Assembly: GCA_013166775.1 (NCBI GenBank)
Contig: JABLTJ010000027.1
Location: 9,588-73,587 of the forward strand
Direction: 5' to 3'
Source of the DNA: Promethearchaeati archaeon
GTDB lineage: Archaea > Asgardarchaeota > Heimdallarchaeia > Heimdallarchaeales > Heimdallarchaeaceae
Length of the DNA stretch: 64,000 nt
Under the pieces are notes generated by a model. That model was not told the origin of the DNA, made no database searches, and saw only the letters and a program-made list of their open reading frames with translations. This document shows, piece by piece, positions 1 to 64,000 of this stretch. The translations under genes and the position numbers were made by a program. Each line of letters begins with the position of its first letter. Position 1 is the first letter of the stretch.

Positions 1-641
1 AGATCTCCATTGATAACGAACTTATCTATTATCGCTTCTATCTGATACTCTTTTTCTTCATCTAGTTCTACATCTTCACTAGTATCGACAATCTTTCCAT
101 CTACTCTGACTTTTCTATAACCTTGATTTCTTACTGTATCGAAAAGATATCTATAATTTTCATCATATACTTTAGTTACGATTGCACGGATTTCTATTGT
201 TGTTTCTTTAGGGAGAGAGAGTATTTTATCTGCTATTTGATTAGAGGTTTTGATCTTTATTTCTTTGTCACAATAAGGACAATGAGCTGTTCCACCTATG
301 GAATAAAGTAATCTTAGATAACTTCCTATATCAGTCAAAGAAGCTACTGTACTGCGTGGGTTGGCTATCCCTCTTCTTTGCTGAATACTTACTACAGGAG
401 AAAGACCAAGTATCATATTCACATCTGGTTTTTTCATAGTAGGTAATCTAGTCCTAGCCCAAGCTGTTAGTGATTCTAAAAATCTTCGATGTCCTTCACC
501 AAAGAGGGTATCAAATACTAGGCTGCTTTTACCAGATCCACTTACACCTGTAACAACTGTGAATTTCTCTCTTGGTATCTTTACATTGATATTTCGAAGA
601 TTATTTTCTCTTGCTCCTATAATCTCAATATCTTTCTTCAT
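1..641 (-). CDS. uvrA: Excinuclease ABC subunit A, N-terminal part (runs off window start; absent from ORF track)
   Basis: Manual translation from ATG at 641: MKKDIEIIGARENNLRNINVKIPREKFTVVTGVSGSGKSSLVFDTLFGEGHRRFLESL...GLSPVVSIQQR...NPRSTV...CPYC. Start overlaps the upstream TAA (TAATG). Confidence 0.92.
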   Translation of the reverse strand, partial: MKKDIEIIGARENNLRNINVKIPREKFTVVTGVSGSGKSSLVFDTLFGEGHRRFLESLTAWARTRLPTMKKPDVNMILGLSPVVSIQQRRGIANPRSTVASLTDIGSYLRLLYSIGGTAHCPYCDKEIKIKTSNQIADKILSLPKETTIEIRAIVTKVYDENYRYLFDTVRNQGYRKVRVDGKIVDTSEDVELDEEKEYQIEAIIDKFVINGD

Positions 642-1579
642 TACTCATCTCCTCCTGTATAGGTATAAGCTATCTCATTTACCTGAATGAAGCTCTTAGA
701 TGTCAACCTTGCGGGTTGAGCAAATCTCTCCAAATATCCATACTGATGTAACCATTGACAGTAAGCTAAGGTTGCTACCTCCCACCAACTGGATTGCATC
801 ATCTTGTTCAGATGAGTTGTAATATCCGTTATGCTTCTGACTTCTTGTTCTTCTCTGAAATAATCGATAATAATACTGAAAATAGATTCGGTTCTTTCCT
901 CAAGATAAGTTCGGATTAATCTTATTATATCTTCCATTTTCACCTTATTTGTGGTTTCTAATATAACACTTGTAAAAATGGTATCAAAAAGCTCAGACTT
1001 GTATTTCATCGCTTGTTCTAAAACTTCCCTTTTTGGTACTTCTCCATTCAGTAATACTTCTATTTGTGCTAATCTATCAAGCAATCTTACAATAAACAGA
1101 TAGCTTTGAGCAACATCATTCTTCATTATTAGAAATTTTTCTGCCTTTTCTAAATCACCTATTACCATAGCTACTATTGTCAATATCTGCAATTCAACAT
1201 CTCTTTTTCCTGGAGATTGTGCTTGTTGAATGTATTCGCTTATAGTTTCATCTTTAGAAAAAAGAATCTTGCTAGTATTGATCATGTGTTGAAACCATGA
1301 ACCTGTTAATGAGCGCTCAAATTGTCTTTTGAAATTATTTCTCGAATATACAGATACTTGAAAATTTAAATCATCTTGATCTAACCAATAGAATCTGTAT
1401 GGAACTTTTTCATCATTACTTATTAAAAAGATATCAACATCCGATTTCTCCCAAACATTTCCTTCTATCAAGCTTCCAAAAAGCACTGCTGTAATTATAT
1501 TTTTATCTTCTTTGATGAAATCAACAAATGTTTCAAGAGCTTCATCAAATCTTTTCTTTACATTTTTTTTCTCATTCAT
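641..1579 (-). CDS. Nucleotidyltransferase-domain protein (Pol-beta-like, YgxA-like), translationally coupled to uvrA
   Basis: FGS-x8-SDVDI motif near the N-terminus, helical C-terminal region. Confidence 0.75.
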   Translation of the reverse strand: MNEKKNVKKRFDEALETFVDFIKEDKNIITAVLFGSLIEGNVWEKSDVDIFLISNDEKVPYRFYWLDQDDLNFQVSVYSRNNFKRQFERSLTGSWFQHMINTSKILFSKDETISEYIQQAQSPGKRDVELQILTIVAMVIGDLEKAEKFLIMKNDVAQSYLFIVRLLDRLAQIEVLLNGEVPKREVLEQAMKYKSELFDTIFTSVILETTNKVKMEDIIRLIRTYLEERTESIFSIIIDYFREEQEVRSITDITTHLNKMMQSSWWEVATLAYCQWLHQYGYLERFAQPARLTSKSFIQVNEIAYTYTGGDE

Positions 1580-1617
1580 TCTTGATTCCTCTTATTTTAA
1601 GACGATGTTGTTGCAAC

Positions 1618-1651
1618 GTATTGTTCGCGAGAAAAAATCTCACGAACATAC
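1618..1651 (-). promoter_or_regulatory. Inverted repeat/hairpin upstream of the NTase-uvrA operon
   Basis: gta-t-tgttcgcgaga-aaaaa-tctcacgaaca-tac; the single mismatch is a G:U pair on the minus strand. Confidence 0.4.
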
Positions 1652-1756
1652 AAACCGGTTCAGAAAATAATTCTCTGATAGAATTATAAAATATGGTCGA
1701 AGAACTACTGTATTCTGGTATTCCAGTTTTTATGAACAAGCGAATACTATCATCAT

Positions 1757-2455
1757 ATGGAAATGATTTTATATGGATTTTTTTCTTCTGTTTTGGAGTG
1801 GATTATCATAGTTCATGAGTTTTTTATTGCTTTGGGAATATCTTTTACAATGGTATTCACAGCAGAACTAGGTGATAAGACACAATTGTTTACTTTTCTA
1901 TTAGGAACTTATTTTTCAGAAAGAAAATTATTGTTAGCTCTATCTGTTTTTACTGGGATGGGATTGGTTACACTTCTTGGAGTTGGTATAGCAAAACTCT
2001 TTCAACACTATCTAGAGATTTCCATTCTACAGATTATTGGTGGATCAGTATTTATTACCTTAGGTGTTTTAACTCTAGGAAAAGCAATCTATGATCGATT
2101 CAAAGATGAAGAAGATGAAGTGTGTGAGATTCCTGAAGAAGAGAAGACAGAAAAACGCATAATGAAGCTGCTGAAAACAAAGAATCCTTTTATTTTCGTT
2201 GGATTGTTAAGTATTTTTTATATTTTGATGGAATTAGGAGATAAAAGCCAAATAATGATACTTATGTTACTTATTACAAATAATTGGGTAGGTGTTTTTA
2301 TAGGAGCAATGATTGCCTTTATGATTTTGAATGTATTAGGTATTTTTGCAGCTTCTTTTGTTAAAAAATTATGTGATAATAATCCATTAATAATGACTTT
2401 AATAACAGCATCAGTTTCTTTAGCATTAGGTTTATGGATGATTCTAACTAGATGA
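1757..2455 (+). CDS. TMEM165/GDT1 (UPF0016) Ca2+/Mn2+ transporter
   Basis: Two ELGDK[T/S]Q motifs separated by an acidic loop. Confidence 0.92.
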   Translation: MEMILYGFFSSVLEWIIIVHEFFIALGISFTMVFTAELGDKTQLFTFLLGTYFSERKLLLALSVFTGMGLVTLLGVGIAKLFQHYLEISILQIIGGSVFITLGVLTLGKAIYDRFKDEEDEVCEIPEEEKTEKRIMKLLKTKNPFIFVGLLSIFYILMELGDKSQIMILMLLITNNWVGVFIGAMIAFMILNVLGIFAASFVKKLCDNNPLIMTLITASVSLALGLWMILTR

Positions 2456-2516
2456 TATTATAATAACTCAACAGTCAGAAAATAATTTAAAAAAATGGTT
2501 TAATCTGGCAAATCTG

Positions 2517-2942
2517 CTAATTAGCATCTTTTGCTTCTGATAAATGTTGCTGGCATATTCTCCAGCTTCCTTTTCGCTTTTCTAGAACTCCAGTCCATCT
2601 GATATTTTTAGAACCCCATGGTTCTCCATCGAATTCTCCTTCATCGTCTACTATAGCAGAGAACCAAGATACATCTTTACTTTGTGAGATTACAATTCTT
2701 AGATTTCTTATTTCATATCCCTTAGCAATGTTTCGTGGATCCATCCATGAGTCCAAGAATTTTTCAAACTGATTCCAGCCTATGGCAGTACTCTTGGAGT
2801 CTGGAAAAATTGAGAAAAAATCATCATCATTTGCAAAGATACTTTCAAAGAGTGCTCTATCTTTGGTTAGAGCCCATCCAAAAGCATCATGGAGAATTTT
2901 GCTAATCTCTTGCTTAGCTTTAATCTCATTTGAAGTTGGCAA
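2517..2942 (-). CDS. SnoaL-like/NTF2-fold protein
   Basis: RWTGVLEKRKGSWRICQQHLS C-terminal motif; paralogous to 31439..31855. Confidence 0.8.
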   Translation of the reverse strand: MPTSNEIKAKQEISKILHDAFGWALTKDRALFESIFANDDDFFSIFPDSKSTAIGWNQFEKFLDSWMDPRNIAKGYEIRNLRIVISQSKDVSWFSAIVDDEGEFDGEPWGSKNIRWTGVLEKRKGSWRICQQHLSEAKDAN

Positions 2943-3084
2943 ATCAAATCAACAAAGAATCTATTTCACAAACCATAATAAGAATTTTGTATTTGTGAAA
3001 AATTAATCATTAAATGAAAGAGAATATCTACATGAAAAAAAATACACCCCTCATCTATGAAATAATCTAAATTTTTATACCAAA

Positions 3085-5499
3085 TTATTCATACAGAAGA
3101 GCTGAAACCACATTGGTTTTTGATGCTCTAATTCCAGGATAGAGTGTACTTAATGTACCAACTATAAGGCCAATTGCTATTCCTATCAATATATCAAACG
3201 GTGATAAGATAAAACTGCATAGTAAGTAAATATCTGATACTATTTTTACAATTAGCATTCCAAGAACAATTCCGAAAATGAAACTTCCAATAATACTAGC
3301 TATAACACCAATAAAAACACCTTCTATTAGAAAAGATGATGTAATCCAAGTTGGTTTTGAGCCTATAAGTTTCAGAAGGGAAATTTCTTTTTGTCTTTCT
3401 GATGCTGACATTATGAAGGAATTCATTCCACCTAGAAATGATATAATAATCCCAAATACAATTACTATAGTAAAAATATTGAGCACAAAATTCATTTGGT
3501 CTTTAAATATATCTTTTATTTTTCCAATTCCATCAACATGCCAAGCTCTGGCAACTATTTCTTCATATTTCTTTAAATCACTAGTTATTTCTTCTTCTAA
3601 AGAGTTATCTTTAAGTTCAAGATAAACAGTATTTACAATGTTTGAATCACCACAAAAATCATTCATTGTACTCATTGGGATGTACATAATGTGACCATTT
3701 TGTTGTAGATCTTCGATTATTCCTACAATTGTAAAATTCCTAAATTGTTTGTTAGATTCCAATTCAATAGTTTTATGTAATCCATGATTCATCCCTGAGT
3801 GTTTTTCGATAAAGAGTCGTGTTACTACAATATTGCTAGTATTAGCATCGGCTGAAGTCAATAACCGACCTTCTACTAATCGATAAGATTCCAGAATAGA
3901 ATCAGAGGGATATATTCCTAAAAGTGGAACATACATATGAATTCCCCAACTAGTATCATTATATCCTGCCCAGTACCATCTGATATAATGAATGGCTTTG
4001 AATTCATCAGTATAATGAGTAGATGTATAACCATCAACAACATACTGAACTTCTGTCAAGTTTGTTTCTGGAAGATATAATGAGATATCAGTAGGTTGAT
4101 TATCATACATTTCATCAACACCTTTCAAGTAACTGTTTCTAGCAGCTGTAATTGAAACTACTAAAGCAATGGCCAAAGAAAGCATTAGAATATTCATGAT
4201 TGATCTTTTCTTATTTCTAAACAGATTTCTAAAACTGTATTTCCAAATCACAATCTTTTCCATTGCTTTGGTTTTATTTCTCTTAATCTTTAAAGGAGCA
4301 TCTCTAAATGCTTCCATAGAGGTAATTTTTAAGGTTCGAAGGATTGTTGGTAATGCAAATATTACTGAAGTTGCTACAGGTATTACTATTCCTAATGCAA
4401 TTGATAAAGGTGTAACCTTAAAGATAAAAGTGCTAACATTGAAAGGCGCTAATATCATTCTGATTAATAGCCTTGAAACTCCTAAAGATATCACGATTCC
4501 TAAAATAGCACCAAAAATGCCGAAAATTACTGCTTCTAAGAGATAAATAGAAAGAATATGTTTTTTTCTTCCTCCTATAACTTTTAGCAATGCAATATCT
4601 CCTTTTTCTGCAGCTACTGCCATTTGAATTGTATTAGCTGATAGTATTCCACCAGTAATTAAACTAAAAACACCCATCAAAGTTATAATAGCTCCTATTA
4701 GTCCAAGTAGCCAAGTTCTCCAATCTGTTTCTAGATTATAATAATTTGTTGCAAAAACATCTATCCCTTCATTAACTAGTGCCTTCTTTACTTTTTCAGA
4801 TTCAACTGGTATATTGTCTACATCGATTAGTTTCACGAATACACTAGTAACAACATCTTCTTTGCCAAGAAGTGTTTGAATTTGATCAATACTTATCCAT
4901 ATCTGTAAAATGGTTTCAAATGTATAGCTAGGAGAATAGACATTACGTGCATATCCAACTACCTTTAAGTCGATTGTATTTACAATTTCTTCTTCGTTCA
5001 AATACTTGAATTCTATAGTACTATTTAATTGGACATCAAATTCCTTAGCAGCAGAAAAATCTAACAGAATTTCATTTTTCCCTTCTTCAGGCAGCTCTCC
5101 TTCTACTAGAAATATCCCAGCGAGCGAAGTTAGACTTGCAATTCTTTCTATTTCAATACCTCGCAATTCTGAATTATGTATCTCTGAATTGATCTCGAAC
5201 GAAGCAGAATATCGGAATGATGGTTCATAATCTTTTACTATTGGAACATTAGTCAAATAATCATCTTTCCAGATAGAAACAGTTTCATAATCAAATAGTA
5301 TTTCAAAATCTGCACTGTTTATACCATAGTCATACTCAGCTGATTCAAGTATGCTATCAGAAGTAATCATAAAACCAGTTATACTGAAAACACCGATCGC
5401 TAAACCAAATATTGTTAATATAGTTCTTAATTTCCTTTGATTAAAATCTCGCAAAATCTTAAGAAAAAGCAAATTCCTCACCTCATGACTGATTACCAT
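3085..5499 (-). CDS. MacB/FtsX-family ABC transporter permease (duplicated)
   Basis: Two FtsX repeats (RTILTIFGLAIG...EIALLKxIG), 804 aa, coupled to ATPase. Confidence 0.9.
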   Translation of the reverse strand: MVISHEVRNLLFLKILRDFNQRKLRTILTIFGLAIGVFSITGFMITSDSILESAEYDYGINSADFEILFDYETVSIWKDDYLTNVPIVKDYEPSFRYSASFEINSEIHNSELRGIEIERIASLTSLAGIFLVEGELPEEGKNEILLDFSAAKEFDVQLNSTIEFKYLNEEEIVNTIDLKVVGYARNVYSPSYTFETILQIWISIDQIQTLLGKEDVVTSVFVKLIDVDNIPVESEKVKKALVNEGIDVFATNYYNLETDWRTWLLGLIGAIITLMGVFSLITGGILSANTIQMAVAAEKGDIALLKVIGGRKKHILSIYLLEAVIFGIFGAILGIVISLGVSRLLIRMILAPFNVSTFIFKVTPLSIALGIVIPVATSVIFALPTILRTLKITSMEAFRDAPLKIKRNKTKAMEKIVIWKYSFRNLFRNKKRSIMNILMLSLAIALVVSITAARNSYLKGVDEMYDNQPTDISLYLPETNLTEVQYVVDGYTSTHYTDEFKAIHYIRWYWAGYNDTSWGIHMYVPLLGIYPSDSILESYRLVEGRLLTSADANTSNIVVTRLFIEKHSGMNHGLHKTIELESNKQFRNFTIVGIIEDLQQNGHIMYIPMSTMNDFCGDSNIVNTVYLELKDNSLEEEITSDLKKYEEIVARAWHVDGIGKIKDIFKDQMNFVLNIFTIVIVFGIIISFLGGMNSFIMSASERQKEISLLKLIGSKPTWITSSFLIEGVFIGVIASIIGSFIFGIVLGMLIVKIVSDIYLLCSFILSPFDILIGIAIGLIVGTLSTLYPGIRASKTNVVSALLYE

Positions 5500-6256
5500 T
5501 TGATATGTGAGAGATTATTTTTCCATCTTCGATTTCAATAATTTCTGTACAATAATCTAGAATTCTTGAATCATGACTCACCACAATAATGGTAATACCC
5601 TGTTCTAAATTTAATTTTTTTAATAGTTCTAAAATTTCTCTTCCACTTGTACTATCTAAATTACCAGTAGGTTCATCTGCAAACAATATTTTAGGAGAAT
5701 TAATTAATGCTCTCGCAATAGCAACTCTCTGCTTTTGTCCTCCTGATAATTGAGATGGTAGATGATTTACTCTGTTCTCCAATCCAACCAAAGAGAGTAA
5801 TTCTAAGGCCTTAGCTTTTCTCACTTTGTCTTTAATCCCACCAAAATATCCTGCCATCATAACATTCTCTAGGACAGTTAAAGTTGGAAGAAGTCCGAAA
5901 AATTGCAACACAAAACCAACATTTCTTGCTCTAAATTCAGCTAATGAACTTTCCGTTTTTCCCAGAATAGTATAGTTATCAAGTTGTAATAATTGTTCTT
6001 CTTCTTTTGTTGGTTTATCTAAACCTGCTAATATATGTATTAAGGTAGATTTACCACTCCCTGATGGTCCTATAATAGCAACAAAAGAACCTGTTTGAAT
6101 TTTTAGATCAATATTTTGTAATGCAATTGTTTTAACGTGAGAATTATTATATACTTTTGAAAGATTCTGTGCTATAATAATTGCATCATCATTAATTGCA
6201 AATAAATCATTTTTTTGTTCAGTTCTTAACATTATTCTCGTCTCGTTATTATTCAA
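5483..6256 (-). CDS. LolD/MacB-type ABC ATP-binding protein
   Basis: GPSGSGKST, LSGGQKQRVAIARAL, DEPTGNLD. Confidence 0.95.
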   Translation of the reverse strand: MNNNETRIMLRTEQKNDLFAINDDAIIIAQNLSKVYNNSHVKTIALQNIDLKIQTGSFVAIIGPSGSGKSTLIHILAGLDKPTKEEEQLLQLDNYTILGKTESSLAEFRARNVGFVLQFFGLLPTLTVLENVMMAGYFGGIKDKVRKAKALELLSLVGLENRVNHLPSQLSGGQKQRVAIARALINSPKILFADEPTGNLDSTSGREILELLKKLNLEQGITIIVVSHDSRILDYCTEIIEIEDGKIISHISNGNQS

Positions 6257-6629
6257 AGTACGATATTCACAACAAGAGATAGCATTCAGAAACTTATAAA
6301 TGCTCTCATTAGATGAGAAAGATATATTATATTTTAAAATGATGTTCTCCTAAAAATAGAATGTTTTTAAGAACGCGCCTAAAGAGTTATGGATAAAGAG
6401 TAGAAAAATTGGAAAACAAGCTATTCCAAATATTTCGGATTTCCAAAATAAGGGTATTTTCAAACTAAAAGGAGATATTCGAAAATGATACCAGATTCAA
6501 GATACTGGAAAATTATAAGCACAATATTTCTAGCTTTAATAATTGATTAGTTGGTTATACAATAATTGGGGTCATCTCGGATTTTGTAAAAAACGAGAAT
6601 TTTTGAATTAAAAAAGCTCTACGTTAGTC

Positions 6630-7196
6630 ATGAAAAGGGGTTTGCTTTTTGTTTTAATATCAATAATATCTTTTTCTTCACTAAGTTCAGCTTCAACAAT
6701 TTCTCATATGTTCACTGCCGGATATGGTTCAGAATTTACATTAGAAGTTACAGTGGATAATATACAAACAGAACAGCAAGTAATCTATAATGTAACGATG
6801 AAGCTTCAAATTGATAAATTTGGTTCCAGTGTGTCTAAAATAAACCAAGTCCGTTTATATGCAAAAATATTGGGAGAAACTTATCAGACAACCAGCTACA
6901 AGCAAGGTGAAGAAGATATACTAAAGTCACCTGGTTCTTCAAAGAGTGTAAATGCTAGCTTTTTATTTGATATAACAAACGTTACAGAAGAAGTCATAAT
7001 CTACAGTGCTGCATCATTAAACGAGTATCTCTTTGAAGATACTTTCAAAACCACATGTACTGTTTGGTTTAACGAACAAACAATAACAATGGAGCCAACG
7101 ATGGAAACAAGTTACATAGGTTATTTAACCATTGTATTTGCTATTAGCTTGTTAATAATCGTTAGATTTCATAAAAAAGAAAAGAAGAGAAGATAG
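6630..7196 (+). CDS. Secreted protein with C-terminal TM anchor and basic tail
   Basis: N-terminal signal peptide; C-terminal hydrophobic helix followed by HKKEKKRR. Confidence 0.75.
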   Translation: MKRGLLFVLISIISFSSLSSASTISHMFTAGYGSEFTLEVTVDNIQTEQQVIYNVTMKLQIDKFGSSVSKINQVRLYAKILGETYQTTSYKQGEEDILKSPGSSKSVNASFLFDITNVTEEVIIYSAASLNEYLFEDTFKTTCTVWFNEQTITMEPTMETSYIGYLTIVFAISLLIIVRFHKKEKKRR

Positions 7197-7377
7197 TTAG
7201 GTAAGGTTTCTCTTACGTCTAGCTATGTACATCTTAAAACTGATTCAAGATTTTAGCTTCCAGAGAGCTATAGATACAACATTTTTTTTTAAAGATTGAT
7301 TTTAGAAATGACAATCTCAATGAACTCCTAGACAGTTCATCAAAAGATAATTATATCACAACTGATAATTCTTATCC

Positions 7378-8325
7378 ATGCGAATAGGTTTGCATATAGG
7401 TAAATTTAACTGGCCTGGAAGCCCAATTAACATTTCTGACAAGCTAACTGAAATTGCTAAAGCTGCAGATAATGCAGGTTTCTACAGCATTTGGATCATG
7501 GATCATATTTTTCAGCTTGGAGCTCAGTATGGAGAGATACATGGGCCTGAAGAAGATGAAATGCTAGAAGCTTACACAACAGTTGCTCATTTAGCTGCAG
7601 TAACCAAAAGAATCAAAGTAGGAGCACAAGTTACTTGTAATTTTTTCAGAAATCCTGCCCTTCTTGTTAAGATGCTTACAACAATAGATGTTTTATCAAA
7701 AGGAAGAACCTATTTTGGAATAGGAGCTGGATGGTTTGAAAGAGAAGCAGTTGGATATGGATATGATTTTCCATCGTTAAAAATACGTTTTCAACAGCTT
7801 GAAGAATCTTTGAAGATTATCAAACACATTTGGTCTGGAAATACTCAACCTTTTGAAGGTAAATTTATCACTCTTAAAGAACCTTTGAATAATCCCCCTC
7901 CAATAACTAAACCCCATCCTCCTATTTTAATAGGTGGATCAGGTGAGAAGAAAACTCTTAGATTCGTAGCAAAATATGCTGATGCTTGCAATATTGTAAT
8001 TGGAACCACACTAAAGAATGCTGGAGTATTAACAGGAGAAGATTTTACATGGGATAATGCCATGGAACGCGTAAAACACAAATATTCTGTTCTCAAGCAA
8101 CACTGTAAAGATGTAGGACGACCGTATAGTCAGATAGAAAAAACTGTTACTACTTACATTCAACTCTCTCCTGATGCGATGAGTGCAGAAGATGTAATAG
8201 AGATATGTAAGAAGCTAAGCAAAATCGGATGTGAACATGTGGTATTTAACATGCCCAATGTCCATGAAATAAAACCCCTTGAGATAATGGGACAACATGT
8301 AATTCCAAAGGTTTCAGATTTCTAA
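7378..8325 (+). CDS. LLM-class F420-dependent oxidoreductase
   Basis: WIMDH, LEAYTT, RNPALL, GIGAGW, PILIGGSGEKKTLR motifs. Confidence 0.9.
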   Translation: MRIGLHIGKFNWPGSPINISDKLTEIAKAADNAGFYSIWIMDHIFQLGAQYGEIHGPEEDEMLEAYTTVAHLAAVTKRIKVGAQVTCNFFRNPALLVKMLTTIDVLSKGRTYFGIGAGWFEREAVGYGYDFPSLKIRFQQLEESLKIIKHIWSGNTQPFEGKFITLKEPLNNPPPITKPHPPILIGGSGEKKTLRFVAKYADACNIVIGTTLKNAGVLTGEDFTWDNAMERVKHKYSVLKQHCKDVGRPYSQIEKTVTTYIQLSPDAMSAEDVIEICKKLSKIGCEHVVFNMPNVHEIKPLEIMGQHVIPKVSDF

Positions 8326-8441
8326 ACAGGTTCTAAGATAAGAAATAAAATAATAAGACTTTCAAGTATTAATCCAAGGTTTACTTCTAGAATTTTGTAA
8401 AAAGTAAGAATTTGTTTATTTAGAAAAGCTTTCCGTTCTTA

Positions 8442-8717
8442 ATGAGAAGAAAATTACTCATTGTACTAATATCATTGATATTCTTTTCTTCACTAAATTC
8501 GGCTTCTGCTGCTACTTGTACTGATAATGGTGAGTATGGTTCATTATATACCTTAGAAGTTGAAGTAGAAGAAATTCTCAATTTAGTTCGTCTTCTTGAT
8601 CCACCTATCTATCTAAAGGAGAAAGTACCACTATCTGTCACACCTACTGCAATAAGAGAACTTTACGTCAAAATATTGAATCAATTACAAGCTATTGATG
8701 AAAAAATATCTGAATGA
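8442..8717 (+). pseudogene. Chimeric remnant: diverged 5' copy of 6630..7196 fused to an unrelated tail
   Basis: First ~45 aa match 6630 (ISLIFFSSLNSAS...YGSLYTLEV vs ISIISFSSLSSAS...YGSEFTLEV); ~50 bp upstream is also similar; similarity then stops abruptly. Confidence 0.7.
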
Positions 8718-8770
8718 TGAATCTCATATAAATTCAGAATAATATTGAAAAAAAAGAAAAAAAAAGAAAG

Positions 8771-10483
8771 TTATGTTTTGTATCTTTTACGTCTGAATCT
8801 CATCGTTAAAACTAGCATAGCAATTATTGTTAGAATACTGATGGGTATTACGAATTCTCTAATGTGTGTTATCGAATATTGGACATGCACACAATTAGAT
8901 GGTGAGCTGTTGAAATGAACATTATCAGCAACAACAACATAACCATAGATTCCTACATCAGGTAAAGTGTCAATAGTTTCATTTGCACTAATTGTATATA
9001 TTGGATCTAAATGATCAACAGACCAGATAAATGATGTATCTCTATAGACATAGTATTGTCTAACACCTTTTGCTTCATTCCACTCTAGTTTTAGTGTATC
9101 TGTACTAATCTCATCTGGAACTATAGTAGCTAATGTAGGTTCAGCAGGTGGACCTATAAATCTCTTAAAATGGATGTCAGAATCAAGACCATAGTATGAT
9201 AAATTCGTATAATCTATCCATACTATATTCACACTTCCATACTTTCCAACTGATAAAGAAGGAAATCTAGAAGTTGTAGTACTGTCTGTGGAAATAGCTT
9301 CAATTTTTGACCAAGTTTCAGTATTGGATGAGAAAAATCTATAGATAATATCTAGAAATGTATCCTCACGATCAAAAGCTGCAGAATCTTCCCATGCAAC
9401 ATGGATATTATCATCCGGATCTATATCAATGGAAGGTAACCAAGAAGTGGAAACTCCAGTATCTGATATTACTTCAAGTATATTCCAACTAGCTGAATCT
9501 TTATCATAGATTCTATAGAAAATATCAGCATCTCCTACAGCTCCATCAAAAGGCATTTCGTCGTCCCAGACTATATGAACATTATCAAGAGAATCAACTG
9601 CAATATCAGGATTTAATGACATGTCGTTACTTTCATTGGATAAGACCACAGTTAGTTGCCAGATTTTTGTTGTTGCATCTAAATACTTGTAGAAAATATC
9701 GTAATCACTACCTGAACCCAAGTAGACAGTCGGATCGTACCAAATAACGTGAACGTTACCAATGGAATCAATAGCTAGTTGAGGACACAAAGAGTGATCA
9801 GTGCTTTCAGTGGAGACAACTTGAGTAGTTGACCATGATTGTTTTGTCTCGTTCCAGATTTTATAGAAAATATCAAATTCTCCACCAGCACCTAAATAAT
9901 CTGTATTGTCACCCCAAACTACGTGTATATTATCCGATAAATCAACTCCAATTGAGGGATTGACTGAATTTACAGAGCTTTCAGTTGAGATGGTAGTAAT
10001 ACTAGACCAGCTTTGCGTAGTAGCAATCCATTGTTTATGTAGAATAACTTGATTGTTTTCATCTCACACAAAATGGACATTATCTAACGAATCAATAGCA
10101 ATATCAGGAGCAAATGATTCTGCTGTGCTTTCAGAGACAACTTCAGTAACAGTCCATGTATTTGAATCTGTTTCCCATCGTTTGTAAAAGATATCTCTAT
10201 CTGTACCCGCTCCTAAATAATTTGTTGGATCCCACCAGACAATATGAAGGTTCCCTATAGAATCGGTTGTTATTTCAGAAAATTCAGAGTTTTGGGTACT
10301 CTCCTTTGATAGAACTTCAGTATCTGTCCAAAACCAGTCAGAATCTCTGATAGATTCAAATTGTCCATTCTCTGATTTTATTTGGAGAGCATTTAGAGTT
10401 GCAAGAAGTACGAATGAAATAAGCAAGAGAAGAAAAATAGTTCTTAGGTCTTTAATTAAACTTCCTTTTTTTATTTTTATCAC
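8771..10483 (-). pseudogene. Beta-propeller (BNR-like repeat) + FN3-like surface protein, interrupted by one in-frame TGA at 10064-10066
   Basis: ORFs 10064..10483 and 8771..9790 are in frame, and the 91 codons between them are open and continue the DSxDNxHxVWxD repeats; C-terminal TM+RRKR. Confidence 0.85.
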
Positions 10484-10615
10484 CTCTAGAAATTTTTATG
10501 ACCTAAAATTGTACACTGATTCATTTTGTAATAAAGATTTCTCGAATTAGGGTAATTAAACTGCTTTCATCCTTTTATTCAAAAGAATTTTAAGGAGATA
10601 ATCTTTGATAGACAT

Positions 10616-11089
10616 ATGAAAATAATAAGTTTCTTGGGAGTTAAGGAGGATTTTGAATATCAATGGTTTGACACAACAGAGAATTATACAGTGATTCAAT
10701 ACATTGCTTTAGATGAACAAGGAAGATACGAGGTTCAGATTGGACAAACTGATAGAGAAGCATATGGTTTAAACAGAAAACGAGTTGTGGTTTTTATTGA
10801 AGGCTATCCCTATGCTGAATTTGTTGCTGCTGATGATTTTGATAAAACAGGTGACCTTCTTTCAGAGATCAGATTATTACAAGAAGACAATCGCTTGGAT
10901 ATGTGTGAATATCCAGAAGAAGGAATCCCATCAATGTATGCGAGCTTTACTGTAGAAGGTTTACCTAACAGGATTAAAGCAAAAGGTGTCCATAATGCTT
11001 GGTCTGTGGTTGCAAATATTAGTGATCACAGAGCAATGATAGCACTAGCTTTCCTAAGAAAAAAAGAAAAAGTGATGTTTGAGAAATAA
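10616..11089 (+). CDS. Hypothetical protein
   Basis: 157-aa ORF with protein-like composition; no motif recognised. Confidence 0.6.
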   Translation: MKIISFLGVKEDFEYQWFDTTENYTVIQYIALDEQGRYEVQIGQTDREAYGLNRKRVVVFIEGYPYAEFVAADDFDKTGDLLSEIRLLQEDNRLDMCEYPEEGIPSMYASFTVEGLPNRIKAKGVHNAWSVVANISDHRAMIALAFLRKKEKVMFEK

Positions 11090-11139
11090 AAACGTTGGAA
11101 AGCTAATTTCATGTCAAAGAAGGGAATCTTCCTTATTGA

Positions 11140-11316
11140 CTATCCTGATGGTTTTCCACCTTTACCCCAATGAGATTTTGGAAGGGCATGAACAAGAACC
11201 CTAACAGCTTCTGGAGATGTACCTCTTTTCACGAAAACCTCTGTCATGTCTTCTATTATTTCTGCAACTTGTTCATCAGTTCTTCCTTCCCATAAATATA
11301 CATGTACGACTGGCAT
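11140..11316 (-). CDS. 4-oxalocrotonate tautomerase family protein
   Basis: MPVVHVYLWEGRTDEQ...HWGKGG; catalytic Pro after the Met at 11316. Confidence 0.9.
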   Translation of the reverse strand: MPVVHVYLWEGRTDEQVAEIIEDMTEVFVKRGTSPEAVRVLVHALPKSHWGKGGKPSG

Positions 11317-11406
11317 TTTTTCACCTTTCATTTTAAATATTACTAAATCAATTAATTAACACTCAGTAATAATTCTTTCTAGAATTTGATGAACCATGAT
11401 GCTTTA

Positions 11407-11814
11407 TCAAAAACAATTTGAGCAATATGTTCCCTTTTCTACTTTCTCTGTTCTAAAGAACAACACTTCTCTTGAACATTCTTTACAATACAAACATCCA
11501 CAAGTAGAACAACGATAAACTTCGTTACCTATCTTAAATTCATTCTTGCATTTTAAGCAATGCACTTCATTTGAAACTGGTTTTTTCACTTCCATTTTCA
11601 CTTTTTGTAGTAAATCATCATTTTTTATATCTAAAACATTCTTTCCTGTTTTTTCTGTTTCTAGTATTTCGATTGCTTTTATAGAACCTGCCATGATACT
11701 GCTAAACCAAGTTGTGTGATCTGTTTCTTCATTATTAATGTAGTATTTGGTATCATCTTCCCAAATTACTTTTTCCTCATTAATCGTTTCTTTTTCACTA
11801 TTATCAGTCTTCAT
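11407..11814 (-). CDS. Protein with C-terminal 8-Cys FYVE-like zinc finger
   Basis: CxxC-x12-CxxCG-x3-CxxCS-x16-CxxCF. Confidence 0.7.
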   Translation of the reverse strand: MKTDNSEKETINEEKVIWEDDTKYYINNEETDHTTWFSSIMAGSIKAIEILETEKTGKNVLDIKNDDLLQKVKMEVKKPVSNEVHCLKCKNEFKIGNEVYRCSTCGCLYCKECSREVLFFRTEKVEKGTYCSNCF

Positions 11815-11935
11815 TTTAACAGTTCATGATTTTAATTTCAACTAATAAATATCTGTTGCTTCAGAATTTTAAAGGATAATAATTAATATATATAGATTTT
11901 ATTCATTTTTTATGAGGAGGAAGCCCGGTTCCTTG

Positions 11936-12463
11936 TCAATATCTTTCATAATGAACTAGATCATCTAAATTTTTTCTTCCTCGTGTAGGTTCTTCATTAG
12001 CATATCCTGTAGCGACCAAACCTAAAATGTTTAGATGTGCAGGAATTCCTAGAAGTTCCTTCATTTCTTGTTCCATAGGGGTTCCAATTACTCCTGCCCA
12101 ACATGTCCCTAGACCTATACTGTGAGCTTCAATCATATACTGCATAGTTGCTAAAGCTGTATCTGACATATGGTATTTCTGGTGTATTTCTGGATTTGTT
12201 AGTGGAATGAAAACAACAGGACTTTCTGCAACAAATTTCGCATAAGGATGTAGCTCAGAAAGTTTCATTCTAATTGTTTCATCGGTTACAATGAGAAACT
12301 CCCAAGGTTGCTTGTTTGAAGCTGAAGGAGCCCATCTAGCAGCTTCTAGACATTTCTGAATCTTTTCTTCTTCAATAGGTGTATTTTTATATTTTCTAAT
12401 ACTTCTGCGTGTTTTCAAAAGATTTAATGCATCATTCATAGTTCTCCTTCTAAAATCTAACAC
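11936..12463 (-). CDS. Nitroreductase family protein (probable start 12439)
   Basis: RRSIRKY, APSASNKQPWEF, GLGTCW. Confidence 0.93.
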   Translation of the reverse strand: MLDFRRRTMNDALNLLKTRRSIRKYKNTPIEEEKIQKCLEAARWAPSASNKQPWEFLIVTDETIRMKLSELHPYAKFVAESPVVFIPLTNPEIHQKYHMSDTALATMQYMIEAHSIGLGTCWAGVIGTPMEQEMKELLGIPAHLNILGLVATGYANEEPTRGRKNLDDLVHYERY

Positions 12464-12514
12464 TATATATTAAAACCTTATCTCATGTCTATTGAAATTA
12501 TTCGATTAAGATTT

Positions 12515-13066
12515 CTACTTTTCCCGTTTTAGCCGTTCTCCTGCAAACGTTTGAGGATAGAGTATCATTCTTGTTATTGTTAATATTGGCATAAGTATCC
12601 ATAGAAGATTTGCTAGTATCACTATATACCATTGAGAGTTCACATAATCAGTGAATTCTACAAACAGAATGATTGTAACATTTGTTAGCATTATTGATGA
12701 CCAAATAATGCTTGGTATTCTTATCCAATTCTTTCCGCGGATGAATGCATAAGCTGCAACAGCATAAAATGGACCAAACAATACTATATCAATCCATATT
12801 GTTGCACGCCACCAAGTTGGTCTTTCTAGTAGGGCTGGATCGAAATTCACTCCCACCCAATGGTTTAGGTCTACAATAAACTTTGGTGGCCACGCAGGGT
12901 AGGTAAAAGCTGCTGTACCATAAGTACTGTGGTCAAGAACTACAACTTGCTCAATATCAAACATATAAGATATGAATATGAAGTTAAAGATATAAAACAC
13001 TATTAGTGTTATGTCAATAATCTTTCTTGCTTTATCTCTTTCACGCAAAGGTGTTCCATTACTCAT
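12515..13066 (-). CDS. EXPERA-domain membrane protein (EBP/TMEM97/TM6SF-like)
   Basis: Four TM helices; DPALLERPTWW..TIWID..FGPFY...YAF..G..WIRIPSIIWS...ANLLWILMP. Confidence 0.8.
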   Translation of the reverse strand: MSNGTPLRERDKARKIIDITLIVFYIFNFIFISYMFDIEQVVVLDHSTYGTAAFTYPAWPPKFIVDLNHWVGVNFDPALLERPTWWRATIWIDIVLFGPFYAVAAYAFIRGKNWIRIPSIIWSSIMLTNVTIILFVEFTDYVNSQWYIVILANLLWILMPILTITRMILYPQTFAGERLKREK

Positions 13067-13149
13067 TTTAATTCACTCTTTCAAATTGATTGAGATTTCT
13101 TGAATAAGAATTTCACTTTTTTAAAAAAGTTCCGAGAAGAATTTCACAA

Positions 13150-14010
13150 TTATTTGTTAATATGATTTTTATTTTCTCCGTACATTTTTTGCGCTACTGA
13201 GCCCATCAGTTTTATTCTTTCTTTCGAAGACAAGAATGAATGCAAGAATCTTACAGATATCTTATTTGCAAAACCTGGAATAACTCGAGGTTTGTTTTTG
13301 ACTAATCCCTTCAGTGCAAAATCAACTACTCTTTCTGGTTTCATAGGTTTGGGTTTAATCAGATCTTTGTCGATAGGTTCTGAAGAAAGATAATTGGGTG
13401 TTGCTGTAGCTCCTGCAACACATGCTGTTACATGAACATTAAAATCTTTCATCTCCAACCACAAAGATTCTGCTAAGTGCCTAGTATAAGCACGAGTTGC
13501 ACCATAATGAGCATGAATTGGTGATCCTTGTAAACCTGCCATCGAACTCATCAAAATGATACCTCCTCGACTTTTTTCTTTCATTTTACTGCAAAAATGA
13601 TAAGTTAAGGTCATTGAGCCTATACAATTTAAATTTATCACCTTCAAGTGTGTTTCAAGGGAGTGATTTGTAAACAAACCAATTGGACTTAATGCTGCGT
13701 TGTATACAAATAATCCAACATCTAAATCTTTGGTTCTTGATTCTATTACTTCCAACATATCAGAAGAGTTCAGATCAAGAGGAAGAACAATCACTTCAAC
13801 TCTATATTTTTTTTGTATGTTTTTAGAGATTTTTTGAAGTAATTTTTCTCTTCTGGCAATAAGAACTAGATTTAATCCCTTCTTTGCAAGTTCTTCAGCA
13901 AAAGCTTCTCCAAGACCTTCAGATGCACCAGCTATTAATGCCCAAGGACCATATTGATTGATGAAAGTGCTAGATTTAGAAATCATACAAATGCCTGAAC
14001 CTACTAACAT
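13150..14010 (-). CDS. SDR oxidoreductase, 17beta-HSD/3-ketoacyl-CoA reductase-like (probable start 13986)
   Basis: YGPWALIAGASEGLGEAFAEELAKKGLNLVLIARR, YNAA, SS, YGATR. Confidence 0.85.
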   Translation of the reverse strand: MLVGSGICMISKSSTFINQYGPWALIAGASEGLGEAFAEELAKKGLNLVLIARREKLLQKISKNIQKKYRVEVIVLPLDLNSSDMLEVIESRTKDLDVGLFVYNAALSPIGLFTNHSLETHLKVINLNCIGSMTLTYHFCSKMKEKSRGGIILMSSMAGLQGSPIHAHYGATRAYTRHLAESLWLEMKDFNVHVTACVAGATATPNYLSSEPIDKDLIKPKPMKPERVVDFALKGLVKNKPRVIPGFANKISVRFLHSFLSSKERIKLMGSVAQKMYGENKNHINK

Positions 14011-14199
14011 TTAAAATTAATCTCAGTTTTCCAAATTAGAAGGATTACTGAATAAAATCATAACTAAGGGGATTCTCAAAGCTTACTTTGATTTAGTAAG
14101 CACTATTTAGCATAAATCAACGGTATCAGTAACTTTCCTAAGAGAGAGGAAAAAAATGTATGAGGAAAAAAAATAATAAATTTAGAAGATAAACTGAAT

Positions 14200-15009
14200 T
14201 CATTCTGTATCTTTTATTAGTAGTGGAACACTTATCTTATATCCTTTTGCTTCACATGCTTCTAGAACTCTTTTTCTTATTTCAGAGTTAATAATGAGAA
14301 TTTGCATAACGTCCTTAATGTAATAATAGAGTTTGTATTCTACAGCATAATCGTGATAATCATTAATTGTAACAAAAGGATCTTCTTCAGTTGATAGAAG
14401 TTTATAACCTTTTATAGCATTTACTAGAGTTTCTTCAACTTCCAAATGATTTAAAGAATAATCAAGCGTAACAGAAATATCTCTCATTATAATTTCTGCA
14501 CCACTTCCTAGATTGTTGATACTTTGTCTTAAGAGTTCTTGGTTAGGTACTGCTACTATTGTTTTATCTATTAGCTGGATTTTTGTATAAATAAATTCTA
14601 TATCAACAATATCTGCTAGTTTTCCTTCAAAAAATATTCTATCTCCTTTGATAAAAGGCTTACTTGTCATTATAATGATTCCAGCTATGAAATTACCTAT
14701 AGTATTCATCGCTGCAAAACCAATTACAGTAGTTCCCATAAGAGTGATTAATGCTGTTAGAAAACCTGCTGTTTCTAGATATTGTACAAGTAAAACAGTA
14801 AAAATGATCAAGAGTATTAACAGCTGTAACATTCTTTGAATAGCTTTAGCACCTCTCTTTTTTATACGATTGTTTTTGACTAATCGTTTTAACTCAAAAC
14901 CTATTATCCTAATAAGTATTAAACCAATTAAAATAACTGCTGCAGAAATAATTAAATCAATCCTATTAGCTTTTAGCCAATCTAGAACAATTGAAGCCAT
15001 TTTAGACAA
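14200..15009 (-). CDS. mscS: Small-conductance mechanosensitive channel
   Basis: IGFA...NFIAGIII...PFIKGDRI...VPN; three N-terminal TMs. Confidence 0.9.
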   Translation of the reverse strand: MSKMASIVLDWLKANRIDLIISAAVILIGLILIRIIGFELKRLVKNNRIKKRGAKAIQRMLQLLILLIIFTVLLVQYLETAGFLTALITLMGTTVIGFAAMNTIGNFIAGIIIMTSKPFIKGDRIFFEGKLADIVDIEFIYTKIQLIDKTIVAVPNQELLRQSINNLGSGAEIIMRDISVTLDYSLNHLEVEETLVNAIKGYKLLSTEEDPFVTINDYHDYAVEYKLYYYIKDVMQILIINSEIRKRVLEACEAKGYKISVPLLIKDTE

Positions 15010-15163
15010 GATAATTAAGTAAAATAAGTATATTTGTTTTTCCTATAAAAGTAAAATTCTTTTATCTCACCTATTCAGTTTAATGAAAACTGAAGCTTAT
15101 AACAATATTCTTGGTAAGTTTTCTTACTAATTTGCTTATTTTAAGGGAGAAGAAATAGCTTAT

Positions 15164-16143
15164 TCATTTATTAGTATGCATTATATTCCAAGCAAGCATT
15201 CCACCCATAAGAACTAAAGGGTGTCTAAAGCCTGCTTTCATCATTATCTTAGCAGCTGTATTAGCTCTAGAACCTGATCTGCAGACTATAATTATTTCTT
15301 CTTCTTTCTTATCTTCTAGTTTATCTAAATTAGCAATTAGTTTCCCAATTGGTATATTAATCACACCATCTATATGCCCTATCCTTTGTTTTAATTCGAT
15401 AGGTTCACGGACATCAATCATAACTATATTCTCATTATTCTCAATTCTGTTAGCTAGGCTATCAGCTGTGATACTTTCAACTATTAATTCATTGACAGCA
15501 CATCTTTCATCCATTCAGCAGGTCCCAATTTCAGATCATTGAGGTAATTTACAAACTCCTGTTGGGTTCTCTCCTTTAGATGAGGATTGGTCTTCTTCTG
15601 ATTTGCTAGTGTAGATGGTTTTCTATTTCTATAATCATGTGCAGGATAAACAACTAAATCCTCTGGCAGTTTCTTGAATTTTTCTAGTGTCGCCCAGTGC
15701 TTTGCTGAATCTCCTCCAGGTAAATCATCTCGTCCTGCACCACCATCATCTAAAAAGAGTGCGTCCCCTGTGAATAGTTTATCAGCCCAAATTAAGCTAA
15801 TTGAATCATTGGTATGGCCTTTAGTATCAAGAATTTCAAGTTTAATATCAGTTATCTCAATAACATCTCCTTCTTTCACTCTTTTTGTTACACATTGGGA
15901 AGGAGCGTTTTCATGCATAATATACTCACAGTCAATACGATCTTTGAGAACAGCTGAACCAGAAATATGATCAGCATGCGAGTGGGTATCAATTACAGCA
16001 GAGATTTGAAGCTGATTCTTGTCAATATATTCAATATAATCCTCAACACCTTCCAAAACAGGGTCAATAAGTATAACTTTTGGAAGTTTACTACCTAAAA
16101 TATATGTTTTACAACTTTTATCGTTAAGTTGAGCGAATATCAT
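15164..16143 (-). pseudogene. Persulfide dioxygenase (MBL-fold)-rhodanese pair, probably a frameshifted fusion
   Basis: THSHADHISG/FTGDAL/PAHDY in 15484..16143; DVRE...CRSGSRA...GGMLAW in overlapping 15164..15514 in another frame. Confidence 0.7.
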
Positions 16144-16232
16144 ATTATCAAATTGAAAAGAGTGTTTAAAAGATTTATTTAATTCTAAATTTTCAAGAAC
16201 AAGTATTTAAACATTAAAAAGGATTAACAGAT

Positions 16233-16694
16233 ATGATTGAAGAATCGGATATTAAGAAAATTATAAGAGAACTATTGGCATCACAACTCTTCTGTGTTTT
16301 AACTACTAATTTAGCACAAAGTCATTTTCCTTACTCTTCCCTTGTAGCTTCTCTTAATTCTGATGACCTCAAACACATTCATTTTGCAACATCAAGAAAA
16401 ACAACTAAATTCACAAATCTCTTATCTGATCCAAAAGTCTGCATGTTCTTTGATAATCGTTCGAATGAGTTAGAAGATGTTACCAAAGCAGTTACTGCTA
16501 CAGTTTTAGGGAAAGTAGAGGAGCTAGACAAAGAAACCAATAAAGAGATTTTGCGAAGGTTTATCGAAAAATATCCACAACTCAAAGATTTTGTAGAGAA
16601 ACAGAGCACTGCTTTTCTACGAATAATTGTTGATGAATATATAGTAGTGCATAATTTCCATAAAACTTTGAGATTAACCTTAAGTGACAATTGA
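16233..16694 (+). CDS. Pyridoxamine 5'-phosphate oxidase-family (split-barrel flavin/F420-binding) protein
   Basis: PYSSLV...FATSRKTTKFTNL..DPKV...DNRSN. Confidence 0.85.
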   Translation: MIEESDIKKIIRELLASQLFCVLTTNLAQSHFPYSSLVASLNSDDLKHIHFATSRKTTKFTNLLSDPKVCMFFDNRSNELEDVTKAVTATVLGKVEELDKETNKEILRRFIEKYPQLKDFVEKQSTAFLRIIVDEYIVVHNFHKTLRLTLSDN

Positions 16695-16752
16695 AGTAAG
16701 AAGTTTTTTTGTAAATCCACAACATATTTTATTCTAATCAACTAGAATTAGT

Positions 16753-17220
16753 TTGATAAAGATGATTTTTCCAGAGGTAAAAGGATCTAATTTAGAAAAG
16801 AAGAAATACAAAATTCCTCAAGATTTAGAAGGAACTATAAACATTGTAACTGTTGCTTTTCAACAATGGCATCAAGGTTTAGTTAACACCTGGGTTCCAT
16901 TTTTAGAAGAATTGAAGCAAACTCACACAGAGATTTATTTCTATGAATTTCCTACAATCAACAGAGGATATAAGGGGATGAGATTCATAATTGATGGGGG
17001 GATGAGAATGGGTATTCCAGATAAAGAGATTCGAGATAGAACTATAACACTTTATTTAGATAAGAAAAAATTCATGCAGAATCTTACAATCGAAAATGAT
17101 GAGGATATTATAACTTATGTCCTAAACAATAAAGGTGAAATTTTCACTAAAATTGAAGGGGAATACACATCTGAAAAAGGAAACAAAATAAAGAGTCGAG
17201 TTGAAGAATTACTAAAATAG
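16753..17220 (+). CDS. Thioredoxin-like fold protein (ATP10-like) lacking CxxC
   Basis: FPEVKGSNL..IPQDL..VAFQQWHQ..VNTW..IDGGMR.GIP. Confidence 0.6.
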   Translation: MIKMIFPEVKGSNLEKKKYKIPQDLEGTINIVTVAFQQWHQGLVNTWVPFLEELKQTHTEIYFYEFPTINRGYKGMRFIIDGGMRMGIPDKEIRDRTITLYLDKKKFMQNLTIENDEDIITYVLNNKGEIFTKIEGEYTSEKGNKIKSRVEELLK

Positions 17221-17238
17221 TATATTTAGAATAGAATA

Positions 17239-17616
17239 ATGGTGATAAAAATTCCTCATGTAGTTTTAGAAGGAGAAATTAAAACACGAGAAATTAAAAC
17301 ACAGGATATATTTAAAGAAATTGAACCTCTCTTCATTAAGGAAGAAAACTTGCTTATTCGATCTACCAATTCATTTCTTTCACTTGATGAGTCAACTATT
17401 CTCATTGAAATCCTAGTTATAGAAAAAAATATTAAAAATCAGTTCTTTGCAATTGTTAATCAACGGGAGGATGGTGTAGTTGTTCGCATACATCCTATGG
17501 TAGAAGTGGAAAAAACTAATGGAGTCAAGAAATCTTTAGCTGAAATAGGCAAGCAAGTTCTTACAAAATTTAAAGGAACAAAAGTAGGTAAAACTAATCT
17601 TTCTGAATTTCTATAG
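17239..17616 (+). CDS. Hypothetical protein with a perfect 15-bp tandem duplication (17273-17302)
   Basis: ORF; gagaaattaaaacac x2 gives EIKTREIKTQ. Confidence 0.6.
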   Translation: MVIKIPHVVLEGEIKTREIKTQDIFKEIEPLFIKEENLLIRSTNSFLSLDESTILIEILVIEKNIKNQFFAIVNQREDGVVVRIHPMVEVEKTNGVKKSLAEIGKQVLTKFKGTKVGKTNLSEFL

Positions 17617-17626
17617 ATTAGAAGTT

Positions 17627-18190
17627 TTATTTTTTATGCAATTTAATTACAGAGAGTTTGTCTGCTATAAAAGAAAAATCTACAGTATTAACATCATCTT
17701 TTCTCTTTCTCCAACCAAAGACAAATCTAGGCAATATTGGAACATTTGTTACGAACCATTTAAAGACCTTGACGATTTCTTCTTTCTCTTCAATTATCTC
17801 GAACTTAACAGGATATTTTTTGAAACCCTTTTTAATTGAAACATCATCAGGATCAGCTTTCATGTTCCTAAACCAGTCGGCTTTATTCCCTCTACCTACA
17901 AAAATATGAATAACTCCATCAATAATTTGATGTTCTATAGGAGTAATTCTCTCTAGACCACTCTTTCTCCCTTTAGTATAAATTAATATCAAGAATCTTC
18001 CAAGTCCAATTAAAGGAATTATTCCCATTTTGTAAAAAGGTTTAACCAGATATTTATTCATGAATTTGAAACGTTTTAGGAACTTCTTCTGTTGCTTTTT
18101 ATCTGCTAAAAGAAAGCTATATTCAAAAGATCCTTTCCTTGGAAGAAAAACGTTATTATCATATTCTATCAAATCAGTCATTTCAATCAC
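17627..18190 (-). CDS. Deazaflavin(F420)-dependent nitroreductase (Ddn/DUF385) family
   Basis: TKGRKSGLERITP...ADWFRNMKADP. Confidence 0.85.
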   Translation of the reverse strand: MIEMTDLIEYDNNVFLPRKGSFEYSFLLADKKQQKKFLKRFKFMNKYLVKPFYKMGIIPLIGLGRFLILIYTKGRKSGLERITPIEHQIIDGVIHIFVGRGNKADWFRNMKADPDDVSIKKGFKKYPVKFEIIEEKEEIVKVFKWFVTNVPILPRFVFGWRKRKDDVNTVDFSFIADKLSVIKLHKK

Positions 18191-18285
18191 TAAAGATAGA
18201 AAATCTTTCTTTTAAGGTTTAGTTTTTATCAAAATAAGAGTTTTTTCGAAACGATTTATATAGCAAGAGTATTAAAAACAAAGGT

Positions 18286-18649
18286 ATGGAATGTAAAAAG
18301 ATTCTGCAGAAATCCTCTGTAATCCTTCTCATCCTTCTTCTGTACAAACCTAAGTCCTAAATTACATACTATCTCAACTGTAGATCTTCATGACTTTGAT
18401 GGAGCTAGGTTAGCTGATGGTGATGTGATTTTAGCTGATAGTAATCTACTAATAAATGCCTTATTCGAATTACCATTGAATTTTGCTGATACATATGAGA
18501 TTAAAGTTGGAAATGATTATACTGGTTACTACCACTTCATTCTAAAATCAGATGTAACAACTAGTATTGGCTTTAGCTTCTCAATAATTGGAGTAGCAAT
18601 TGTTGCTATTGGAACAAGTGTTTATGTTTTAAAACGAAAGAAAAAGTAA
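18286..18649 (+). pseudogene. Deleted/frameshifted secreted protein with C-terminal TM anchor
   Basis: ATG 18286 gives MECKKILQKSSVILLILLL then a stop; a different frame carries the anchor ...IIGVAIVAIGTSVYVLKRKKK. Confidence 0.6.
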
Positions 18650-18884
18650 GTTGGGAAAACTTTCTAGTTTTCCTTTTCTATTTCTCCACTAAGATTTTTT
18701 AATTATTGTTTCAGATATCATTGATATCTCAATTTTTCAAACTAAAATATTTACTCCTTACAAATTTTAAATTATATATTTTCAAAGATGATTTTGTTCA
18801 ATTCAGAAAGAACTTCTTGATTTGGTGATTGGAATATATTTAGACTCTTGTTATTGTTATTTGAAGCATAATTCAAGATTTTTT

Positions 18885-19781
18885 CTAAGGTAGCGTTGAA
18901 TGTTCTTTTTTAGAAAATTCGTTAGGATTCAAGCTGCACCAAACGAAATCTGAGGTATACAATCGTGTCATAGACTTGATAGATTTTGTTTCTTGAATAT
19001 CCATTGAAGGGAGGAAATCTTTTAACGTATCAAACCATGCACGTTGCTCATCTCTATAATTCGGATTATTATCTTTTGAAACTGTTTTTTCACATAATCT
19101 TAACCATTTATTCTTATCAAATTCTAAATTTACGTCTTCAGGATAATTTTTTAGTGTTAACGCTCTTAATTGGTTAAAATGCGTTGATTCATCAAATTCA
19201 ATAATTTTTCCTTGATTTATGACATAAAAATTACAGGTCGGAAGCCTTGTTGTTTGCACAAAATCATTTAAACCTCTAAAAGATTGTAATAATTCATAGA
19301 TATTTTTCAATGCGTCATAGTATTTAGTATTTATAAAATCCTCAGGTTTTGTACCAACAGTAACATGGTAATCAACTTTGATTTTTCCATAAATATGTTC
19401 TAAGATTCCTTTAATAATATTCTTACATTTTAAACAATTTTCACTTGAGTGAATCTTCGTCAGTGACACTATATTCTGATTGTTCAGATATTCGAGAGTC
19501 TTTGTGTCCAATGAGCACAGATCTACTATTGTAAATCCTAAATTCTCAAGAATCGCATTACTCTCGTCTTCATCTCTTAACTTTGATTTATCTAATGTTT
19601 CCCCACTTATATATTTGTTAGACAATGAAACAACATATTCTGGGGGGTAATAATGGTTTTTGTATTCTACGAGATACTTTTTTGAACCTCTACCATCTGG
19701 AACGCCATAATCTTTGATTTCATTAATAGATTGAACAATATGTATCATTTCTATTTGTTCTTGTATCATATTACTATTCAA
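18885..19781 (-). CDS. Putative restriction/defence nuclease: ScoMcrA-like N-terminal head + PD-(D/E)xK-like domain
   Basis: GVP.GR.S.KY....YPPEYVVSL...LGF head; FYV...IIEFDESTHF...R..TL..YP...RDEQRAWFDTLKD. Confidence 0.6.
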   Translation of the reverse strand: MNSNMIQEQIEMIHIVQSINEIKDYGVPDGRGSKKYLVEYKNHYYPPEYVVSLSNKYISGETLDKSKLRDEDESNAILENLGFTIVDLCSLDTKTLEYLNNQNIVSLTKIHSSENCLKCKNIIKGILEHIYGKIKVDYHVTVGTKPEDFINTKYYDALKNIYELLQSFRGLNDFVQTTRLPTCNFYVINQGKIIEFDESTHFNQLRALTLKNYPEDVNLEFDKNKWLRLCEKTVSKDNNPNYRDEQRAWFDTLKDFLPSMDIQETKSIKSMTRLYTSDFVWCSLNPNEFSKKEHSTLP

Positions 19782-19901
19782 AATTCAGAAGAAATCTATT
19801 CTTATAGTAATTGTTATTTAAATAATTAAAGTAATTTATACAAAAAGAAAAATTAGTGTTGGATTTGGTCTTTACTTCATTAAACGAAAAGAAAATAAAT
19901 A

Positions 19902-19920
19902 GATTGGAAAAACTCCAATC
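19902..19920 (-). terminator. Hairpin followed by a T-rich tract after the acidic protein gene
   Basis: gattgga-N5-tccaatc, then T-runs on the minus strand. Confidence 0.5.
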
Positions 19921-19930
19921 ATTATTTTAG

Positions 19931-20989
19931 TCAACTAATTTCTTTCTTTTTGGCTATAGTATCGTCAACAATCGATTCGATTCTTTGTTTGAAGAGTTTT
20001 ATTGCTCTGTTCTGAGCTTCCACATCGTCAAGGATTTTTTCTATTATTCTTTGTCTGTGCTTCTCTAAAATATGATTTATCAGATCTTCCTTAACCTTAA
20101 TTAGGTCAACTTCTTTTACTTCAACGACTTCCTCGAGAGGTTCTGCTGCTACATCTGCAACTACCTCTTGAACAATCTCTTCTGCAGTTATCACAGGTTC
20201 TCTGTAAACTTCTTCGACAACTTCCTCTATAACTTCTTCAACGTCTTCTACTGGCTCTTCAATAACTTCCTCAGTGACTTCTTCAACAACTTCCTCAATT
20301 ATTTCCTCGACAGGTTCTTCAGCAGGTTCTTCAATTACTTCCACCAAAGGTTCTTCAACTATTTCTTCAACTTCTTCTAGTTCGGCTTCTGCAATTTCTT
20401 TCTCTTCCTCAAGCACTTTCTCCATTAGATTACCGACCAGATCATCTATTCTAGAGACTGCTTCATCAACAAGTTTAGCTATAGCTTTTCCAGATAGTTC
20501 CATACCTTTTTTTCTTACTATTTCATCTGCAGGTAAAGCAGCTTCTATTTTCAGTCCTACAGTAAGTACAATGAACTTAGTTAGAGCACTCTTTACTTCG
20601 TCCAAACCTAGTTCCTTGATGGTTTCAAGATTTAAATTAACAGGTTCTAGTTCTTCCATAGCTTCTTTGATTTCTTCTTTTAATTTGTCAATCTTCTCTT
20701 GAAGTTCATTTCTATTCTCTTCGTCAGTTTCTTCTTCCTTTTTCTTCTTCTTTTCCTCTATCTTTCGTTTATTCTTGACTATTTTCTTGTTTTTGTCTTT
20801 AACGAGTTCTTTTAATTTATCCGAATACAGTTGTATGAACCGGGGGATATATTCTTCAATTAATTCCTTAATCTCATTAATCATTGCTTCGTCAACGGGA
20901 TTCTTTGGGACTTCAATATCAGGTACTTCAACATCAGGTACTTCAACATTAGGAACTTTAGGGGCTTTATCTTTTATTTTTTTAAACAT
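19931..20989 (-). CDS. Acidic low-complexity coiled-coil protein
   Basis: 15-bp VPxVE repeats (20910-20954), K/E coiled coil, EEP/EEV tetrapeptide repeats. Confidence 0.75.
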   Translation of the reverse strand: MFKKIKDKAPKVPNVEVPDVEVPDIEVPKNPVDEAMINEIKELIEEYIPRFIQLYSDKLKELVKDKNKKIVKNKRKIEEKKKKKEEETDEENRNELQEKIDKLKEEIKEAMEELEPVNLNLETIKELGLDEVKSALTKFIVLTVGLKIEAALPADEIVRKKGMELSGKAIAKLVDEAVSRIDDLVGNLMEKVLEEEKEIAEAELEEVEEIVEEPLVEVIEEPAEEPVEEIIEEVVEEVTEEVIEEPVEDVEEVIEEVVEEVYREPVITAEEIVQEVVADVAAEPLEEVVEVKEVDLIKVKEDLINHILEKHRQRIIEKILDDVEAQNRAIKLFKQRIESIVDDTIAKKKEIS

Positions 20990-21112
20990 GCCAATTCACC
21001 TTGATTTTCATATATCAATCTTATAATTAAATCAAAAATAACTAGTAATTTGAATATAATAACTGTTTTGCACAAATTTACATGCTTAGTTGGTTTTTCC
21101 TTTTCTTATTTA

Positions 21113-22048
21113 CTAAACACTAAAACCTAAGATATATCTTATCAGTCGTTCAATTCCTATTCCTAATCCAGCTGATCTTTTTCCATCATTTTCCATCATG
21201 TCTAAATACCATTTGTATTCAGAGATATTTTTTCCAGATAACTTCAAATGCTCGATTATTTTATTAACTTTAATTTCTCTTTCTCCACCACTTGAAGCTT
21301 CTCCAAATCCTTCTGGGTAGATTAGATTCATTGATAATAGATTACCTGGTTTATTGGGATCTTCTCTGTAATAAAAACCTCTCGAGCCTACTGGATAGTC
21401 TACAATCCAGAATGGTTTCTTTGCTTGTTTAGATAATTCTTCTTCAACTTCCAATGGTACTGTTTCCCCATAAATTAATGGATAATCCAAAGATGCTGCT
21501 ACTTCAAAAAGCTTTGAATAAGTCATTCTTGGGAAAGGAGTTGTAGGGACATTAAACTCTCGTTCTAGTTGTTCGAGTATCCGTGCGTTAATCAATTTCA
21601 CATTTTGAAATAATCTCTCTAGAAAGACTTCCGTCTTTCTCATTACATCATAAATAGTCTTCTCTCTCATTTCTAAATCTAGCTGGTACAATTCACATAA
21701 ATGACTCGAAGTGCTAGTTTTAGATAAAGGTTCCAATCTTATGTTTGGTGAAAGAGTATACACTCTATCAAAAGTACGGATTAATGCTTGCTTATAGATA
21801 AGCATGTTACTTGTCAACCAATTAGGAGCACCATAATAATCATTTGAGACTCTACCAGATCTTCTATCAAATGGATCTCTTGATGGTTTAATCACAGGAG
21901 CTAAAACTTCGATGAAGTTTAAATCATCCAATATTCTTCTACTCTGATTGAGTACTACATGCTGAACAGAGAGAGCTGCTTTTATTTCATCTGTTATTGT
22001 TTCTATATATCTTGGAATTTCTTCTTTCTCTTTATCCAACACAATCAT
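21113..22048 (-). CDS. asnA: Archaeal AsnRS-like asparagine synthetase A, divergent and C-terminally short
   Basis: SPNIRLE, QLDLE, PEGFGEASSGGERE, SAGLGIGIERL; no anticodon-binding domain; GGAGGA RBS before ATG 22048. Confidence 0.75.
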   Translation of the reverse strand: MIVLDKEKEEIPRYIETITDEIKAALSVQHVVLNQSRRILDDLNFIEVLAPVIKPSRDPFDRRSGRVSNDYYGAPNWLTSNMLIYKQALIRTFDRVYTLSPNIRLEPLSKTSTSSHLCELYQLDLEMREKTIYDVMRKTEVFLERLFQNVKLINARILEQLEREFNVPTTPFPRMTYSKLFEVAASLDYPLIYGETVPLEVEEELSKQAKKPFWIVDYPVGSRGFYYREDPNKPGNLLSMNLIYPEGFGEASSGGEREIKVNKIIEHLKLSGKNISEYKWYLDMMENDGKRSAGLGIGIERLIRYILGFSV

Positions 22049-22188
22049 TATTATTCCTCCGTATGTAATCCAATTATTTCCCTCGGATACATATAAAGTA
22101 TATTTCTCAGTGAGAGAATATTCTTCGAACAAAGAACGAAAATGAAAAAACAGAAGAAAAAAAATAAAAAAAAAACTAGCTCAAAGAG

Positions 22189-23712
22189 CTAGATATTCTT
22201 TTTCATTTTAACATACTTCAGTATTAAAATAAGAACTATTCCTACAACTTCGATTATTATCCATATTCCAATATAGAGTCCTTTTGATAAGTACCAAGTA
22301 GGCCTAGTCATTTCGATGAAATCAGCAGGTTCATTTGTTGTTACATAGCTTACCCCAAGAGCCCATGCTTGTTGGAAGCTTAGTTTCAAATCTACCGTAT
22401 AGATGTTAACCATTATTCCAGCTTCTATGTATTCCTTGAAAATCTTGTTCGATAAGCTATAATGTGTATTTATCATATCGTATCCTTTATCATCAAAATC
22501 TTCAGGAGTAGGAGGTTCATCTCCTATGTTTAGCATTGAATTTATCTCTGGAGCTAAAGATTCTACTTGATCTAATATTGCTTCATTCGGACTTTGAACC
22601 CAGATTTGATCATCCATATCTGCTTCAATTAACACATCTAGAACAATATCTGAAAATTGATCAAAGTATGGATGATTGTCTGATATATATTTGAGTTCAA
22701 CATTAAGAAGTAGGTTAGTATCATTAACATAATCCAACAGTTCTTCCAGTGTTGGAAGCATAGCGATTTCGTAGTCATCTAGTAAATCTGTTGGTATCTT
22801 TCCTTCATTTATAGTACCATACGGATCCGTTGTCGTAAACCATGCTCCTGCATTTAATGATGTTAGCTCTGCAATTGTGAAATTATCAGCAAGGTAATTT
22901 TCTCTACTTGGAAAGACTTCTTCTGCATCAGTTGTCCTCTCCAATGTGCTATCATGTAAGAGGAAAGGAATACCATCCAAACTCAACTGAACATCTATTT
23001 CCATTCCATCTGCTCCTATCTGATTGGCATAGACTGCTGCAATAACAGTATTTTCTGGTGTATAGTGTTGTCCTCCTCTATGAGCAATGATTCCTGGTTT
23101 AGCAGGAAGATCTCCACCTAATACATACACTGGCTGAAATATCATTGGAAATGCAAACAAGAATAGATAAATGATCATTAATCCTCCTAAAATAAGAGAT
23201 TTTTCAACCTTAGGACTGAAGATTTTGCTTGTAGTTTTCTTCATTAATTTGCTAATCTGAGTTGATAGCGGATAAATGAAGATGATTATACAGATAATTA
23301 AGAATAGGTAGAGGTATACACTGTAATGTGCAAGCATATTCTTTATTAGAAAAGCTTCCTCTCCGAATGTTGAGATTAGATAATAGAACAGAAATATGAA
23401 AATTGCAAATACGATAGGTGCTATAATTTTATTAGCTAGATGGGGTTTTGCTTCTTGTGTTTTTCCGATTTTTATACCATTGTTGATTACTAAATAAGCG
23501 CTATAGATTAGTGGGATAGCTATTATTCCTATTAGAAGTGCTACATAATTTATTGATGATCCGGTTAAATCTGCAAGAAAATCATTAAACTCTTCATGTA
23601 AAGGTCTCATCATGAAGAAGAGCATTTCAAAGAAGAGTATGAATAGAAAAAACAAACTGAATAGACTTAACCATTTTTTACCTTTGAATTCTTCAAACAT
23701 CTTTGAATCCAT
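22189..23712 (-). CDS. Membrane glycerophosphodiester phosphodiesterase, GDE2/GDE3-like topology
   Basis: About five N-terminal TMs, IAHRG..PENT..EIDVQLS.DG.PFLLHD..L.RTT, one C-terminal TM. Confidence 0.9.
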   Translation of the reverse strand: MDSKMFEEFKGKKWLSLFSLFFLFILFFEMLFFMMRPLHEEFNDFLADLTGSSINYVALLIGIIAIPLIYSAYLVINNGIKIGKTQEAKPHLANKIIAPIVFAIFIFLFYYLISTFGEEAFLIKNMLAHYSVYLYLFLIICIIIFIYPLSTQISKLMKKTTSKIFSPKVEKSLILGGLMIIYLFLFAFPMIFQPVYVLGGDLPAKPGIIAHRGGQHYTPENTVIAAVYANQIGADGMEIDVQLSLDGIPFLLHDSTLERTTDAEEVFPSRENYLADNFTIAELTSLNAGAWFTTTDPYGTINEGKIPTDLLDDYEIAMLPTLEELLDYVNDTNLLLNVELKYISDNHPYFDQFSDIVLDVLIEADMDDQIWVQSPNEAILDQVESLAPEINSMLNIGDEPPTPEDFDDKGYDMINTHYSLSNKIFKEYIEAGIMVNIYTVDLKLSFQQAWALGVSYVTTNEPADFIEMTRPTWYLSKGLYIGIWIIIEVVGIVLILILKYVKMKKNI

Positions 23713-23823
23713 AATATAAAAAATAGCTTCTATATAAAATTAATATTGAGAAAAACTAAACTTTAAAACTGAAAAAAATAGTTTTTAAGTATAGTTGAAG
23801 AGATAAAGGAATTGACAATTTAA

Positions 23824-25086
23824 ATGACAAACCTGAATGAACCAGATAATGTATATGCAACTGAAAGTAGAAAAAACTTACCAATCATAATTATAGGTAT
23901 TCTAGGTTTGTTTACAATTGCTTCAGTAGGTATGCTACACACAAATGAAAAGGAATTCATCGAGGTTTTTCTACCATTAGCTTCCAATTTTCAAATCTCT
24001 CTCTATGATACAGTTTTATACATTTCTTATCTTATCTTTGGAATAATCACTGGAGTAATTTCCGATAGATTGGGAAAACGTAAAGTGTTTATTCTCGTTG
24101 GAAGTGCTGGTTCAGCTTTATTCTCTTGGTTACTAACCATTTCTCCCAGTTTTGCTAGCTTACTTGTCTTTAGATTTCTGCAGGGAACCTTCACTGTTTT
24201 GGTTTGGCAAATTTTCATGACTTTAGTATTAGATGTTTCTTCTCCAACTACACGAGGAAAGAATATGGGGATTTTTGGAACCTTTCTAGCTATATCAATG
24301 GGATTAAGTCCACTGGTTGGAGGTTTTCTAGCTGATGTTGGAGTGTTTATGCCCTATTATGTGGCTGTAGGCTTTAGTGGAGCTGTGCTCATTCTTTCAA
24401 TTTTCCTGATAAAAGAACCAGAAAATATCAGTAAAAGACCATCGTTAAAACAAAACTTCTCAGCTGCTGTAAATAATTCCAAACTAATTATTCCTGCAAG
24501 TTACAACTTCATCGATCGATTTCATATGGGGTTCATTCTCTTTGCGCTTCCACTGCTAATCCTAGATGTGTTGGATTTAGGTCCTAGCATGAGAGGAATA
24601 GCTTTAGCTATTTTTGGTTTACCTTTCATACTTTTACAATATCCTTTCGGTAAATTGAGTGATAAATATGGAAGATATATTTTTCTTATTACAGGTAGCA
24701 TAGGTTATGGAATTGTTCTAAGTTTGGTTGGTTTTCTAGGTTCTATCAGCTTTGCTTATCTTGTTTCAGCTCTCGTTTTCTTGGGAATTCTTTCTGGAAT
24801 TACAAATCCAGCAAATATGGCTCTTGTTGCTGATTATGTTAAAAAAGAAGATCGTGCAATGGGGATGGGATTTTATAATTTTGCAGGAAATTTAGGTATT
24901 GTTTTGGGACCTGTAATCGGAGGAATTTTGTTGATAAATTCCAGCTACGTTGTGGCTTTCATCTGGATGGGAGTAATTGAATTTCTTGGAGTATTAATTA
25001 ATACACTTCTGCTTAGATTTATGTTTAAGCAAAAGAAAGTATTCTCAAGGACAGAATATGTAACATTCATTGGTTCAGATGAATAA
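23824..25086 (+). CDS. MFS transporter
   Basis: Motif A (GVISDRLGKRK; GKLSDKYGR), about 12 TMs. Confidence 0.92.
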   Translation: MTNLNEPDNVYATESRKNLPIIIIGILGLFTIASVGMLHTNEKEFIEVFLPLASNFQISLYDTVLYISYLIFGIITGVISDRLGKRKVFILVGSAGSALFSWLLTISPSFASLLVFRFLQGTFTVLVWQIFMTLVLDVSSPTTRGKNMGIFGTFLAISMGLSPLVGGFLADVGVFMPYYVAVGFSGAVLILSIFLIKEPENISKRPSLKQNFSAAVNNSKLIIPASYNFIDRFHMGFILFALPLLILDVLDLGPSMRGIALAIFGLPFILLQYPFGKLSDKYGRYIFLITGSIGYGIVLSLVGFLGSISFAYLVSALVFLGILSGITNPANMALVADYVKKEDRAMGMGFYNFAGNLGIVLGPVIGGILLINSSYVVAFIWMGVIEFLGVLINTLLLRFMFKQKKVFSRTEYVTFIGSDE

Positions 25087-25089
25087 ATC

Positions 25090-26172
25090 TCATGGTAAGT
25101 TCTTACTTGATAAATACTGATTGAGTTTTTCCAGAGTAATATGAGCTTCTATGCTTTCTCTAAAAAACTTGAAGCCTAATCTATCGTTAATTGATAGCAT
25201 AGCTGCATTAGTAGTTGCATTATCTGTACGAATTGTAGTTACTTCAGGGAAATCCTCTTTTATTTTGAGCAACATTTCTGCTTTCAACCATTTTCCCAAT
25301 CCTCTTCCTCTATATTCTTGTTTCACTCCAGTTAGTTCTTGTGTTATTAGTGTTCTGAAATCTGGACCATAAATCATCTCTGTTAAACCGGAAATCTTTT
25401 CATCCCCCTCAATTGTTAGAAAAACTATCCACAGTGCCCCAGTTTCTGTAAAAGCTCTTAATCGATGTCTAAAATATTCTGGAGTAAATATGATTGCTAC
25501 CTCATCCAGATCTTCCCAAGGTTGCTGATTATAGATCTCAGTATATACTTTACTAAACTGCTCAATAATATCTTCAGGAATGGAATCAAGCTTAACTAAC
25601 GACGTTTGAGGAGAGTGTTCTTGTCCTTCATTCATCCATTGTTCAACCATTGACCAATTTACATCTTTTAGCTGTAATCTATTTTCAATGCCAATTTCTA
25701 ATTCTGCACTTAAAGCTTGTAAGAAAGCTTTACCAGTTTGATAATTTGTATCAGTAGCTAAGAGTGTTCTTTCATACTCCAAAGCTACATCACGAACTTT
25801 AGCTAAGGCTAATGTACCTATGCCTTTACGATGGTATCCCTCCAAGATATTGATATAAAACTCCATGTAGTTTGGATTTTCTTTGTAAGTTTCAGAATTT
25901 TTACTTAGAATTGTACACAGAATATCTCCGATTTGTTTTTGAGCAATTGTGTCCATAATAGAGAAATAAACTGGATCTATTTGCGGATGTTCCATGAATA
26001 ACTGCAAACTTTTTTCTATGGTTTCATGAGATGTAGTGAATGGACTATCTGGAAAACGTTGATTATGCAAAGTAGCATGATATTCATGGTATAAATTCCA
26101 GGTTTCTCTAGAATTGCTCAAAGGATCAAATGGAATTATTTTTACATAATCTTTACTGAACTCTTTGTTCAT
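25090..26172 (-). CDS. Tandem GNAT N-acetyltransferase (paralog of 61641..62684)
   Basis: HRKGIGT and TGV...YRGRGLGKWLK..N..MLSINDRLGF. Confidence 0.88.
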   Translation of the reverse strand: MNKEFSKDYVKIIPFDPLSNSRETWNLYHEYHATLHNQRFPDSPFTTSHETIEKSLQLFMEHPQIDPVYFSIMDTIAQKQIGDILCTILSKNSETYKENPNYMEFYINILEGYHRKGIGTLALAKVRDVALEYERTLLATDTNYQTGKAFLQALSAELEIGIENRLQLKDVNWSMVEQWMNEGQEHSPQTSLVKLDSIPEDIIEQFSKVYTEIYNQQPWEDLDEVAIIFTPEYFRHRLRAFTETGALWIVFLTIEGDEKISGLTEMIYGPDFRTLITQELTGVKQEYRGRGLGKWLKAEMLLKIKEDFPEVTTIRTDNATTNAAMLSINDRLGFKFFRESIEAHITLEKLNQYLSSKNLP

Positions 26173-26256
26173 CTAATCCACTTCTTTCAGCGAATAGGAT
26201 TTGAAGCCTTAATATACTTCATGTTTTATGAAAGAAATATTAATGGAGTATTGCTA

Positions 26257-26670
26257 TTATTCAATTTTGTTACCACAATTCATGCAGAAAATTATATCTT
26301 TTTCAAGCATGATTCCACAATAATCACAAAATTCAGCTTTACCAGTAATAGAATTGATCAACTTTTTGGAAGGTTTAAAATCGCTCCCCACTTGCCTTAT
26401 AACTGGTTTTTCAAATGTTTCATAATTCTCACTCTCTCTAAGTCCATAAGTACTTGAAGGTCTTCGATTTATTCTTGTTCTTGGTATCAATAATATACCA
26501 GATAAAGCTAAAACTACTAAACCACCAGCAATAGCTATGAATATCCAAATTGAAGATTCATTGAAATTTAAGAAACCTTGATAAAATCCTATAGCGAACA
26601 CTAATCCTAATAATAACAATAGTCCACCAACTATTCCTTTTGTTATGTAGGTATTTCTATTTCTGTTCAT
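26257..26670 (-). CDS. Two-TM protein with C-terminal double zinc ribbon
   Basis: Two TMs; CDYCG-x8-CMNCG. Confidence 0.8.
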   Translation of the reverse strand: MNRNRNTYITKGIVGGLLLLLGLVFAIGFYQGFLNFNESSIWIFIAIAGGLVVLALSGILLIPRTRINRRPSSTYGLRESENYETFEKPVIRQVGSDFKPSKKLINSITGKAEFCDYCGIMLEKDIIFCMNCGNKIE

Positions 26671-26747
26671 TTCAATCTAGATTATGCAAAGACACTAATA
26701 AAATAAACTAAATGAAAGAAATAGAATTCAGGTGAATTTTCTATTTA

Positions 26748-27629
26748 TTACTGAGATTTAAGTCCTTTATCTATTAGCTCAATAATCTGTTTATATTCTG
26801 ATTCATCTTCTGGTTTAATTATCGGATTCTTGATATCTGTTTTAGCTTTCAAGAAGAATTTTTTAGCTTCTTCCTCCTCTCCATCTTTTTTCAGATTTTT
26901 TGCTATATTTACCAATCCCCATCTATACATGAGTGCATGAGTATCTGTAAATCCTGTGAAATCCACATCAAGAGCCTTGAAACGCTTGATATACTCTATT
27001 GATTCATCAATGAATTTAGTATCTTCCAGAACTATTTCATGAGCAAGGATCATCTTGTTGAATTCAATCTCCTTGTATTTCTGCAAAGTTTCAATAAATA
27101 TATCTAGTTGATACCAGTTTATTGAAGGAAGAGGACTGACAAGACTGTCACCCACCAAAAGAATTTTATCAAGTCTATCATAGCAACTTGCTGAGTCTTC
27201 AGTGTGTCCAGGAGTATGAAAGAATTCTATATCTTCAGTTTCAAAAACCAATTTCTTGCTAAAAGTCAGATTGGGGAATATTAAATTCTCAGCAGCTATT
27301 TTGTAATCTCCATATTTATTTAGAAGATCAAAAGTATTTTGAAAACCTTCTAAGCTTAACTCTTGACCGATAATGAGCCGTGAATCTATAACTCCATTAC
27401 CTGCAATATGATCAAGATGACTGTGAGTATTGAAAATAATAACTGGTTTTGTAAGTAGATTATTTTCTTTGAGATATTTCTTAACATCTTCCATTTGATT
27501 TTCTAAAACTACGCCAGAATCAATAATAAACAGGTAATTGGGTGTATTGATACAATATATCTGGACAGAGAAAGGTTTACTTGGAAGATTAAACAGTATC
27601 CCACGCGAGCCCATTTTTTTAACTTGCAT
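26748..27629 (-). CDS. MBL-fold metallo-hydrolase
   Basis: THSHLDHIAGN, TPGHT, GD. Confidence 0.9.
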   Translation of the reverse strand: MQVKKMGSRGILFNLPSKPFSVQIYCINTPNYLFIIDSGVVLENQMEDVKKYLKENNLLTKPVIIFNTHSHLDHIAGNGVIDSRLIIGQELSLEGFQNTFDLLNKYGDYKIAAENLIFPNLTFSKKLVFETEDIEFFHTPGHTEDSASCYDRLDKILLVGDSLVSPLPSINWYQLDIFIETLQKYKEIEFNKMILAHEIVLEDTKFIDESIEYIKRFKALDVDFTGFTDTHALMYRWGLVNIAKNLKKDGEEEEAKKFFLKAKTDIKNPIIKPEDESEYKQIIELIDKGLKSQ

Positions 27630-27748
27630 GAGTTAGTTTTATATTATACACTTATATTGTTTTACAGAAGCTTTTTTGTTTGATTTGAGGTCATTTTTTC
27701 TTTTAAGCACAAGTTTTTATGGTTTAAGCGGTAAATATCATGATTCAC

Positions 27749-28530
27749 ATGAAAACAAAAAATTAGTCAGTGGATCGTGTTTATTGCTAATTACTATCAT
27801 ATGCATATCTCTCAATGTTTCAGCAGTTAAACCTATTTCTCCACCTGAAATTGAGCTATTAGTTCCAGATACTGGTATAGTTGGAGATACACAGCGTATT
27901 GTTGATGAATTTATTAGAGATGCAGCTCTTTGTGGTATTAAGATTGTTCCAACCTATACTACATGGGGAGATGCTATAAACCGAATGTTAGCAGGTGACT
28001 TCGATATTCTCCATTTCGCTGGACTTGTTGGTGCTTTCGAGGATTCCTTTACTTATATCTATGAAACCCTTTGTTTTCATTTCGTCTGGAATGATTTCTG
28101 GAACTATACTAGTATGGAATTTATTGATAAAATTGAGTTAATGTACTCTTTATACTTAGGCGGTTTTATTGATGATGCCATAGAAATATTCCATGAAATT
28201 GAATTAGTAATATATGAAGATCAACCCTTTGCACCCATTTGCTATGAATTGCGAGATGATGGCCAAATCTATACTCGTTATCTTTTCATTAATTGTGATG
28301 AAGCAGGGCCTTTAGGGGACGCTACAATTCGAGTTGCTCTTTCATATTTAATTGATAGAGTATTATATATAGAACTATATGGAGATTATTCTATAGGGTA
28401 CCCAATAGCTATTGATCATCTATTTGAATGGTCACAATATCATGATACATCACTACCTGCAATAAAACACTCGATAGGAAAAGCAGCAAGTACACTTGCT
28501 AAAGGAGGATATCTTCCAGCAAAAGTTTAA
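27749..28530 (+). CDS. Short ABC family-5 substrate-binding-like secreted protein; ATG separated from the ORF by a 1-nt shift
   Basis: GDFDI, EIELVIYEDQP..PI, PLGDATIRVALSYLIDR resemble SBP5 segments; one extra A in the A6 run at 27757-62 would give MKTKKLVSGSCLLL... Confidence 0.55.
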
Positions 28531-28736
28531 TTTTTTTTTCTTTTTTCTTTTTTAACACTTAGGTTTGATAAACAAAGGAAATCTTGCTGTATTTGTTACT
28601 TCCTTTAATTCGAATAGTTCATTGTACTCTTCACTCTCTTCTAGTTCCCATAATTCAATTAACTGAAAAAATTCGATTTTGATCAATTTCCTAAAATCAC
28701 ATATGTATATAAATGTTCAAAAGGGATATTGAAAGG

Positions 28737-29914
28737 ATGGCTAACTTCAAGATCCTTGTTTAGTTTTACTATTAATACTTGGTTTTTCCCCCATAAATCC
28801 TGTTTTATCCAATGATAGTTTTTATCCTACTGAAGAATGGCGATTTTCTTCTCTTGAGGAACAAAATTTAGATCAAAATCGGATAGAAGACATGCTAAAT
28901 TGGATTGATCAAAATAATTATCAAGACTACTATTCTCCAAGAATAGATTCACTGTTATTAGTAAGGAATGGCTTTATTGTTCTTGAAGAATACTTCAATT
29001 TCTTTAATGAAAATATGACACATCGATTATATTCTGTAACTAAAAGCATTACCTCTGCTCTTGTTGGTATAGCTATTAGAGAGGGATTTATTGAAAGTAT
29101 AAACCAACCAATCCTAGATTTCTTTCCAGAGGTAATTACACCAGAAATGAACCCAGAAAAATACAACATCACTGTAGAGCATCTGTTAACAATGACAGCT
29201 GGTCTTTTTTGGTCGGATGACTTTGAGATGATGCCTATTATGGTCTCGCAAAGCAATCCCTATTTGTATGTTTTAGGTCAAAACCTGATTCATAAACCAG
29301 GAGATGTTTTTCAATATAGTTCAGGATTAACTCATGTACTAGCTGGAATAATCCATCGATCAACAGGCATGTTTCTATCAACTTTTGCTGAGGAATATTT
29401 GTTCAATTTTATTGGTATAGATGATTATATATGGGAAACAGATGCGACAGGAAATAGTTTAGGTGGAAGTGCTATATTCTTAGAACCCAGAGATATGGCT
29501 AAATTTGGATATTTATACCTCCAAAAAGGTAATTGGGATGGAAAACAATTAGTACCTGAGGAATGGGTAGAGAATTCCACCAGATTACATATAGATCTTG
29601 AAGGTTTTTTTCAAGAACTTGATTATGGTTGGTTATGGTGGATGATCCCAACTTCAGATAGAATAGCTTATACAGCAATGGGTCACAGAGGACAGTTCAT
29701 AACTATCTTACCAGATGATAATGCAGTTTTAGTTTTTACAGGAGATTTTACTGAAAGTTATTCATATATCTTCGAGTTGATGTATGACTATATTTTTCCT
29801 CTCCTTGATAAAGCGTTAGAGACTAAATTTCCATTTAATATTGTTAGCCTTGTTAGTTTACTAGAAGTTGCTTTAATTATAATTTGGAGAAGAAAAAAGA
29901 ATCGAACCATGTAA
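28737..29914 (+). CDS. Beta-lactamase/AmpC-family serine hydrolase with TM anchor; signal peptide frame-disconnected
   Basis: SVTK, YSS, LLTMTAGL, GHRGQ; frame open upstream of 28892 (YPTEEW); one extra T restores MANFKILVLVLLLILGFS. Confidence 0.85.
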
Positions 29915-29958
29915 ATAAATTTCACGATAGTTTTTAATTTATTACACTTCTGGAAGAT

Positions 29959-30429
29959 TCATATCTCATCATAACATTCAGATGCTGGCGAATAAATTTG
30001 CATTATTTTGTTTAAATTCGTCAGTTTTGAGAAACCTAATTTTTCATATAAACCATGAGCATCTTTTGTATGAAGTAACCAAAGACGAAGATTCTGCAGT
30101 TCTGGATGATTCTTGATACACTCCAGTAACCATTTTCCTAATCCTTTACCACGAAATTTCTTTTCAACATAAACATCTGCTAAATATGCAAAAGTTGCTT
30201 TATCTGTGATTAGTTTTGCATAACCTATGAATCTCTCTCGAGGTGAAATCAGAGAAAAGTTTAATGAATTCGTAATTCCTTTCTCAACGATTTCCTTGGG
30301 TATATTTAGAGCCCAATAAGATTCTTTTGAAAGAAAACTATGTAAAACATCAATATCAATTTTTTGAGGATCTGTTGTTACAATAAATCCCCCTTCCTTT
30401 ACCCATTGATGATTTTTCATGAAATTCAA
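29959..30429 (-). CDS. GNAT N-acetyltransferase
   Basis: SYWA, D.ATFAYLADVYV...RGKGLGKWL, TKDAHGLYEKLGF. Confidence 0.92.
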   Translation of the reverse strand: MNFMKNHQWVKEGGFIVTTDPQKIDIDVLHSFLSKESYWALNIPKEIVEKGITNSLNFSLISPRERFIGYAKLITDKATFAYLADVYVEKKFRGKGLGKWLLECIKNHPELQNLRLWLLHTKDAHGLYEKLGFSKLTNLNKIMQIYSPASECYDEI

Positions 30430-30809
30430 AATTCTGAAATATTAAAAAACATTATTAAGGAACCTTATTTTGAAATAAAATTGTTAAATAAATAGATTCA
30501 TTCGTCTTAATTTTTTTCTCTTCTTTTATGTAGTAGAAGAACATTCCTAGTCCTCTATAAAATAGGAATTCCTTAAAAAATGGAATTTTCGTGATTTCAA
30601 ACAATTGATAGACCTTCTAATCTTCTGAGAAAAGATTATGGCTGTGCTATTTCAGGGCATGCTCTTGTTGTCATTCACAAAGATAAAATTCTACTCAATC
30701 ATTACAAAAAATTAGCTTGAGACACATATTTTCTCAAAGATTAATTTGTGATTAGATAAGAATGTTAGATTAAAGCTAGGGAGTTTTAAAGTGAATTATA
30801 GCTTTTTAT

Positions 30810-30824
30810 GTCACAACTTGTGAC
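30810..30824. promoter_or_regulatory. Perfect palindromic operator next to a TATA-like box
   Basis: GTCACAA-c-TTGTGAC directly after tttttat; followed by an orphan 40-aa ORF (30884..31006). Confidence 0.5.
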
Positions 30825-31039
30825 CTCATTGTGTGAGCAAGTTATTTTTAAAGGAGGAGCTATGTCTGATTAGGTGCAAAAAAATGGCTGAAAAAATTAA
30901 ACGAGAAAAAACTGAAAATCAAAGTGAATGGAATTATCAAAAACTATCTGGAAAGGTTGATAAAAAGAATATTGGATACTGCTATGGACAAATCTTTACC
31001 TACTAACCTTTCTAAAACTGTTTTTATTCTTCTACTATT

Positions 31040-31438
31040 CTAAATTTCTGAATTTGTTTCTAAATTTTGCATAAACAAAAACGTCCCTACTCCTTGTATT
31101 GTATAGCCCAAGATTATTAGAAAGTTAAAGATTGTGTGCCCAGCATGTCTTGAAATCAGAAAGAAATCTCCTTGTATTATCATTCCAATTATTATCACTA
31201 TTGAATAAAGCACAGCAGAAATAAACATTACAAGGAAAGTATAGCTACTAAGTTTGGGTACCTTTTCCTCTTTCATAAAAACTATAGTATAGAATAGAAT
31301 TGCGAAGAATTGTATAAGAGGTCCTACTGTCAACAGACCCATATGTAAATCACCTGATGTAAAACCAATCCCTATGTATATTCCACCTTGAATTATACCA
31401 AGTATAGATCCAATGATGCTTATAATCTTCAGCTTTTT
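31040..31438 (-). pseudogene. 5'-truncated membrane protein (DUF998-like C-terminal half)
   Basis: Frame is open up to the SnoaL stop: KKLKIISIIGSILGIIQGGIYIGIGFTSGDLHMGLL...; no proper start. Confidence 0.55.
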
Positions 31439-31855
31439 CTATTGAGGAGGAGCTATTGAAATGTGCCCTTGAATTATAGCCCATTTTCCTTCTGATTTCT
31501 TTACTACACCAGTCAACCTTGCAGGACTTACTATTCTTTGTTCCCCAATTCGGAGATTAACTGTTACATCTGCAGCAATCCATGCAATGGAACCATGGGA
31601 ATTAATCTTTGTCCAATCAAATGATAATGAAATTTCATCAAATCGCTCTTTTTCCTTTGCTGGAGCATATTTATATTCTTCTTCATAACCAACCCATTTT
31701 TCTCCTGTACCATAAACAACAAGGTTGGAATCTTTTGCCCATAAAGCTAAATACCTATCAATATCATCTTTTGGATATGCTTCTACAAATTCCTCAAAAA
31801 ATTCTTTAACTTCAGCGATAGTTTGTGGATCATTACTCATTTTATCACTATGCAT
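31439..31855 (-). CDS. SnoaL-like/NTF2-fold protein
   Basis: ARLTGVVKKSEGKWAIIQGHIS. Confidence 0.85.
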   Translation of the reverse strand: MHSDKMSNDPQTIAEVKEFFEEFVEAYPKDDIDRYLALWAKDSNLVVYGTGEKWVGYEEEYKYAPAKEKERFDEISLSFDWTKINSHGSIAWIAADVTVNLRIGEQRIVSPARLTGVVKKSEGKWAIIQGHISIAPPQ

Positions 31856-31971
31856 AAAGGTTACCCAGAACCTTTAAATTTTACCAATATTTTATTTATG
31901 AATTATTACCCTAAAATCGTTAGGTTTATATAATAATAAGATAAGAGAATATTGAGTAATAATTCAAAAAG

Positions 31972-32310
31972 GTGAAAAAAATGGGATTTAGACAAAGAAG
32001 ATTTGCACAAGGCCCAGGTAATGGAAGAGGAAGATTTTTCCAACGAGGTGGATTCGGAAGGAGATACTACAGCCCTAATTGTGACTGGTATCCTGATTTA
32101 CCAAGAGGTTGGTGGGCGATGCCTGAATATCAAGATAGAGTTAGAGATGCAGGATGGGTTGCACCTCCAGTTGCAGCTAGATGGAATCCTTATGGGAAAC
32201 CAAACAATCCAGAAGCAGTAGAGCATGAAATTTCTCTCATTCAGAAACAGATAGAATCTCTTCAGGATGAAATCGAATATCTGAAAGATCTGAAACTAGC
32301 TAAGGATTAG
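31972..32310 (+). CDS. DUF5320-like Gly/Arg-rich protein with C-terminal coiled coil
   Basis: GPGNGRGRFFQRGGFGRR...EISLIQKQIESLQDEIEYL. Confidence 0.6.
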   Translation: MKKMGFRQRRFAQGPGNGRGRFFQRGGFGRRYYSPNCDWYPDLPRGWWAMPEYQDRVRDAGWVAPPVAARWNPYGKPNNPEAVEHEISLIQKQIESLQDEIEYLKDLKLAKD

Positions 32311-32365
32311 ATTAATAGCCGAAAAATCTTTATTCTTCCTTCTTTTTCTGTAAGTAGTTGATCTT

Positions 32366-32707
32366 ATGAGTAATCGTCGTCATCCTCCAAGAGATGGTTC
32401 AGGATTTCATAGAGGTAAAGGACGGATGAGAGGTCATGGGAGAGGAAGAGGGAGAGGAAGACCAGTAATAGCTTATCCTATAGAACACGATTTAGGTAGC
32501 AGAGAAGCACAAGGAAGTGTAGAGTTATCAAGTTTTGAATTGCAGATTTTACAGATGGCAGATATTGATGGTTTAATTCAAAATGATATTGCAGAGAAAT
32601 TAGAAATTTCTCAAACGTCTGTTTGGCGTTATCTGAAAGCTGTAAGAGAAAGAATTGCTATAGCTATAGCCGAGAACAATAGTATCAGAATAACTATCAA
32701 AGATTAA
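32366..32707 (+). CDS. DUF134-like HTH protein
   Basis: GRGRGRP...ELQILQMADIDGLIQNDIAEKLEISQTSVWR. Confidence 0.75.
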   Translation: MSNRRHPPRDGSGFHRGKGRMRGHGRGRGRGRPVIAYPIEHDLGSREAQGSVELSSFELQILQMADIDGLIQNDIAEKLEISQTSVWRYLKAVRERIAIAIAENNSIRITIKD

Positions 32708-32781
32708 CCTTAGATATAGTCACTTCATTCTAAATACTTACTTTTATTAATGATTTTGAAAAAATGAACAAGGTTTGAAAA

Positions 32782-33222
32782 ATGGATATAAATATCAAAG
32801 AGATTACTGCAGAGAATTGGGTAGATGCAGTAAAATTAAAGGTTAAAGAAGATCAAGAGAATTTTATTGCTTCAAATGCGGTCTCCCTAGCGCAATCGAA
32901 ATTTCACCCATTCATAGAGTGTCATGGTTTCTATGCAGGAGAGGAGATGGTTGGTTTTTCAGCTACAGGAAAAAATCCTGAAGACGGAGAAATTTGGATA
33001 GCAAGATTTATGATAGGAGAAAAGTTCCAAGGTAAAGGTTATGGCAAGAAATGTTCTATTAAACTGCTGGAATTCTTAAAAGAAAGGCATAATTGTTTTA
33101 AAATATTCCTAGATGTTGCACCTGAAAATGAGATAGCTATTAAGATGTATGAATCGGTTGGATTCAAGGATACTGGAAAAATTCAAGGTAAGAGTAAAGT
33201 ATTCAAACTAGACTTCGAATGA
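32782..33222 (+). CDS. GNAT acetyltransferase (spermidine acetyltransferase-like)
   Basis: QENFIASNAVSLAQ, RFMIG..FQGKGYG, NEIA..MY..VGF. Confidence 0.88.
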   Translation: MDINIKEITAENWVDAVKLKVKEDQENFIASNAVSLAQSKFHPFIECHGFYAGEEMVGFSATGKNPEDGEIWIARFMIGEKFQGKGYGKKCSIKLLEFLKERHNCFKIFLDVAPENEIAIKMYESVGFKDTGKIQGKSKVFKLDFE

Positions 33223-33287
33223 ATCAGAGAGATTAATTCTTGGTAGAAAATTAGTTTTAAAAAGAATCTCATCAATTATACTTAGAC

Positions 33288-33686
33288 ATGAAATCTTCAA
33301 AGGAAAAATCGGAAAAGGAATGGAAGGAAGAATTAACCAAAGAGCAATTTAGAGTCTTGCGTTTAAAAGGAACAGAACTAGCCTTCACGGGAAAATACTG
33401 GAATAATAAAGAGAAAGGGACATACAAATGTGCAGGCTGTGGAAAGAAACTTTTTACATCAGAGACTAAATACGACTCAGGATGTGGTTGGCCCTCGTTT
33501 TTCACTCCGTTAGAAGACAGTAATATCAAAGAAGAAGTGGATACTTCTCATGGAATGGAAAGAACCGAGGTTCTATGCAAGAACTGCGGTGGTCATCTAG
33601 GTCATGTATTTGATGATGGCCCCAAACCTACAGGATTACGTTATTGCATAAATTCTGTTTCTCTTGATTTTGACAAAGAAGACTAA
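33288..33686 (+). CDS. msrB: Peptide methionine sulfoxide reductase B (Cys form)
   Basis: [31 protein letters not shown]. Confidence 0.97.
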
Positions 33687-34190
33687 ACTCTTCAAATAAG
33701 ATTCACATCAATAATTGCAGAGATACGTAAAATAGTATTTGTCCATTTAACAAAACTTGTTACTTACTCGATGGAGTAGATACTATACTTCATTTTTATA
33801 AGCTCTCTAGACTCCACTCCGAGAAATAATAGATTGTTTGGGGGAGAGAAGAGATTACAACATAATGCAAAAACCCTCTCGAAAAACAGTAGATTTATAT
33901 TACTTTTTTTTCAAAAATCATTAGTGATAGAGATGAGTACATTTCGAATCTTTCTTGTAATGGGTGCATTTCTTTAGTGTATCCGTGTCTGTTGGTGTAC
34001 AAATTTCTTAGCTGAAAAGATTTTAAGCAGAATAAGAAGATACGAAGTCTCAAGCTTTCTTTTCCTCTATCAGTGATTTGCTTTATCTAAAATACTAGTA
34101 TTTTCCAGCTTTTCTGAGAATAATCTTTTCTGTATGAATTCTTTCCCCCATAGCCACTATCTTTGCAAAAAGGGGTGATAAAAAAAGAAC

Positions 34191-35312
34191 GTGTCAAAAT
34201 TGATTAAAATAGAAAATATTCACAAAACATATAGAAGCACTAGAAGAGAATTCCAGCTTTTTATGAAAAATGTGAAAAAGAAAGGTAAAGAAGTAAAGAA
34301 ATCAGGTTCTACTTCTTCAAGCGTTAGTGAAACCAAGGTAAAGTACAATCCTTTCTTGAAGACTTCGAAGAAGCAAACAGAAGCTCTTTGTGGGATTACA
34401 CTCCACATTAGTAAAGGTGAGATCTTTGGCTTATTGGGACCTAATGGAGCAGGTAAAACTACACTTACAAAAATCATTTCAACCCTCATTATTCCTGACA
34501 AGGGATCTGTAACAGTAAATAGCTTCGACATTGTGAAGAAGGTTAAACAAGCTCGTGCATCTATTGGATTAGTTACAGGAGGAGAAAGATCTCTCTACTG
34601 GAAACTTACTCCTATTGAAAATCTTTCTTTCTTCGGAAGAATGTACTACTTATCGAAGAAGGAATCTGTTGAAAGAGCAAAGGAACTCATAGAAATCTTC
34701 GATATGAAAGAGAAAGAAAATGAGCTTATCCAAAACCTAAGTACTGGACAGAAGATGAAAATTGCTTTCGCTCGATCTCTAATGCATGATCCTCCTATCC
34801 TACTTCTAGATGAGTATAATAGAGGATTGGATCCACAAGCATCAAAAGATCTTAGAACATATATCAAGAAACAATTACAACAAGAACAGAACAAAACTAT
34901 TCTTCTTTGTACTCACGACATGAATGTAGCTGATGAACTCTCAGATAGAGTTGGATTAATTTTCCAAGGCAAAGTTGTTTCCTTAGAGACTCCTGAGAAA
35001 CTAAAAAGCTCTTTAGAATACAAATCAAAAGTTACTCTGGTTACAAACAAACCAGTTGTCAAGTTGTTAACTAGTTATCAAGGATTGAACATCCTATCAA
35101 CAAAACAAGCTAATGGAGATTTCACAACCATCGTATCACTCGGGAATGGTCAAACTGGGATGGAAGTAATGGACTATATCAGAGAACAAGGATTCTTTGT
35201 AAAGAATCTCGAAGTAAACCATGCTAGTTTAGAGGATGTATTTCTTACCTATACAGGTAGAACTCTAGAAGATGATGAAATAGAGATCAGTATAAAGGAG
35301 GTTCAAACATGA
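34191..35312 (+). CDS. ABC-2/DrrA-type ATP-binding protein
   Basis: GPNGAGKTT, LSTGQK, LLLDE, SLEDVFL.YTGR. Confidence 0.92.
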   Translation: MSKLIKIENIHKTYRSTRREFQLFMKNVKKKGKEVKKSGSTSSSVSETKVKYNPFLKTSKKQTEALCGITLHISKGEIFGLLGPNGAGKTTLTKIISTLIIPDKGSVTVNSFDIVKKVKQARASIGLVTGGERSLYWKLTPIENLSFFGRMYYLSKKESVERAKELIEIFDMKEKENELIQNLSTGQKMKIAFARSLMHDPPILLLDEYNRGLDPQASKDLRTYIKKQLQQEQNKTILLCTHDMNVADELSDRVGLIFQGKVVSLETPEKLKSSLEYKSKVTLVTNKPVVKLLTSYQGLNILSTKQANGDFTTIVSLGNGQTGMEVMDYIREQGFFVKNLEVNHASLEDVFLTYTGRTLEDDEIEISIKEVQT

Positions 35313-36235
35313 TGTTTCATGATGTTGTACTTGTATCTCATGATAATGAAGATCAAGAAGATAAACCAAATGAGATACATGACGAGGTGCTGAAAAGAGT
35401 CAATAAATCAGGAGTAAGGAAATCGATTCATGCAATTACTACTTATGCAATTAAGAACCTAAAACATTCTCTACGCTATCCTGGATCATGGCTCTACTGG
35501 ATGTTAGTTCCTATGCTTTGGCTAGTTCCTTATGCCTTTCAAGGAAGAGCTCTCATAGAGGGGACTGAATCAGACTTCTTTAGACAGTTCGGTGGTACAG
35601 GAGATTACTTCTCCTATGTAGCTATAGGAATAATTCTTTTCAATATTGTTGATGCAGCTATATGGGGAAGTGGTAATAGACTAAGGTGGGAACAGAAAAG
35701 TGGAACATTCGAATTCCTATGGATGTCTCCAGTTTCTCGATCCGAATTGCTTCTTGGAGCAAGTTTGTCTGAGCTTGGATGGATAGTGTTCGTTTGCACT
35801 GGTCAGTTCCTTATTCTGAACTCCATACTCTCATGGTCCTTTACAATTGTCCAAGTACTACTAGCAATGTTAGTCATCCTTGTAACCTTGATTGGATTGT
35901 TTGGTTTCAGTTTCTTATTTGCTAGCATTATTCTTGTCTTCAAAGAACCAGGAACATTAACTGAATTAACTGAAGCAAGTTTGAATATCTTGTTACCTGT
36001 TCGATATCCTTTACAGGTGCTACCTTCGTACATTAGATGGGTTGGATATGTCATACCATTTGCTTATGGTTTTTTGGCATTCAGAGCATTTACAATCGCG
36101 TACAATCTGAGACTAGGAGCTCTTTACATCTCATTATTATTTCTGCTATCAGTTATAATGTGGATAGGTGGTGTAAAACTCTTTGCAAAAATCGAACATC
36201 GAACTAGAAGCACAGGACAATTAGGAGTTTATTGA
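35309..36235 (+). CDS. ABC-2 type permease
   Basis: EQKSGTFE..WMSPVSR, YP..VLP; six TMs. Confidence 0.88.
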   Translation: MMFHDVVLVSHDNEDQEDKPNEIHDEVLKRVNKSGVRKSIHAITTYAIKNLKHSLRYPGSWLYWMLVPMLWLVPYAFQGRALIEGTESDFFRQFGGTGDYFSYVAIGIILFNIVDAAIWGSGNRLRWEQKSGTFEFLWMSPVSRSELLLGASLSELGWIVFVCTGQFLILNSILSWSFTIVQVLLAMLVILVTLIGLFGFSFLFASIILVFKEPGTLTELTEASLNILLPVRYPLQVLPSYIRWVGYVIPFAYGFLAFRAFTIAYNLRLGALYISLLFLLSVIMWIGGVKLFAKIEHRTRSTGQLGVY

Positions 36236-36244
36236 GGTGAAAAC

Positions 36245-37105
36245 ATGAAGAGTAAAAATTCAATAAAAAACACTGCAAAGAACTTACTTAACGAATTGAA
36301 AGGAACTTTAGCAATATATAATAAAGCATGGAAAATAAGGAAGAGATATCCTTTATCATTAGCTTTCTTTGCATTCGCTCCTCTCCTATGGCTTCTACCT
36401 CATTTGATTTATGGAACCGCAGTAACAGGTGGAAGATATTCAGCAAAACTGGAATCCTTAATCGGTTTTGGAGACGTATTAGTTTACACCGCTTTGGGAT
36501 TAGTATTCATTGCATTATTTCATAATACCATGTGGGGAACAGCTTACTCCATCAGAGATGAAGAGTTCTTAGGAACACTAGATAATATGTATATAGCACC
36601 CATCTCTCGATTTAGTATTATTCTAGGCAATTCCGCTTTCGCCATTTCACAAGCAGCAGTCGGTTGTACAATTCAGATGATAATAATTGGAGTTTGGTAT
36701 AGAGATTCATTCAACATAGTTAATCTACTACTCGCTACAGTCTTCATGGTATTGGCAATTATTATGGTGCAAGGAGTATCGATGGTACTTGTTTCTTTTG
36801 TCTTTTGGCAAAAGGAAGGTTGGAGATCAATCTTGATAGTTCATTCAGTGTTGATGTTCTTAACTCCAATTGCTTTCCCAATAGTTGTCTTACCTAATTA
36901 CTTACAAGGAATCGCAAAACTGAATCCATTAACATTTGCTATTGAGGGATTCAGAAATGCTTTCTTATTCGGTGTCAGCTTTGAAGTAATGAGATATCTA
37001 TTCATACTGATTGTAGCAGTTCCAATACTCTTGGCTCTTGGAGTAATTATTTTCCAAATAACCGAAAAACTGTTGAGAAAGAAAGCTCTTTTAGGGCAGT
37101 ATTAA
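36245..37105 (+). CDS. ABC-2 type permease (second subunit)
   Basis: EEFLGTLD..YIAPISR, FP..VLP..NPLT.AIEGFR. Confidence 0.88.
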   Translation: MKSKNSIKNTAKNLLNELKGTLAIYNKAWKIRKRYPLSLAFFAFAPLLWLLPHLIYGTAVTGGRYSAKLESLIGFGDVLVYTALGLVFIALFHNTMWGTAYSIRDEEFLGTLDNMYIAPISRFSIILGNSAFAISQAAVGCTIQMIIIGVWYRDSFNIVNLLLATVFMVLAIIMVQGVSMVLVSFVFWQKEGWRSILIVHSVLMFLTPIAFPIVVLPNYLQGIAKLNPLTFAIEGFRNAFLFGVSFEVMRYLFILIVAVPILLALGVIIFQITEKLLRKKALLGQY

Positions 37106-37968
37106 AACTGCTCCCAGAACTCCTTTTCAGGATGTTCTACTTTCTCAACTAATCTTTTATCATGCCAACAGAAATCACAATAAGAATTACCTATCATGAG
37201 AGATTTTTCTCTTGTTAGAACAAAGCTTTCATTCATTCTATTTATCGTTAGAAAATCAGGATAACATCCAACCAAATAACCAAACTCTTTATCAAAGCCA
37301 TTATACAAGTGCTCCAATGCTTGTTGGGTCATGCATTTTTCTATTTTTATTCCTACTTTGCCTTGATCTATTTTAAAGGCAGTAAAATTGAAGGTTTCTT
37401 TATATTCACTTTCATACAGCTCTACCATCTGTTCAATCATTTCCATAGTTGGTTCCCTTTTCTCTCCATCTATATAGAGATATTCAAGGTATTCTTTGTA
37501 GAACTTCAGAGCTTCCTCTCTAGGCATGATTTCTTTGAGTACAACAGCCATAATGTACTTTGGAATTATTCTCCCACTCACTCTATCAAGAATTGTTATT
37601 TGCATTTTTTTGGTTCTTCTACTAACATAGTATTTCTGAAGATTCAGAGAAATCTTTGAGACTTGTATCAATTTATTTCTCAATATTCTGAAGAAATCCA
37701 CAATTAACTCTTTGCCATCTCTTCTCTGTAATCTAAAATTCTTTAATAAAGATTGAACTGCTTCTGGTAGGTCTTGTTTCTCAGCTATTATTTTAGAAAA
37801 TTCTTTTCCTAGTACTCGAACATAAGGAAGAAAATAATCTGGGTGAAAATTCACCAAATATTCTAGAAAGGAATTTAGTTCGAGCAGAATCCTATTAACA
37901 AAGTTTCTAAGATGAAATTCAACTTCGTAATTTTCATCATACTCGCTATACTTTTCTCGAATAATCAC
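37102..37968 (-). CDS. L-2-amino-thiazoline-4-carboxylic acid hydrolase-like (V4R-related) protein
   Basis: KC...GCYPDF...LTREKSLMIGNSYCDFCW. Confidence 0.75.
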   Translation of the reverse strand: MIIREKYSEYDENYEVEFHLRNFVNRILLELNSFLEYLVNFHPDYFLPYVRVLGKEFSKIIAEKQDLPEAVQSLLKNFRLQRRDGKELIVDFFRILRNKLIQVSKISLNLQKYYVSRRTKKMQITILDRVSGRIIPKYIMAVVLKEIMPREEALKFYKEYLEYLYIDGEKREPTMEMIEQMVELYESEYKETFNFTAFKIDQGKVGIKIEKCMTQQALEHLYNGFDKEFGYLVGCYPDFLTINRMNESFVLTREKSLMIGNSYCDFCWHDKRLVEKVEHPEKEFWEQF

Positions 37969-38110
37969 ATTAATTCAACCTTTAGAACACTTATTTAGTT
38001 GTTGGGTATTTGTTATACAGCACTCTGTTATTATTGTATCTGTAGTTCGATATATTTCTGTTTATTGAGGAAAGAATTTAATTGACTTCAGACTCATTGT
38101 TAATAGTATC

Positions 38111-38458
38111 ATGAATCTCATAGAAAATTATCGTTTTGGTAAGATCGTTATTAATGGTCAAAAATATAATAGAGACCTTATCGTTTTCCCGGAAGAAATT
38201 AAAACAAATTGGTGGCGTAAGGATGGCCATTCCCTTTGTCTAGAGGATTTAACAGTTCTTGATGATATCAAAACTGATTATCTTGTGGTTGGTATTGGTT
38301 CTGCTGGTGTCATGAAGGTTCCTTCTGATGTTTTACAAAATCTGAGCCAGAAGGATATTGAAGTCATTGTTCTGAAAACCCCTGAAGCAGTTGAAGAGTA
38401 TAATCGTTTAGCTAAAGAAGGGAAACAGGTAGTTGGTGCATTTCATCTAACTTGTTAA
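38111..38458 (+). CDS. Mth938-like domain protein (AAMDC/NDUFAF3 family)
   Basis: YRFGKIVING, WWRKDGH, VVGIG..G.M, AFHLTC. Confidence 0.9.
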   Translation: MNLIENYRFGKIVINGQKYNRDLIVFPEEIKTNWWRKDGHSLCLEDLTVLDDIKTDYLVVGIGSAGVMKVPSDVLQNLSQKDIEVIVLKTPEAVEEYNRLAKEGKQVVGAFHLTC

Positions 38459-38516
38459 CATTAATCGTGGTTTGTTTTATTCAAAAATTTTTAAGTTAGT
38501 GTAAGAAAGATAATCC

Positions 38517-39338
38517 ATGGGTTCTAAGAAAAGAGATGAGGAAGTAGTTTTGATTACTGGTGCTACTGGTGGGATAGGTACTGTTACAGCTAATCTTTTA
38601 CATAACAATGGATACAAAGTTTATGGTACTACTCGGAATCTAAATAGTGCTCCAAAAACATCATTTAAACTTCTACAGCTTGATGTAACAGAAGATACTT
38701 CAGTAAAAGGATGTATTGAGGAAATTATATCTAAGGAAGGAAAGATCGATGTTCTAATCAATAATGCAAGTTTCTCATTATGTGGTTCGGTAACTTATCT
38801 TTCAGCCAAAGATTTTCAAGCACAATTTGAGACAAATTTCTTTGGTGTTCATAGAATGATTTCAGAAGTTCTTCCAGGGATGTTAGAAAGAGAGGAAGGG
38901 AAAATCATCAATATTGGTACGCTAGGTGGAAGAGCTGCAATGCCTTTTCAAGCTCCATATAGTTCAACAAAAGCAGCATTAGCAATTTACACTGATACAA
39001 TCAGGATGGAATTACAAACAAAGGGAATTAAAGTTTCATTAGTTGAACCTGGAGATATCAAAACTGATTTTCAAGCTGGAAGAAAATTCGCTAAAGGGTA
39101 CGAGAATGATTTAGTAGCTCAGCAAGTAGTTGATTTGTATCATGAAAATGAAAGGAAAGGAACACCTCCAAAAAGAGTAGCAAAGAAGATTCATAAGATT
39201 ATAAGAAAGAACAATCCAAAACCAAGATATCTAGTGGGATTAATGCAAACATTCCTAGTAGGATTTCTCTTTAGATTACTTCCAATTTCCGTACAAGTAT
39301 GGGGATTAATGTGGTACTTTAAAATTCCCAGAAACTGA
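38517..39338 (+). CDS. Classical SDR oxidoreductase (candidate 3-ketosphinganine reductase)
   Basis: TGATGGIG, NNAS, YSSTK, EPGDIKT; hydrophobic C-terminus; immediately upstream of the SPT-like gene. Confidence 0.85.
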   Translation: MGSKKRDEEVVLITGATGGIGTVTANLLHNNGYKVYGTTRNLNSAPKTSFKLLQLDVTEDTSVKGCIEEIISKEGKIDVLINNASFSLCGSVTYLSAKDFQAQFETNFFGVHRMISEVLPGMLEREEGKIINIGTLGGRAAMPFQAPYSSTKAALAIYTDTIRMELQTKGIKVSLVEPGDIKTDFQAGRKFAKGYENDLVAQQVVDLYHENERKGTPPKRVAKKIHKIIRKNNPKPRYLVGLMQTFLVGFLFRLLPISVQVWGLMWYFKIPRN

Positions 39339-39445
39339 AAAGTAAAACATGAACCCTCATATTTTGCTTTTTCATCGTCTCATCTGAAATCTTTATAAAA
39401 AACCTCTTAGATTCATCAATCTAACTTCAATATGCCTAAATTGCA

Positions 39446-40669
39446 ATGGTGGAGAAAATGTCTAAATTCTTTAAAAAATGTAATCGGTATTATCGTTTTG
39501 GAGAACCAACTATAGCCAAAAATCTTGGTATTTACCCTTATTTTCATCGTATTCATGGAGAGCAAAATCCTATTGTGCAAATGGATGATAAAGATATTAT
39601 CATGCTGGGGAGTAATAATTACCTTGGTATGACTTCTCATCCCCAAGTTAAACAAGCAGCAAAAGATGCAATTGATGTATATGGGGTAGGTTCAACAGGG
39701 TCTAGATTACTCAACGGAACCATGGATATTCACATTGAATTAGAAGAGAGATTAGCTAAATTCATGGGAACAGATGATTGTGTAGTTTTTTCAACAGGAA
39801 TGCAAGCTAATCTTGGAGCTATCTCAGCGTTGCTTTCAGAAAAGGATGAATGGATCATCTCAGATCAACAAAATCATGCGTCTATAATCGATGGTATTCG
39901 TCTTGGAAGAAATAATCCAAAAAACAAAAAAATCTACGATCATTGTAATATGGACTCATTAGCTAAATGTTTGAAAGATACACCAAAAGGTAAAGCTCTA
40001 ATTGTTACTGATGGTGTTTTTTCGATGGAAGGAGATCTAGCTAAAATGAATGAAATAATGGATTTAGCTGAAGATCGTGATGCTGGTGTATACATAGATG
40101 ATGCTCACGCTGTTGGAGTTATTGGTCCTCATGGGAAAGGTACAGCTGCTCATTTTGATATGGTTGATAAAGTTCATCTAACAATGGGTACTTTTTCCAA
40201 AAGTTTTGCAACAGTGGGAGGTTTTGTTGCTGCAAATGAGCAAATCTGCAATTGGCTAAGGCACAAGGCTAGATCTTTTATATTCTCAGCTAGTCCACCT
40301 CCAGCTACATGTGCTACTGTTTTAGCAATTTTAGATATCATAGAGAAAGATGATTCCTATAGGCAAAAACTTCTAGCAATAGGAGATAAAATGAGAAAAG
40401 GATTAACTGATATAGGCTTTGATACTGGTAATTCAGTTACACCAATAATCCCACTAGTTGTTGGAGAGACTCGTCGGACAGTTAAATTTTTCAAGAAGCT
40501 GTTTGAACACAAACCTAGAGGGATTTTTACTAACCCTGTAGTTCATCCTGCTACTCCAAAAGGAAGAGAATTAATCCGTACATCATACATAGCTACTATG
40601 ACGGATGAAGTAACCTCAGAAGCTCTGGATATTTTCGAAGTAGCTGGAAAGGACATGAAGTTGATTTAG
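39446..40669 (+). CDS. Alpha-oxoamine synthase, serine palmitoyltransferase-like
   Basis: YPYF, GSNNYLG, GSRLLNGT, HASIIDG, DDAH, GTFSKS (PLP Lys), PATP..RELIRTS. Confidence 0.8.
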   Translation: MVEKMSKFFKKCNRYYRFGEPTIAKNLGIYPYFHRIHGEQNPIVQMDDKDIIMLGSNNYLGMTSHPQVKQAAKDAIDVYGVGSTGSRLLNGTMDIHIELEERLAKFMGTDDCVVFSTGMQANLGAISALLSEKDEWIISDQQNHASIIDGIRLGRNNPKNKKIYDHCNMDSLAKCLKDTPKGKALIVTDGVFSMEGDLAKMNEIMDLAEDRDAGVYIDDAHAVGVIGPHGKGTAAHFDMVDKVHLTMGTFSKSFATVGGFVAANEQICNWLRHKARSFIFSASPPPATCATVLAILDIIEKDDSYRQKLLAIGDKMRKGLTDIGFDTGNSVTPIIPLVVGETRRTVKFFKKLFEHKPRGIFTNPVVHPATPKGRELIRTSYIATMTDEVTSEALDIFEVAGKDMKLI

Positions 40670-40678
40670 ATATTTTTC

Positions 40679-41284
40679 TTATTTTCCTACTCTTACTGAA
40701 CAGGTTAAATGCCCACCTACGTATCCAAGAAAGACGGAACAACCTAGAAGTATTAGGCTTAAAGTTATTGACCAAAGAATTTCTAAACTATTAGAATCAA
40801 TTAGAAATGCTGAAACAGCAAGTAAAATTGAAAGAATTATTGCTGTACTTCCAACCATAATTTTCTGTTTAAGCATTGGAGTTGTTATTGATTTGAATCT
40901 TATCTTCCCATCAAGTATGCCAGCACTCAAAGCAGCTACAAGAACAAAAGGTAATGCCACAGATAATATTCTCAAAGCCATGAGGAAATAGGTTTGGATC
41001 GGTTCGTTAAGTATTGCAACAAGTATTGAAATACCAAGAATAAATGGAATAAATCCTTGGGGGAAATGTACTAGAATAGGATGAATATGAAATTCTAATA
41101 TCTTCATTCGTTTCTCTGAAATTGTAGGTTCATAGGGTTCAAAAGCGGATTTCTTCACTCCACAAGCAGGACATAAATCTCCCAGTTTGCTTTCCTTTAT
41201 CACATATCCACAGACTTTACATTTAACAAATTGAACCATTATATCACTCATTAAATATAGATTGAATAAAGAAAAGCAATTCAA
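40679..41284 (-). CDS. Rubredoxin-like domain + DUF2231-like membrane domain
   Basis: CKVCGY-x9-CPACG, HPILVHFP, four TMs ending GGHL. Confidence 0.8.
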   Translation of the reverse strand: MNCFSLFNLYLMSDIMVQFVKCKVCGYVIKESKLGDLCPACGVKKSAFEPYEPTISEKRMKILEFHIHPILVHFPQGFIPFILGISILVAILNEPIQTYFLMALRILSVALPFVLVAALSAGILDGKIRFKSITTPMLKQKIMVGSTAIILSILLAVSAFLIDSNSLEILWSITLSLILLGCSVFLGYVGGHLTCSVRVGK

Positions 41285-41305
41285 CTTCTATTTAATATTT
41301 GCTAA

Positions 41306-41875
41306 TTAAAGCAACTGCAGGAATTCTTTGGCAAAATTTTCAATCTGAATCCAATCCCGAAGATCAGTTATTTCTTTGGTAGAGTCGGTTTCTAATCCAG
41401 TTTGCTTCCCAACCATTACTAGTATTTTTTTATCAAGCCAGCTCATCCTTGATGTTTTAGATAGATCCATTAAACCTCCAAAAGCATCAAAAAGATCTAC
41501 TTTTTCCACTCCTAGTTTGTTTAGTGCATCCTTTGTGTATTCTACTTTCACTTTCTCATAATGTTCTGGAACTGCAGCATAACCAGAGCTAACGAAGAAC
41601 CCCAGCTTTCCCTTAAATGAGTTAAGAGCATCCTTTTTCTTTGTTATAAAATTCTTTACATGTTTTGTCCATTGACCTATTTTTATACTAGTTCCAATTA
41701 AGATTCCAGCATAATTATCGAAGGATAAATATTCATCATTTGCAGGTGGTTTTTTCAGATCTACAACTAAAACGTCAAATTCGTTTTCACCTAGAATGCT
41801 AGCTATTCGTTCAGAGATACCTTCTGTACTTCCGTAACGTGTCCCATACAAAATCAATACTTTCTTTTTATTCAT
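41306..41875 (-). CDS. Flavodoxin-domain protein (HemG-like)
   Basis: YGTRYGSTEGI, DLRDW..I..FA. Confidence 0.88.
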   Translation of the reverse strand: MNKKKVLILYGTRYGSTEGISERIASILGENEFDVLVVDLKKPPANDEYLSFDNYAGILIGTSIKIGQWTKHVKNFITKKKDALNSFKGKLGFFVSSGYAAVPEHYEKVKVEYTKDALNKLGVEKVDLFDAFGGLMDLSKTSRMSWLDKKILVMVGKQTGLETDSTKEITDLRDWIQIENFAKEFLQLL

Positions 41876-41921
41876 TATTATCTACTCACATTTCATTTTA
41901 AGATTTTAACTCAATCTCTAT

Positions 41922-42467
41922 TTACTTATTCTTCTTAAATTTCAGACCAGGAATCCATTTAGCTACACTCTTCCTGTAATTCTCATAATCCTCTCCGAAT
42001 TGAGCTAATAATAATCTTTCTTCATAAGAGGAGATGAAATCATAGAAAATAATTATGATAATCCAAAATCCTAGGGATGCTAGAGAAAAAGTTGCAAGAA
42101 ATAATCCCAAGAATAGTAAGATAAATCCTAAATACATTGGATGTCGTACAACTGCAAATACTCCTTTTTTTATTACTCCATGTTCATCTCTTTCTTCACC
42201 AAAAACCATTCCGTGAGCTTTGAATGCTAAAAAACCAGCAAAAATCAAAGTAAAGCTTGAAAGAATTCCTCTAACATAATTAGGAACATATTGAATAAGA
42301 AAAGTAGAGAATTTAAAAACAAAGGAATCCAAAATCCAGAGGACTAGAAAACTGAAAAGCAAAATCAGTTGTCCAATATCTGAAAGTTTGTGTTCTCCAG
42401 CTAAATCAATTCTATGTTCATATTCTTTCCTTTTGTGCCCTTTGATTTCTTCTTCTCTTTTATTCAT
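41922..42467 (-). CDS. ICMT/PEMT-family membrane methyltransferase
   Basis: GVFAVVRHPMYLG...EERLL...FGEDY..Y...V. Confidence 0.9.
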   Translation of the reverse strand: MNKREEEIKGHKRKEYEHRIDLAGEHKLSDIGQLILLFSFLVLWILDSFVFKFSTFLIQYVPNYVRGILSSFTLIFAGFLAFKAHGMVFGEERDEHGVIKKGVFAVVRHPMYLGFILLFLGLFLATFSLASLGFWIIIIIFYDFISSYEERLLLAQFGEDYENYRKSVAKWIPGLKFKKNK

Positions 42468-42515
42468 AAAGAAAATATTGTATGTTTATTATTTATTTGT
42501 TTGTAAATACGAAGT

Positions 42516-43001
42516 TTGCATCAATCCTTAAAGTTTATTAGGTTAGGTTATAACATCTACGAGATGACAACAATCACTAAAAGCGAAACCAGGAAGAAAC
42601 CAAATAGTTTTTTCAAATATCTAGCAATATTTGTAGGTCTTCTTGTAATTGGAACTTTAGTAACAGCTCTAGTTTTGATGTTCACATCATTTAGCTTTAA
42701 CGGAGGAGAATTTAATATTGATAGACTGAACCTTTCAACATATTTGTTATATGGTGTTGCAGGATCATTCCCGTTAATCTTTATGCCGACAATTTTTCTA
42801 TGGGTTTTTTCGAGAAGAAAAAGTATAATGAATAATGTGAAAATCAGTATGCAAGCCAGAGGAATAGGTCCTTTTGCAGCTAGCTTTCAACATCCAGGAG
42901 TAAAAAATGCTAGATTTTGTGAATATTGTGGGTATGAAGTTAGAACAGGAGAACGAGAATGTCCAGAATGCAGTGGGCCTGTAAGAAAGTTAGATATATA
43001 A
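42516..43001 (+). CDS. Two-TM protein with C-terminal zinc ribbon (probable start 42564)
   Basis: Two TMs; CEYCG-x8-CPECS. Confidence 0.75.
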   Translation: MHQSLKFIRLGYNIYEMTTITKSETRKKPNSFFKYLAIFVGLLVIGTLVTALVLMFTSFSFNGGEFNIDRLNLSTYLLYGVAGSFPLIFMPTIFLWVFSRRKSIMNNVKISMQARGIGPFAASFQHPGVKNARFCEYCGYEVRTGERECPECSGPVRKLDI

Positions 43002-43293
43002 TTGATAGACTTTTAAAGACTAAGCTTTTAACGAATCATTTTCTAAATATTAGAATCTACTTGTAGATTCTTACTTCATTTTGTAATCTGTTTTATTTCA
43101 AAAACAAAGCTTTTAATAAAGCAATAAACACTCTTCGTTTTGAAACCACTCTCTTGATTCACAGAAGGGAAGGGTCACAGGAAAGCGTTTAGCAAGAAAA
43201 GGAAGAAAAAATCTTTTGCTTATTGTTTTTCAGTATTTCATTTTAAGGTCGCACTATAGAAATCGATAAAAAGATAAATTTTGTAGCATAAAC

Positions 43294-43731
43294 ATGATAA
43301 GATCTCTCTACATTATGTCACCAGGAGGTGTTCCAGTCTATTATTATGATAGGATTCTGCAGGAAGATAAGGTAGCAGATGCGATTCTCTTTACGGCATT
43401 AATTACAGCGATTAAGAATTTCATGATAGAGACCGATGTAGGAGAACCTGAAGTTTTTTCAACCAAAACAAGAGAAGTATACTTGGAATCAACGGATTGT
43501 TTTAGTGTAGCTCTAATAAAAGATGTGGATGATACTATTCATACTACAATCGTCAAAGGACTCCTTTCAGACCTTACTTCCGAACTTTATTTTGTTTTAG
43601 GTGATGATCAAGCTTGTAACGTAATAGATTTGGAACAAGCAGAGATGGTAAAAGATATAGCAGACTTGGTAATAAATGAGTGGGAGAAAAAAATAGAACT
43701 GGAAAGAAAAGAAAAAGAAGAAAAAGAATAA
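43294..43731 (+). CDS. Longin/roadblock-like domain protein
   Basis: MIRSLYIMSPGGVPVYYY...LFTALITAIKNFMIE pattern typical of Asgard longin-like proteins. Confidence 0.65.
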   Translation: MIRSLYIMSPGGVPVYYYDRILQEDKVADAILFTALITAIKNFMIETDVGEPEVFSTKTREVYLESTDCFSVALIKDVDDTIHTTIVKGLLSDLTSELYFVLGDDQACNVIDLEQAEMVKDIADLVINEWEKKIELERKEKEEKE

Positions 43732-43749
43732 CTTTTTTTTGGTATTTAC

Positions 43750-44598
43750 TCATCTTGATCTTTCAAGCATTACAGAAGTTGCGGCTGAAATATACATCAG
43801 TGCTTGGAAAGTTTTGTATGCATCTATCATTGTAGAAGTTGTATATTCAATATTCAATGCATCTGTTCTTTTGACAAAAGGTAAAAGTGCTATAGCATCT
43901 GCCTGATGTGTATCCCTTAATGTTAACTTTACTTCAACTGGTGTCTTAGTTACAAGGGGTTGGACATTCTTTTCACTGAAATTGGAATGAGCTCTATTGA
44001 CTGCATTTCGTAAATCTTTCTCTATTTTCACCAAGCTTGGACTTTTCGCAGAGAGTCTGCTATATGATTGTTTGAGAGCAACCGTTTCTGACCAAGGGGC
44101 ATAAGTCTTCACATCATCCTCAAGGAGTTGTCTGTCACCTGCAACAAGAATCACAGGAACATTAAGTTCTCCAGCTACGTAAGCATTCAAAAGAAATTCA
44201 CTTGACTCAACACCATTTACCAAGATTTTGTGTACTGAACCTCCACTGTAAGTATGATCAAAAGTAGAATTCTCAGTTGCTGCTTTTGCATGATAGCCTA
44301 AGAACAGTGCTACATCACATTCAGCTACACCTGCAACCATACTTGTTGGTCGTAAACTACCACGAATTATTTCCACGCATTCTGGTAAATCATCAACAAG
44401 CAGATTTACCATGGGACCATGGGAATCAGCTATGATAATCTTATCAAAACCATTTTTGTGTAATTGATCTGTTACGACTAAGGTAATTTTGGTTGCAATT
44501 TTCCTTACTTCTTCGTACTGTGCACCTTTGAGGTTCAAATGACCAGGTATTACCACGTATGGCATTCCTTCTAAATCAACAGAGATAAATGCTTTCAT
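43750..44598 (-). CDS. dppA: D-aminopeptidase, M55 family
   Basis: ISVDLEG, DSHG, GYHA, HTYS, SEF..N, VP...VAGD. Confidence 0.93.
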   Translation of the reverse strand: MKAFISVDLEGMPYVVIPGHLNLKGAQYEEVRKIATKITLVVTDQLHKNGFDKIIIADSHGPMVNLLVDDLPECVEIIRGSLRPTSMVAGVAECDVALFLGYHAKAATENSTFDHTYSGGSVHKILVNGVESSEFLLNAYVAGELNVPVILVAGDRQLLEDDVKTYAPWSETVALKQSYSRLSAKSPSLVKIEKDLRNAVNRAHSNFSEKNVQPLVTKTPVEVKLTLRDTHQADAIALLPFVKRTDALNIEYTTSTMIDAYKTFQALMYISAATSVMLERSR

Positions 44599-44693
44599 CT
44601 AATTCACTTCATAATAAATTGTCGAAAACTAATTAAAGTATTTCGCACACAAACTAGTTTGTAACTAAATCATACTGACTTTGATGTGATTGT

Positions 44694-45551
44694 TTGAAAA
44701 TCAAGATAAAGTGCATTTATGATAGTAATATTAGACAAATAGATAATTTTGGCTCCTTCAATGGAGTATCCTTTCTTCTTGAAACAAATAGAGGTAAAAT
44801 GCTGTTTGATACTGGACTGGTCAGTTGGAGATTACTAAGAAATTTAAAAAATCTAGAAATTTCTCCTAATAGTATAGATAGAGTAGCAATTTCACATGGA
44901 CACATGGATCATGTACGAGGAATCAAAGCACTCGCAAAAGTCCGATCAACTGACACGAAACTGAAGATTTTTGCTCATCCGAATATTATGGAGACAAAGA
45001 AAGCATGTTTTTATGGAATTAAGCTTTGGAATGCAGGCTTTCCAAAAATGACAACAGAACTAATGGACAAACTGGATTTTGATTACAGCAAAGAACTTCG
45101 CGAGATTGAACCTCAAATATTTCTGTCAGGAGAAATCCCGTTTGAGAAAAGAAAGGAAGAACAGAATTTATCACAATTTTTCTGGCACAAAGTTAATGGA
45201 AATTGGAAACACGATCCAATCATAGAAGAACAATGTATGATAATTAAGACTAGTAAGGGTTTAGTAATAATGTCTGGAGATTGCCATATAGGATTAAAAA
45301 ACACTTTATTCAGGGTTAGAGAGTTATTTGATGAAAAAATTTATGCTTTTATTGGAGGACTACATTTGACTAAATCAACCACTAAGAAAATTACCAAAAT
45401 TACTGAGGCGATTGAGCAAAACTTCAGTCACATAAAGTTTTACCTTAATCATACTTCAATTGTAAGAGCAATCAGTCATTTCAGAAAAAAGTTAGGTGAG
45501 GATATTATTAATAATTTCTTTTTAGGTTCAGAATTAATTTTTGAATATTAA
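44694..45551 (+). CDS. MBL-fold hydrolase (methanopterin-precursor synthase-like)
   Basis: LFDTG, SHGHMDH, SGDCH.G, IGGLH, NHT. Confidence 0.8.
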   Translation: MKIKIKCIYDSNIRQIDNFGSFNGVSFLLETNRGKMLFDTGLVSWRLLRNLKNLEISPNSIDRVAISHGHMDHVRGIKALAKVRSTDTKLKIFAHPNIMETKKACFYGIKLWNAGFPKMTTELMDKLDFDYSKELREIEPQIFLSGEIPFEKRKEEQNLSQFFWHKVNGNWKHDPIIEEQCMIIKTSKGLVIMSGDCHIGLKNTLFRVRELFDEKIYAFIGGLHLTKSTTKKITKITEAIEQNFSHIKFYLNHTSIVRAISHFRKKLGEDIINNFFLGSELIFEY

Positions 45552-45564
45552 AAAAAGAAGGGAA

Positions 45565-46233
45565 TTATTTTCCCACTTCTTTAAGAATCTGTGGAATAAG
45601 ATTTTTAAAATCAGCAGTTTCAGGAATTCCTTGGTAAGGATCACCCTGTCGAACAACATTCAATATAGCTACATCAGCACCATTAAAATAAGCAGAACGA
45701 ATTCCACTTGGTTCTAAACCCCCAGCTACAGAAATGAAAGAATCAAACTTAGAATGTGTTTTTGCTATATCTTTATACCGTATAATCTTTCTTCTTGTGC
45801 TCTCCTCATCTCTTCCCTTATGAATTACAATAAAATCTGGTTTAGTCTTCAATGCTAAAAGATGTTTTAGTGGATTCTCTACACCAAGCATATCAACCAT
45901 AGAATATATACCTCTTGAAGTACACGTTTGATTAAAGAGATCAATGGTTTCCGTAGGAGCTGAACCCATGACAGTTACTGCAGTAGCACCTGCCTGTGAA
46001 GCAAACATAACTTCATTCACGGCTCCATCTGTAACCTTCAAATCTGCTACAACAAGCCCTTTCCAATATCTTCTAATGAGTCCTACTCCAGCCATTCCAG
46101 TTAGTTTGATATAAGGTGTACCCGCTTCAATGATAATTCGTGAATCGTAAGGAATCTTTGGTAATATTCTTCGAACTTGGCTTGCATCAGAGTTAAACGC
46201 TATTTGGAGATAGCGAGTATTGGGATCTAACAA
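45565..46233 (-). CDS. 3-hexulose-6-phosphate synthase/OMP decarboxylase-fold protein
   Basis: YLQIAF, IEAGTPYIK..G, VADLK..DG, VAGG; GGGGAG RBS. Confidence 0.8.
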   Translation of the reverse strand: MLDPNTRYLQIAFNSDASQVRRILPKIPYDSRIIIEAGTPYIKLTGMAGVGLIRRYWKGLVVADLKVTDGAVNEVMFASQAGATAVTVMGSAPTETIDLFNQTCTSRGIYSMVDMLGVENPLKHLLALKTKPDFIVIHKGRDEESTRRKIIRYKDIAKTHSKFDSFISVAGGLEPSGIRSAYFNGADVAILNVVRQGDPYQGIPETADFKNLIPQILKEVGK

Positions 46234-46244
46234 TTAACTCCCCT

Positions 46245-47024
46245 TTATTTGGTTACTTTTTTTACCGCGTCTGTTATCCCTTCAGAAATATCATTAGGCA
46301 TGAATATGACAATTTTCTCACTTGGGTCTTGAGCAATATCCCTGATAGTTTGAAGTGTTCGTAGAGCTAAAGCACCTTTTTGTTTGGATAAGTTTTCAGC
46401 AGCATCAGCGAGGTTTTGAGATGCTTTAAGTTCTCCTTCTGATTGAATGATTGCAGCTCTTTTCTCTCTTTCAGCTTCAGCTTGCTTTGCGAAAGCTCTT
46501 TTCATTTCTCCTGGTAATTCAATCTCTTGGATTTTTATACCTTGGATATCTATTCCCCACTCACTTGTTTCCTTGTCTACAATCTCTCTGATATCTTGTG
46601 CGATTTTATCTCTTTCAATTAGAACTTGATCAAGTTCCATAGTGCCCATCGTGTCACGAAGAGCTGCTTGAGTGTATTGACGAACAGCATAAACATAATT
46701 CTCGATTTTGATAACTGCATCTGCAGGTCTTTCAACTTTGAAATAAACCACAGTATTAGCTAAAACAGGTATATTATCCTTGGTCATCACTTCTTGTCTA
46801 GGGATATCCTGAGTAATTATTCTCAAATCAACTTTTCTAGCTGATTCCACAAATGGTGTAACATAGACCAATCCTGGACCAAGAGTTCTTTTGTATCTTC
46901 CAAATCTAAAGACTACTATTCGCTCATATTCCATTGTAATTTTTATTCCCGCTAAGAACGTAATTATTAGTACGAAAGCTAAGATAGAAACTATTACTAT
47001 TACAATTGTCCAATAAAATTCCAT
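46245..47024 (-). CDS. SPFH/stomatin (band 7) protein
   Basis: EYERIVVFRFGR, QEVMTKDN, QAEAEREKRA, ALALRTLQT. Confidence 0.95.
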   Translation of the reverse strand: MEFYWTIVIVIVSILAFVLIITFLAGIKITMEYERIVVFRFGRYKRTLGPGLVYVTPFVESARKVDLRIITQDIPRQEVMTKDNIPVLANTVVYFKVERPADAVIKIENYVYAVRQYTQAALRDTMGTMELDQVLIERDKIAQDIREIVDKETSEWGIDIQGIKIQEIELPGEMKRAFAKQAEAEREKRAAIIQSEGELKASQNLADAAENLSKQKGALALRTLQTIRDIAQDPSEKIVIFMPNDISEGITDAVKKVTK

Positions 47025-47169
47025 TACATTGATTCTCCTTGTTAATTTAATTGTAATTTATCAAAGAGTTCTATTTAATGTTTTGTGAATACCTAAAAAA
47101 TTTGAGAATGTATTCTCAAGGAATACTTGATAATAGAACTCTTATAAGTGCATAATTAACTCAATAATT

Positions 47170-48048
47170 ATGTCAGACTACATAATAAAAAAATATGAAG
47201 AAGGATTTATTGAAGAACAAGTAAAAGTAGGAACTGAAGCTATAAAAGACTGGAAATATTTCGGTCAAACTCAAGCAGAACAACTAAAAGAAGCTTATTC
47301 TAGAGAGGATTTTGATCCTGAAACTAGATTATATTGTTTTAAAGATGATAAGATGGTTGGTTTTTTAACTGCTAGAGTAGTTGAGAGAGAGGATACAAAA
47401 TTTGGTTTTCTAAGATTACCTTTCTTTTTACCAGAGCACGAAGAAGTTGCAGAATTACTATTCAATGAAGTTGTTGAGGTTTTTAAGAAAAAAGGAGTAG
47501 ATAATATCAGAGCTGAAGGTTCAGAAGTTTGGGGAAACACTCTGGATTTGATAAAAAAATGGAATTTCAGAGAAAAAGAAACTAGTTTCTATACTTATGA
47601 ATTAGATTTGAAAGATTTGAAAGACCTTGAAGTTGATGAAACGATAGAAGTGGTGGATTTTGATTTCGATAAAGATCTAGACCAAATGGTTAAGATTTTC
47701 ATAGAAGAGTTCAGTTATACAGAGGAACAAGCAAAGCAGAATTTCGAGACAATCAAAAACTTCGAAGGTGTCTATGCTCATTTAATAGTTAAAGAAGATG
47801 ATAAAATTAAGGGGAGAGCATTAGCTTATTTCACTGATGATATAAAAGTAGCAATTAATGGATACATATATGGGGAACCTAATATTCAAAAAACACTTCA
47901 GAAAGCAATTTTTGAAAAGTCTAAAGAAAAAGAAGTAGAAAGAATGCAGATGTTCTTCAATCCTAGGAATGAAAACACAATCCCGACATATGAGGAGTAT
48001 GGATTTAAGCTTGGATGCAAAGGAATTGTTTTTGAGAAAGATATCTAA
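47170..48048 (+). CDS. Tandem GNAT-fold protein (paralog of 58480..59355)
   Basis: FDPETRLYCF...VGFL; colinear with the paralog. Confidence 0.75.
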   Translation: MSDYIIKKYEEGFIEEQVKVGTEAIKDWKYFGQTQAEQLKEAYSREDFDPETRLYCFKDDKMVGFLTARVVEREDTKFGFLRLPFFLPEHEEVAELLFNEVVEVFKKKGVDNIRAEGSEVWGNTLDLIKKWNFREKETSFYTYELDLKDLKDLEVDETIEVVDFDFDKDLDQMVKIFIEEFSYTEEQAKQNFETIKNFEGVYAHLIVKEDDKIKGRALAYFTDDIKVAINGYIYGEPNIQKTLQKAIFEKSKEKEVERMQMFFNPRNENTIPTYEEYGFKLGCKGIVFEKDI

Positions 48049-48072
48049 CTTATCTTCTTCCTTTCCATTTTT

Positions 48073-48207
48073 TTATTCTGGAGGTTTTGTAGGGATATCA
48101 GAACCATCAGGAAAAATCCATAGAAACATTTTCTTAAATGATCTCCACTGAAAACGGAGTATAATTCTTATCTCAATCTGATTATCTTTTTCACTAATAA
48201 AATCAAC
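48073..48207 (-). pseudogene. Orphan 3' gene remnant
   Basis: 44 open codons (VDFISEK...WIFPDGSDIPTKPPE*) with no usable start. Confidence 0.4.
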
Positions 48208-48295
48208 CTACATTGTTTTAACTAAAGAATTATTGTCTATTATGGGCATAAAGAAAATTCGTTAACGTATTGATTTTTATTTTGAAGAAGACATT

Positions 48296-49282
48296 TCATG
48301 CATATTTATCTGGTAAATGAACAATAAAACTGCATTTTTCATCTCCTTTGAGTACAGAATCAATTACATCTACTCTAACTGGTTGGTTTAAGATGGAATC
48401 CCACTGTTGTTTATAATAACCAGCACTGCAATAGCAGAACATAGCTGAAATGTCCATATCTCCTTTCTTTATAGAATCTCTAATCCAGGGACAATGACAA
48501 TAATAATAGCTCTTCATTTTAGGATCTTTCTCAAGTAAATACTCTTTAGTCAAAAAGGGGATTTTAGTTATGATAACTTTATCTCCTTCACGTTTTCCTG
48601 ACTCAATCGTCTGATCTTTACTTACATAATCAATTACAGACTCATCAACTTCCTGTGTGTAAAATTTAGTTCCTTCTTCAAGATTCTTTGTGAGATTAGC
48701 AATAAGTCTCTGATGCTTTTGAAAAAGAAAATCATCAAGATTTTCAGCAGCAAGGAATTGAGCCCGAAGCCTTTGCAAAGTTCCAGAACCAATGATGTGA
48801 ATACCACTAGAAAGAATTTCTTTGCATTTCTCACAAGGAAGATTTTCTTCAAGGTTATCAATAATCTTCTTGGTGAAAAAAGGTTTATCTTCATGTGGTG
48901 TCCTTAAAGGAGGAAGTTCAAATCCTTCCATGGTTCTGTTGAAAGTTTCTTTGTCAACACTCTGTTGTAATTTTTCAACCAAAGTGTCTAAAACCTTAGC
49001 ACCATCAAGGATATCATAGAGGAAAAGAGTCAAATCCTCTCTTTTAGCAAAAAGGGAATAGCGAACCACAGCAGCTAGATTATCCCAAGAATCTTTTTTA
49101 TTTTCAGTTAAATTACTGATAAAGAAATCCAAATCTTCAACTGTGCATTTGTCTAATCCGTTCTTTTCTTTTTCAGTATTCAATAATGATCTAAATTCCC
49201 TTAATAAAGAGAGATTTTGCTCAATATCCTCTGTTTTTGTTTTTAGTTTTGTACAGTATTCCACAAAAGAAAGTTCGTCCAT
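48296..49282 (-). CDS. DUF6144-like Cys-rich (V4R-related) protein
   Basis: YYCHCPW...FCYCSAGY...SVLKGDEKCSF. Confidence 0.7.
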   Translation of the reverse strand: MDELSFVEYCTKLKTKTEDIEQNLSLLREFRSLLNTEKEKNGLDKCTVEDLDFFISNLTENKKDSWDNLAAVVRYSLFAKREDLTLFLYDILDGAKVLDTLVEKLQQSVDKETFNRTMEGFELPPLRTPHEDKPFFTKKIIDNLEENLPCEKCKEILSSGIHIIGSGTLQRLRAQFLAAENLDDFLFQKHQRLIANLTKNLEEGTKFYTQEVDESVIDYVSKDQTIESGKREGDKVIITKIPFLTKEYLLEKDPKMKSYYYCHCPWIRDSIKKGDMDISAMFCYCSAGYYKQQWDSILNQPVRVDVIDSVLKGDEKCSFIVHLPDKYA

Positions 49283-49335
49283 TTATTTCATCTCATTTTA
49301 TAATATGATGGTCTCAATAGTTGAGAAACTTATAC

Positions 49336-49410
49336 GTGTTTTGGTAGGGTAAAAAGTAAAAACAGTTCTTCTGACTTGTTTTTTTTCTTACAGTAATTAT
49401 TTTAAACTCA
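49336..49410 (+). repeat. Direct repeat copy 1 (with 54484..54543)
   Basis: gtgttttg...aaaacagttcttctg...tcttacagt.attattttaaac shared. Confidence 0.75.
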
Positions 49411-49626
49411 TTCATGGCATACATCTTGGTTTTTTAAATGAAAACGCCTATAGAATAAGAAACAGATAAAAAAATCCCATCCAATCGGAGAGCTTTATCT
49501 GTACTTTTTCTTTCAGTTTTAGAGATAAATAAGAATTAAATGTAGAAATATGATAAATTTTAACCTCTTTTGAAAATTCTTAAGAAAAAAAATAAAAATA
49601 AGTAAAGCTTCTTTGTTAACTTAAGA

Positions 49627-52608
49627 ATGATTCCACTTATTGTTCTCTTCAGTTTTTTTTCTTATTTATATGGTTCTATTCCTTTTGCTCTTTTCTTTAC
49701 CTATGTTTTAACTAAAAAGAATTTACTTCATGAAGGAACAGGCAATGTGGGTGTTATTAATACCTTTAGAACCGGAGGAACTTTAGCAGGTTTATTAACT
49801 GTAATAGGAGAAATTTCTAAAGCATTTGTACCATTAGTAATATCATTCTTTCTTTTCGAGAAACAATTGGGTGCATCATTCTTTAATTTCGAGGATGAGC
49901 GCTGGATAAGCTTAATGTACTTATTTTTGACTCTTCTTGGAATAAACTTTTCAATTTTTCTAAGATTTAGAGGAGGGCATGGCTCTACAATGACTTTTTT
50001 CTCTACTTTAATCTTGTCCCCCTTTTCAGCTTTAACTCTACTAGGTATAAACACTATCTTACACTTTTTATCAAGATATGATTTTAGAATAAAGAGATTA
50101 TGGATTTTATTTATCCCTGCGATAATCTATGCATTTGAAAGAAGTAGCATATATGCCTCATTTGGTGCTGCTACTGCGCTATTATTCTTAATTCAAAGTG
50201 GAGAAAGTAGAGATGATTATGTTAGACACTTCGAAGAATATGAAATGAGTAAGAGAAAAAAACTATCAATAAGATTTCACAAATTATCTTTTTATAAACG
50301 TGTACCTTTTATTGGGAATAAGGCAAATAATCTTGAATTTTTGATATCACAGAAAGTGAAAGTTCCTACAACTTATGCTTTGGATTGGTATATGTGTTCC
50401 AAACTCGTCGATTCAGATAGTGAGATAAAGGAGAAAATTATAATATCAATACAAAAAAGAATTTCACCAACAAAATCCTATGCAATACGTTCTTCTGCTT
50501 CAATAGAGGATGATCCTGAATTCTCATTTGCTGGACAATTCAAAACTATACTAAATGTTCAAGGAATTGATAAAATCATAAATGCAATTGAAGAAGTCTA
50601 TAATTCAAAGAAAAGTAAAAACGTGCAGAAATATATCACCAAATCTAATTTGAAATATGAAAATCTCAGAATGGCTGTTATTGTCCAAGAAATGGTTAAT
50701 CAAATTTTTTCTGGCGTAAGTTTCGGAAAAAATCCAATTACGGGATTAGATGAAGTCGTAATTGAAGCAGTTGAAGGGAGCGGACAATTATTATTACAGG
50801 ATGGGATTACACCCTTTCACTGTGTCTATAAATGGGGGGAGATACTTACAGAATCTAAAGAAAATCCAATCCCTGTTGAAATTATTCAAATAATTGCTGA
50901 AGAGACATTGAGAATTCAGAAAAAATATAAAAAACCTGTAGATCTCGAATGGGTTTATGATGGAAAAGAAATAAACTGGGTGCAGGTAAGACCTATATCA
51001 ACATTTATAGGATTGAATATTTATTCAAATAAGTTTTCTAAAGAATTTTTACCAGGTGTTATCAAGCCATTAATCTTTTCCATAAATATTCTTCTCATTA
51101 ATTCTACTTGGATTGATATATTAACTGAATTAATTGGAAAAAATGATTTGGATCCGTATCTGCTAGCTAAATTATTTTATTACCGAGCATATTTTAATAT
51201 AGGAAAGTTTGGTCAAATATTCGAAACAGTAGGTTTTCCTAGAGAGTTGTTGGAAATTCTTGTTCTTTCCGAAGGTGAAAATAAGAAGCCTAAGTTCAAA
51301 ATTACTTTCAAAACGCTTAGACATTTACCTAGAGTTGTAAAATTTTTGATTAATAAGTTATTTTTCTTTGAAAAGAGAATTAATAGGGACTTAATCTTGT
51401 TAATGAATGAATTCGAAAAATTTGAAAATGAAAGACTTGATAATGAAACACCAAGTAAGCTTCTAATAATTATTAAGGAATTATTTGAACTAAATAGAAA
51501 AATTGCATACTTTAGTATTATTATTCCTCTTCTTAATTTCTTCTTTAATAATAGACTAACAAGAAAATTAAAGAAATATAAGCTTACTATGGAAAGTTTA
51601 AACTATCTACTTAATTCTGAGCAAAATCTATCTGATTTCAATCCACATCTTCATTTAGAAGAACTTCATACTGAATTTAAGAACTTACCAGACAATATAA
51701 AAACTGAAATAAGAAAAGGGTCATTTGAGCAATTTCTAGAAATACCAGAAATTACGGTTTTTAAAAAGAATGTTCTGAATTTTATTGATAGATTTGGTCA
51801 TCTAAGTGATAGTGGAAATGATTTTTCACTCATACACTGGAGAGAGAAACCAAAACTAATTCTTGAAATGATAATTAATTACACACTCCCAAAGAGCAAG
51901 ATTGCAGATTCAGAAATTTTACCTATAAGAAAAATAAAAGGAAAAACCTTAGTGAAAAAAATTAAACGGTATAGATATTATAAAGAACAGATTAGTTTTG
52001 AATATACATATAGTTACAGTCTTTTTAGATCATATTTCTCTGCCTTAGCAAAACAATTTGTTCAAAGAGGAATATTTCAAGAAGAAAATGACATCTACTA
52101 TCTAACGTTTGAGGAAATAATTGAAATAATTGAAAAGGATTTATGGAGAGAAAGTAGGCAAGAACAAGTAGATAGAATTAAGAAAGAAATAGAGAAATAT
52201 AGCGATATTAAAGCACCAGCAACTATTTATGGAGATAATCCCCCTCCAATTACTTTAGATACGAAAATATATCATAAATACATAGGAACACCTTCTTCTC
52301 CTGGTTACTATTTAGGTCAAATTACTAAAGTAAAAAGCATTGATGAGTTTAACAAAATTCAAGATGGAGATGTTTTAGTTATTCCCTATTCTGATGTTTC
52401 TTGGACTCCTATCTTCTCGAAAGCTGGAGCTGTTATATCAGAAGCAGGAGGTATGCTTTCTCACTGTTCTATTATAGCTAGAGAATATCAAATCCCAGCT
52501 GTGGTTTCAGTTGATGGAATTTTTCAGCTAAACGATGGTGATACTGTATCTGTTGATGGTTATAAAGGAGAAGTGAGTTTAGTAAAGAGGATTTCTAAAG
52601 ACCACTGA
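49627..52608 (+). CDS. PlsY-like acyltransferase fused to PEP/pyruvate-binding (dikinase) and His-swivel domains
   Basis: YLYGSIPF, GTGNVG..N..R, FRGGHG; IGNKA, RSSA..ED...SFAGQF, DLEW...QVRPI; GGMLSHCSIIAREYQIPAVV. Confidence 0.88.
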   Translation: MIPLIVLFSFFSYLYGSIPFALFFTYVLTKKNLLHEGTGNVGVINTFRTGGTLAGLLTVIGEISKAFVPLVISFFLFEKQLGASFFNFEDERWISLMYLFLTLLGINFSIFLRFRGGHGSTMTFFSTLILSPFSALTLLGINTILHFLSRYDFRIKRLWILFIPAIIYAFERSSIYASFGAATALLFLIQSGESRDDYVRHFEEYEMSKRKKLSIRFHKLSFYKRVPFIGNKANNLEFLISQKVKVPTTYALDWYMCSKLVDSDSEIKEKIIISIQKRISPTKSYAIRSSASIEDDPEFSFAGQFKTILNVQGIDKIINAIEEVYNSKKSKNVQKYITKSNLKYENLRMAVIVQEMVNQIFSGVSFGKNPITGLDEVVIEAVEGSGQLLLQDGITPFHCVYKWGEILTESKENPIPVEIIQIIAEETLRIQKKYKKPVDLEWVYDGKEINWVQVRPISTFIGLNIYSNKFSKEFLPGVIKPLIFSINILLINSTWIDILTELIGKNDLDPYLLAKLFYYRAYFNIGKFGQIFETVGFPRELLEILVLSEGENKKPKFKITFKTLRHLPRVVKFLINKLFFFEKRINRDLILLMNEFEKFENERLDNETPSKLLIIIKELFELNRKIAYFSIIIPLLNFFFNNRLTRKLKKYKLTMESLNYLLNSEQNLSDFNPHLHLEELHTEFKNLPDNIKTEIRKGSFEQFLEIPEITVFKKNVLNFIDRFGHLSDSGNDFSLIHWREKPKLILEMIINYTLPKSKIADSEILPIRKIKGKTLVKKIKRYRYYKEQISFEYTYSYSLFRSYFSALAKQFVQRGIFQEENDIYYLTFEEIIEIIEKDLWRESRQEQVDRIKKEIEKYSDIKAPATIYGDNPPPITLDTKIYHKYIGTPSSPGYYLGQITKVKSIDEFNKIQDGDVLVIPYSDVSWTPIFSKAGAVISEAGGMLSHCSIIAREYQIPAVVSVDGIFQLNDGDTVSVDGYKGEVSLVKRISKDH

Positions 52609-54285
52609 TTGTGGAAGAACAAGCCATAGAAGAAGAAAAGCTAATATAAACGCTGTTAAAAAATCATTTCTTGATATTTTATTTAAAAGAATCCCAAAAA
52701 GAACAATAAAACCTAAAATAATTGAGATTTCAAAGATACTGATTATTATCCCAATGAAACCAAAGATTAATGCAAGTATAATTACAATTAGGATTAAACT
52801 AAGAATAATTCCGATGAATCCAAGCAAATTCATGAAAAATCTCTCTTTATCTTTGGATATCATTTTTAATTGTTTTATGCTTATATAGAAACCAATTGAA
52901 CTGAAAGGAGTGAGAATGACTAGCCAAAGGATTTTCCTAATAGGAAAGAAGAACCATAATCCTGTCTGAGTAAAAAAACTGATAAAAATAAGAATGACCA
53001 GAAAAACACTTAAAATTAATCCAAGATTCTTGAAATCTATTTTATTAGGTTTTTTAAAAATCGTATCTATTTGCCATTCTCCTTTAATCCCAATCATTTT
53101 ACCTTTCCAGTAGAATAATAACTCTGTTATTCCAAGTCCAAAGAAAAAACCAGTGTAGCTTATCGCTAATAAAGGTAAATCCATTCCAAAAATAAGAAAT
53201 AACATAGAGATTAAAATCATGATAGGAATAGACAAAAGAAATGTGATCGTCTTAGCTAGGAAAAACTTGTTTGCTTTTTGAATCTCAAAATTAAAACTAT
53301 CCTTAGGTTTCTGATTGTAAAGTTTCTTGTTATTCAACAGACTGCTACATAAGATAAAAAATGTATAAAATCCGATTATTATCATTAACCAGCTTATATT
53401 TCTCCATTTAGTTATTGATATATAATTAACTTCTTCCAGATCCAGACCAAAAAAATTTGTAGCTCTTTCTAATGCAGTCTGAATTATCTTAGAAGAATAA
53501 ATCTCATAATTGTGAAAAACTCTTTCGAAGAAGATTAATTCTCTAGATAGGTTGTTAGCACCCATATAATAAGATCCAACACTGGAATAACTATCATTGA
53601 TCAATTTCTCATATAAGAGAATAGCTCCTTTAGGGGGAAGAACATCATCCCAAATCCCGGTGAGTATCGTGATATTTGTTTTTGGGTTATTTGTTCCAAG
53701 ATTTATTATCCAATCTAATTCAAGATCTGAAACACCTGTAAAAACATCTACTTTGTTTTCAATATCTAAATTGATCTGAGCGCCTATTAGTATTAAACCA
53801 GCAACAGCTAAAGAATCAAAAGTTTGTTCTTGAAGAGCAATTCTTGCCCCATAACTCTGACCAATTAATACAATCTGAGAATCATTTAAACCAGTAAGTG
53901 ATTTAAATACTCCTTTAACTTGCTGTATCTGTTGAGCTTGTATATCTGTTGCAGTGTTATTAAAATCTACAAATCCAGAACTTCTTCCATGTCCAGAATA
54001 ATCAAAAGTTAAAACATGAAAACCTTGAAGATTGAATTCCATTACAATACTTTTTATAGAAATCTGGTCACTGCTAAAACCTTGCATTACTATAACTCCG
54101 AAAGGAATAGAACCTGAATAATAGGTGCAAACAATAGTATCTTGACTTTTTTCATCAATTATTTCAAAGGTTTCCTTATCACTGATTTTAACTTCAAAAG
54201 ACAATAATAAAGCAAAAAATGAGAGTATCAATAATAAACTAACAACCATGAAAAATAGGTTGATAACTCGTCGTTTATTTTTCAT
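52579..54285 (-). CDS. Membrane-bound alpha/beta hydrolase (lipase-like)
   Basis: DYSGHGRS, GQSYG nucleophile elbow, WDD, H; about eight C-terminal TMs. Confidence 0.82.
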   Translation of the reverse strand: MKNKRRVINLFFMVVSLLLILSFFALLLSFEVKISDKETFEIIDEKSQDTIVCTYYSGSIPFGVIVMQGFSSDQISIKSIVMEFNLQGFHVLTFDYSGHGRSSGFVDFNNTATDIQAQQIQQVKGVFKSLTGLNDSQIVLIGQSYGARIALQEQTFDSLAVAGLILIGAQINLDIENKVDVFTGVSDLELDWIINLGTNNPKTNITILTGIWDDVLPPKGAILLYEKLINDSYSSVGSYYMGANNLSRELIFFERVFHNYEIYSSKIIQTALERATNFFGLDLEEVNYISITKWRNISWLMIIIGFYTFFILCSSLLNNKKLYNQKPKDSFNFEIQKANKFFLAKTITFLLSIPIMILISMLFLIFGMDLPLLAISYTGFFFGLGITELLFYWKGKMIGIKGEWQIDTIFKKPNKIDFKNLGLILSVFLVILIFISFFTQTGLWFFFPIRKILWLVILTPFSSIGFYISIKQLKMISKDKERFFMNLLGFIGIILSLILIVIILALIFGFIGIIISIFEISIILGFIVLFGILLNKISRNDFLTAFILAFLLLWLVLPQSVVFRNPLY

Positions 54286-54483
54286 ACTAAAGCTATATAT
54301 TCAATAATTTACATATAACTTTTTACTATTTTTTGTAAGTACATATCTCTAATATTCAAAAAAAATATGTTCGAAAGTAATTTTCTATTTCTTTGTTATC
54401 AAAATAGTTTTTAAAAAATAATCTATGGAAATCTTTTCTGGGAATTAACAATAATATAATAACACAATTAATTAGACATTAAT

Positions 54484-54543
54484 GTGTTTTGAAAACAGTT
54501 CTTCTGGAATGATTTTTGTCTTACAGTTATTATTTTAAACACA
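54484..54543 (+). repeat. Direct repeat copy 2 (with 49336..49410)
   Basis: Same blocks as copy 1 with a ~15-bp deletion. Confidence 0.75.
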
Positions 54544-54558
54544 GTCCTAGCTAACTGA

Positions 54559-54795
54559 GGAAAAGTGTGATAATCCAATTGATGAAGAGTTGTTTTAAAG
54601 TTAAATAGAAGACTTAAGATCTCCATTGAAAAAGATGAACAATCATCTAGTATATAATAAATTTGAAAAAATAGAGAATAAGTTAGAAAAAGAAATCAGA
54701 GAAAATGGGAGCGCTGATGCTTCAATATTATTTATTTTAATTAAGAAACATAAGTAAATGTTCTTTAAAAGATATTTATGTAGGGGATTTGATTC
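54559..54795 (+). pseudogene. Diverged 3'-end copy of methyltransferase 62818..63603 plus its downstream sequence
   Basis: Colinear with 63408..63644 (EKCDNP.DEEL...ADAS.LFIL.KK); internal TAA stops. Confidence 0.9.
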
Positions 54796-54838
54796 AATCA
54801 AACATATACAGATTAAATCATGAAATTAATATGTTGAT

Positions 54839-54916
54839 TCAATTATTCAGTTCTAGTTTCTTCGCTAATTCTTCTGTTTGAAATTTGTAACCATGTCCAC
54901 CTTTATGCTTCTTGAA
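54839..54916 (-). pseudogene. Diverged 3'-end copy of GNAT 61641..62684
   Basis: FKKHKGGHGYKFQTEELAKKLELNN* vs FKKYKGAEGYKFQTEDLAKRLELNK*. Confidence 0.88.
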
Positions 54917-54966
54917 ACTATTTTCTTATCAATAGAAGCATTAGATATAAAAAAATAAAGAAAGAG

Positions 54967-54988
54967 TTCTAGCTATTAAAAGCTAGAA
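54967..54988 (-). terminator. Hairpin + T-tract after the beta-helix gene
   Basis: ttctagct-N6-agctagaa. Confidence 0.5.
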
Positions 54989-54994
54989 TCAAGT

Positions 54995-57643
54995 CTAATC
55001 TGTTTTTCTTTTTAACCATTCTGGTATACTTATCTTGGGTATCTTTATCTTTGGTTTCTTAATCTTCCCCATATACATTAATGTCCCTATAACTCCAGCA
55101 CCAATCGCAGCTCCACCTAGAGTAGTACTAAGACCAATAATCAAAGCTAATTTTGATTCTGTGTCAGTGATTTTTATGATGTTAACTTCTTCAGTAGCTA
55201 GATTTCCAGCACTATCGTTGGCATAAAAGACAATAGTAATATCTTCCTCTGTTAAAGCTGACCAAACTGTTTGATTAATTGTATCGATAAAAGAGTCAAC
55301 ATAATAGAGAATATCTCCATTAAGAGTATACCATACAGTATCTAGATTGGCATCTGTAACGGTTATGTCAAAACTTGGTGCATCGCTTTCAAATTCATCA
55401 CCAGCATCTGGAGCGTTGATTGTGATAATTGGAGCTTCAATGTCTTTTATTACAATAACCTCAGCAGAGCCAATATGTCCAATTATGTCGCTCGCATAAA
55501 ACATTAGTGTAATGCTCTCTGAAGAAGCAGCATTCCAGGCAGATTGATCAATTGCTCCATTCTCTTCAAATGTATAATTATTTAATCCGTTATCAATAGT
55601 ATACCACATTTGATCCAAATTTGGTTCAGTGATAGTCACATCAAAACTTGGTGCGCTTAAACCAAATACTTCGTTAGAACTAGGGGAATTTATTTCAATT
55701 AGTGGTGCTGTAACATCCCAAATTGGTAAATAATCTATACCAGTAACAAAAACGTGAGGATCATCACCAATCCCGTCGTAATTATCGTCACTTCCAGTAT
55801 AATTATCCCAATAATTACCTATTAAAGAACTATTCCAGAAATTATTTGAAAATGGGTAACCATAATCAATAGCATGTTCTTCGTTTAGTACAAAGTAATT
55901 TGAATAAATTAAGCTTCCATTACTACCTAGTTCAATACATATACCGTATAAGGAGTTGTCACTTATTTCATTATTCGAAATGATGTTATCATCTGTATTT
56001 TCTAAATATAACCCATAAGAATTGCTACTTATTTCATTATTCGAAATAATGTTATCATCTGTATTTTCTAAATATAATCCATAAGAATTGCTACTTATTT
56101 CATTATTTGAAATAGTGTTCTGATTTGTATCACTAGCAGCTATGCCATAAATACTATCTTTTATGATATTTTCATCAACAGTGTTATTGTGGCTACCACT
56201 CAATATAGAGATTCCATAATCTAAATTGGTTTCTATAGTGTTTTCAAAGATTTCATTCCAAAAACCAATAGTAGAAATCCCATATGAATTGTCATAAATG
56301 TTGTTTCCTGATAAAGTATTATAATTACTATCATCTAATACTATTCCTCTAACATTTGAATGAACAATATTTGATGAAACTACACAATCGGTACAATTAC
56401 TGAGCAATATCCCTGCATAGCCATTGTTTGAACAATCATTATCGACTAATTCTCCGTTAGTAACATTAGAAAGATAGATTCCTGCATCGGTAAGATCAGT
56501 TCCTGAATCACTTACAATACAATTTTCAATTGAAAAATACTCTCTAGAATTAATGATAGAAATACAACTTCCAGTTCCCCGAGCAATTATCTCCAAATCC
56601 TCTATCACATAAGGATCAGTAACAATGCCAGACCCACTACACCAATATTGATCTACAGCCCATGTCCAATTATGTGCTCCAATACCAGTTGCAGTTTCAT
56701 CAATAGTTATAGGATTCAATAAACTCCATATTGGTAAGTAATCCATATTTCCTGCTGAACCTGGAACAGTATAGGGCGTATCTCCAATATCATCATCATT
56801 TGCATCTTCACCAGTATAATCATCCCAATAATTACCAATAAGTGTGGTATTCCAGAGGGTATTAGCATTATCATCTCGTGCGTTAGGATTATTATTTCTG
56901 AAGTAATTACCATACAAAAGGTTGTTATTTGCTGATGGACCTTTTATATGTACTCCCATTAGTACGTTATCAGAAATTTCATTGCCCCAGATAGTATTGT
57001 TAAAACTATCCTTATCAATCATAATCCCTTTTTGGATATTTTCCGAGATATCGTTTTCTGAGATGGTTATATTGTTAGTCTCTTTTTCTAAAAAAATACC
57101 ATGTATGATATTATTACTTATGTTGTTTTTAGAGAGGGAAGTAAAGTAACAATCGTTTATCATTATTCCAGCATTATTTTCCGTTATTTTATTTTCAGAG
57201 ACAAGGAGAGCAGTGCAATTATCAATATTTATACCTTCACCAAGATTGTTTATTATATCACTTTCAATAATTTGTCCGTTAGTTACATTAAACAAAGTGA
57301 GACCTATGTTCCCAGTAATTGTGCAGTTTTTTATTATAAAGTGTTTTGCAGAATTTAAAATACTAAGACAAGTACCAACTCCAGTAAAAACAGTATCTTC
57401 GATAATATATGGATCATTTTCAATTCCATTACCAGTACAAATGCCCTGGTCTTTAGCCCAAGTCCAATTTTGTAGCTCTCCAGGAAGATCATTTATTTCT
57501 AAATCTTGATATTCTACGGAAAATATCAGATTATCAGTATTCTCTATAGGAAAACTACTAATTTGTACTAAGGTAGATACAGAACATAATAGTATAACAA
57601 ATATTAAAACTTTAATTTCTTTTTTCATCAGTGATATCACCAA
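54995..57643 (-). CDS. Right-handed beta-helix (NosD/PbH1) surface protein with Ig-like domains and TM anchor
   Basis: Two G.G...DPY.IE/PbH1/GNYWD.Y.G.D..DGIGD.P modules; C-terminal TM. Confidence 0.9.
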   Translation of the reverse strand: MVISLMKKEIKVLIFVILLCSVSTLVQISSFPIENTDNLIFSVEYQDLEINDLPGELQNWTWAKDQGICTGNGIENDPYIIEDTVFTGVGTCLSILNSAKHFIIKNCTITGNIGLTLFNVTNGQIIESDIINNLGEGINIDNCTALLVSENKITENNAGIMINDCYFTSLSKNNISNNIIHGIFLEKETNNITISENDISENIQKGIMIDKDSFNNTIWGNEISDNVLMGVHIKGPSANNNLLYGNYFRNNNPNARDDNANTLWNTTLIGNYWDDYTGEDANDDDIGDTPYTVPGSAGNMDYLPIWSLLNPITIDETATGIGAHNWTWAVDQYWCSGSGIVTDPYVIEDLEIIARGTGSCISIINSREYFSIENCIVSDSGTDLTDAGIYLSNVTNGELVDNDCSNNGYAGILLSNCTDCVVSSNIVHSNVRGIVLDDSNYNTLSGNNIYDNSYGISTIGFWNEIFENTIETNLDYGISILSGSHNNTVDENIIKDSIYGIAASDTNQNTISNNEISSNSYGLYLENTDDNIISNNEISSNSYGLYLENTDDNIISNNEISDNSLYGICIELGSNGSLIYSNYFVLNEEHAIDYGYPFSNNFWNSSLIGNYWDNYTGSDDNYDGIGDDPHVFVTGIDYLPIWDVTAPLIEINSPSSNEVFGLSAPSFDVTITEPNLDQMWYTIDNGLNNYTFEENGAIDQSAWNAASSESITLMFYASDIIGHIGSAEVIVIKDIEAPIITINAPDAGDEFESDAPSFDITVTDANLDTVWYTLNGDILYYVDSFIDTINQTVWSALTEEDITIVFYANDSAGNLATEEVNIIKITDTESKLALIIGLSTTLGGAAIGAGVIGTLMYMGKIKKPKIKIPKISIPEWLKRKTD
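55961..56113. repeat. 66-bp intragenic tandem repeat, about 2.3 near-identical copies
   Basis: NNEISSNSYGLYLENTDDNIIS repeated; period 66 (55961, 56027, 56093). Confidence 0.9.
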
Positions 57644-57807
57644 TTTTAAACTAGAAAAATAGTAATTTATAAGCTTATTTGAATTTTGACCTCCAAATTT
57701 CTAAAGTAGTGGTATTGAAATTATATCATGAGGGAAATGGAAAGAGAGATTTCAGAAATGGGAGAGATAGTTCTGAAAATATTAGATAAAAATCAAGATG
57801 AATCAAA

Positions 57808-57969
57808 ATGAGTGATATATATTCGATGACAGAAAGAGAAATTGTTGAAATTATTGTAGAGAGATTAGAAATTAGAGGTTTTCCATTTATTGAAACAGAA
57901 GTACCTATAAGGTAGGTTCAAGAGAAATCAGAGCTGATATAGTTCTTTTATGGCAACTCTGTGCTCTAA
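57808..57969 (+). pseudogene. Remnant of an HsdR N-terminal-like nuclease domain
   Basis: MSDIYSMTEREIVEIIVERLEIRGFPFIETEVPI-(frameshift)-VGSREIRADIVLY. Confidence 0.6.
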
Positions 57970-58039
57970 AAGTAAAATATTAAGGATAGCAAAATTCAAA
58001 GATCTCATGTATCTATCAGAGATTTGATTTCAGATAATT

Positions 58040-58336
58040 TCAACAACAATCAATAAAATCAAAAAGGAAATCAAGAAAAGTATTTCTCTTTTTTTTAACT
58101 TCATCTACAGTACTTCCTTCATGAATTCTAGGAAGAGGTTTTCCTTTCTTATAATATCGCTCATATTCATCCTTTGTCATTATTCTTCTTTCGGGTACTG
58201 GTTGGCTTGATTTTATTGGTAATCTATCAGTTTTGTATTGTATAATCAAATCTTCCAAATTTTCTCCACAATACATGCAATTTTTTTCACTAGAATCATG
58301 TTTCTTTCCACATTTTGGACAAATAAGATCAGACAT
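58040..58336 (-). CDS. N-terminal zinc-ribbon protein with hydrophobic tail ending in CC
   Basis: CPKCG-x8-CMYCG; FLDFLFDFIDCC*. Confidence 0.75.
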   Translation of the reverse strand: MSDLICPKCGKKHDSSEKNCMYCGENLEDLIIQYKTDRLPIKSSQPVPERRIMTKDEYERYYKKGKPLPRIHEGSTVDEVKKKRNTFLDFLFDFIDCC

Positions 58337-58479
58337 CTCAAATAAAATAAAAAGATTTCAGACTTAAAAGTCTTATTTAGGATTTTAACAAGAAAAGGAG
58401 AAAAGAAAGAATATCTCCAACAGATACTCTTTGGGGAAAAATCAAAGATACGGCTTTTTATTTAAAGGTATAAATTCTG

Positions 58480-59355
58480 TTAAATATTCTTTTCAAGAAG
58501 TATAGTCTTTGATTCAAATTTGAAACCAATTTTTTCATATTCTGAAATGTATTGAAATAATGGTTCTCTGAAGAACATCTGGATGGTTTTTATTCCTTCC
58601 GTTTTACACTCTTCGATTATCTTATTTTGTAAACTTCTATAATATTTCGAATCCTTAACGAAAGAATGACCTTGGATAATTAGTTCCGGAGCAGTATCTT
58701 TAAACACTTTACTAATTGCAACTATTTTCCCTTCTTCTTTAATAACTGGGAGAAATAGGAGTTGATCAGAATTTGTTAAGTTTTCATAAAATTCTTTAGT
58801 TCTTTCTGGAGAAGAATTATATACTTGACTATAAATCTTTACTATTTGTTCAATGTCTTTTTCAAAATCAAAGAAAACAACATTAATTTCATCTTCTATT
58901 AGCTCGTATGAATCGATATCTAGAGTGTAAGCAATAGCCCTATCGACAACTTCCTTGAAATCCCATCTTTTAGCTATTTCTAGAGAATCGCCCCAGATAT
59001 TTCCAGCAACACCCTGGATTCGCTTAATTCCTTTGGTTTTGAATACTTCCATTAACTTCTCCATCAAAAGATCTTCTGCTTGTTTATGTTCCTCGAGAAC
59101 AAAAGGGAAACGTAAGAAACCTATTTCTTCCTCTTCTAATTTCATTGTTTTAGCTGTAAGAAAACCTACCAACAAATCTCCCTTGAAACTATATAATCTG
59201 GTTGAAGGATCAAACTCTGATTGAGAGTAAAGTTGTTTAAGTTGTTCAACAGGAGTTTGAGTCAAATGCTTCCAGTCTTTCACTATTTCTTTACCTACTT
59301 CAGCTTGCAATTCAATATAATCAGGATGATAATTTTTTATTACATAATCTGACAT
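58480..59355 (-). CDS. Tandem GNAT-fold protein (paralog of 47170..48048)
   Basis: Start reassigned to MSDYVIK by alignment with the paralog MSDYIIK. Confidence 0.78.
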   Translation of the reverse strand: MSDYVIKNYHPDYIELQAEVGKEIVKDWKHLTQTPVEQLKQLYSQSEFDPSTRLYSFKGDLLVGFLTAKTMKLEEEEIGFLRFPFVLEEHKQAEDLLMEKLMEVFKTKGIKRIQGVAGNIWGDSLEIAKRWDFKEVVDRAIAYTLDIDSYELIEDEINVVFFDFEKDIEQIVKIYSQVYNSSPERTKEFYENLTNSDQLLFLPVIKEEGKIVAISKVFKDTAPELIIQGHSFVKDSKYYRSLQNKIIEECKTEGIKTIQMFFREPLFQYISEYEKIGFKFESKTILLEKNI

Positions 59356-59634
59356 AAACCAAAGAAGTAAAAGACACTTATAAACTAACATCTCTATTAT
59401 CTATTTGAACTACAATAAAGAAGGAAAAGATGAGAATATACATATTATTTAGAAGAAATAAAAATAATAAATATGTGTAGAAATGATTATTTTTCATTTG
59501 AGTGAAAATCTAAAAATGAAGTCAAGAACAACAAAATTTTTCTAAAATCATCAGATTTCTTTATAAATATTTATTTTCTTTAATGAACAGAAGAGTAATT
59601 TAATTTCGAATGAGAAGTATGTAGAGGTAGAAAC

Positions 59635-60198
59635 ATGGATATAAAAGATGAGCTCTTATCGTTTTTAGAAATAGCAGAGATTAATTTCTTAATGTCAATA
59701 AAAGAATTAAAACCAGAATTAGTAACTCGAAAAGCTGTAGAAAATGTAAATGCTATAGCTTGGATCGTTGGTCATTGTGTGTTGAATTTTGATAGGTGTT
59801 TGTCAATGTTTACAAATGAACAATTATTGACAAAAGATGAATCAGAATTTTATATTTATGGATTAAAAAAAGATTCAGTAAAAGATTGCGGTCTTCCATT
59901 TGTAAAGTTAATAGATATTCATCTAGAACTAACGAGCAAATTATTTGAAATATTTGAGAAGCTTGATGTAAAAAAATTTGACGATATTCCACATGAACAA
60001 GCTAAAGGAAAACTCTCAGCTATAATAAAAAGCATGTCTCTTCATATTATGGGACATACAGGCCAAATAGTTCAAATTAGAAGGATGTTAGACAATCCTT
60101 TCTGGTATTTTGTTGGTGGAGTACATAAAGAAGATAGACAGAAACTCAGAAAAGAATGGATTGCATGGTGGGAGGAAAATAAAACGTATTTCACATGA
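59635..60198 (+). CDS. DinB/YfiT-family protein
   Basis: NAIAWIVGH...HIMGHTGQI..IRR His triad. Confidence 0.85.
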   Translation: MDIKDELLSFLEIAEINFLMSIKELKPELVTRKAVENVNAIAWIVGHCVLNFDRCLSMFTNEQLLTKDESEFYIYGLKKDSVKDCGLPFVKLIDIHLELTSKLFEIFEKLDVKKFDDIPHEQAKGKLSAIIKSMSLHIMGHTGQIVQIRRMLDNPFWYFVGGVHKEDRQKLRKEWIAWWEENKTYFT

Positions 60199-60328
60199 TA
60201 TAAAATCTCTTTTTTGGGAGAAAAAATCGCAGTTTACGCAGATAAAAATCAGCAAGAACTAGAAGATTAAATCTCAATGTTGGTATTAAGAAATTTTCTG
60301 AAGAAATAGTTAGAAATATTTCATCTTT

Positions 60329-61396
60329 CTAGTTGACCAATTTTATATGATAAAAGAATCTACGTTGTAGATTGTTTTCAATACATCTGATTACGTTTTT
60401 ACTATCAGCTATTCTGTCCTCATATAGAACTAGATTCCCTTCTTTTTCAAACATTTCTTTCAGCTCTTCTGCTGCAGCTAATTCCCTTTGCCATAAATTC
60501 TTAGCATTGATTGTAAAATCTATAGCTTTGTACTCTAAATTGTTTTGAGTTAAAGCTTTAGCCATCTTAGTATTTTCAGCCTCCAAAAGCTCAACAGGAT
60601 CGTTTTCAGATATGATCTGAGCAAAAAAAATCCCCATTTGCCCACCTGGCTGAAGTATTTGTTTGAGTTTTTTAAGCATCACATCAAAATCCTCCACAAA
60701 ATAAAATGTATCTATTGAGATGATTGCATCAAAAGTTGATGGAGGAAAATCAAGTCTGTTAAAATTTTGTAGTTGAAATTCTAAATTCTCATTCTTTGCC
60801 TGAATGTGTTCCTTTGCCCAGTTTATTGTTTCTTCAGAGAAATCTATTCCAACAACTTTAGCACCAGTTTTTTCAACGATATATTCTGCAACTTTCCCTA
60901 ATCCACACCCCATATCCAAGACTAGATTATCAGGTTGGAGTTGAAGATAATTTATCATTGTATCTAATTGCTCCATATCTGAAGCATTAAACTGAATCAG
61001 ATTCTTGCCAAAGACTTTCTCACAAAACAAGCCATAAGCTTCACTTTTTGTGCATCGAATTAAGATGTTATCATACCATTTACTATGCCATTTTGATCTG
61101 ATCTCTTTTCCAATTTTTCTCCCTTCATCTGTTAGAGAATATAGTTCGTCTTCTAATAATAGAAGATTCTTTTGTGTTAAATTTGGAAGTAATTCTTCCC
61201 AGTTTTTTAGTTTATTCTTAAAATGAAGTTGTGTTAAAGTTTCAAACCCTTCTTGAGTTGCTTTAACTTTAGTATCTTTGTTTAATATTGTCTCTCCTGT
61301 TTCAGGATCTTTTTTTAATAAGAAGAAAGTAGTAACAATACCTAAGGCTTCAGTTTCTTCGTCTGAACATTGATTAGACTTTGAGTCGTTATTCAT
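60329..61396 (-). CDS. Class I SAM methyltransferase with N-terminal wHTH-like extension
   Basis: VLDMGCGLG, GIDFS, FDAIISID, L.PGG; YSLTDEGR wing. Confidence 0.88.
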   Translation of the reverse strand: MNNDSKSNQCSDEETEALGIVTTFFLLKKDPETGETILNKDTKVKATQEGFETLTQLHFKNKLKNWEELLPNLTQKNLLLLEDELYSLTDEGRKIGKEIRSKWHSKWYDNILIRCTKSEAYGLFCEKVFGKNLIQFNASDMEQLDTMINYLQLQPDNLVLDMGCGLGKVAEYIVEKTGAKVVGIDFSEETINWAKEHIQAKNENLEFQLQNFNRLDFPPSTFDAIISIDTFYFVEDFDVMLKKLKQILQPGGQMGIFFAQIISENDPVELLEAENTKMAKALTQNNLEYKAIDFTINAKNLWQRELAAAEELKEMFEKEGNLVLYEDRIADSKNVIRCIENNLQRRFFYHIKLVN

Positions 61397-61463
61397 CGTA
61401 ATTTTTAAAGTTCAAACATTGAAAAACCTTTTTGGTAATTTTCAATTGATTTTAGTTTAAAAG

Positions 61464-61592
61464 AGTTCAAATTAGAAGGATGTTAGATAATCCCTTTTGG
61501 TATTTTGTTCAAGGGTAGCCAAAGAAAGTCGAAAAGAATTCTGAAAAAAATGGATTACCTGGTGGGAAGAAAATAAAGCATTATACAAATAA
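61464..61592 (+). pseudogene. Diverged 3'-end copy of the DinB gene
   Basis: agttcaaattagaaggatgttaga... matches 60069..60198; contains a frameshift/stops. Confidence 0.9.
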
Positions 61593-61640
61593 ATCAAAGA
61601 GTAAACTACAATTCTTTATGTTACCAATTCCTCTGCTAAT

Positions 61641-62684
61641 TTATTTGTTCAGTTCTAGTCTCTTTGCTAAATCTTCAGTTTGGAATTTATATCCTTCTGC
61701 TCCCTTATACTTCTTGAACCCCATCCTCTCATTAATGGAAAGCATAGGGGCATTAGCTTCAGCGTTACCAGTAATTATTCTTTGAACATCAGGATAGGTG
61801 TCCTTTATATGGAGGATCATCTTGCCCTTAAGCCATTTCCCTAGTCCTCTTCCTCTGAATTCAGGACGAACTCCAGTTAGTTCTTGTACAATCCTATGTC
61901 CCTCTCTGGGATCATAGAGTATTTCAGTCATACCGGAGATTCTTCCATCCTTTTCTCTACTGATAAGAGTATAGTAAGTATTACCTGTGTCTCTGAACCT
62001 TTTCTCTATTTGCCTTCTAAATTTCCCATCAATATTGGCACGATGTTCAGAGTCTCCAAGAGGTTGCATATTTAATGCTTCGGTATACATCTCGCAGTAT
62101 TCATCCAAAATCTCCTCAGGGCAATCGTAGAAAGATTCAATGGTTACATCTTCAGCTCTCTTAGGACCTTCATCAACCCAAGATTGCATAAGATCCCAAT
62201 CCACATCTTCTAATTCCAAGCGATTTTCAGCAGCTTCAATAGTGAATTCAGCACCATGCTTCTTAAGGAAAGCTCGACCAGAATCATGATCAGTACCGGT
62301 TTCAATAACAGTTCTATTAAGAGATTGAGCTTTCTGAACACAAACTTTGAGGAGAGCTGTACCTATCCCCTTTCGATGGTAATCAGGTAAGACTGCAATG
62401 TTCAACTGGCAAAGATGTTTGTTTTCTTCATATTCAGGAGAATCTTCAGTAGGAGCACCAAAACCTCCCCAACCAACGACTTTATCTTCAGAAGTATAAG
62501 CTATCCAACGTTTAACATGAAAGTTGGGAATATCAGCTTTCTGACGTTGGATGATAGCTTCTCGGTTAGGTAAGGGATCATTAGGATTGTGATATCTGTG
62601 GTTAGTTTCAATAAATTCGAAATAACCTTCCCAGAAATCATCAGGTACTTCTTTAGGTTTATATTCTTCTATTCTGTATTCCAT
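61641..62684 (-). CDS. Tandem GNAT N-acetyltransferase
   Basis: HRKGIGT; TGV...RGRGLGKWLK; NAPMLSINERMGF. Confidence 0.9.
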   Translation of the reverse strand: MEYRIEEYKPKEVPDDFWEGYFEFIETNHRYHNPNDPLPNREAIIQRQKADIPNFHVKRWIAYTSEDKVVGWGGFGAPTEDSPEYEENKHLCQLNIAVLPDYHRKGIGTALLKVCVQKAQSLNRTVIETGTDHDSGRAFLKKHGAEFTIEAAENRLELEDVDWDLMQSWVDEGPKRAEDVTIESFYDCPEEILDEYCEMYTEALNMQPLGDSEHRANIDGKFRRQIEKRFRDTGNTYYTLISREKDGRISGMTEILYDPREGHRIVQELTGVRPEFRGRGLGKWLKGKMILHIKDTYPDVQRIITGNAEANAPMLSINERMGFKKYKGAEGYKFQTEDLAKRLELNK

Positions 62685-62817
62685 TTTTATCCACTTCGTG
62701 GGATTAATCTTTAAAAGGTTGGATTAGAACTCTTTTAAGTTTTTTTAAAAAGAGGAAATTGAATTCCATCAGCAAAAAAATCAAATTGTTATTAAGTGTT
62801 TAATAGATTGAAAGTCT

Positions 62818-63603
62818 ATGGAAGTACGACCAACTAATCTTGCTTCTTCAGGTGCAGAAAAAATAGTAAACAGATTAAATGAGCTTTCAGGGGGGAAAAT
62901 ATTAGATGTGGGAACAGGAAACGGAGGATTTATCGATTTTCTTAGACAAGCTTTGGGAAGCTATGATTCATTTATTGGAATAGACCTTGATGAAAAAGAA
63001 CTGAAGAAAGCAAAAAAAAGATACGGAGAAATAGCAGAATTCAAGAAGATGAACGCAGAGAAGCTAGAGTTCCCAGACAATTCTGTAGATATAGCAAGTA
63101 TTGCCAGTTCACTTCATCATCTGGAAAAACCAGAAAAAGTATTAAAAGAGATGATAAGAGTAGTCAAACCTCAGGGATATCTAATTATTCAAGAAATGTA
63201 TTCCGATCCTGATCAAACAGAAGCACAATTAGCAACTATAGCTACTCATCACTTTGGAGCTAGAGTGGATACACTACTAGAAAGGGAATATCACAGAGAA
63301 ACCTATACTAGAGAGGAAATAAAAGAACTAGTAAGAAGTGTAGAACCAGAGGAAATAGAGGTATTTGATTCCACTAGATATCCAGGGTGTCTATTCTGTG
63401 AGGATAGGGAAAAGTGCGATAATCCAATGGATGAAGAGTTGATTAAAAGTCAAATAAAAGACTTAAGATCTACGTTGAAAAAGGTAGACAATCATCCAGC
63501 AGATGAAGAATTTGAAAAAGTAGAGAAAAGGTTAGAACAAAGAATAAGAAAAAATGGAAGCTCTGATGCTTCAGTATTATTTATTTTAGTTAAGAAACAA
63601 TAG
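62818..63603 (+). CDS. Class I SAM-dependent methyltransferase
   Basis: ILDVGTGNG, GIDL, LEFPDNSVD, LHH, EMIRVVKP.G. Confidence 0.92.
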   Translation: MEVRPTNLASSGAEKIVNRLNELSGGKILDVGTGNGGFIDFLRQALGSYDSFIGIDLDEKELKKAKKRYGEIAEFKKMNAEKLEFPDNSVDIASIASSLHHLEKPEKVLKEMIRVVKPQGYLIIQEMYSDPDQTEAQLATIATHHFGARVDTLLEREYHRETYTREEIKELVRSVEPEEIEVFDSTRYPGCLFCEDREKCDNPMDEELIKSQIKDLRSTLKKVDNHPADEEFEKVEKRLEQRIRKNGSSDASVLFILVKKQ

Positions 63604-63813
63604 TAATTGTTCTTTAAAAGATACTTTTGTACAAGATTTGATTCTAATTCATTTTTGATCGTTGTTCTTATAATGGTCTGGAAAGGATTTTAAGAATTAT
63701 TTATGAAGAAACTCTTTATTTGTGCTTAGATTAACCTGATGAAGAATCAGAAGATAAGGATGAATAAAAAAGAAAGAATTTCAATAAATGTTTAGTAAAA
63801 ATCTATTCTAAAA

Positions 63814-64000
63814 CTATTCTATAACCTCTATTGTAACCTTAATCCTATCTGGTTGCTTATTAAACGTAGATTTTTGAATATAAAGGCTGTTCATTACTGC
63901 AGCCATACCTGGTTGAATAACTTCCTCAAATTTCCATGTGTTTTTAGTTGCTCTTTCAAAAATTAACTCTATCTCTGCTTTTGGTTTTTCCTTATTTTCA
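63814..64000 (-). CDS. Small hypothetical protein, 3' part (runs off window end)
   Basis: Open frame ...IELIFERATKNTWKFEEV...SLYIQK...PDRIKVTIEVIE*. Confidence 0.6.
   Translation of the reverse strand, partial: ENKEKPKAEIELIFERATKNTWKFEEVIQPGMAAVMNSLYIQKSTFNKQPDRIKVTIEVIE

Follow-up and report, generated by a model that had tools for sequence, protein, structure and literature searches.

A PlsY-like membrane domain fused to an RPH-type dikinase and paired with a membrane esterase in a Heimdallarchaeal genome: a candidate lipid dikinase

The window analysed here, a 64,000-nt stretch of contig JABLTJ010000027.1 from a Heimdallarchaeaceae genome (GCA_013166775.1, referred to below as G000), carries two convergent genes with overlapping 3' ends (Table 1). 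One, P0001, encodes a PlsY-like membrane domain fused to a dikinase, and the other, P0002, encodes an esterase/lipase-like hydrolase.

Table 1. Features of the two-gene locus and its surroundings (window positions)
Feature	Position	Strand	Basis and remarks
Fusion gene P0001	49627..52608	+	993 aa; ORF list, Pfam, AlphaFold2/Foldseek
PlsY-like 7-TM domain of P0001 (aa 1-215)	49627..50271	+	Pfam, residue alignment, Foldseek
Linker and ATP-grasp (PPDK_N) nucleotide-binding domain of P0001 (aa 216-470)	50272..51036	+	Pfam, conservation, structure match
Central helical domain of P0001 (aa 471-880), equivalent of the RPH substrate-binding domain	51037..52266	+	Conservation, structure match
Swivel phospho-histidine domain of P0001 (aa 881-993)	52267..52608	+	Pfam; His946 codon 52462-52464
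P0002, membrane esterase/lipase-like alpha/beta hydrolase	52579..54285	-	568 aa; Pfam, structure match, alignment
Overlap of the convergent 3' ends of P0001 and P0002	52579..52608		30 nt; ORF list
Two-gene unit common to G000 and G297	49535..54345		95% nt identity; includes about 90 and 60 nt of upstream sequence
Direct repeat, left copy (55-60 nt)	49359..49418		83-85% identical to right copy
Direct repeat, right copy (55-60 nt)	54492..54551		83-85% identical to left copy
3'-end copies of two genes	54559..54941		84% to 63408-63644, 75% to 61626-61745

Open reading frames, Pfam and Foldseek agree that P0001 joins a PlsY-like part to ATP-grasp and phospho-histidine swivel domains in one frame, as the original prediction held. 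Pfam assigns PF02660 to residues 12-188 (5e-25), together with PF01326 (3e-37) and PF00391 at 911-981 (4e-21), and detects no PEP/pyruvate barrel. The AlphaFold2 model (pLDDT 87.5) matches RPH (5HV1; E 1e-30 over 921 columns) and PlsY (5XJ5-8; TM-score 0.74-0.76) in Foldseek; the 5HV1 match, with the missing barrel, bears out the RPH-like layout that had been proposed. By phmmer, the likeness to RPH reaches 8e-38; the two are only 18% identical. Nearly invariant across homologues are the ATP-grasp motif RSSA..ED..SFAGQ and a family motif of the central domain, FGHLSDSGNDF (residues 723-733), and PF27448 (Rph_4th) is present in homologues. The catalytic His946, invariant in 79 sequences, sits within SEAGGMLSH, which conforms to the T/SxxGGxxxH swivel-domain motif of RPH-type dikinases (PMC12167813).

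The P0001 dikinase is a complete one of the RPH type, with ATP-grasp domain, central domain and a swivel domain bearing His946. It shares its order of ATP-grasp, helical substrate and swivel domains with RPH-Lm (PDB 5FBS/5HV1), HpeHI, CreHI and the phenylphosphate synthase PpsAB, as well as the histidine motif and the lack of a barrel. It differs from RPH in its central domain, which cannot be aligned in sequence and has a motif of its own, and its family differs from the characterised RPH-type members that we found in that a 7-TM PlsY-like protein is fused to it or encoded next to it. P0001 scores 190 bits against the RPH equivalog model (cut-off 999) and 63.5 bits against TIGR00023 (cut-off 137.2); the next-best NCBIfam matches are PigC and RedH, enzymes in which phosphorylation drives a condensation.

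The fusion gene is real and under purifying selection. An assembly artefact can be set aside, as a copy 95% identical in nucleotides is present in the independently assembled genome of a congener, Heimdallarchaeota YT1_048 (G297), and at least 26 fused homologues occur elsewhere. Both reading frames are intact in the two assemblies, and dN/dS between them lies at 0.09-0.33 in all domains of P0001 and P0002, with the PlsY-like domain (0.09) the most constrained part of the fusion gene.

In Aquifex aeolicus PlsY (PDB 5XJ5-5XJ9; PF02660, TIGR00023), glycerol 3-phosphate (G3P) is clamped by S35, R45, K104, H177 and N180, single substitutions at the T41, H92, K104 and H177/N180 positions cost 75-98% of activity, and the chemistry requires only substrate positioning and a phosphate hole (PMC5700162). 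P0001 shares with it the 7-TM fold, a cytoplasm-facing pocket, the D/E..K motif, the GGxG phosphate-hole loop (G116-G117-H118-G119) and asparagines equivalent to N37 and N42 (N40 and N45). Motif 3 had been described as degenerate, which is correct, and the change extends further: I44, I106 and H118 occupy the positions of T41, H92 and K104, and the alignment to Aquifex PlsY contains no H177/N180 motif. Arginine is present at the R45 position (R48), unlike in most of the dikinase-linked family. Of 98 dikinase-linked PlsY-like sequences, 95-98 have the phosphate-hole residues G102, G103 and G105, as well as D/E62 and K65 (P0001 numbering), and the clamp residues S35, R45 and K104 show no conservation; N37 and T41 vary, with T41 and H92 retained in many unfused members. 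The sequences inspected showed no H177/N180 motif. Judged by these alignments, the PlsY-like domain of P0001 has kept the phosphate hole and lost both acyl-phosphate side chains (T41, H92) and most of the G3P clamp.

P0002 contains a GQSYG motif with Ser144 (codon 53854-53856), which with Asp213 and His258 forms a triad invariant in 11 homologues, and an HG oxyanion motif at 99-100. Its predicted layout is one N-terminal helix (an anchor), the catalytic domain, and then seven to eight C-terminal helices, in keeping with the anticipated convergence on a GxSxG hydrolase with many transmembrane segments. The hydrolase domain shares fold, GxSxG, triad and oxyanion motif with lipase TTL (7Q4H, Thermoanaerobacter), human monoglyceride lipase (3HJU), feruloyl esterases and PET46 (8B4U) at 12-18% identity, and also resembles chlorogenic acid esterases; unlike TTL, 3HJU, the feruloyl esterases and PET46, P0002 has a conserved domain of C-terminal helices for which there is no solved relative. 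This architecture of hydrolase plus C-terminal helices is widespread. The charge distribution predicts that the catalytic domain of P0002 lies outside the cell and the dikinase inside. In all four metagenomic relatives of the hydrolase (L164, L165, L170 and L171; 57-67% identical), the facing gene again overlaps by 30 nt and encodes a dikinase C-terminus that is 63-83% identical to that of P0001, so the co-occurrence is more than adjacency. Altogether, six sequences with identities as low as 57% preserve the overlap.

The locus had been described as a discrete, repeat-bounded module. The first half of that description holds, as G000 and its congener G297 carry the two genes as one discrete unit but in different places. 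The G297 copy is located at the point that corresponds to window 17612-17615, flanked by homologues of the ORFs at 17239..17616 and 17627..18190. The repeat does not delimit that unit. Its copies, the sole such pair in the 3.85-Mb genome (none expected by chance), lie 117 nt (left) and 147 nt (right) outside the shared unit, and the repeat is absent from the G297 flanks. At 29.1%, the GC content of the unit is below the 32.9% of the genome. To its right, the gene-end copies, whose originals are intact 7-9 kb downstream, mark a rearranged, variable region, and synteny with relatives ends at 54987.

The esterase-dikinase pair is accessory, occurring in 2 of 25 congeneric genomes, and three standalone PlsY-family paralogues, including a canonical-looking PlsY, are core to the genus. 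Kinase and PlsY-like protein are paired in 72 of 90 loci (9 fused, 63 adjacent, in both gene orders), mostly in Anaerolineae; fused forms are scattered over several clades of the tree, and occur also in Bathyarchaeia, Lokiarchaeia, Dehalococcoidales and Pirellulales. Because all three bacterial hosts checked retain PlsX and a better-scoring separate PlsY, the module adds an extra function, and the PlsY-like protein is an additional paralogue next to a canonical-looking PlsY both in this genome and in those hosts. The family is usually partnered by a LolCE/MacB-type ABC transporter rather than a lipase, and MFS transporters also recur. Only in this Heimdall clade, whose branch is long (0.99 substitutions per site), does an esterase replace the pump, of which this genome has no close homologue. 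With the ABC-containing module of Anaerolineae, Bathyarchaeia, Thor- and Lokiarchaeia our locus shares the two core proteins (37-46% identity); it differs in having no ABC transporter, chelatase-like protein or HlyD-like adaptor, and in its convergent, overlapping esterase, long branch and loss of H92. We found no paper describing this family or module.

Tentatively, and with rather more doubt than confidence, we propose that P0001 is a membrane-interface 'lipid, water dikinase' acting on a membrane lipid. The cytoplasmic ATP-grasp domain would phosphorylate His946 of the swivel domain, which would ferry the phosphate to a lipophilic substrate at the junction of the central domain and the PlsY-like pocket, assuming that central and swivel domains dock onto that pocket. 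Since the buried phosphate hole is kept and the G3P site and the T41/H92 side chains are lost, the most likely role of the PlsY-like domain is to hold the tail of the lipid together with its new phosphate, not to acylate G3P. The substrate might be a fatty acid, giving a putative acyl-phosphate, or a lipid alcohol, for example an isoprenoid alcohol or partial glyceride, giving a lipid phosphate. In the Heimdall clade the co-inherited esterase probably supplies it: facing outwards, it would split external ester lipids, one product of which would enter the membrane, pass to the kinase and be trapped by phosphorylation inside. The whole would then act as a scavenging device. Across most other lineages a LolCE/MacB-type ABC transporter stands where the esterase does here.

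Several lines of evidence point this way: the obligate linkage of PlsY-like protein and dikinase, the phosphate hole kept without the clamp, the low dN/dS of 0.09, the complete dikinase, the kept esterase overlap, the invariant triad and lipase-like fold of the esterase, the predicted sidedness and the PlsX and PlsY of bacterial hosts. So do the substrates of the characterised RPH-type enzymes that we found: those of RPH, HpeHI, CreHI and PpsAB are small hydrophobic molecules, and HpeHI has been called a scavenging enzyme (PMC12167813). Against a fatty acid as substrate, the characterised RPH-type enzymes that we found phosphorylate hydroxyls, a carboxylate being without precedent among them. 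MacB/LolCE-type transporters move material outwards, so for most of the family 'make and export' fits better than scavenging. The Heimdall clade may work in the opposite direction to the rest; its long branch and loss of H92 and T41 suggest that its function may differ. Instead of supplying substrate, the esterase could also be a transferase that works on the product extracellularly.

A possible analogy in logic is the feeding of PlsY by FakA/FakB fatty acid kinase, along with PlsX, in Firmicutes, where an ATP-dependent enzyme turns free fatty acid from outside into membrane-bound acyl-phosphate (PMC10146087, PMC9136124). There is no relation in sequence or fold, Fak being a Dak/DegV-type kinase that gives ADP, whereas P0001 belongs to the His-relay dikinases, which give AMP and Pi.

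It is less probable, but deserves some weight, that P0001 both activates and transfers: the dikinase would make an acyl-phosphate from a membrane carboxylate, and the PlsY-like domain would pass the acyl group, with phosphate leaving, to something else than G3P, for instance a lipid head group, sugar or protein. The product would be exported at MacB-type loci or, in the Heimdall clade, met by the esterase as hydrolase or transferase. The kept phosphate hole, which PlsY chemistry needs along with substrate positioning, is consistent with this, as are N40, the T41 and H92 of many unfused members, the exporter coupling and the phosphorylation-driven condensations of PigC and RedH. Set against it are the variability of N37 and T41, the loss of both T41 and H92 in P0001, and the failure to identify either a conserved polar cluster for a second substrate or a conserved adjoining gene supplying the acceptor.

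Detoxification seems to us rather unlikely. Here an RPH-like kinase would inactivate a membrane-partitioning lipophilic antibiotic or phenolic, and the PlsY-like domain would chiefly anchor the protein in the membrane and capture the compound; a pump would remove the product, and at our locus de-esterification by the esterase would come first. RPH is the best match in structure and sequence, known relatives act on rifampin and phenolics (PMC12167813), the module repeatedly has MacB-type pumps and MFS transporters as neighbours, the gene is accessory and patchy in a variable region, and P0002 resembles feruloyl and chlorogenic acid esterases. Yet a mere anchor needs neither a conserved phosphate-hole loop nor such strong constraint, the RPH score is far under the equivalog cut-off, and the central domain does not align in sequence with that of RPH.

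The original prediction, in which fatty acids released by the esterase are converted to acyl-phosphate by the dikinase and then transferred by the PlsY domain to G3P or G1P to give PlsX-independent ester phospholipids, now appears very improbable. PF02660 membership, the PlsY fold, R48, N40 and N45 speak for it, PlsX was not found in this genome, and PlsY accepts both glycerol-phosphate stereoisomers (PMC13400652). Against it stand the unconserved clamp of the family and, in P0001, the I/I/H replacements and missing H177/N180 motif, at positions where single substitutions cost the Aquifex enzyme 75-98% of its activity. The bacterial hosts checked already have PlsX and PlsY, and the family is usually coupled to an ABC transporter. 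The fusion occurs in few congeners while a canonical-looking PlsY is core to them, and no PlsC was found in this genome to complete a phospholipid. The pair is no evidence for bacterial-type ester phospholipids in this archaeon.

A non-enzymatic role, with the PlsY-like part serving just to tether the protein to the membrane, or a relic state, with the entire gene decaying as cargo of a mobile region, is scarcely credible: the long branch, accessory status, low GC and rearranged surroundings with gene-end scars would suit a relic, but both genes are under constraint in every domain and intact in two assemblies, the AlphaFold2 model is confident, and the catalytic residues of dikinase and esterase are all invariant.

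P0001, the 993-aa protein joining a PlsY-like domain to a dikinase, and P0002, the 568-aa membrane hydrolase facing it, are encoded by convergent ORFs with 30 nt in common, at exactly the coordinates of the original prediction. The fusion itself is genuine: it recurs at 95% nucleotide identity in the independent assembly of a congener, Candidatus Heimdallarchaeota archaeon YT1_048 (G297; G000 denotes the window's own genome), and at least 26 fused proteins of ~1000 aa are found in other assemblies, which rules out an assembly artefact. Fused homologues come from, among others, Bathyarchaeia, Lokiarchaeota, Dehalococcoidales and Pirellulales.

Positions of the genes, repeats and comparison loci discussed in the text
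Feature	Sequence	Position	Strand	Remark
P0001, PlsY-like/dikinase fusion	window	49627..52608	+	993 aa
P0002, membrane hydrolase	window	52579..54285	-	568 aa
Unit shared with G297	window	49535..54345		4.8 kb
Direct repeat, copy 1	window	49359-49418		117 nt outside the unit
Direct repeat, copy 2	window	54492-54551		147 nt outside the unit
Site corresponding to the pair's place in relatives	window	16233-18190		PNPOx-like and ATP-synt_10-like genes, 125-aa ORF, convergent 187-aa ORF
PNPOx-like gene	window	16233..16694		
ORF	window	16753..17220		
Equivalent of G297 insertion point	window	17612-17615		between two convergent genes
Copied 3' ends of two intact downstream genes	window	54559-54941		84% to 63408-63644, 75% to 61626-61745
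End of congener synteny	window	54987		3' end of NosD-like gene; paralogue at C78:1570-2169
Standalone PlsY-family gene	G000, C73	6539-7249		all PlsY catalytic residues, 182 bits
Standalone PlsY-family gene	G000, C80	29037-29789		
Standalone PlsY-family gene	G000, C93	24355-25098	-	
Standalone PlsY-family gene	G000, C71	8-601		
Ferrochelatase/CbiX/CfbA-like gene	L090	12408-13682		
Ferrochelatase/CbiX/CfbA-like gene	L134	7833-9073		
Unfused module, Ornatilinea apprima P3M-1	L126, NZ_LGCL01000026.1	9219-15695 (PlsY-like gene 9219-9932, dikinase 9941-12319)		
Fused module, Lokiarchaeota	L009, JAFGBS010000008.1	1-13012		
Dikinase orthologue with in-frame TAG	G286, C167	2840-5221		
Dikinase orthologue with in-frame TAG	G242, C68	15457-17760		
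Dikinase orthologue with in-frame TAG	G266, C194	2203-3477		

The dikinase part combines an ATP-grasp domain of the PPDK/PEP synthase type (PF01326, E 3e-37), which matches 5HV6 and HpeI 9GOJ in both sequence and fold, with a swivel domain at residues 911-981 (PF00391, E 4e-21), whose T/SxxGGxxxH motif reads SEAGGMLSH and whose His946 is invariant in 79 sequences. Its nearest solved structure by sequence is the Listeria rifampin phosphotransferase (RPH; 8e-38), and a confident AlphaFold2 model of P0001 (79 homologues; pLDDT 87.5, pTM 0.74) matched RPH 5HV1 over 921 columns in Foldseek (E 1e-30). An RPH-type helical substrate-binding domain replaces the PEP/pyruvate TIM barrel; homologues carry Rph_4th (PF27448), Pfam gave no match to the barrel (PF02896) in P0001, and nothing follows the swivel domain. 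The missing barrel rules out a PEP synthase or PPDK, and TIGR01418 scores 169 bits where 740 are required. Thus P0001 shares the ATP-grasp, the swivel with its catalytic His and the helical substrate domain with RPH-type small-molecule dikinases, in which ATP yields AMP and Pi and its beta-phosphate passes to a small molecule, but it is not an RPH orthologue: it scores 190 bits with NF041857, where at least 999 are needed, and its central domain also argues against orthology. The NCBIfam matches ('PRK06241 PEP-synthase-like', RPH, PigC and RedH) all fall well under their cut-offs.

Residues 12-188 belong to the PlsY family (PF02660; E 5e-25, 88.9 bits against a Pfam cut-off of 24.1) and have the seven-TM PlsY fold (Foldseek TM 0.74-0.76 with 5XJ5-8), but they score 63.5 bits with the PlsY equivalog TIGR00023, whose cut-off is 137.2; similarity to Aquifex PlsY by sequence reaches E 0.002 only. 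In Aquifex PlsY, the acyl-phosphate is contacted by the side chains of T41 and H92 and by the backbone of residues 104-107 (the 'phosphate hole'), N37 is the oxyanion residue, and the G3P site consists of S35, R45, K104 and N180, plus S142 and H177; H92 is 97.8% conserved in PlsY (PMC5700162). P0001 reads T38, N40, I44, N45, R48, I106 and G116-G117-H118-G119. The GG(K)G loop of the phosphate hole is therefore present as the last of these, but I44 and I106 stand for T41 and H92, the G3P clamp positions S35, R45 and K104 hold T38, R48 and H118, and the H..N motif (H177/N180) is absent near the C-terminus of the domain. In an alignment of 98 PlsY-like sequences linked to dikinases (35 fused, 62 unfused and P0001), the glycines G102, G103 and G105, as well as D/E62 and K65 in P0001 numbering, were kept in 95-98 of them and H92 in 59, for the most part unfused; S35 and K104 vary, the R45 position, at which P0001 retains its Arg, is mostly hydrophobic or glycine, and none of the sequences inspected has an H177/N180 motif. 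By this residue pattern, the dikinase-linked family has preserved the buried phosphate hole, and its acceptor site is gone. Between G000 and G297, the PlsY-like domain has the lowest dN/dS in the P0001 gene (0.09, vs 0.28 for the ATP-grasp, 0.21 for the central and 0.24 for the swivel domain; P0002 has 0.33). Judged from its sequence, the domain is remodelled, not decayed, and should still be working.

A protein search returned hundreds of P0001 relatives at 37-46% identity, both fused and unfused (~780 aa), and the kinase/PlsY-like module occurs at 277 loci in a set holding one genome per species (185,579 species genomes). The best 80 of these 277, which we kept, are mostly from Anaerolineae; none is titled as cyanobacterial, the group in which the original prediction had placed similar fusions. 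After ORFs of 90 loci were called and clustered, the dikinase proved to be fused to the PlsY-like domain in 9 and to have a separate PlsY-like gene at most three genes before or after it in 63; an ABC ATPase with a MacB_PCD/FtsX permease (LolCE/MacB-like in NCBIfam, under the cut-off) likewise lies within three genes in 63 of 90. A ferrochelatase/CbiX/CfbA-like protein of ~410 aa adjoins the dikinase in 25/90 loci, its gene often lying between the dikinase and PlsY-like genes, and HupE/UreJ with DUF6512 precede the module in ~6. Recurring in smaller numbers are HlyD-like adaptors, Amino_oxidase flavoproteins, SDRs, DUF1295/steroid-reductase-like proteins, MFS transporters and a small Palm_thioest/PGAP1-like alpha/beta hydrolase (5/90 loci), which is unrelated to P0002, with no phmmer similarity. 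With neighbours of the chelatase-like, HupE/UreJ-DUF6512, Amino_oxidase, SDR and DUF1295 kinds, the substrate in those bacterial lineages may be a tetrapyrrole or of isoprenoid type. Each of the three bacterial hosts checked encodes PlsX and, away from the module, a PlsY that scores higher; the module therefore serves an additional function and is not their housekeeping acylation route. We found no paper describing it, and literature searches pairing PlsY with dikinase, or acyl-phosphate with the swivel and ATP-grasp domains, turned up no relevant work. In the cultured Anaerolineae strain Ornatilinea apprima P3M-1, the unfused module comprises a PlsY-like gene, the dikinase, an ABC ATPase and a duplicated FtsX permease of 861 aa. 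At a single Lokiarchaeota locus, GT87, two flavin oxidoreductases, UbiA, DUF362 and GtrA-like genes are followed by the fused gene and then a MacB-type pump, a set that recalls polyprenyl-phosphate sugar pathways.

The window holds neither a pump nor a chelatase-like gene, and as MacB partners elsewhere in G000 we found only distant FtsX proteins (≤32% identity); the place of the pump is taken by P0002, overlapping the fusion. Its GxSxG nucleophile, Ser144/Asp213/His258 triad (invariant in 11 sequences) and fold are those of an alpha/beta-hydrolase carboxylesterase/lipase. The HG motif is kept, PF12146 scores 37.6 bits, and Foldseek likens the catalytic domain to lipase TTL, monoglyceride lipase, feruloyl esterases and PET46 (E about 1e-7). 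Hydrolases joined to a multi-helix membrane domain are a widespread, uncharacterised architecture. Only ten relatives of P0002 itself were found in a large protein collection: the G297 copy (94% identity), four metagenomic proteins (57-67%) and five more distant ones (30-35%). Each of the four metagenomic proteins converges with the same 30-nt overlap on a dikinase C-terminus that is 63-83% identical to that of P0001, far nearer than any other relative; those at 30-35% whose surroundings were examined have no adjoining dikinase. The pairing is thus a conserved trait of one clade, which is set apart in the dikinase tree by a long branch (0.99 substitutions per site). The proposed link between hydrolase and fusion holds within this clade but does not extend to the dikinase family, for which P0002-type hydrolases, confined to this clade, are ruled out as a general partner. 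From the charge distribution, with a KNKRR stretch preceding helix 1 and a lysine-rich loop following helix 2, the catalytic domain of P0002 is predicted to lie outside the cell. The dikinase, after a basic linker, would be cytoplasmic, on the side to which the PlsY pocket opens. The coupling to an esterase suggests that the flow is inward.

The simplest reading of the general mechanism, which we hold tentatively and at somewhat less than an even chance, is that P0001 is a dikinase phosphorylating a membrane-resident lipid. It is favored by the complete His-relay dikinase, the lipid groove and phosphate hole without an acceptor site, the obligate pairing and the strong constraint on the membrane domain. 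The cytoplasmic leaflet would be the site of phosphorylation, and the PlsY-like domain would hold both lipid tail and phosphate. The substrate could be a fatty acid, converted to acyl-phosphate, since this is what the PlsY pocket evolved to bind, or a lipid alcohol, since the characterised RPH-type enzymes that we found target hydroxyls (PMC12167813) and several recurrent neighbors are of families acting on isoprenoid-type lipids. In the clade studied here, the outward-facing esterase suggests scavenging, in which hydrolysis outside would be followed by trapping through phosphorylation inside. A lipid dikinase would be a novel form of ATP-dependent membrane-lipid activation, and Ornatilinea apprima P3M-1, with its pump-coupled form, could serve as an experimental system.

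Full acyl transfer to an acceptor other than G3P, compatible with the retained phosphate hole and at odds with the loss of T41 and H92 in P0001, is unlikely but deserves consideration. Xenobiotic detoxification, which would suit the likeness to rifampin phosphotransferase and the frequent pump and sits poorly with the sub-threshold family scores and the constrained membrane domain, appears rather improbable. In the route first envisaged, the esterase frees a fatty acid, the dikinase makes acyl-phosphate and the PlsY domain acylates G3P, giving ester lipids; the PlsY fold speaks for it, but the T41/H92 and clamp positions do not, and it is very improbable. Neither PlsX (PF02504) nor PlsC (PF01553) was found in the 88.7%-complete G000. 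A relic, to which the long branch and the rearranged surroundings might point, is the least probable of all given the low dN/dS.

Apart from the fusion, G000 encodes four standalone members of the PlsY family, and three such paralogues are core, nearly all of the genus's 25 genomes carrying them. This bears on the lipid divide, as 'PlsY' genes of Asgard archaea have been taken to hint that the archaeal ancestors of eukaryotes could make bacterial-type ester lipids (PMC6737245, PMC6431249, PMC13400652); the Asgard lipid-gene papers mention PlsY homologues and the missing PlsX, and not a fusion of the P0001 type. Two separable things occur in one genome, a core canonical-looking PlsY and an accessory PlsY-like/dikinase fusion, and because the G3P site of the latter is gone, it should not count as lipid-divide evidence. 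The two might nevertheless be joined: P0001 would be a fatty-acid (or other lipid-carboxylate), water dikinase, forming acyl-phosphate by a phospho-His relay inside the remodelled PlsY pocket, coupled to the lipase in this clade and feeding the core PlsY. We regard this combination as unlikely. If true, acyl-phosphate would have a third biological source in addition to PlsX and FakAB, the outward-facing lipase would let the archaeon capture acyl chains from external ester lipids, and the acyl-phosphate could feed the core PlsY of PlsX-less Asgard genomes.

What this window adds is an esterase-coupled clade and an accessory pair that occupies different sites in two congeners. Clear P0001 orthologues occur in ~13 of 300 Asgard genomes and in 2/25 of the genus. 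In one Asgard genus, three dikinase orthologues each contain a single in-frame TAG, which may be a case of recoding, a break common to the three or an artefact of sequencing. In G297 the shared unit is inserted between two convergent genes, with only a short imperfect duplication at the junction. Three metagenomic relatives (L164, L165 and L170) have the hydrolase in the same neighborhood, after homologues of the PNPOx-like gene and the ORF following it, with the unit oppositely oriented. From these positions, the pair seems native to this type of locus in relatives; the corresponding G000 site is without it, and the pair stands ~32 kb away, in a region without synteny to congeners and with copied gene 3' ends.

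By its gene content and ends, the unit does not look like a self-mobile element such as a transposon, an integrative element or an integron cassette: it has two genes only and no recombinase, the repeat lies outside the shared segment and the G297 junction has no more than its short duplication. Rfam and tRNA scans of the window found nothing. The 55-60-nt direct repeat that had been taken to bound the module is real and unique in the genome, but its copies lie 117 and 147 nt beyond the segment common to G297, so it is not the boundary of the moved unit. It is absent from the G297 flanks, and a search of the remaining 24 genomes in the genus did not recover it. The two copies are 268 and 266 nt from the two gene starts, a near-equal spacing even though they are direct and not inverted.
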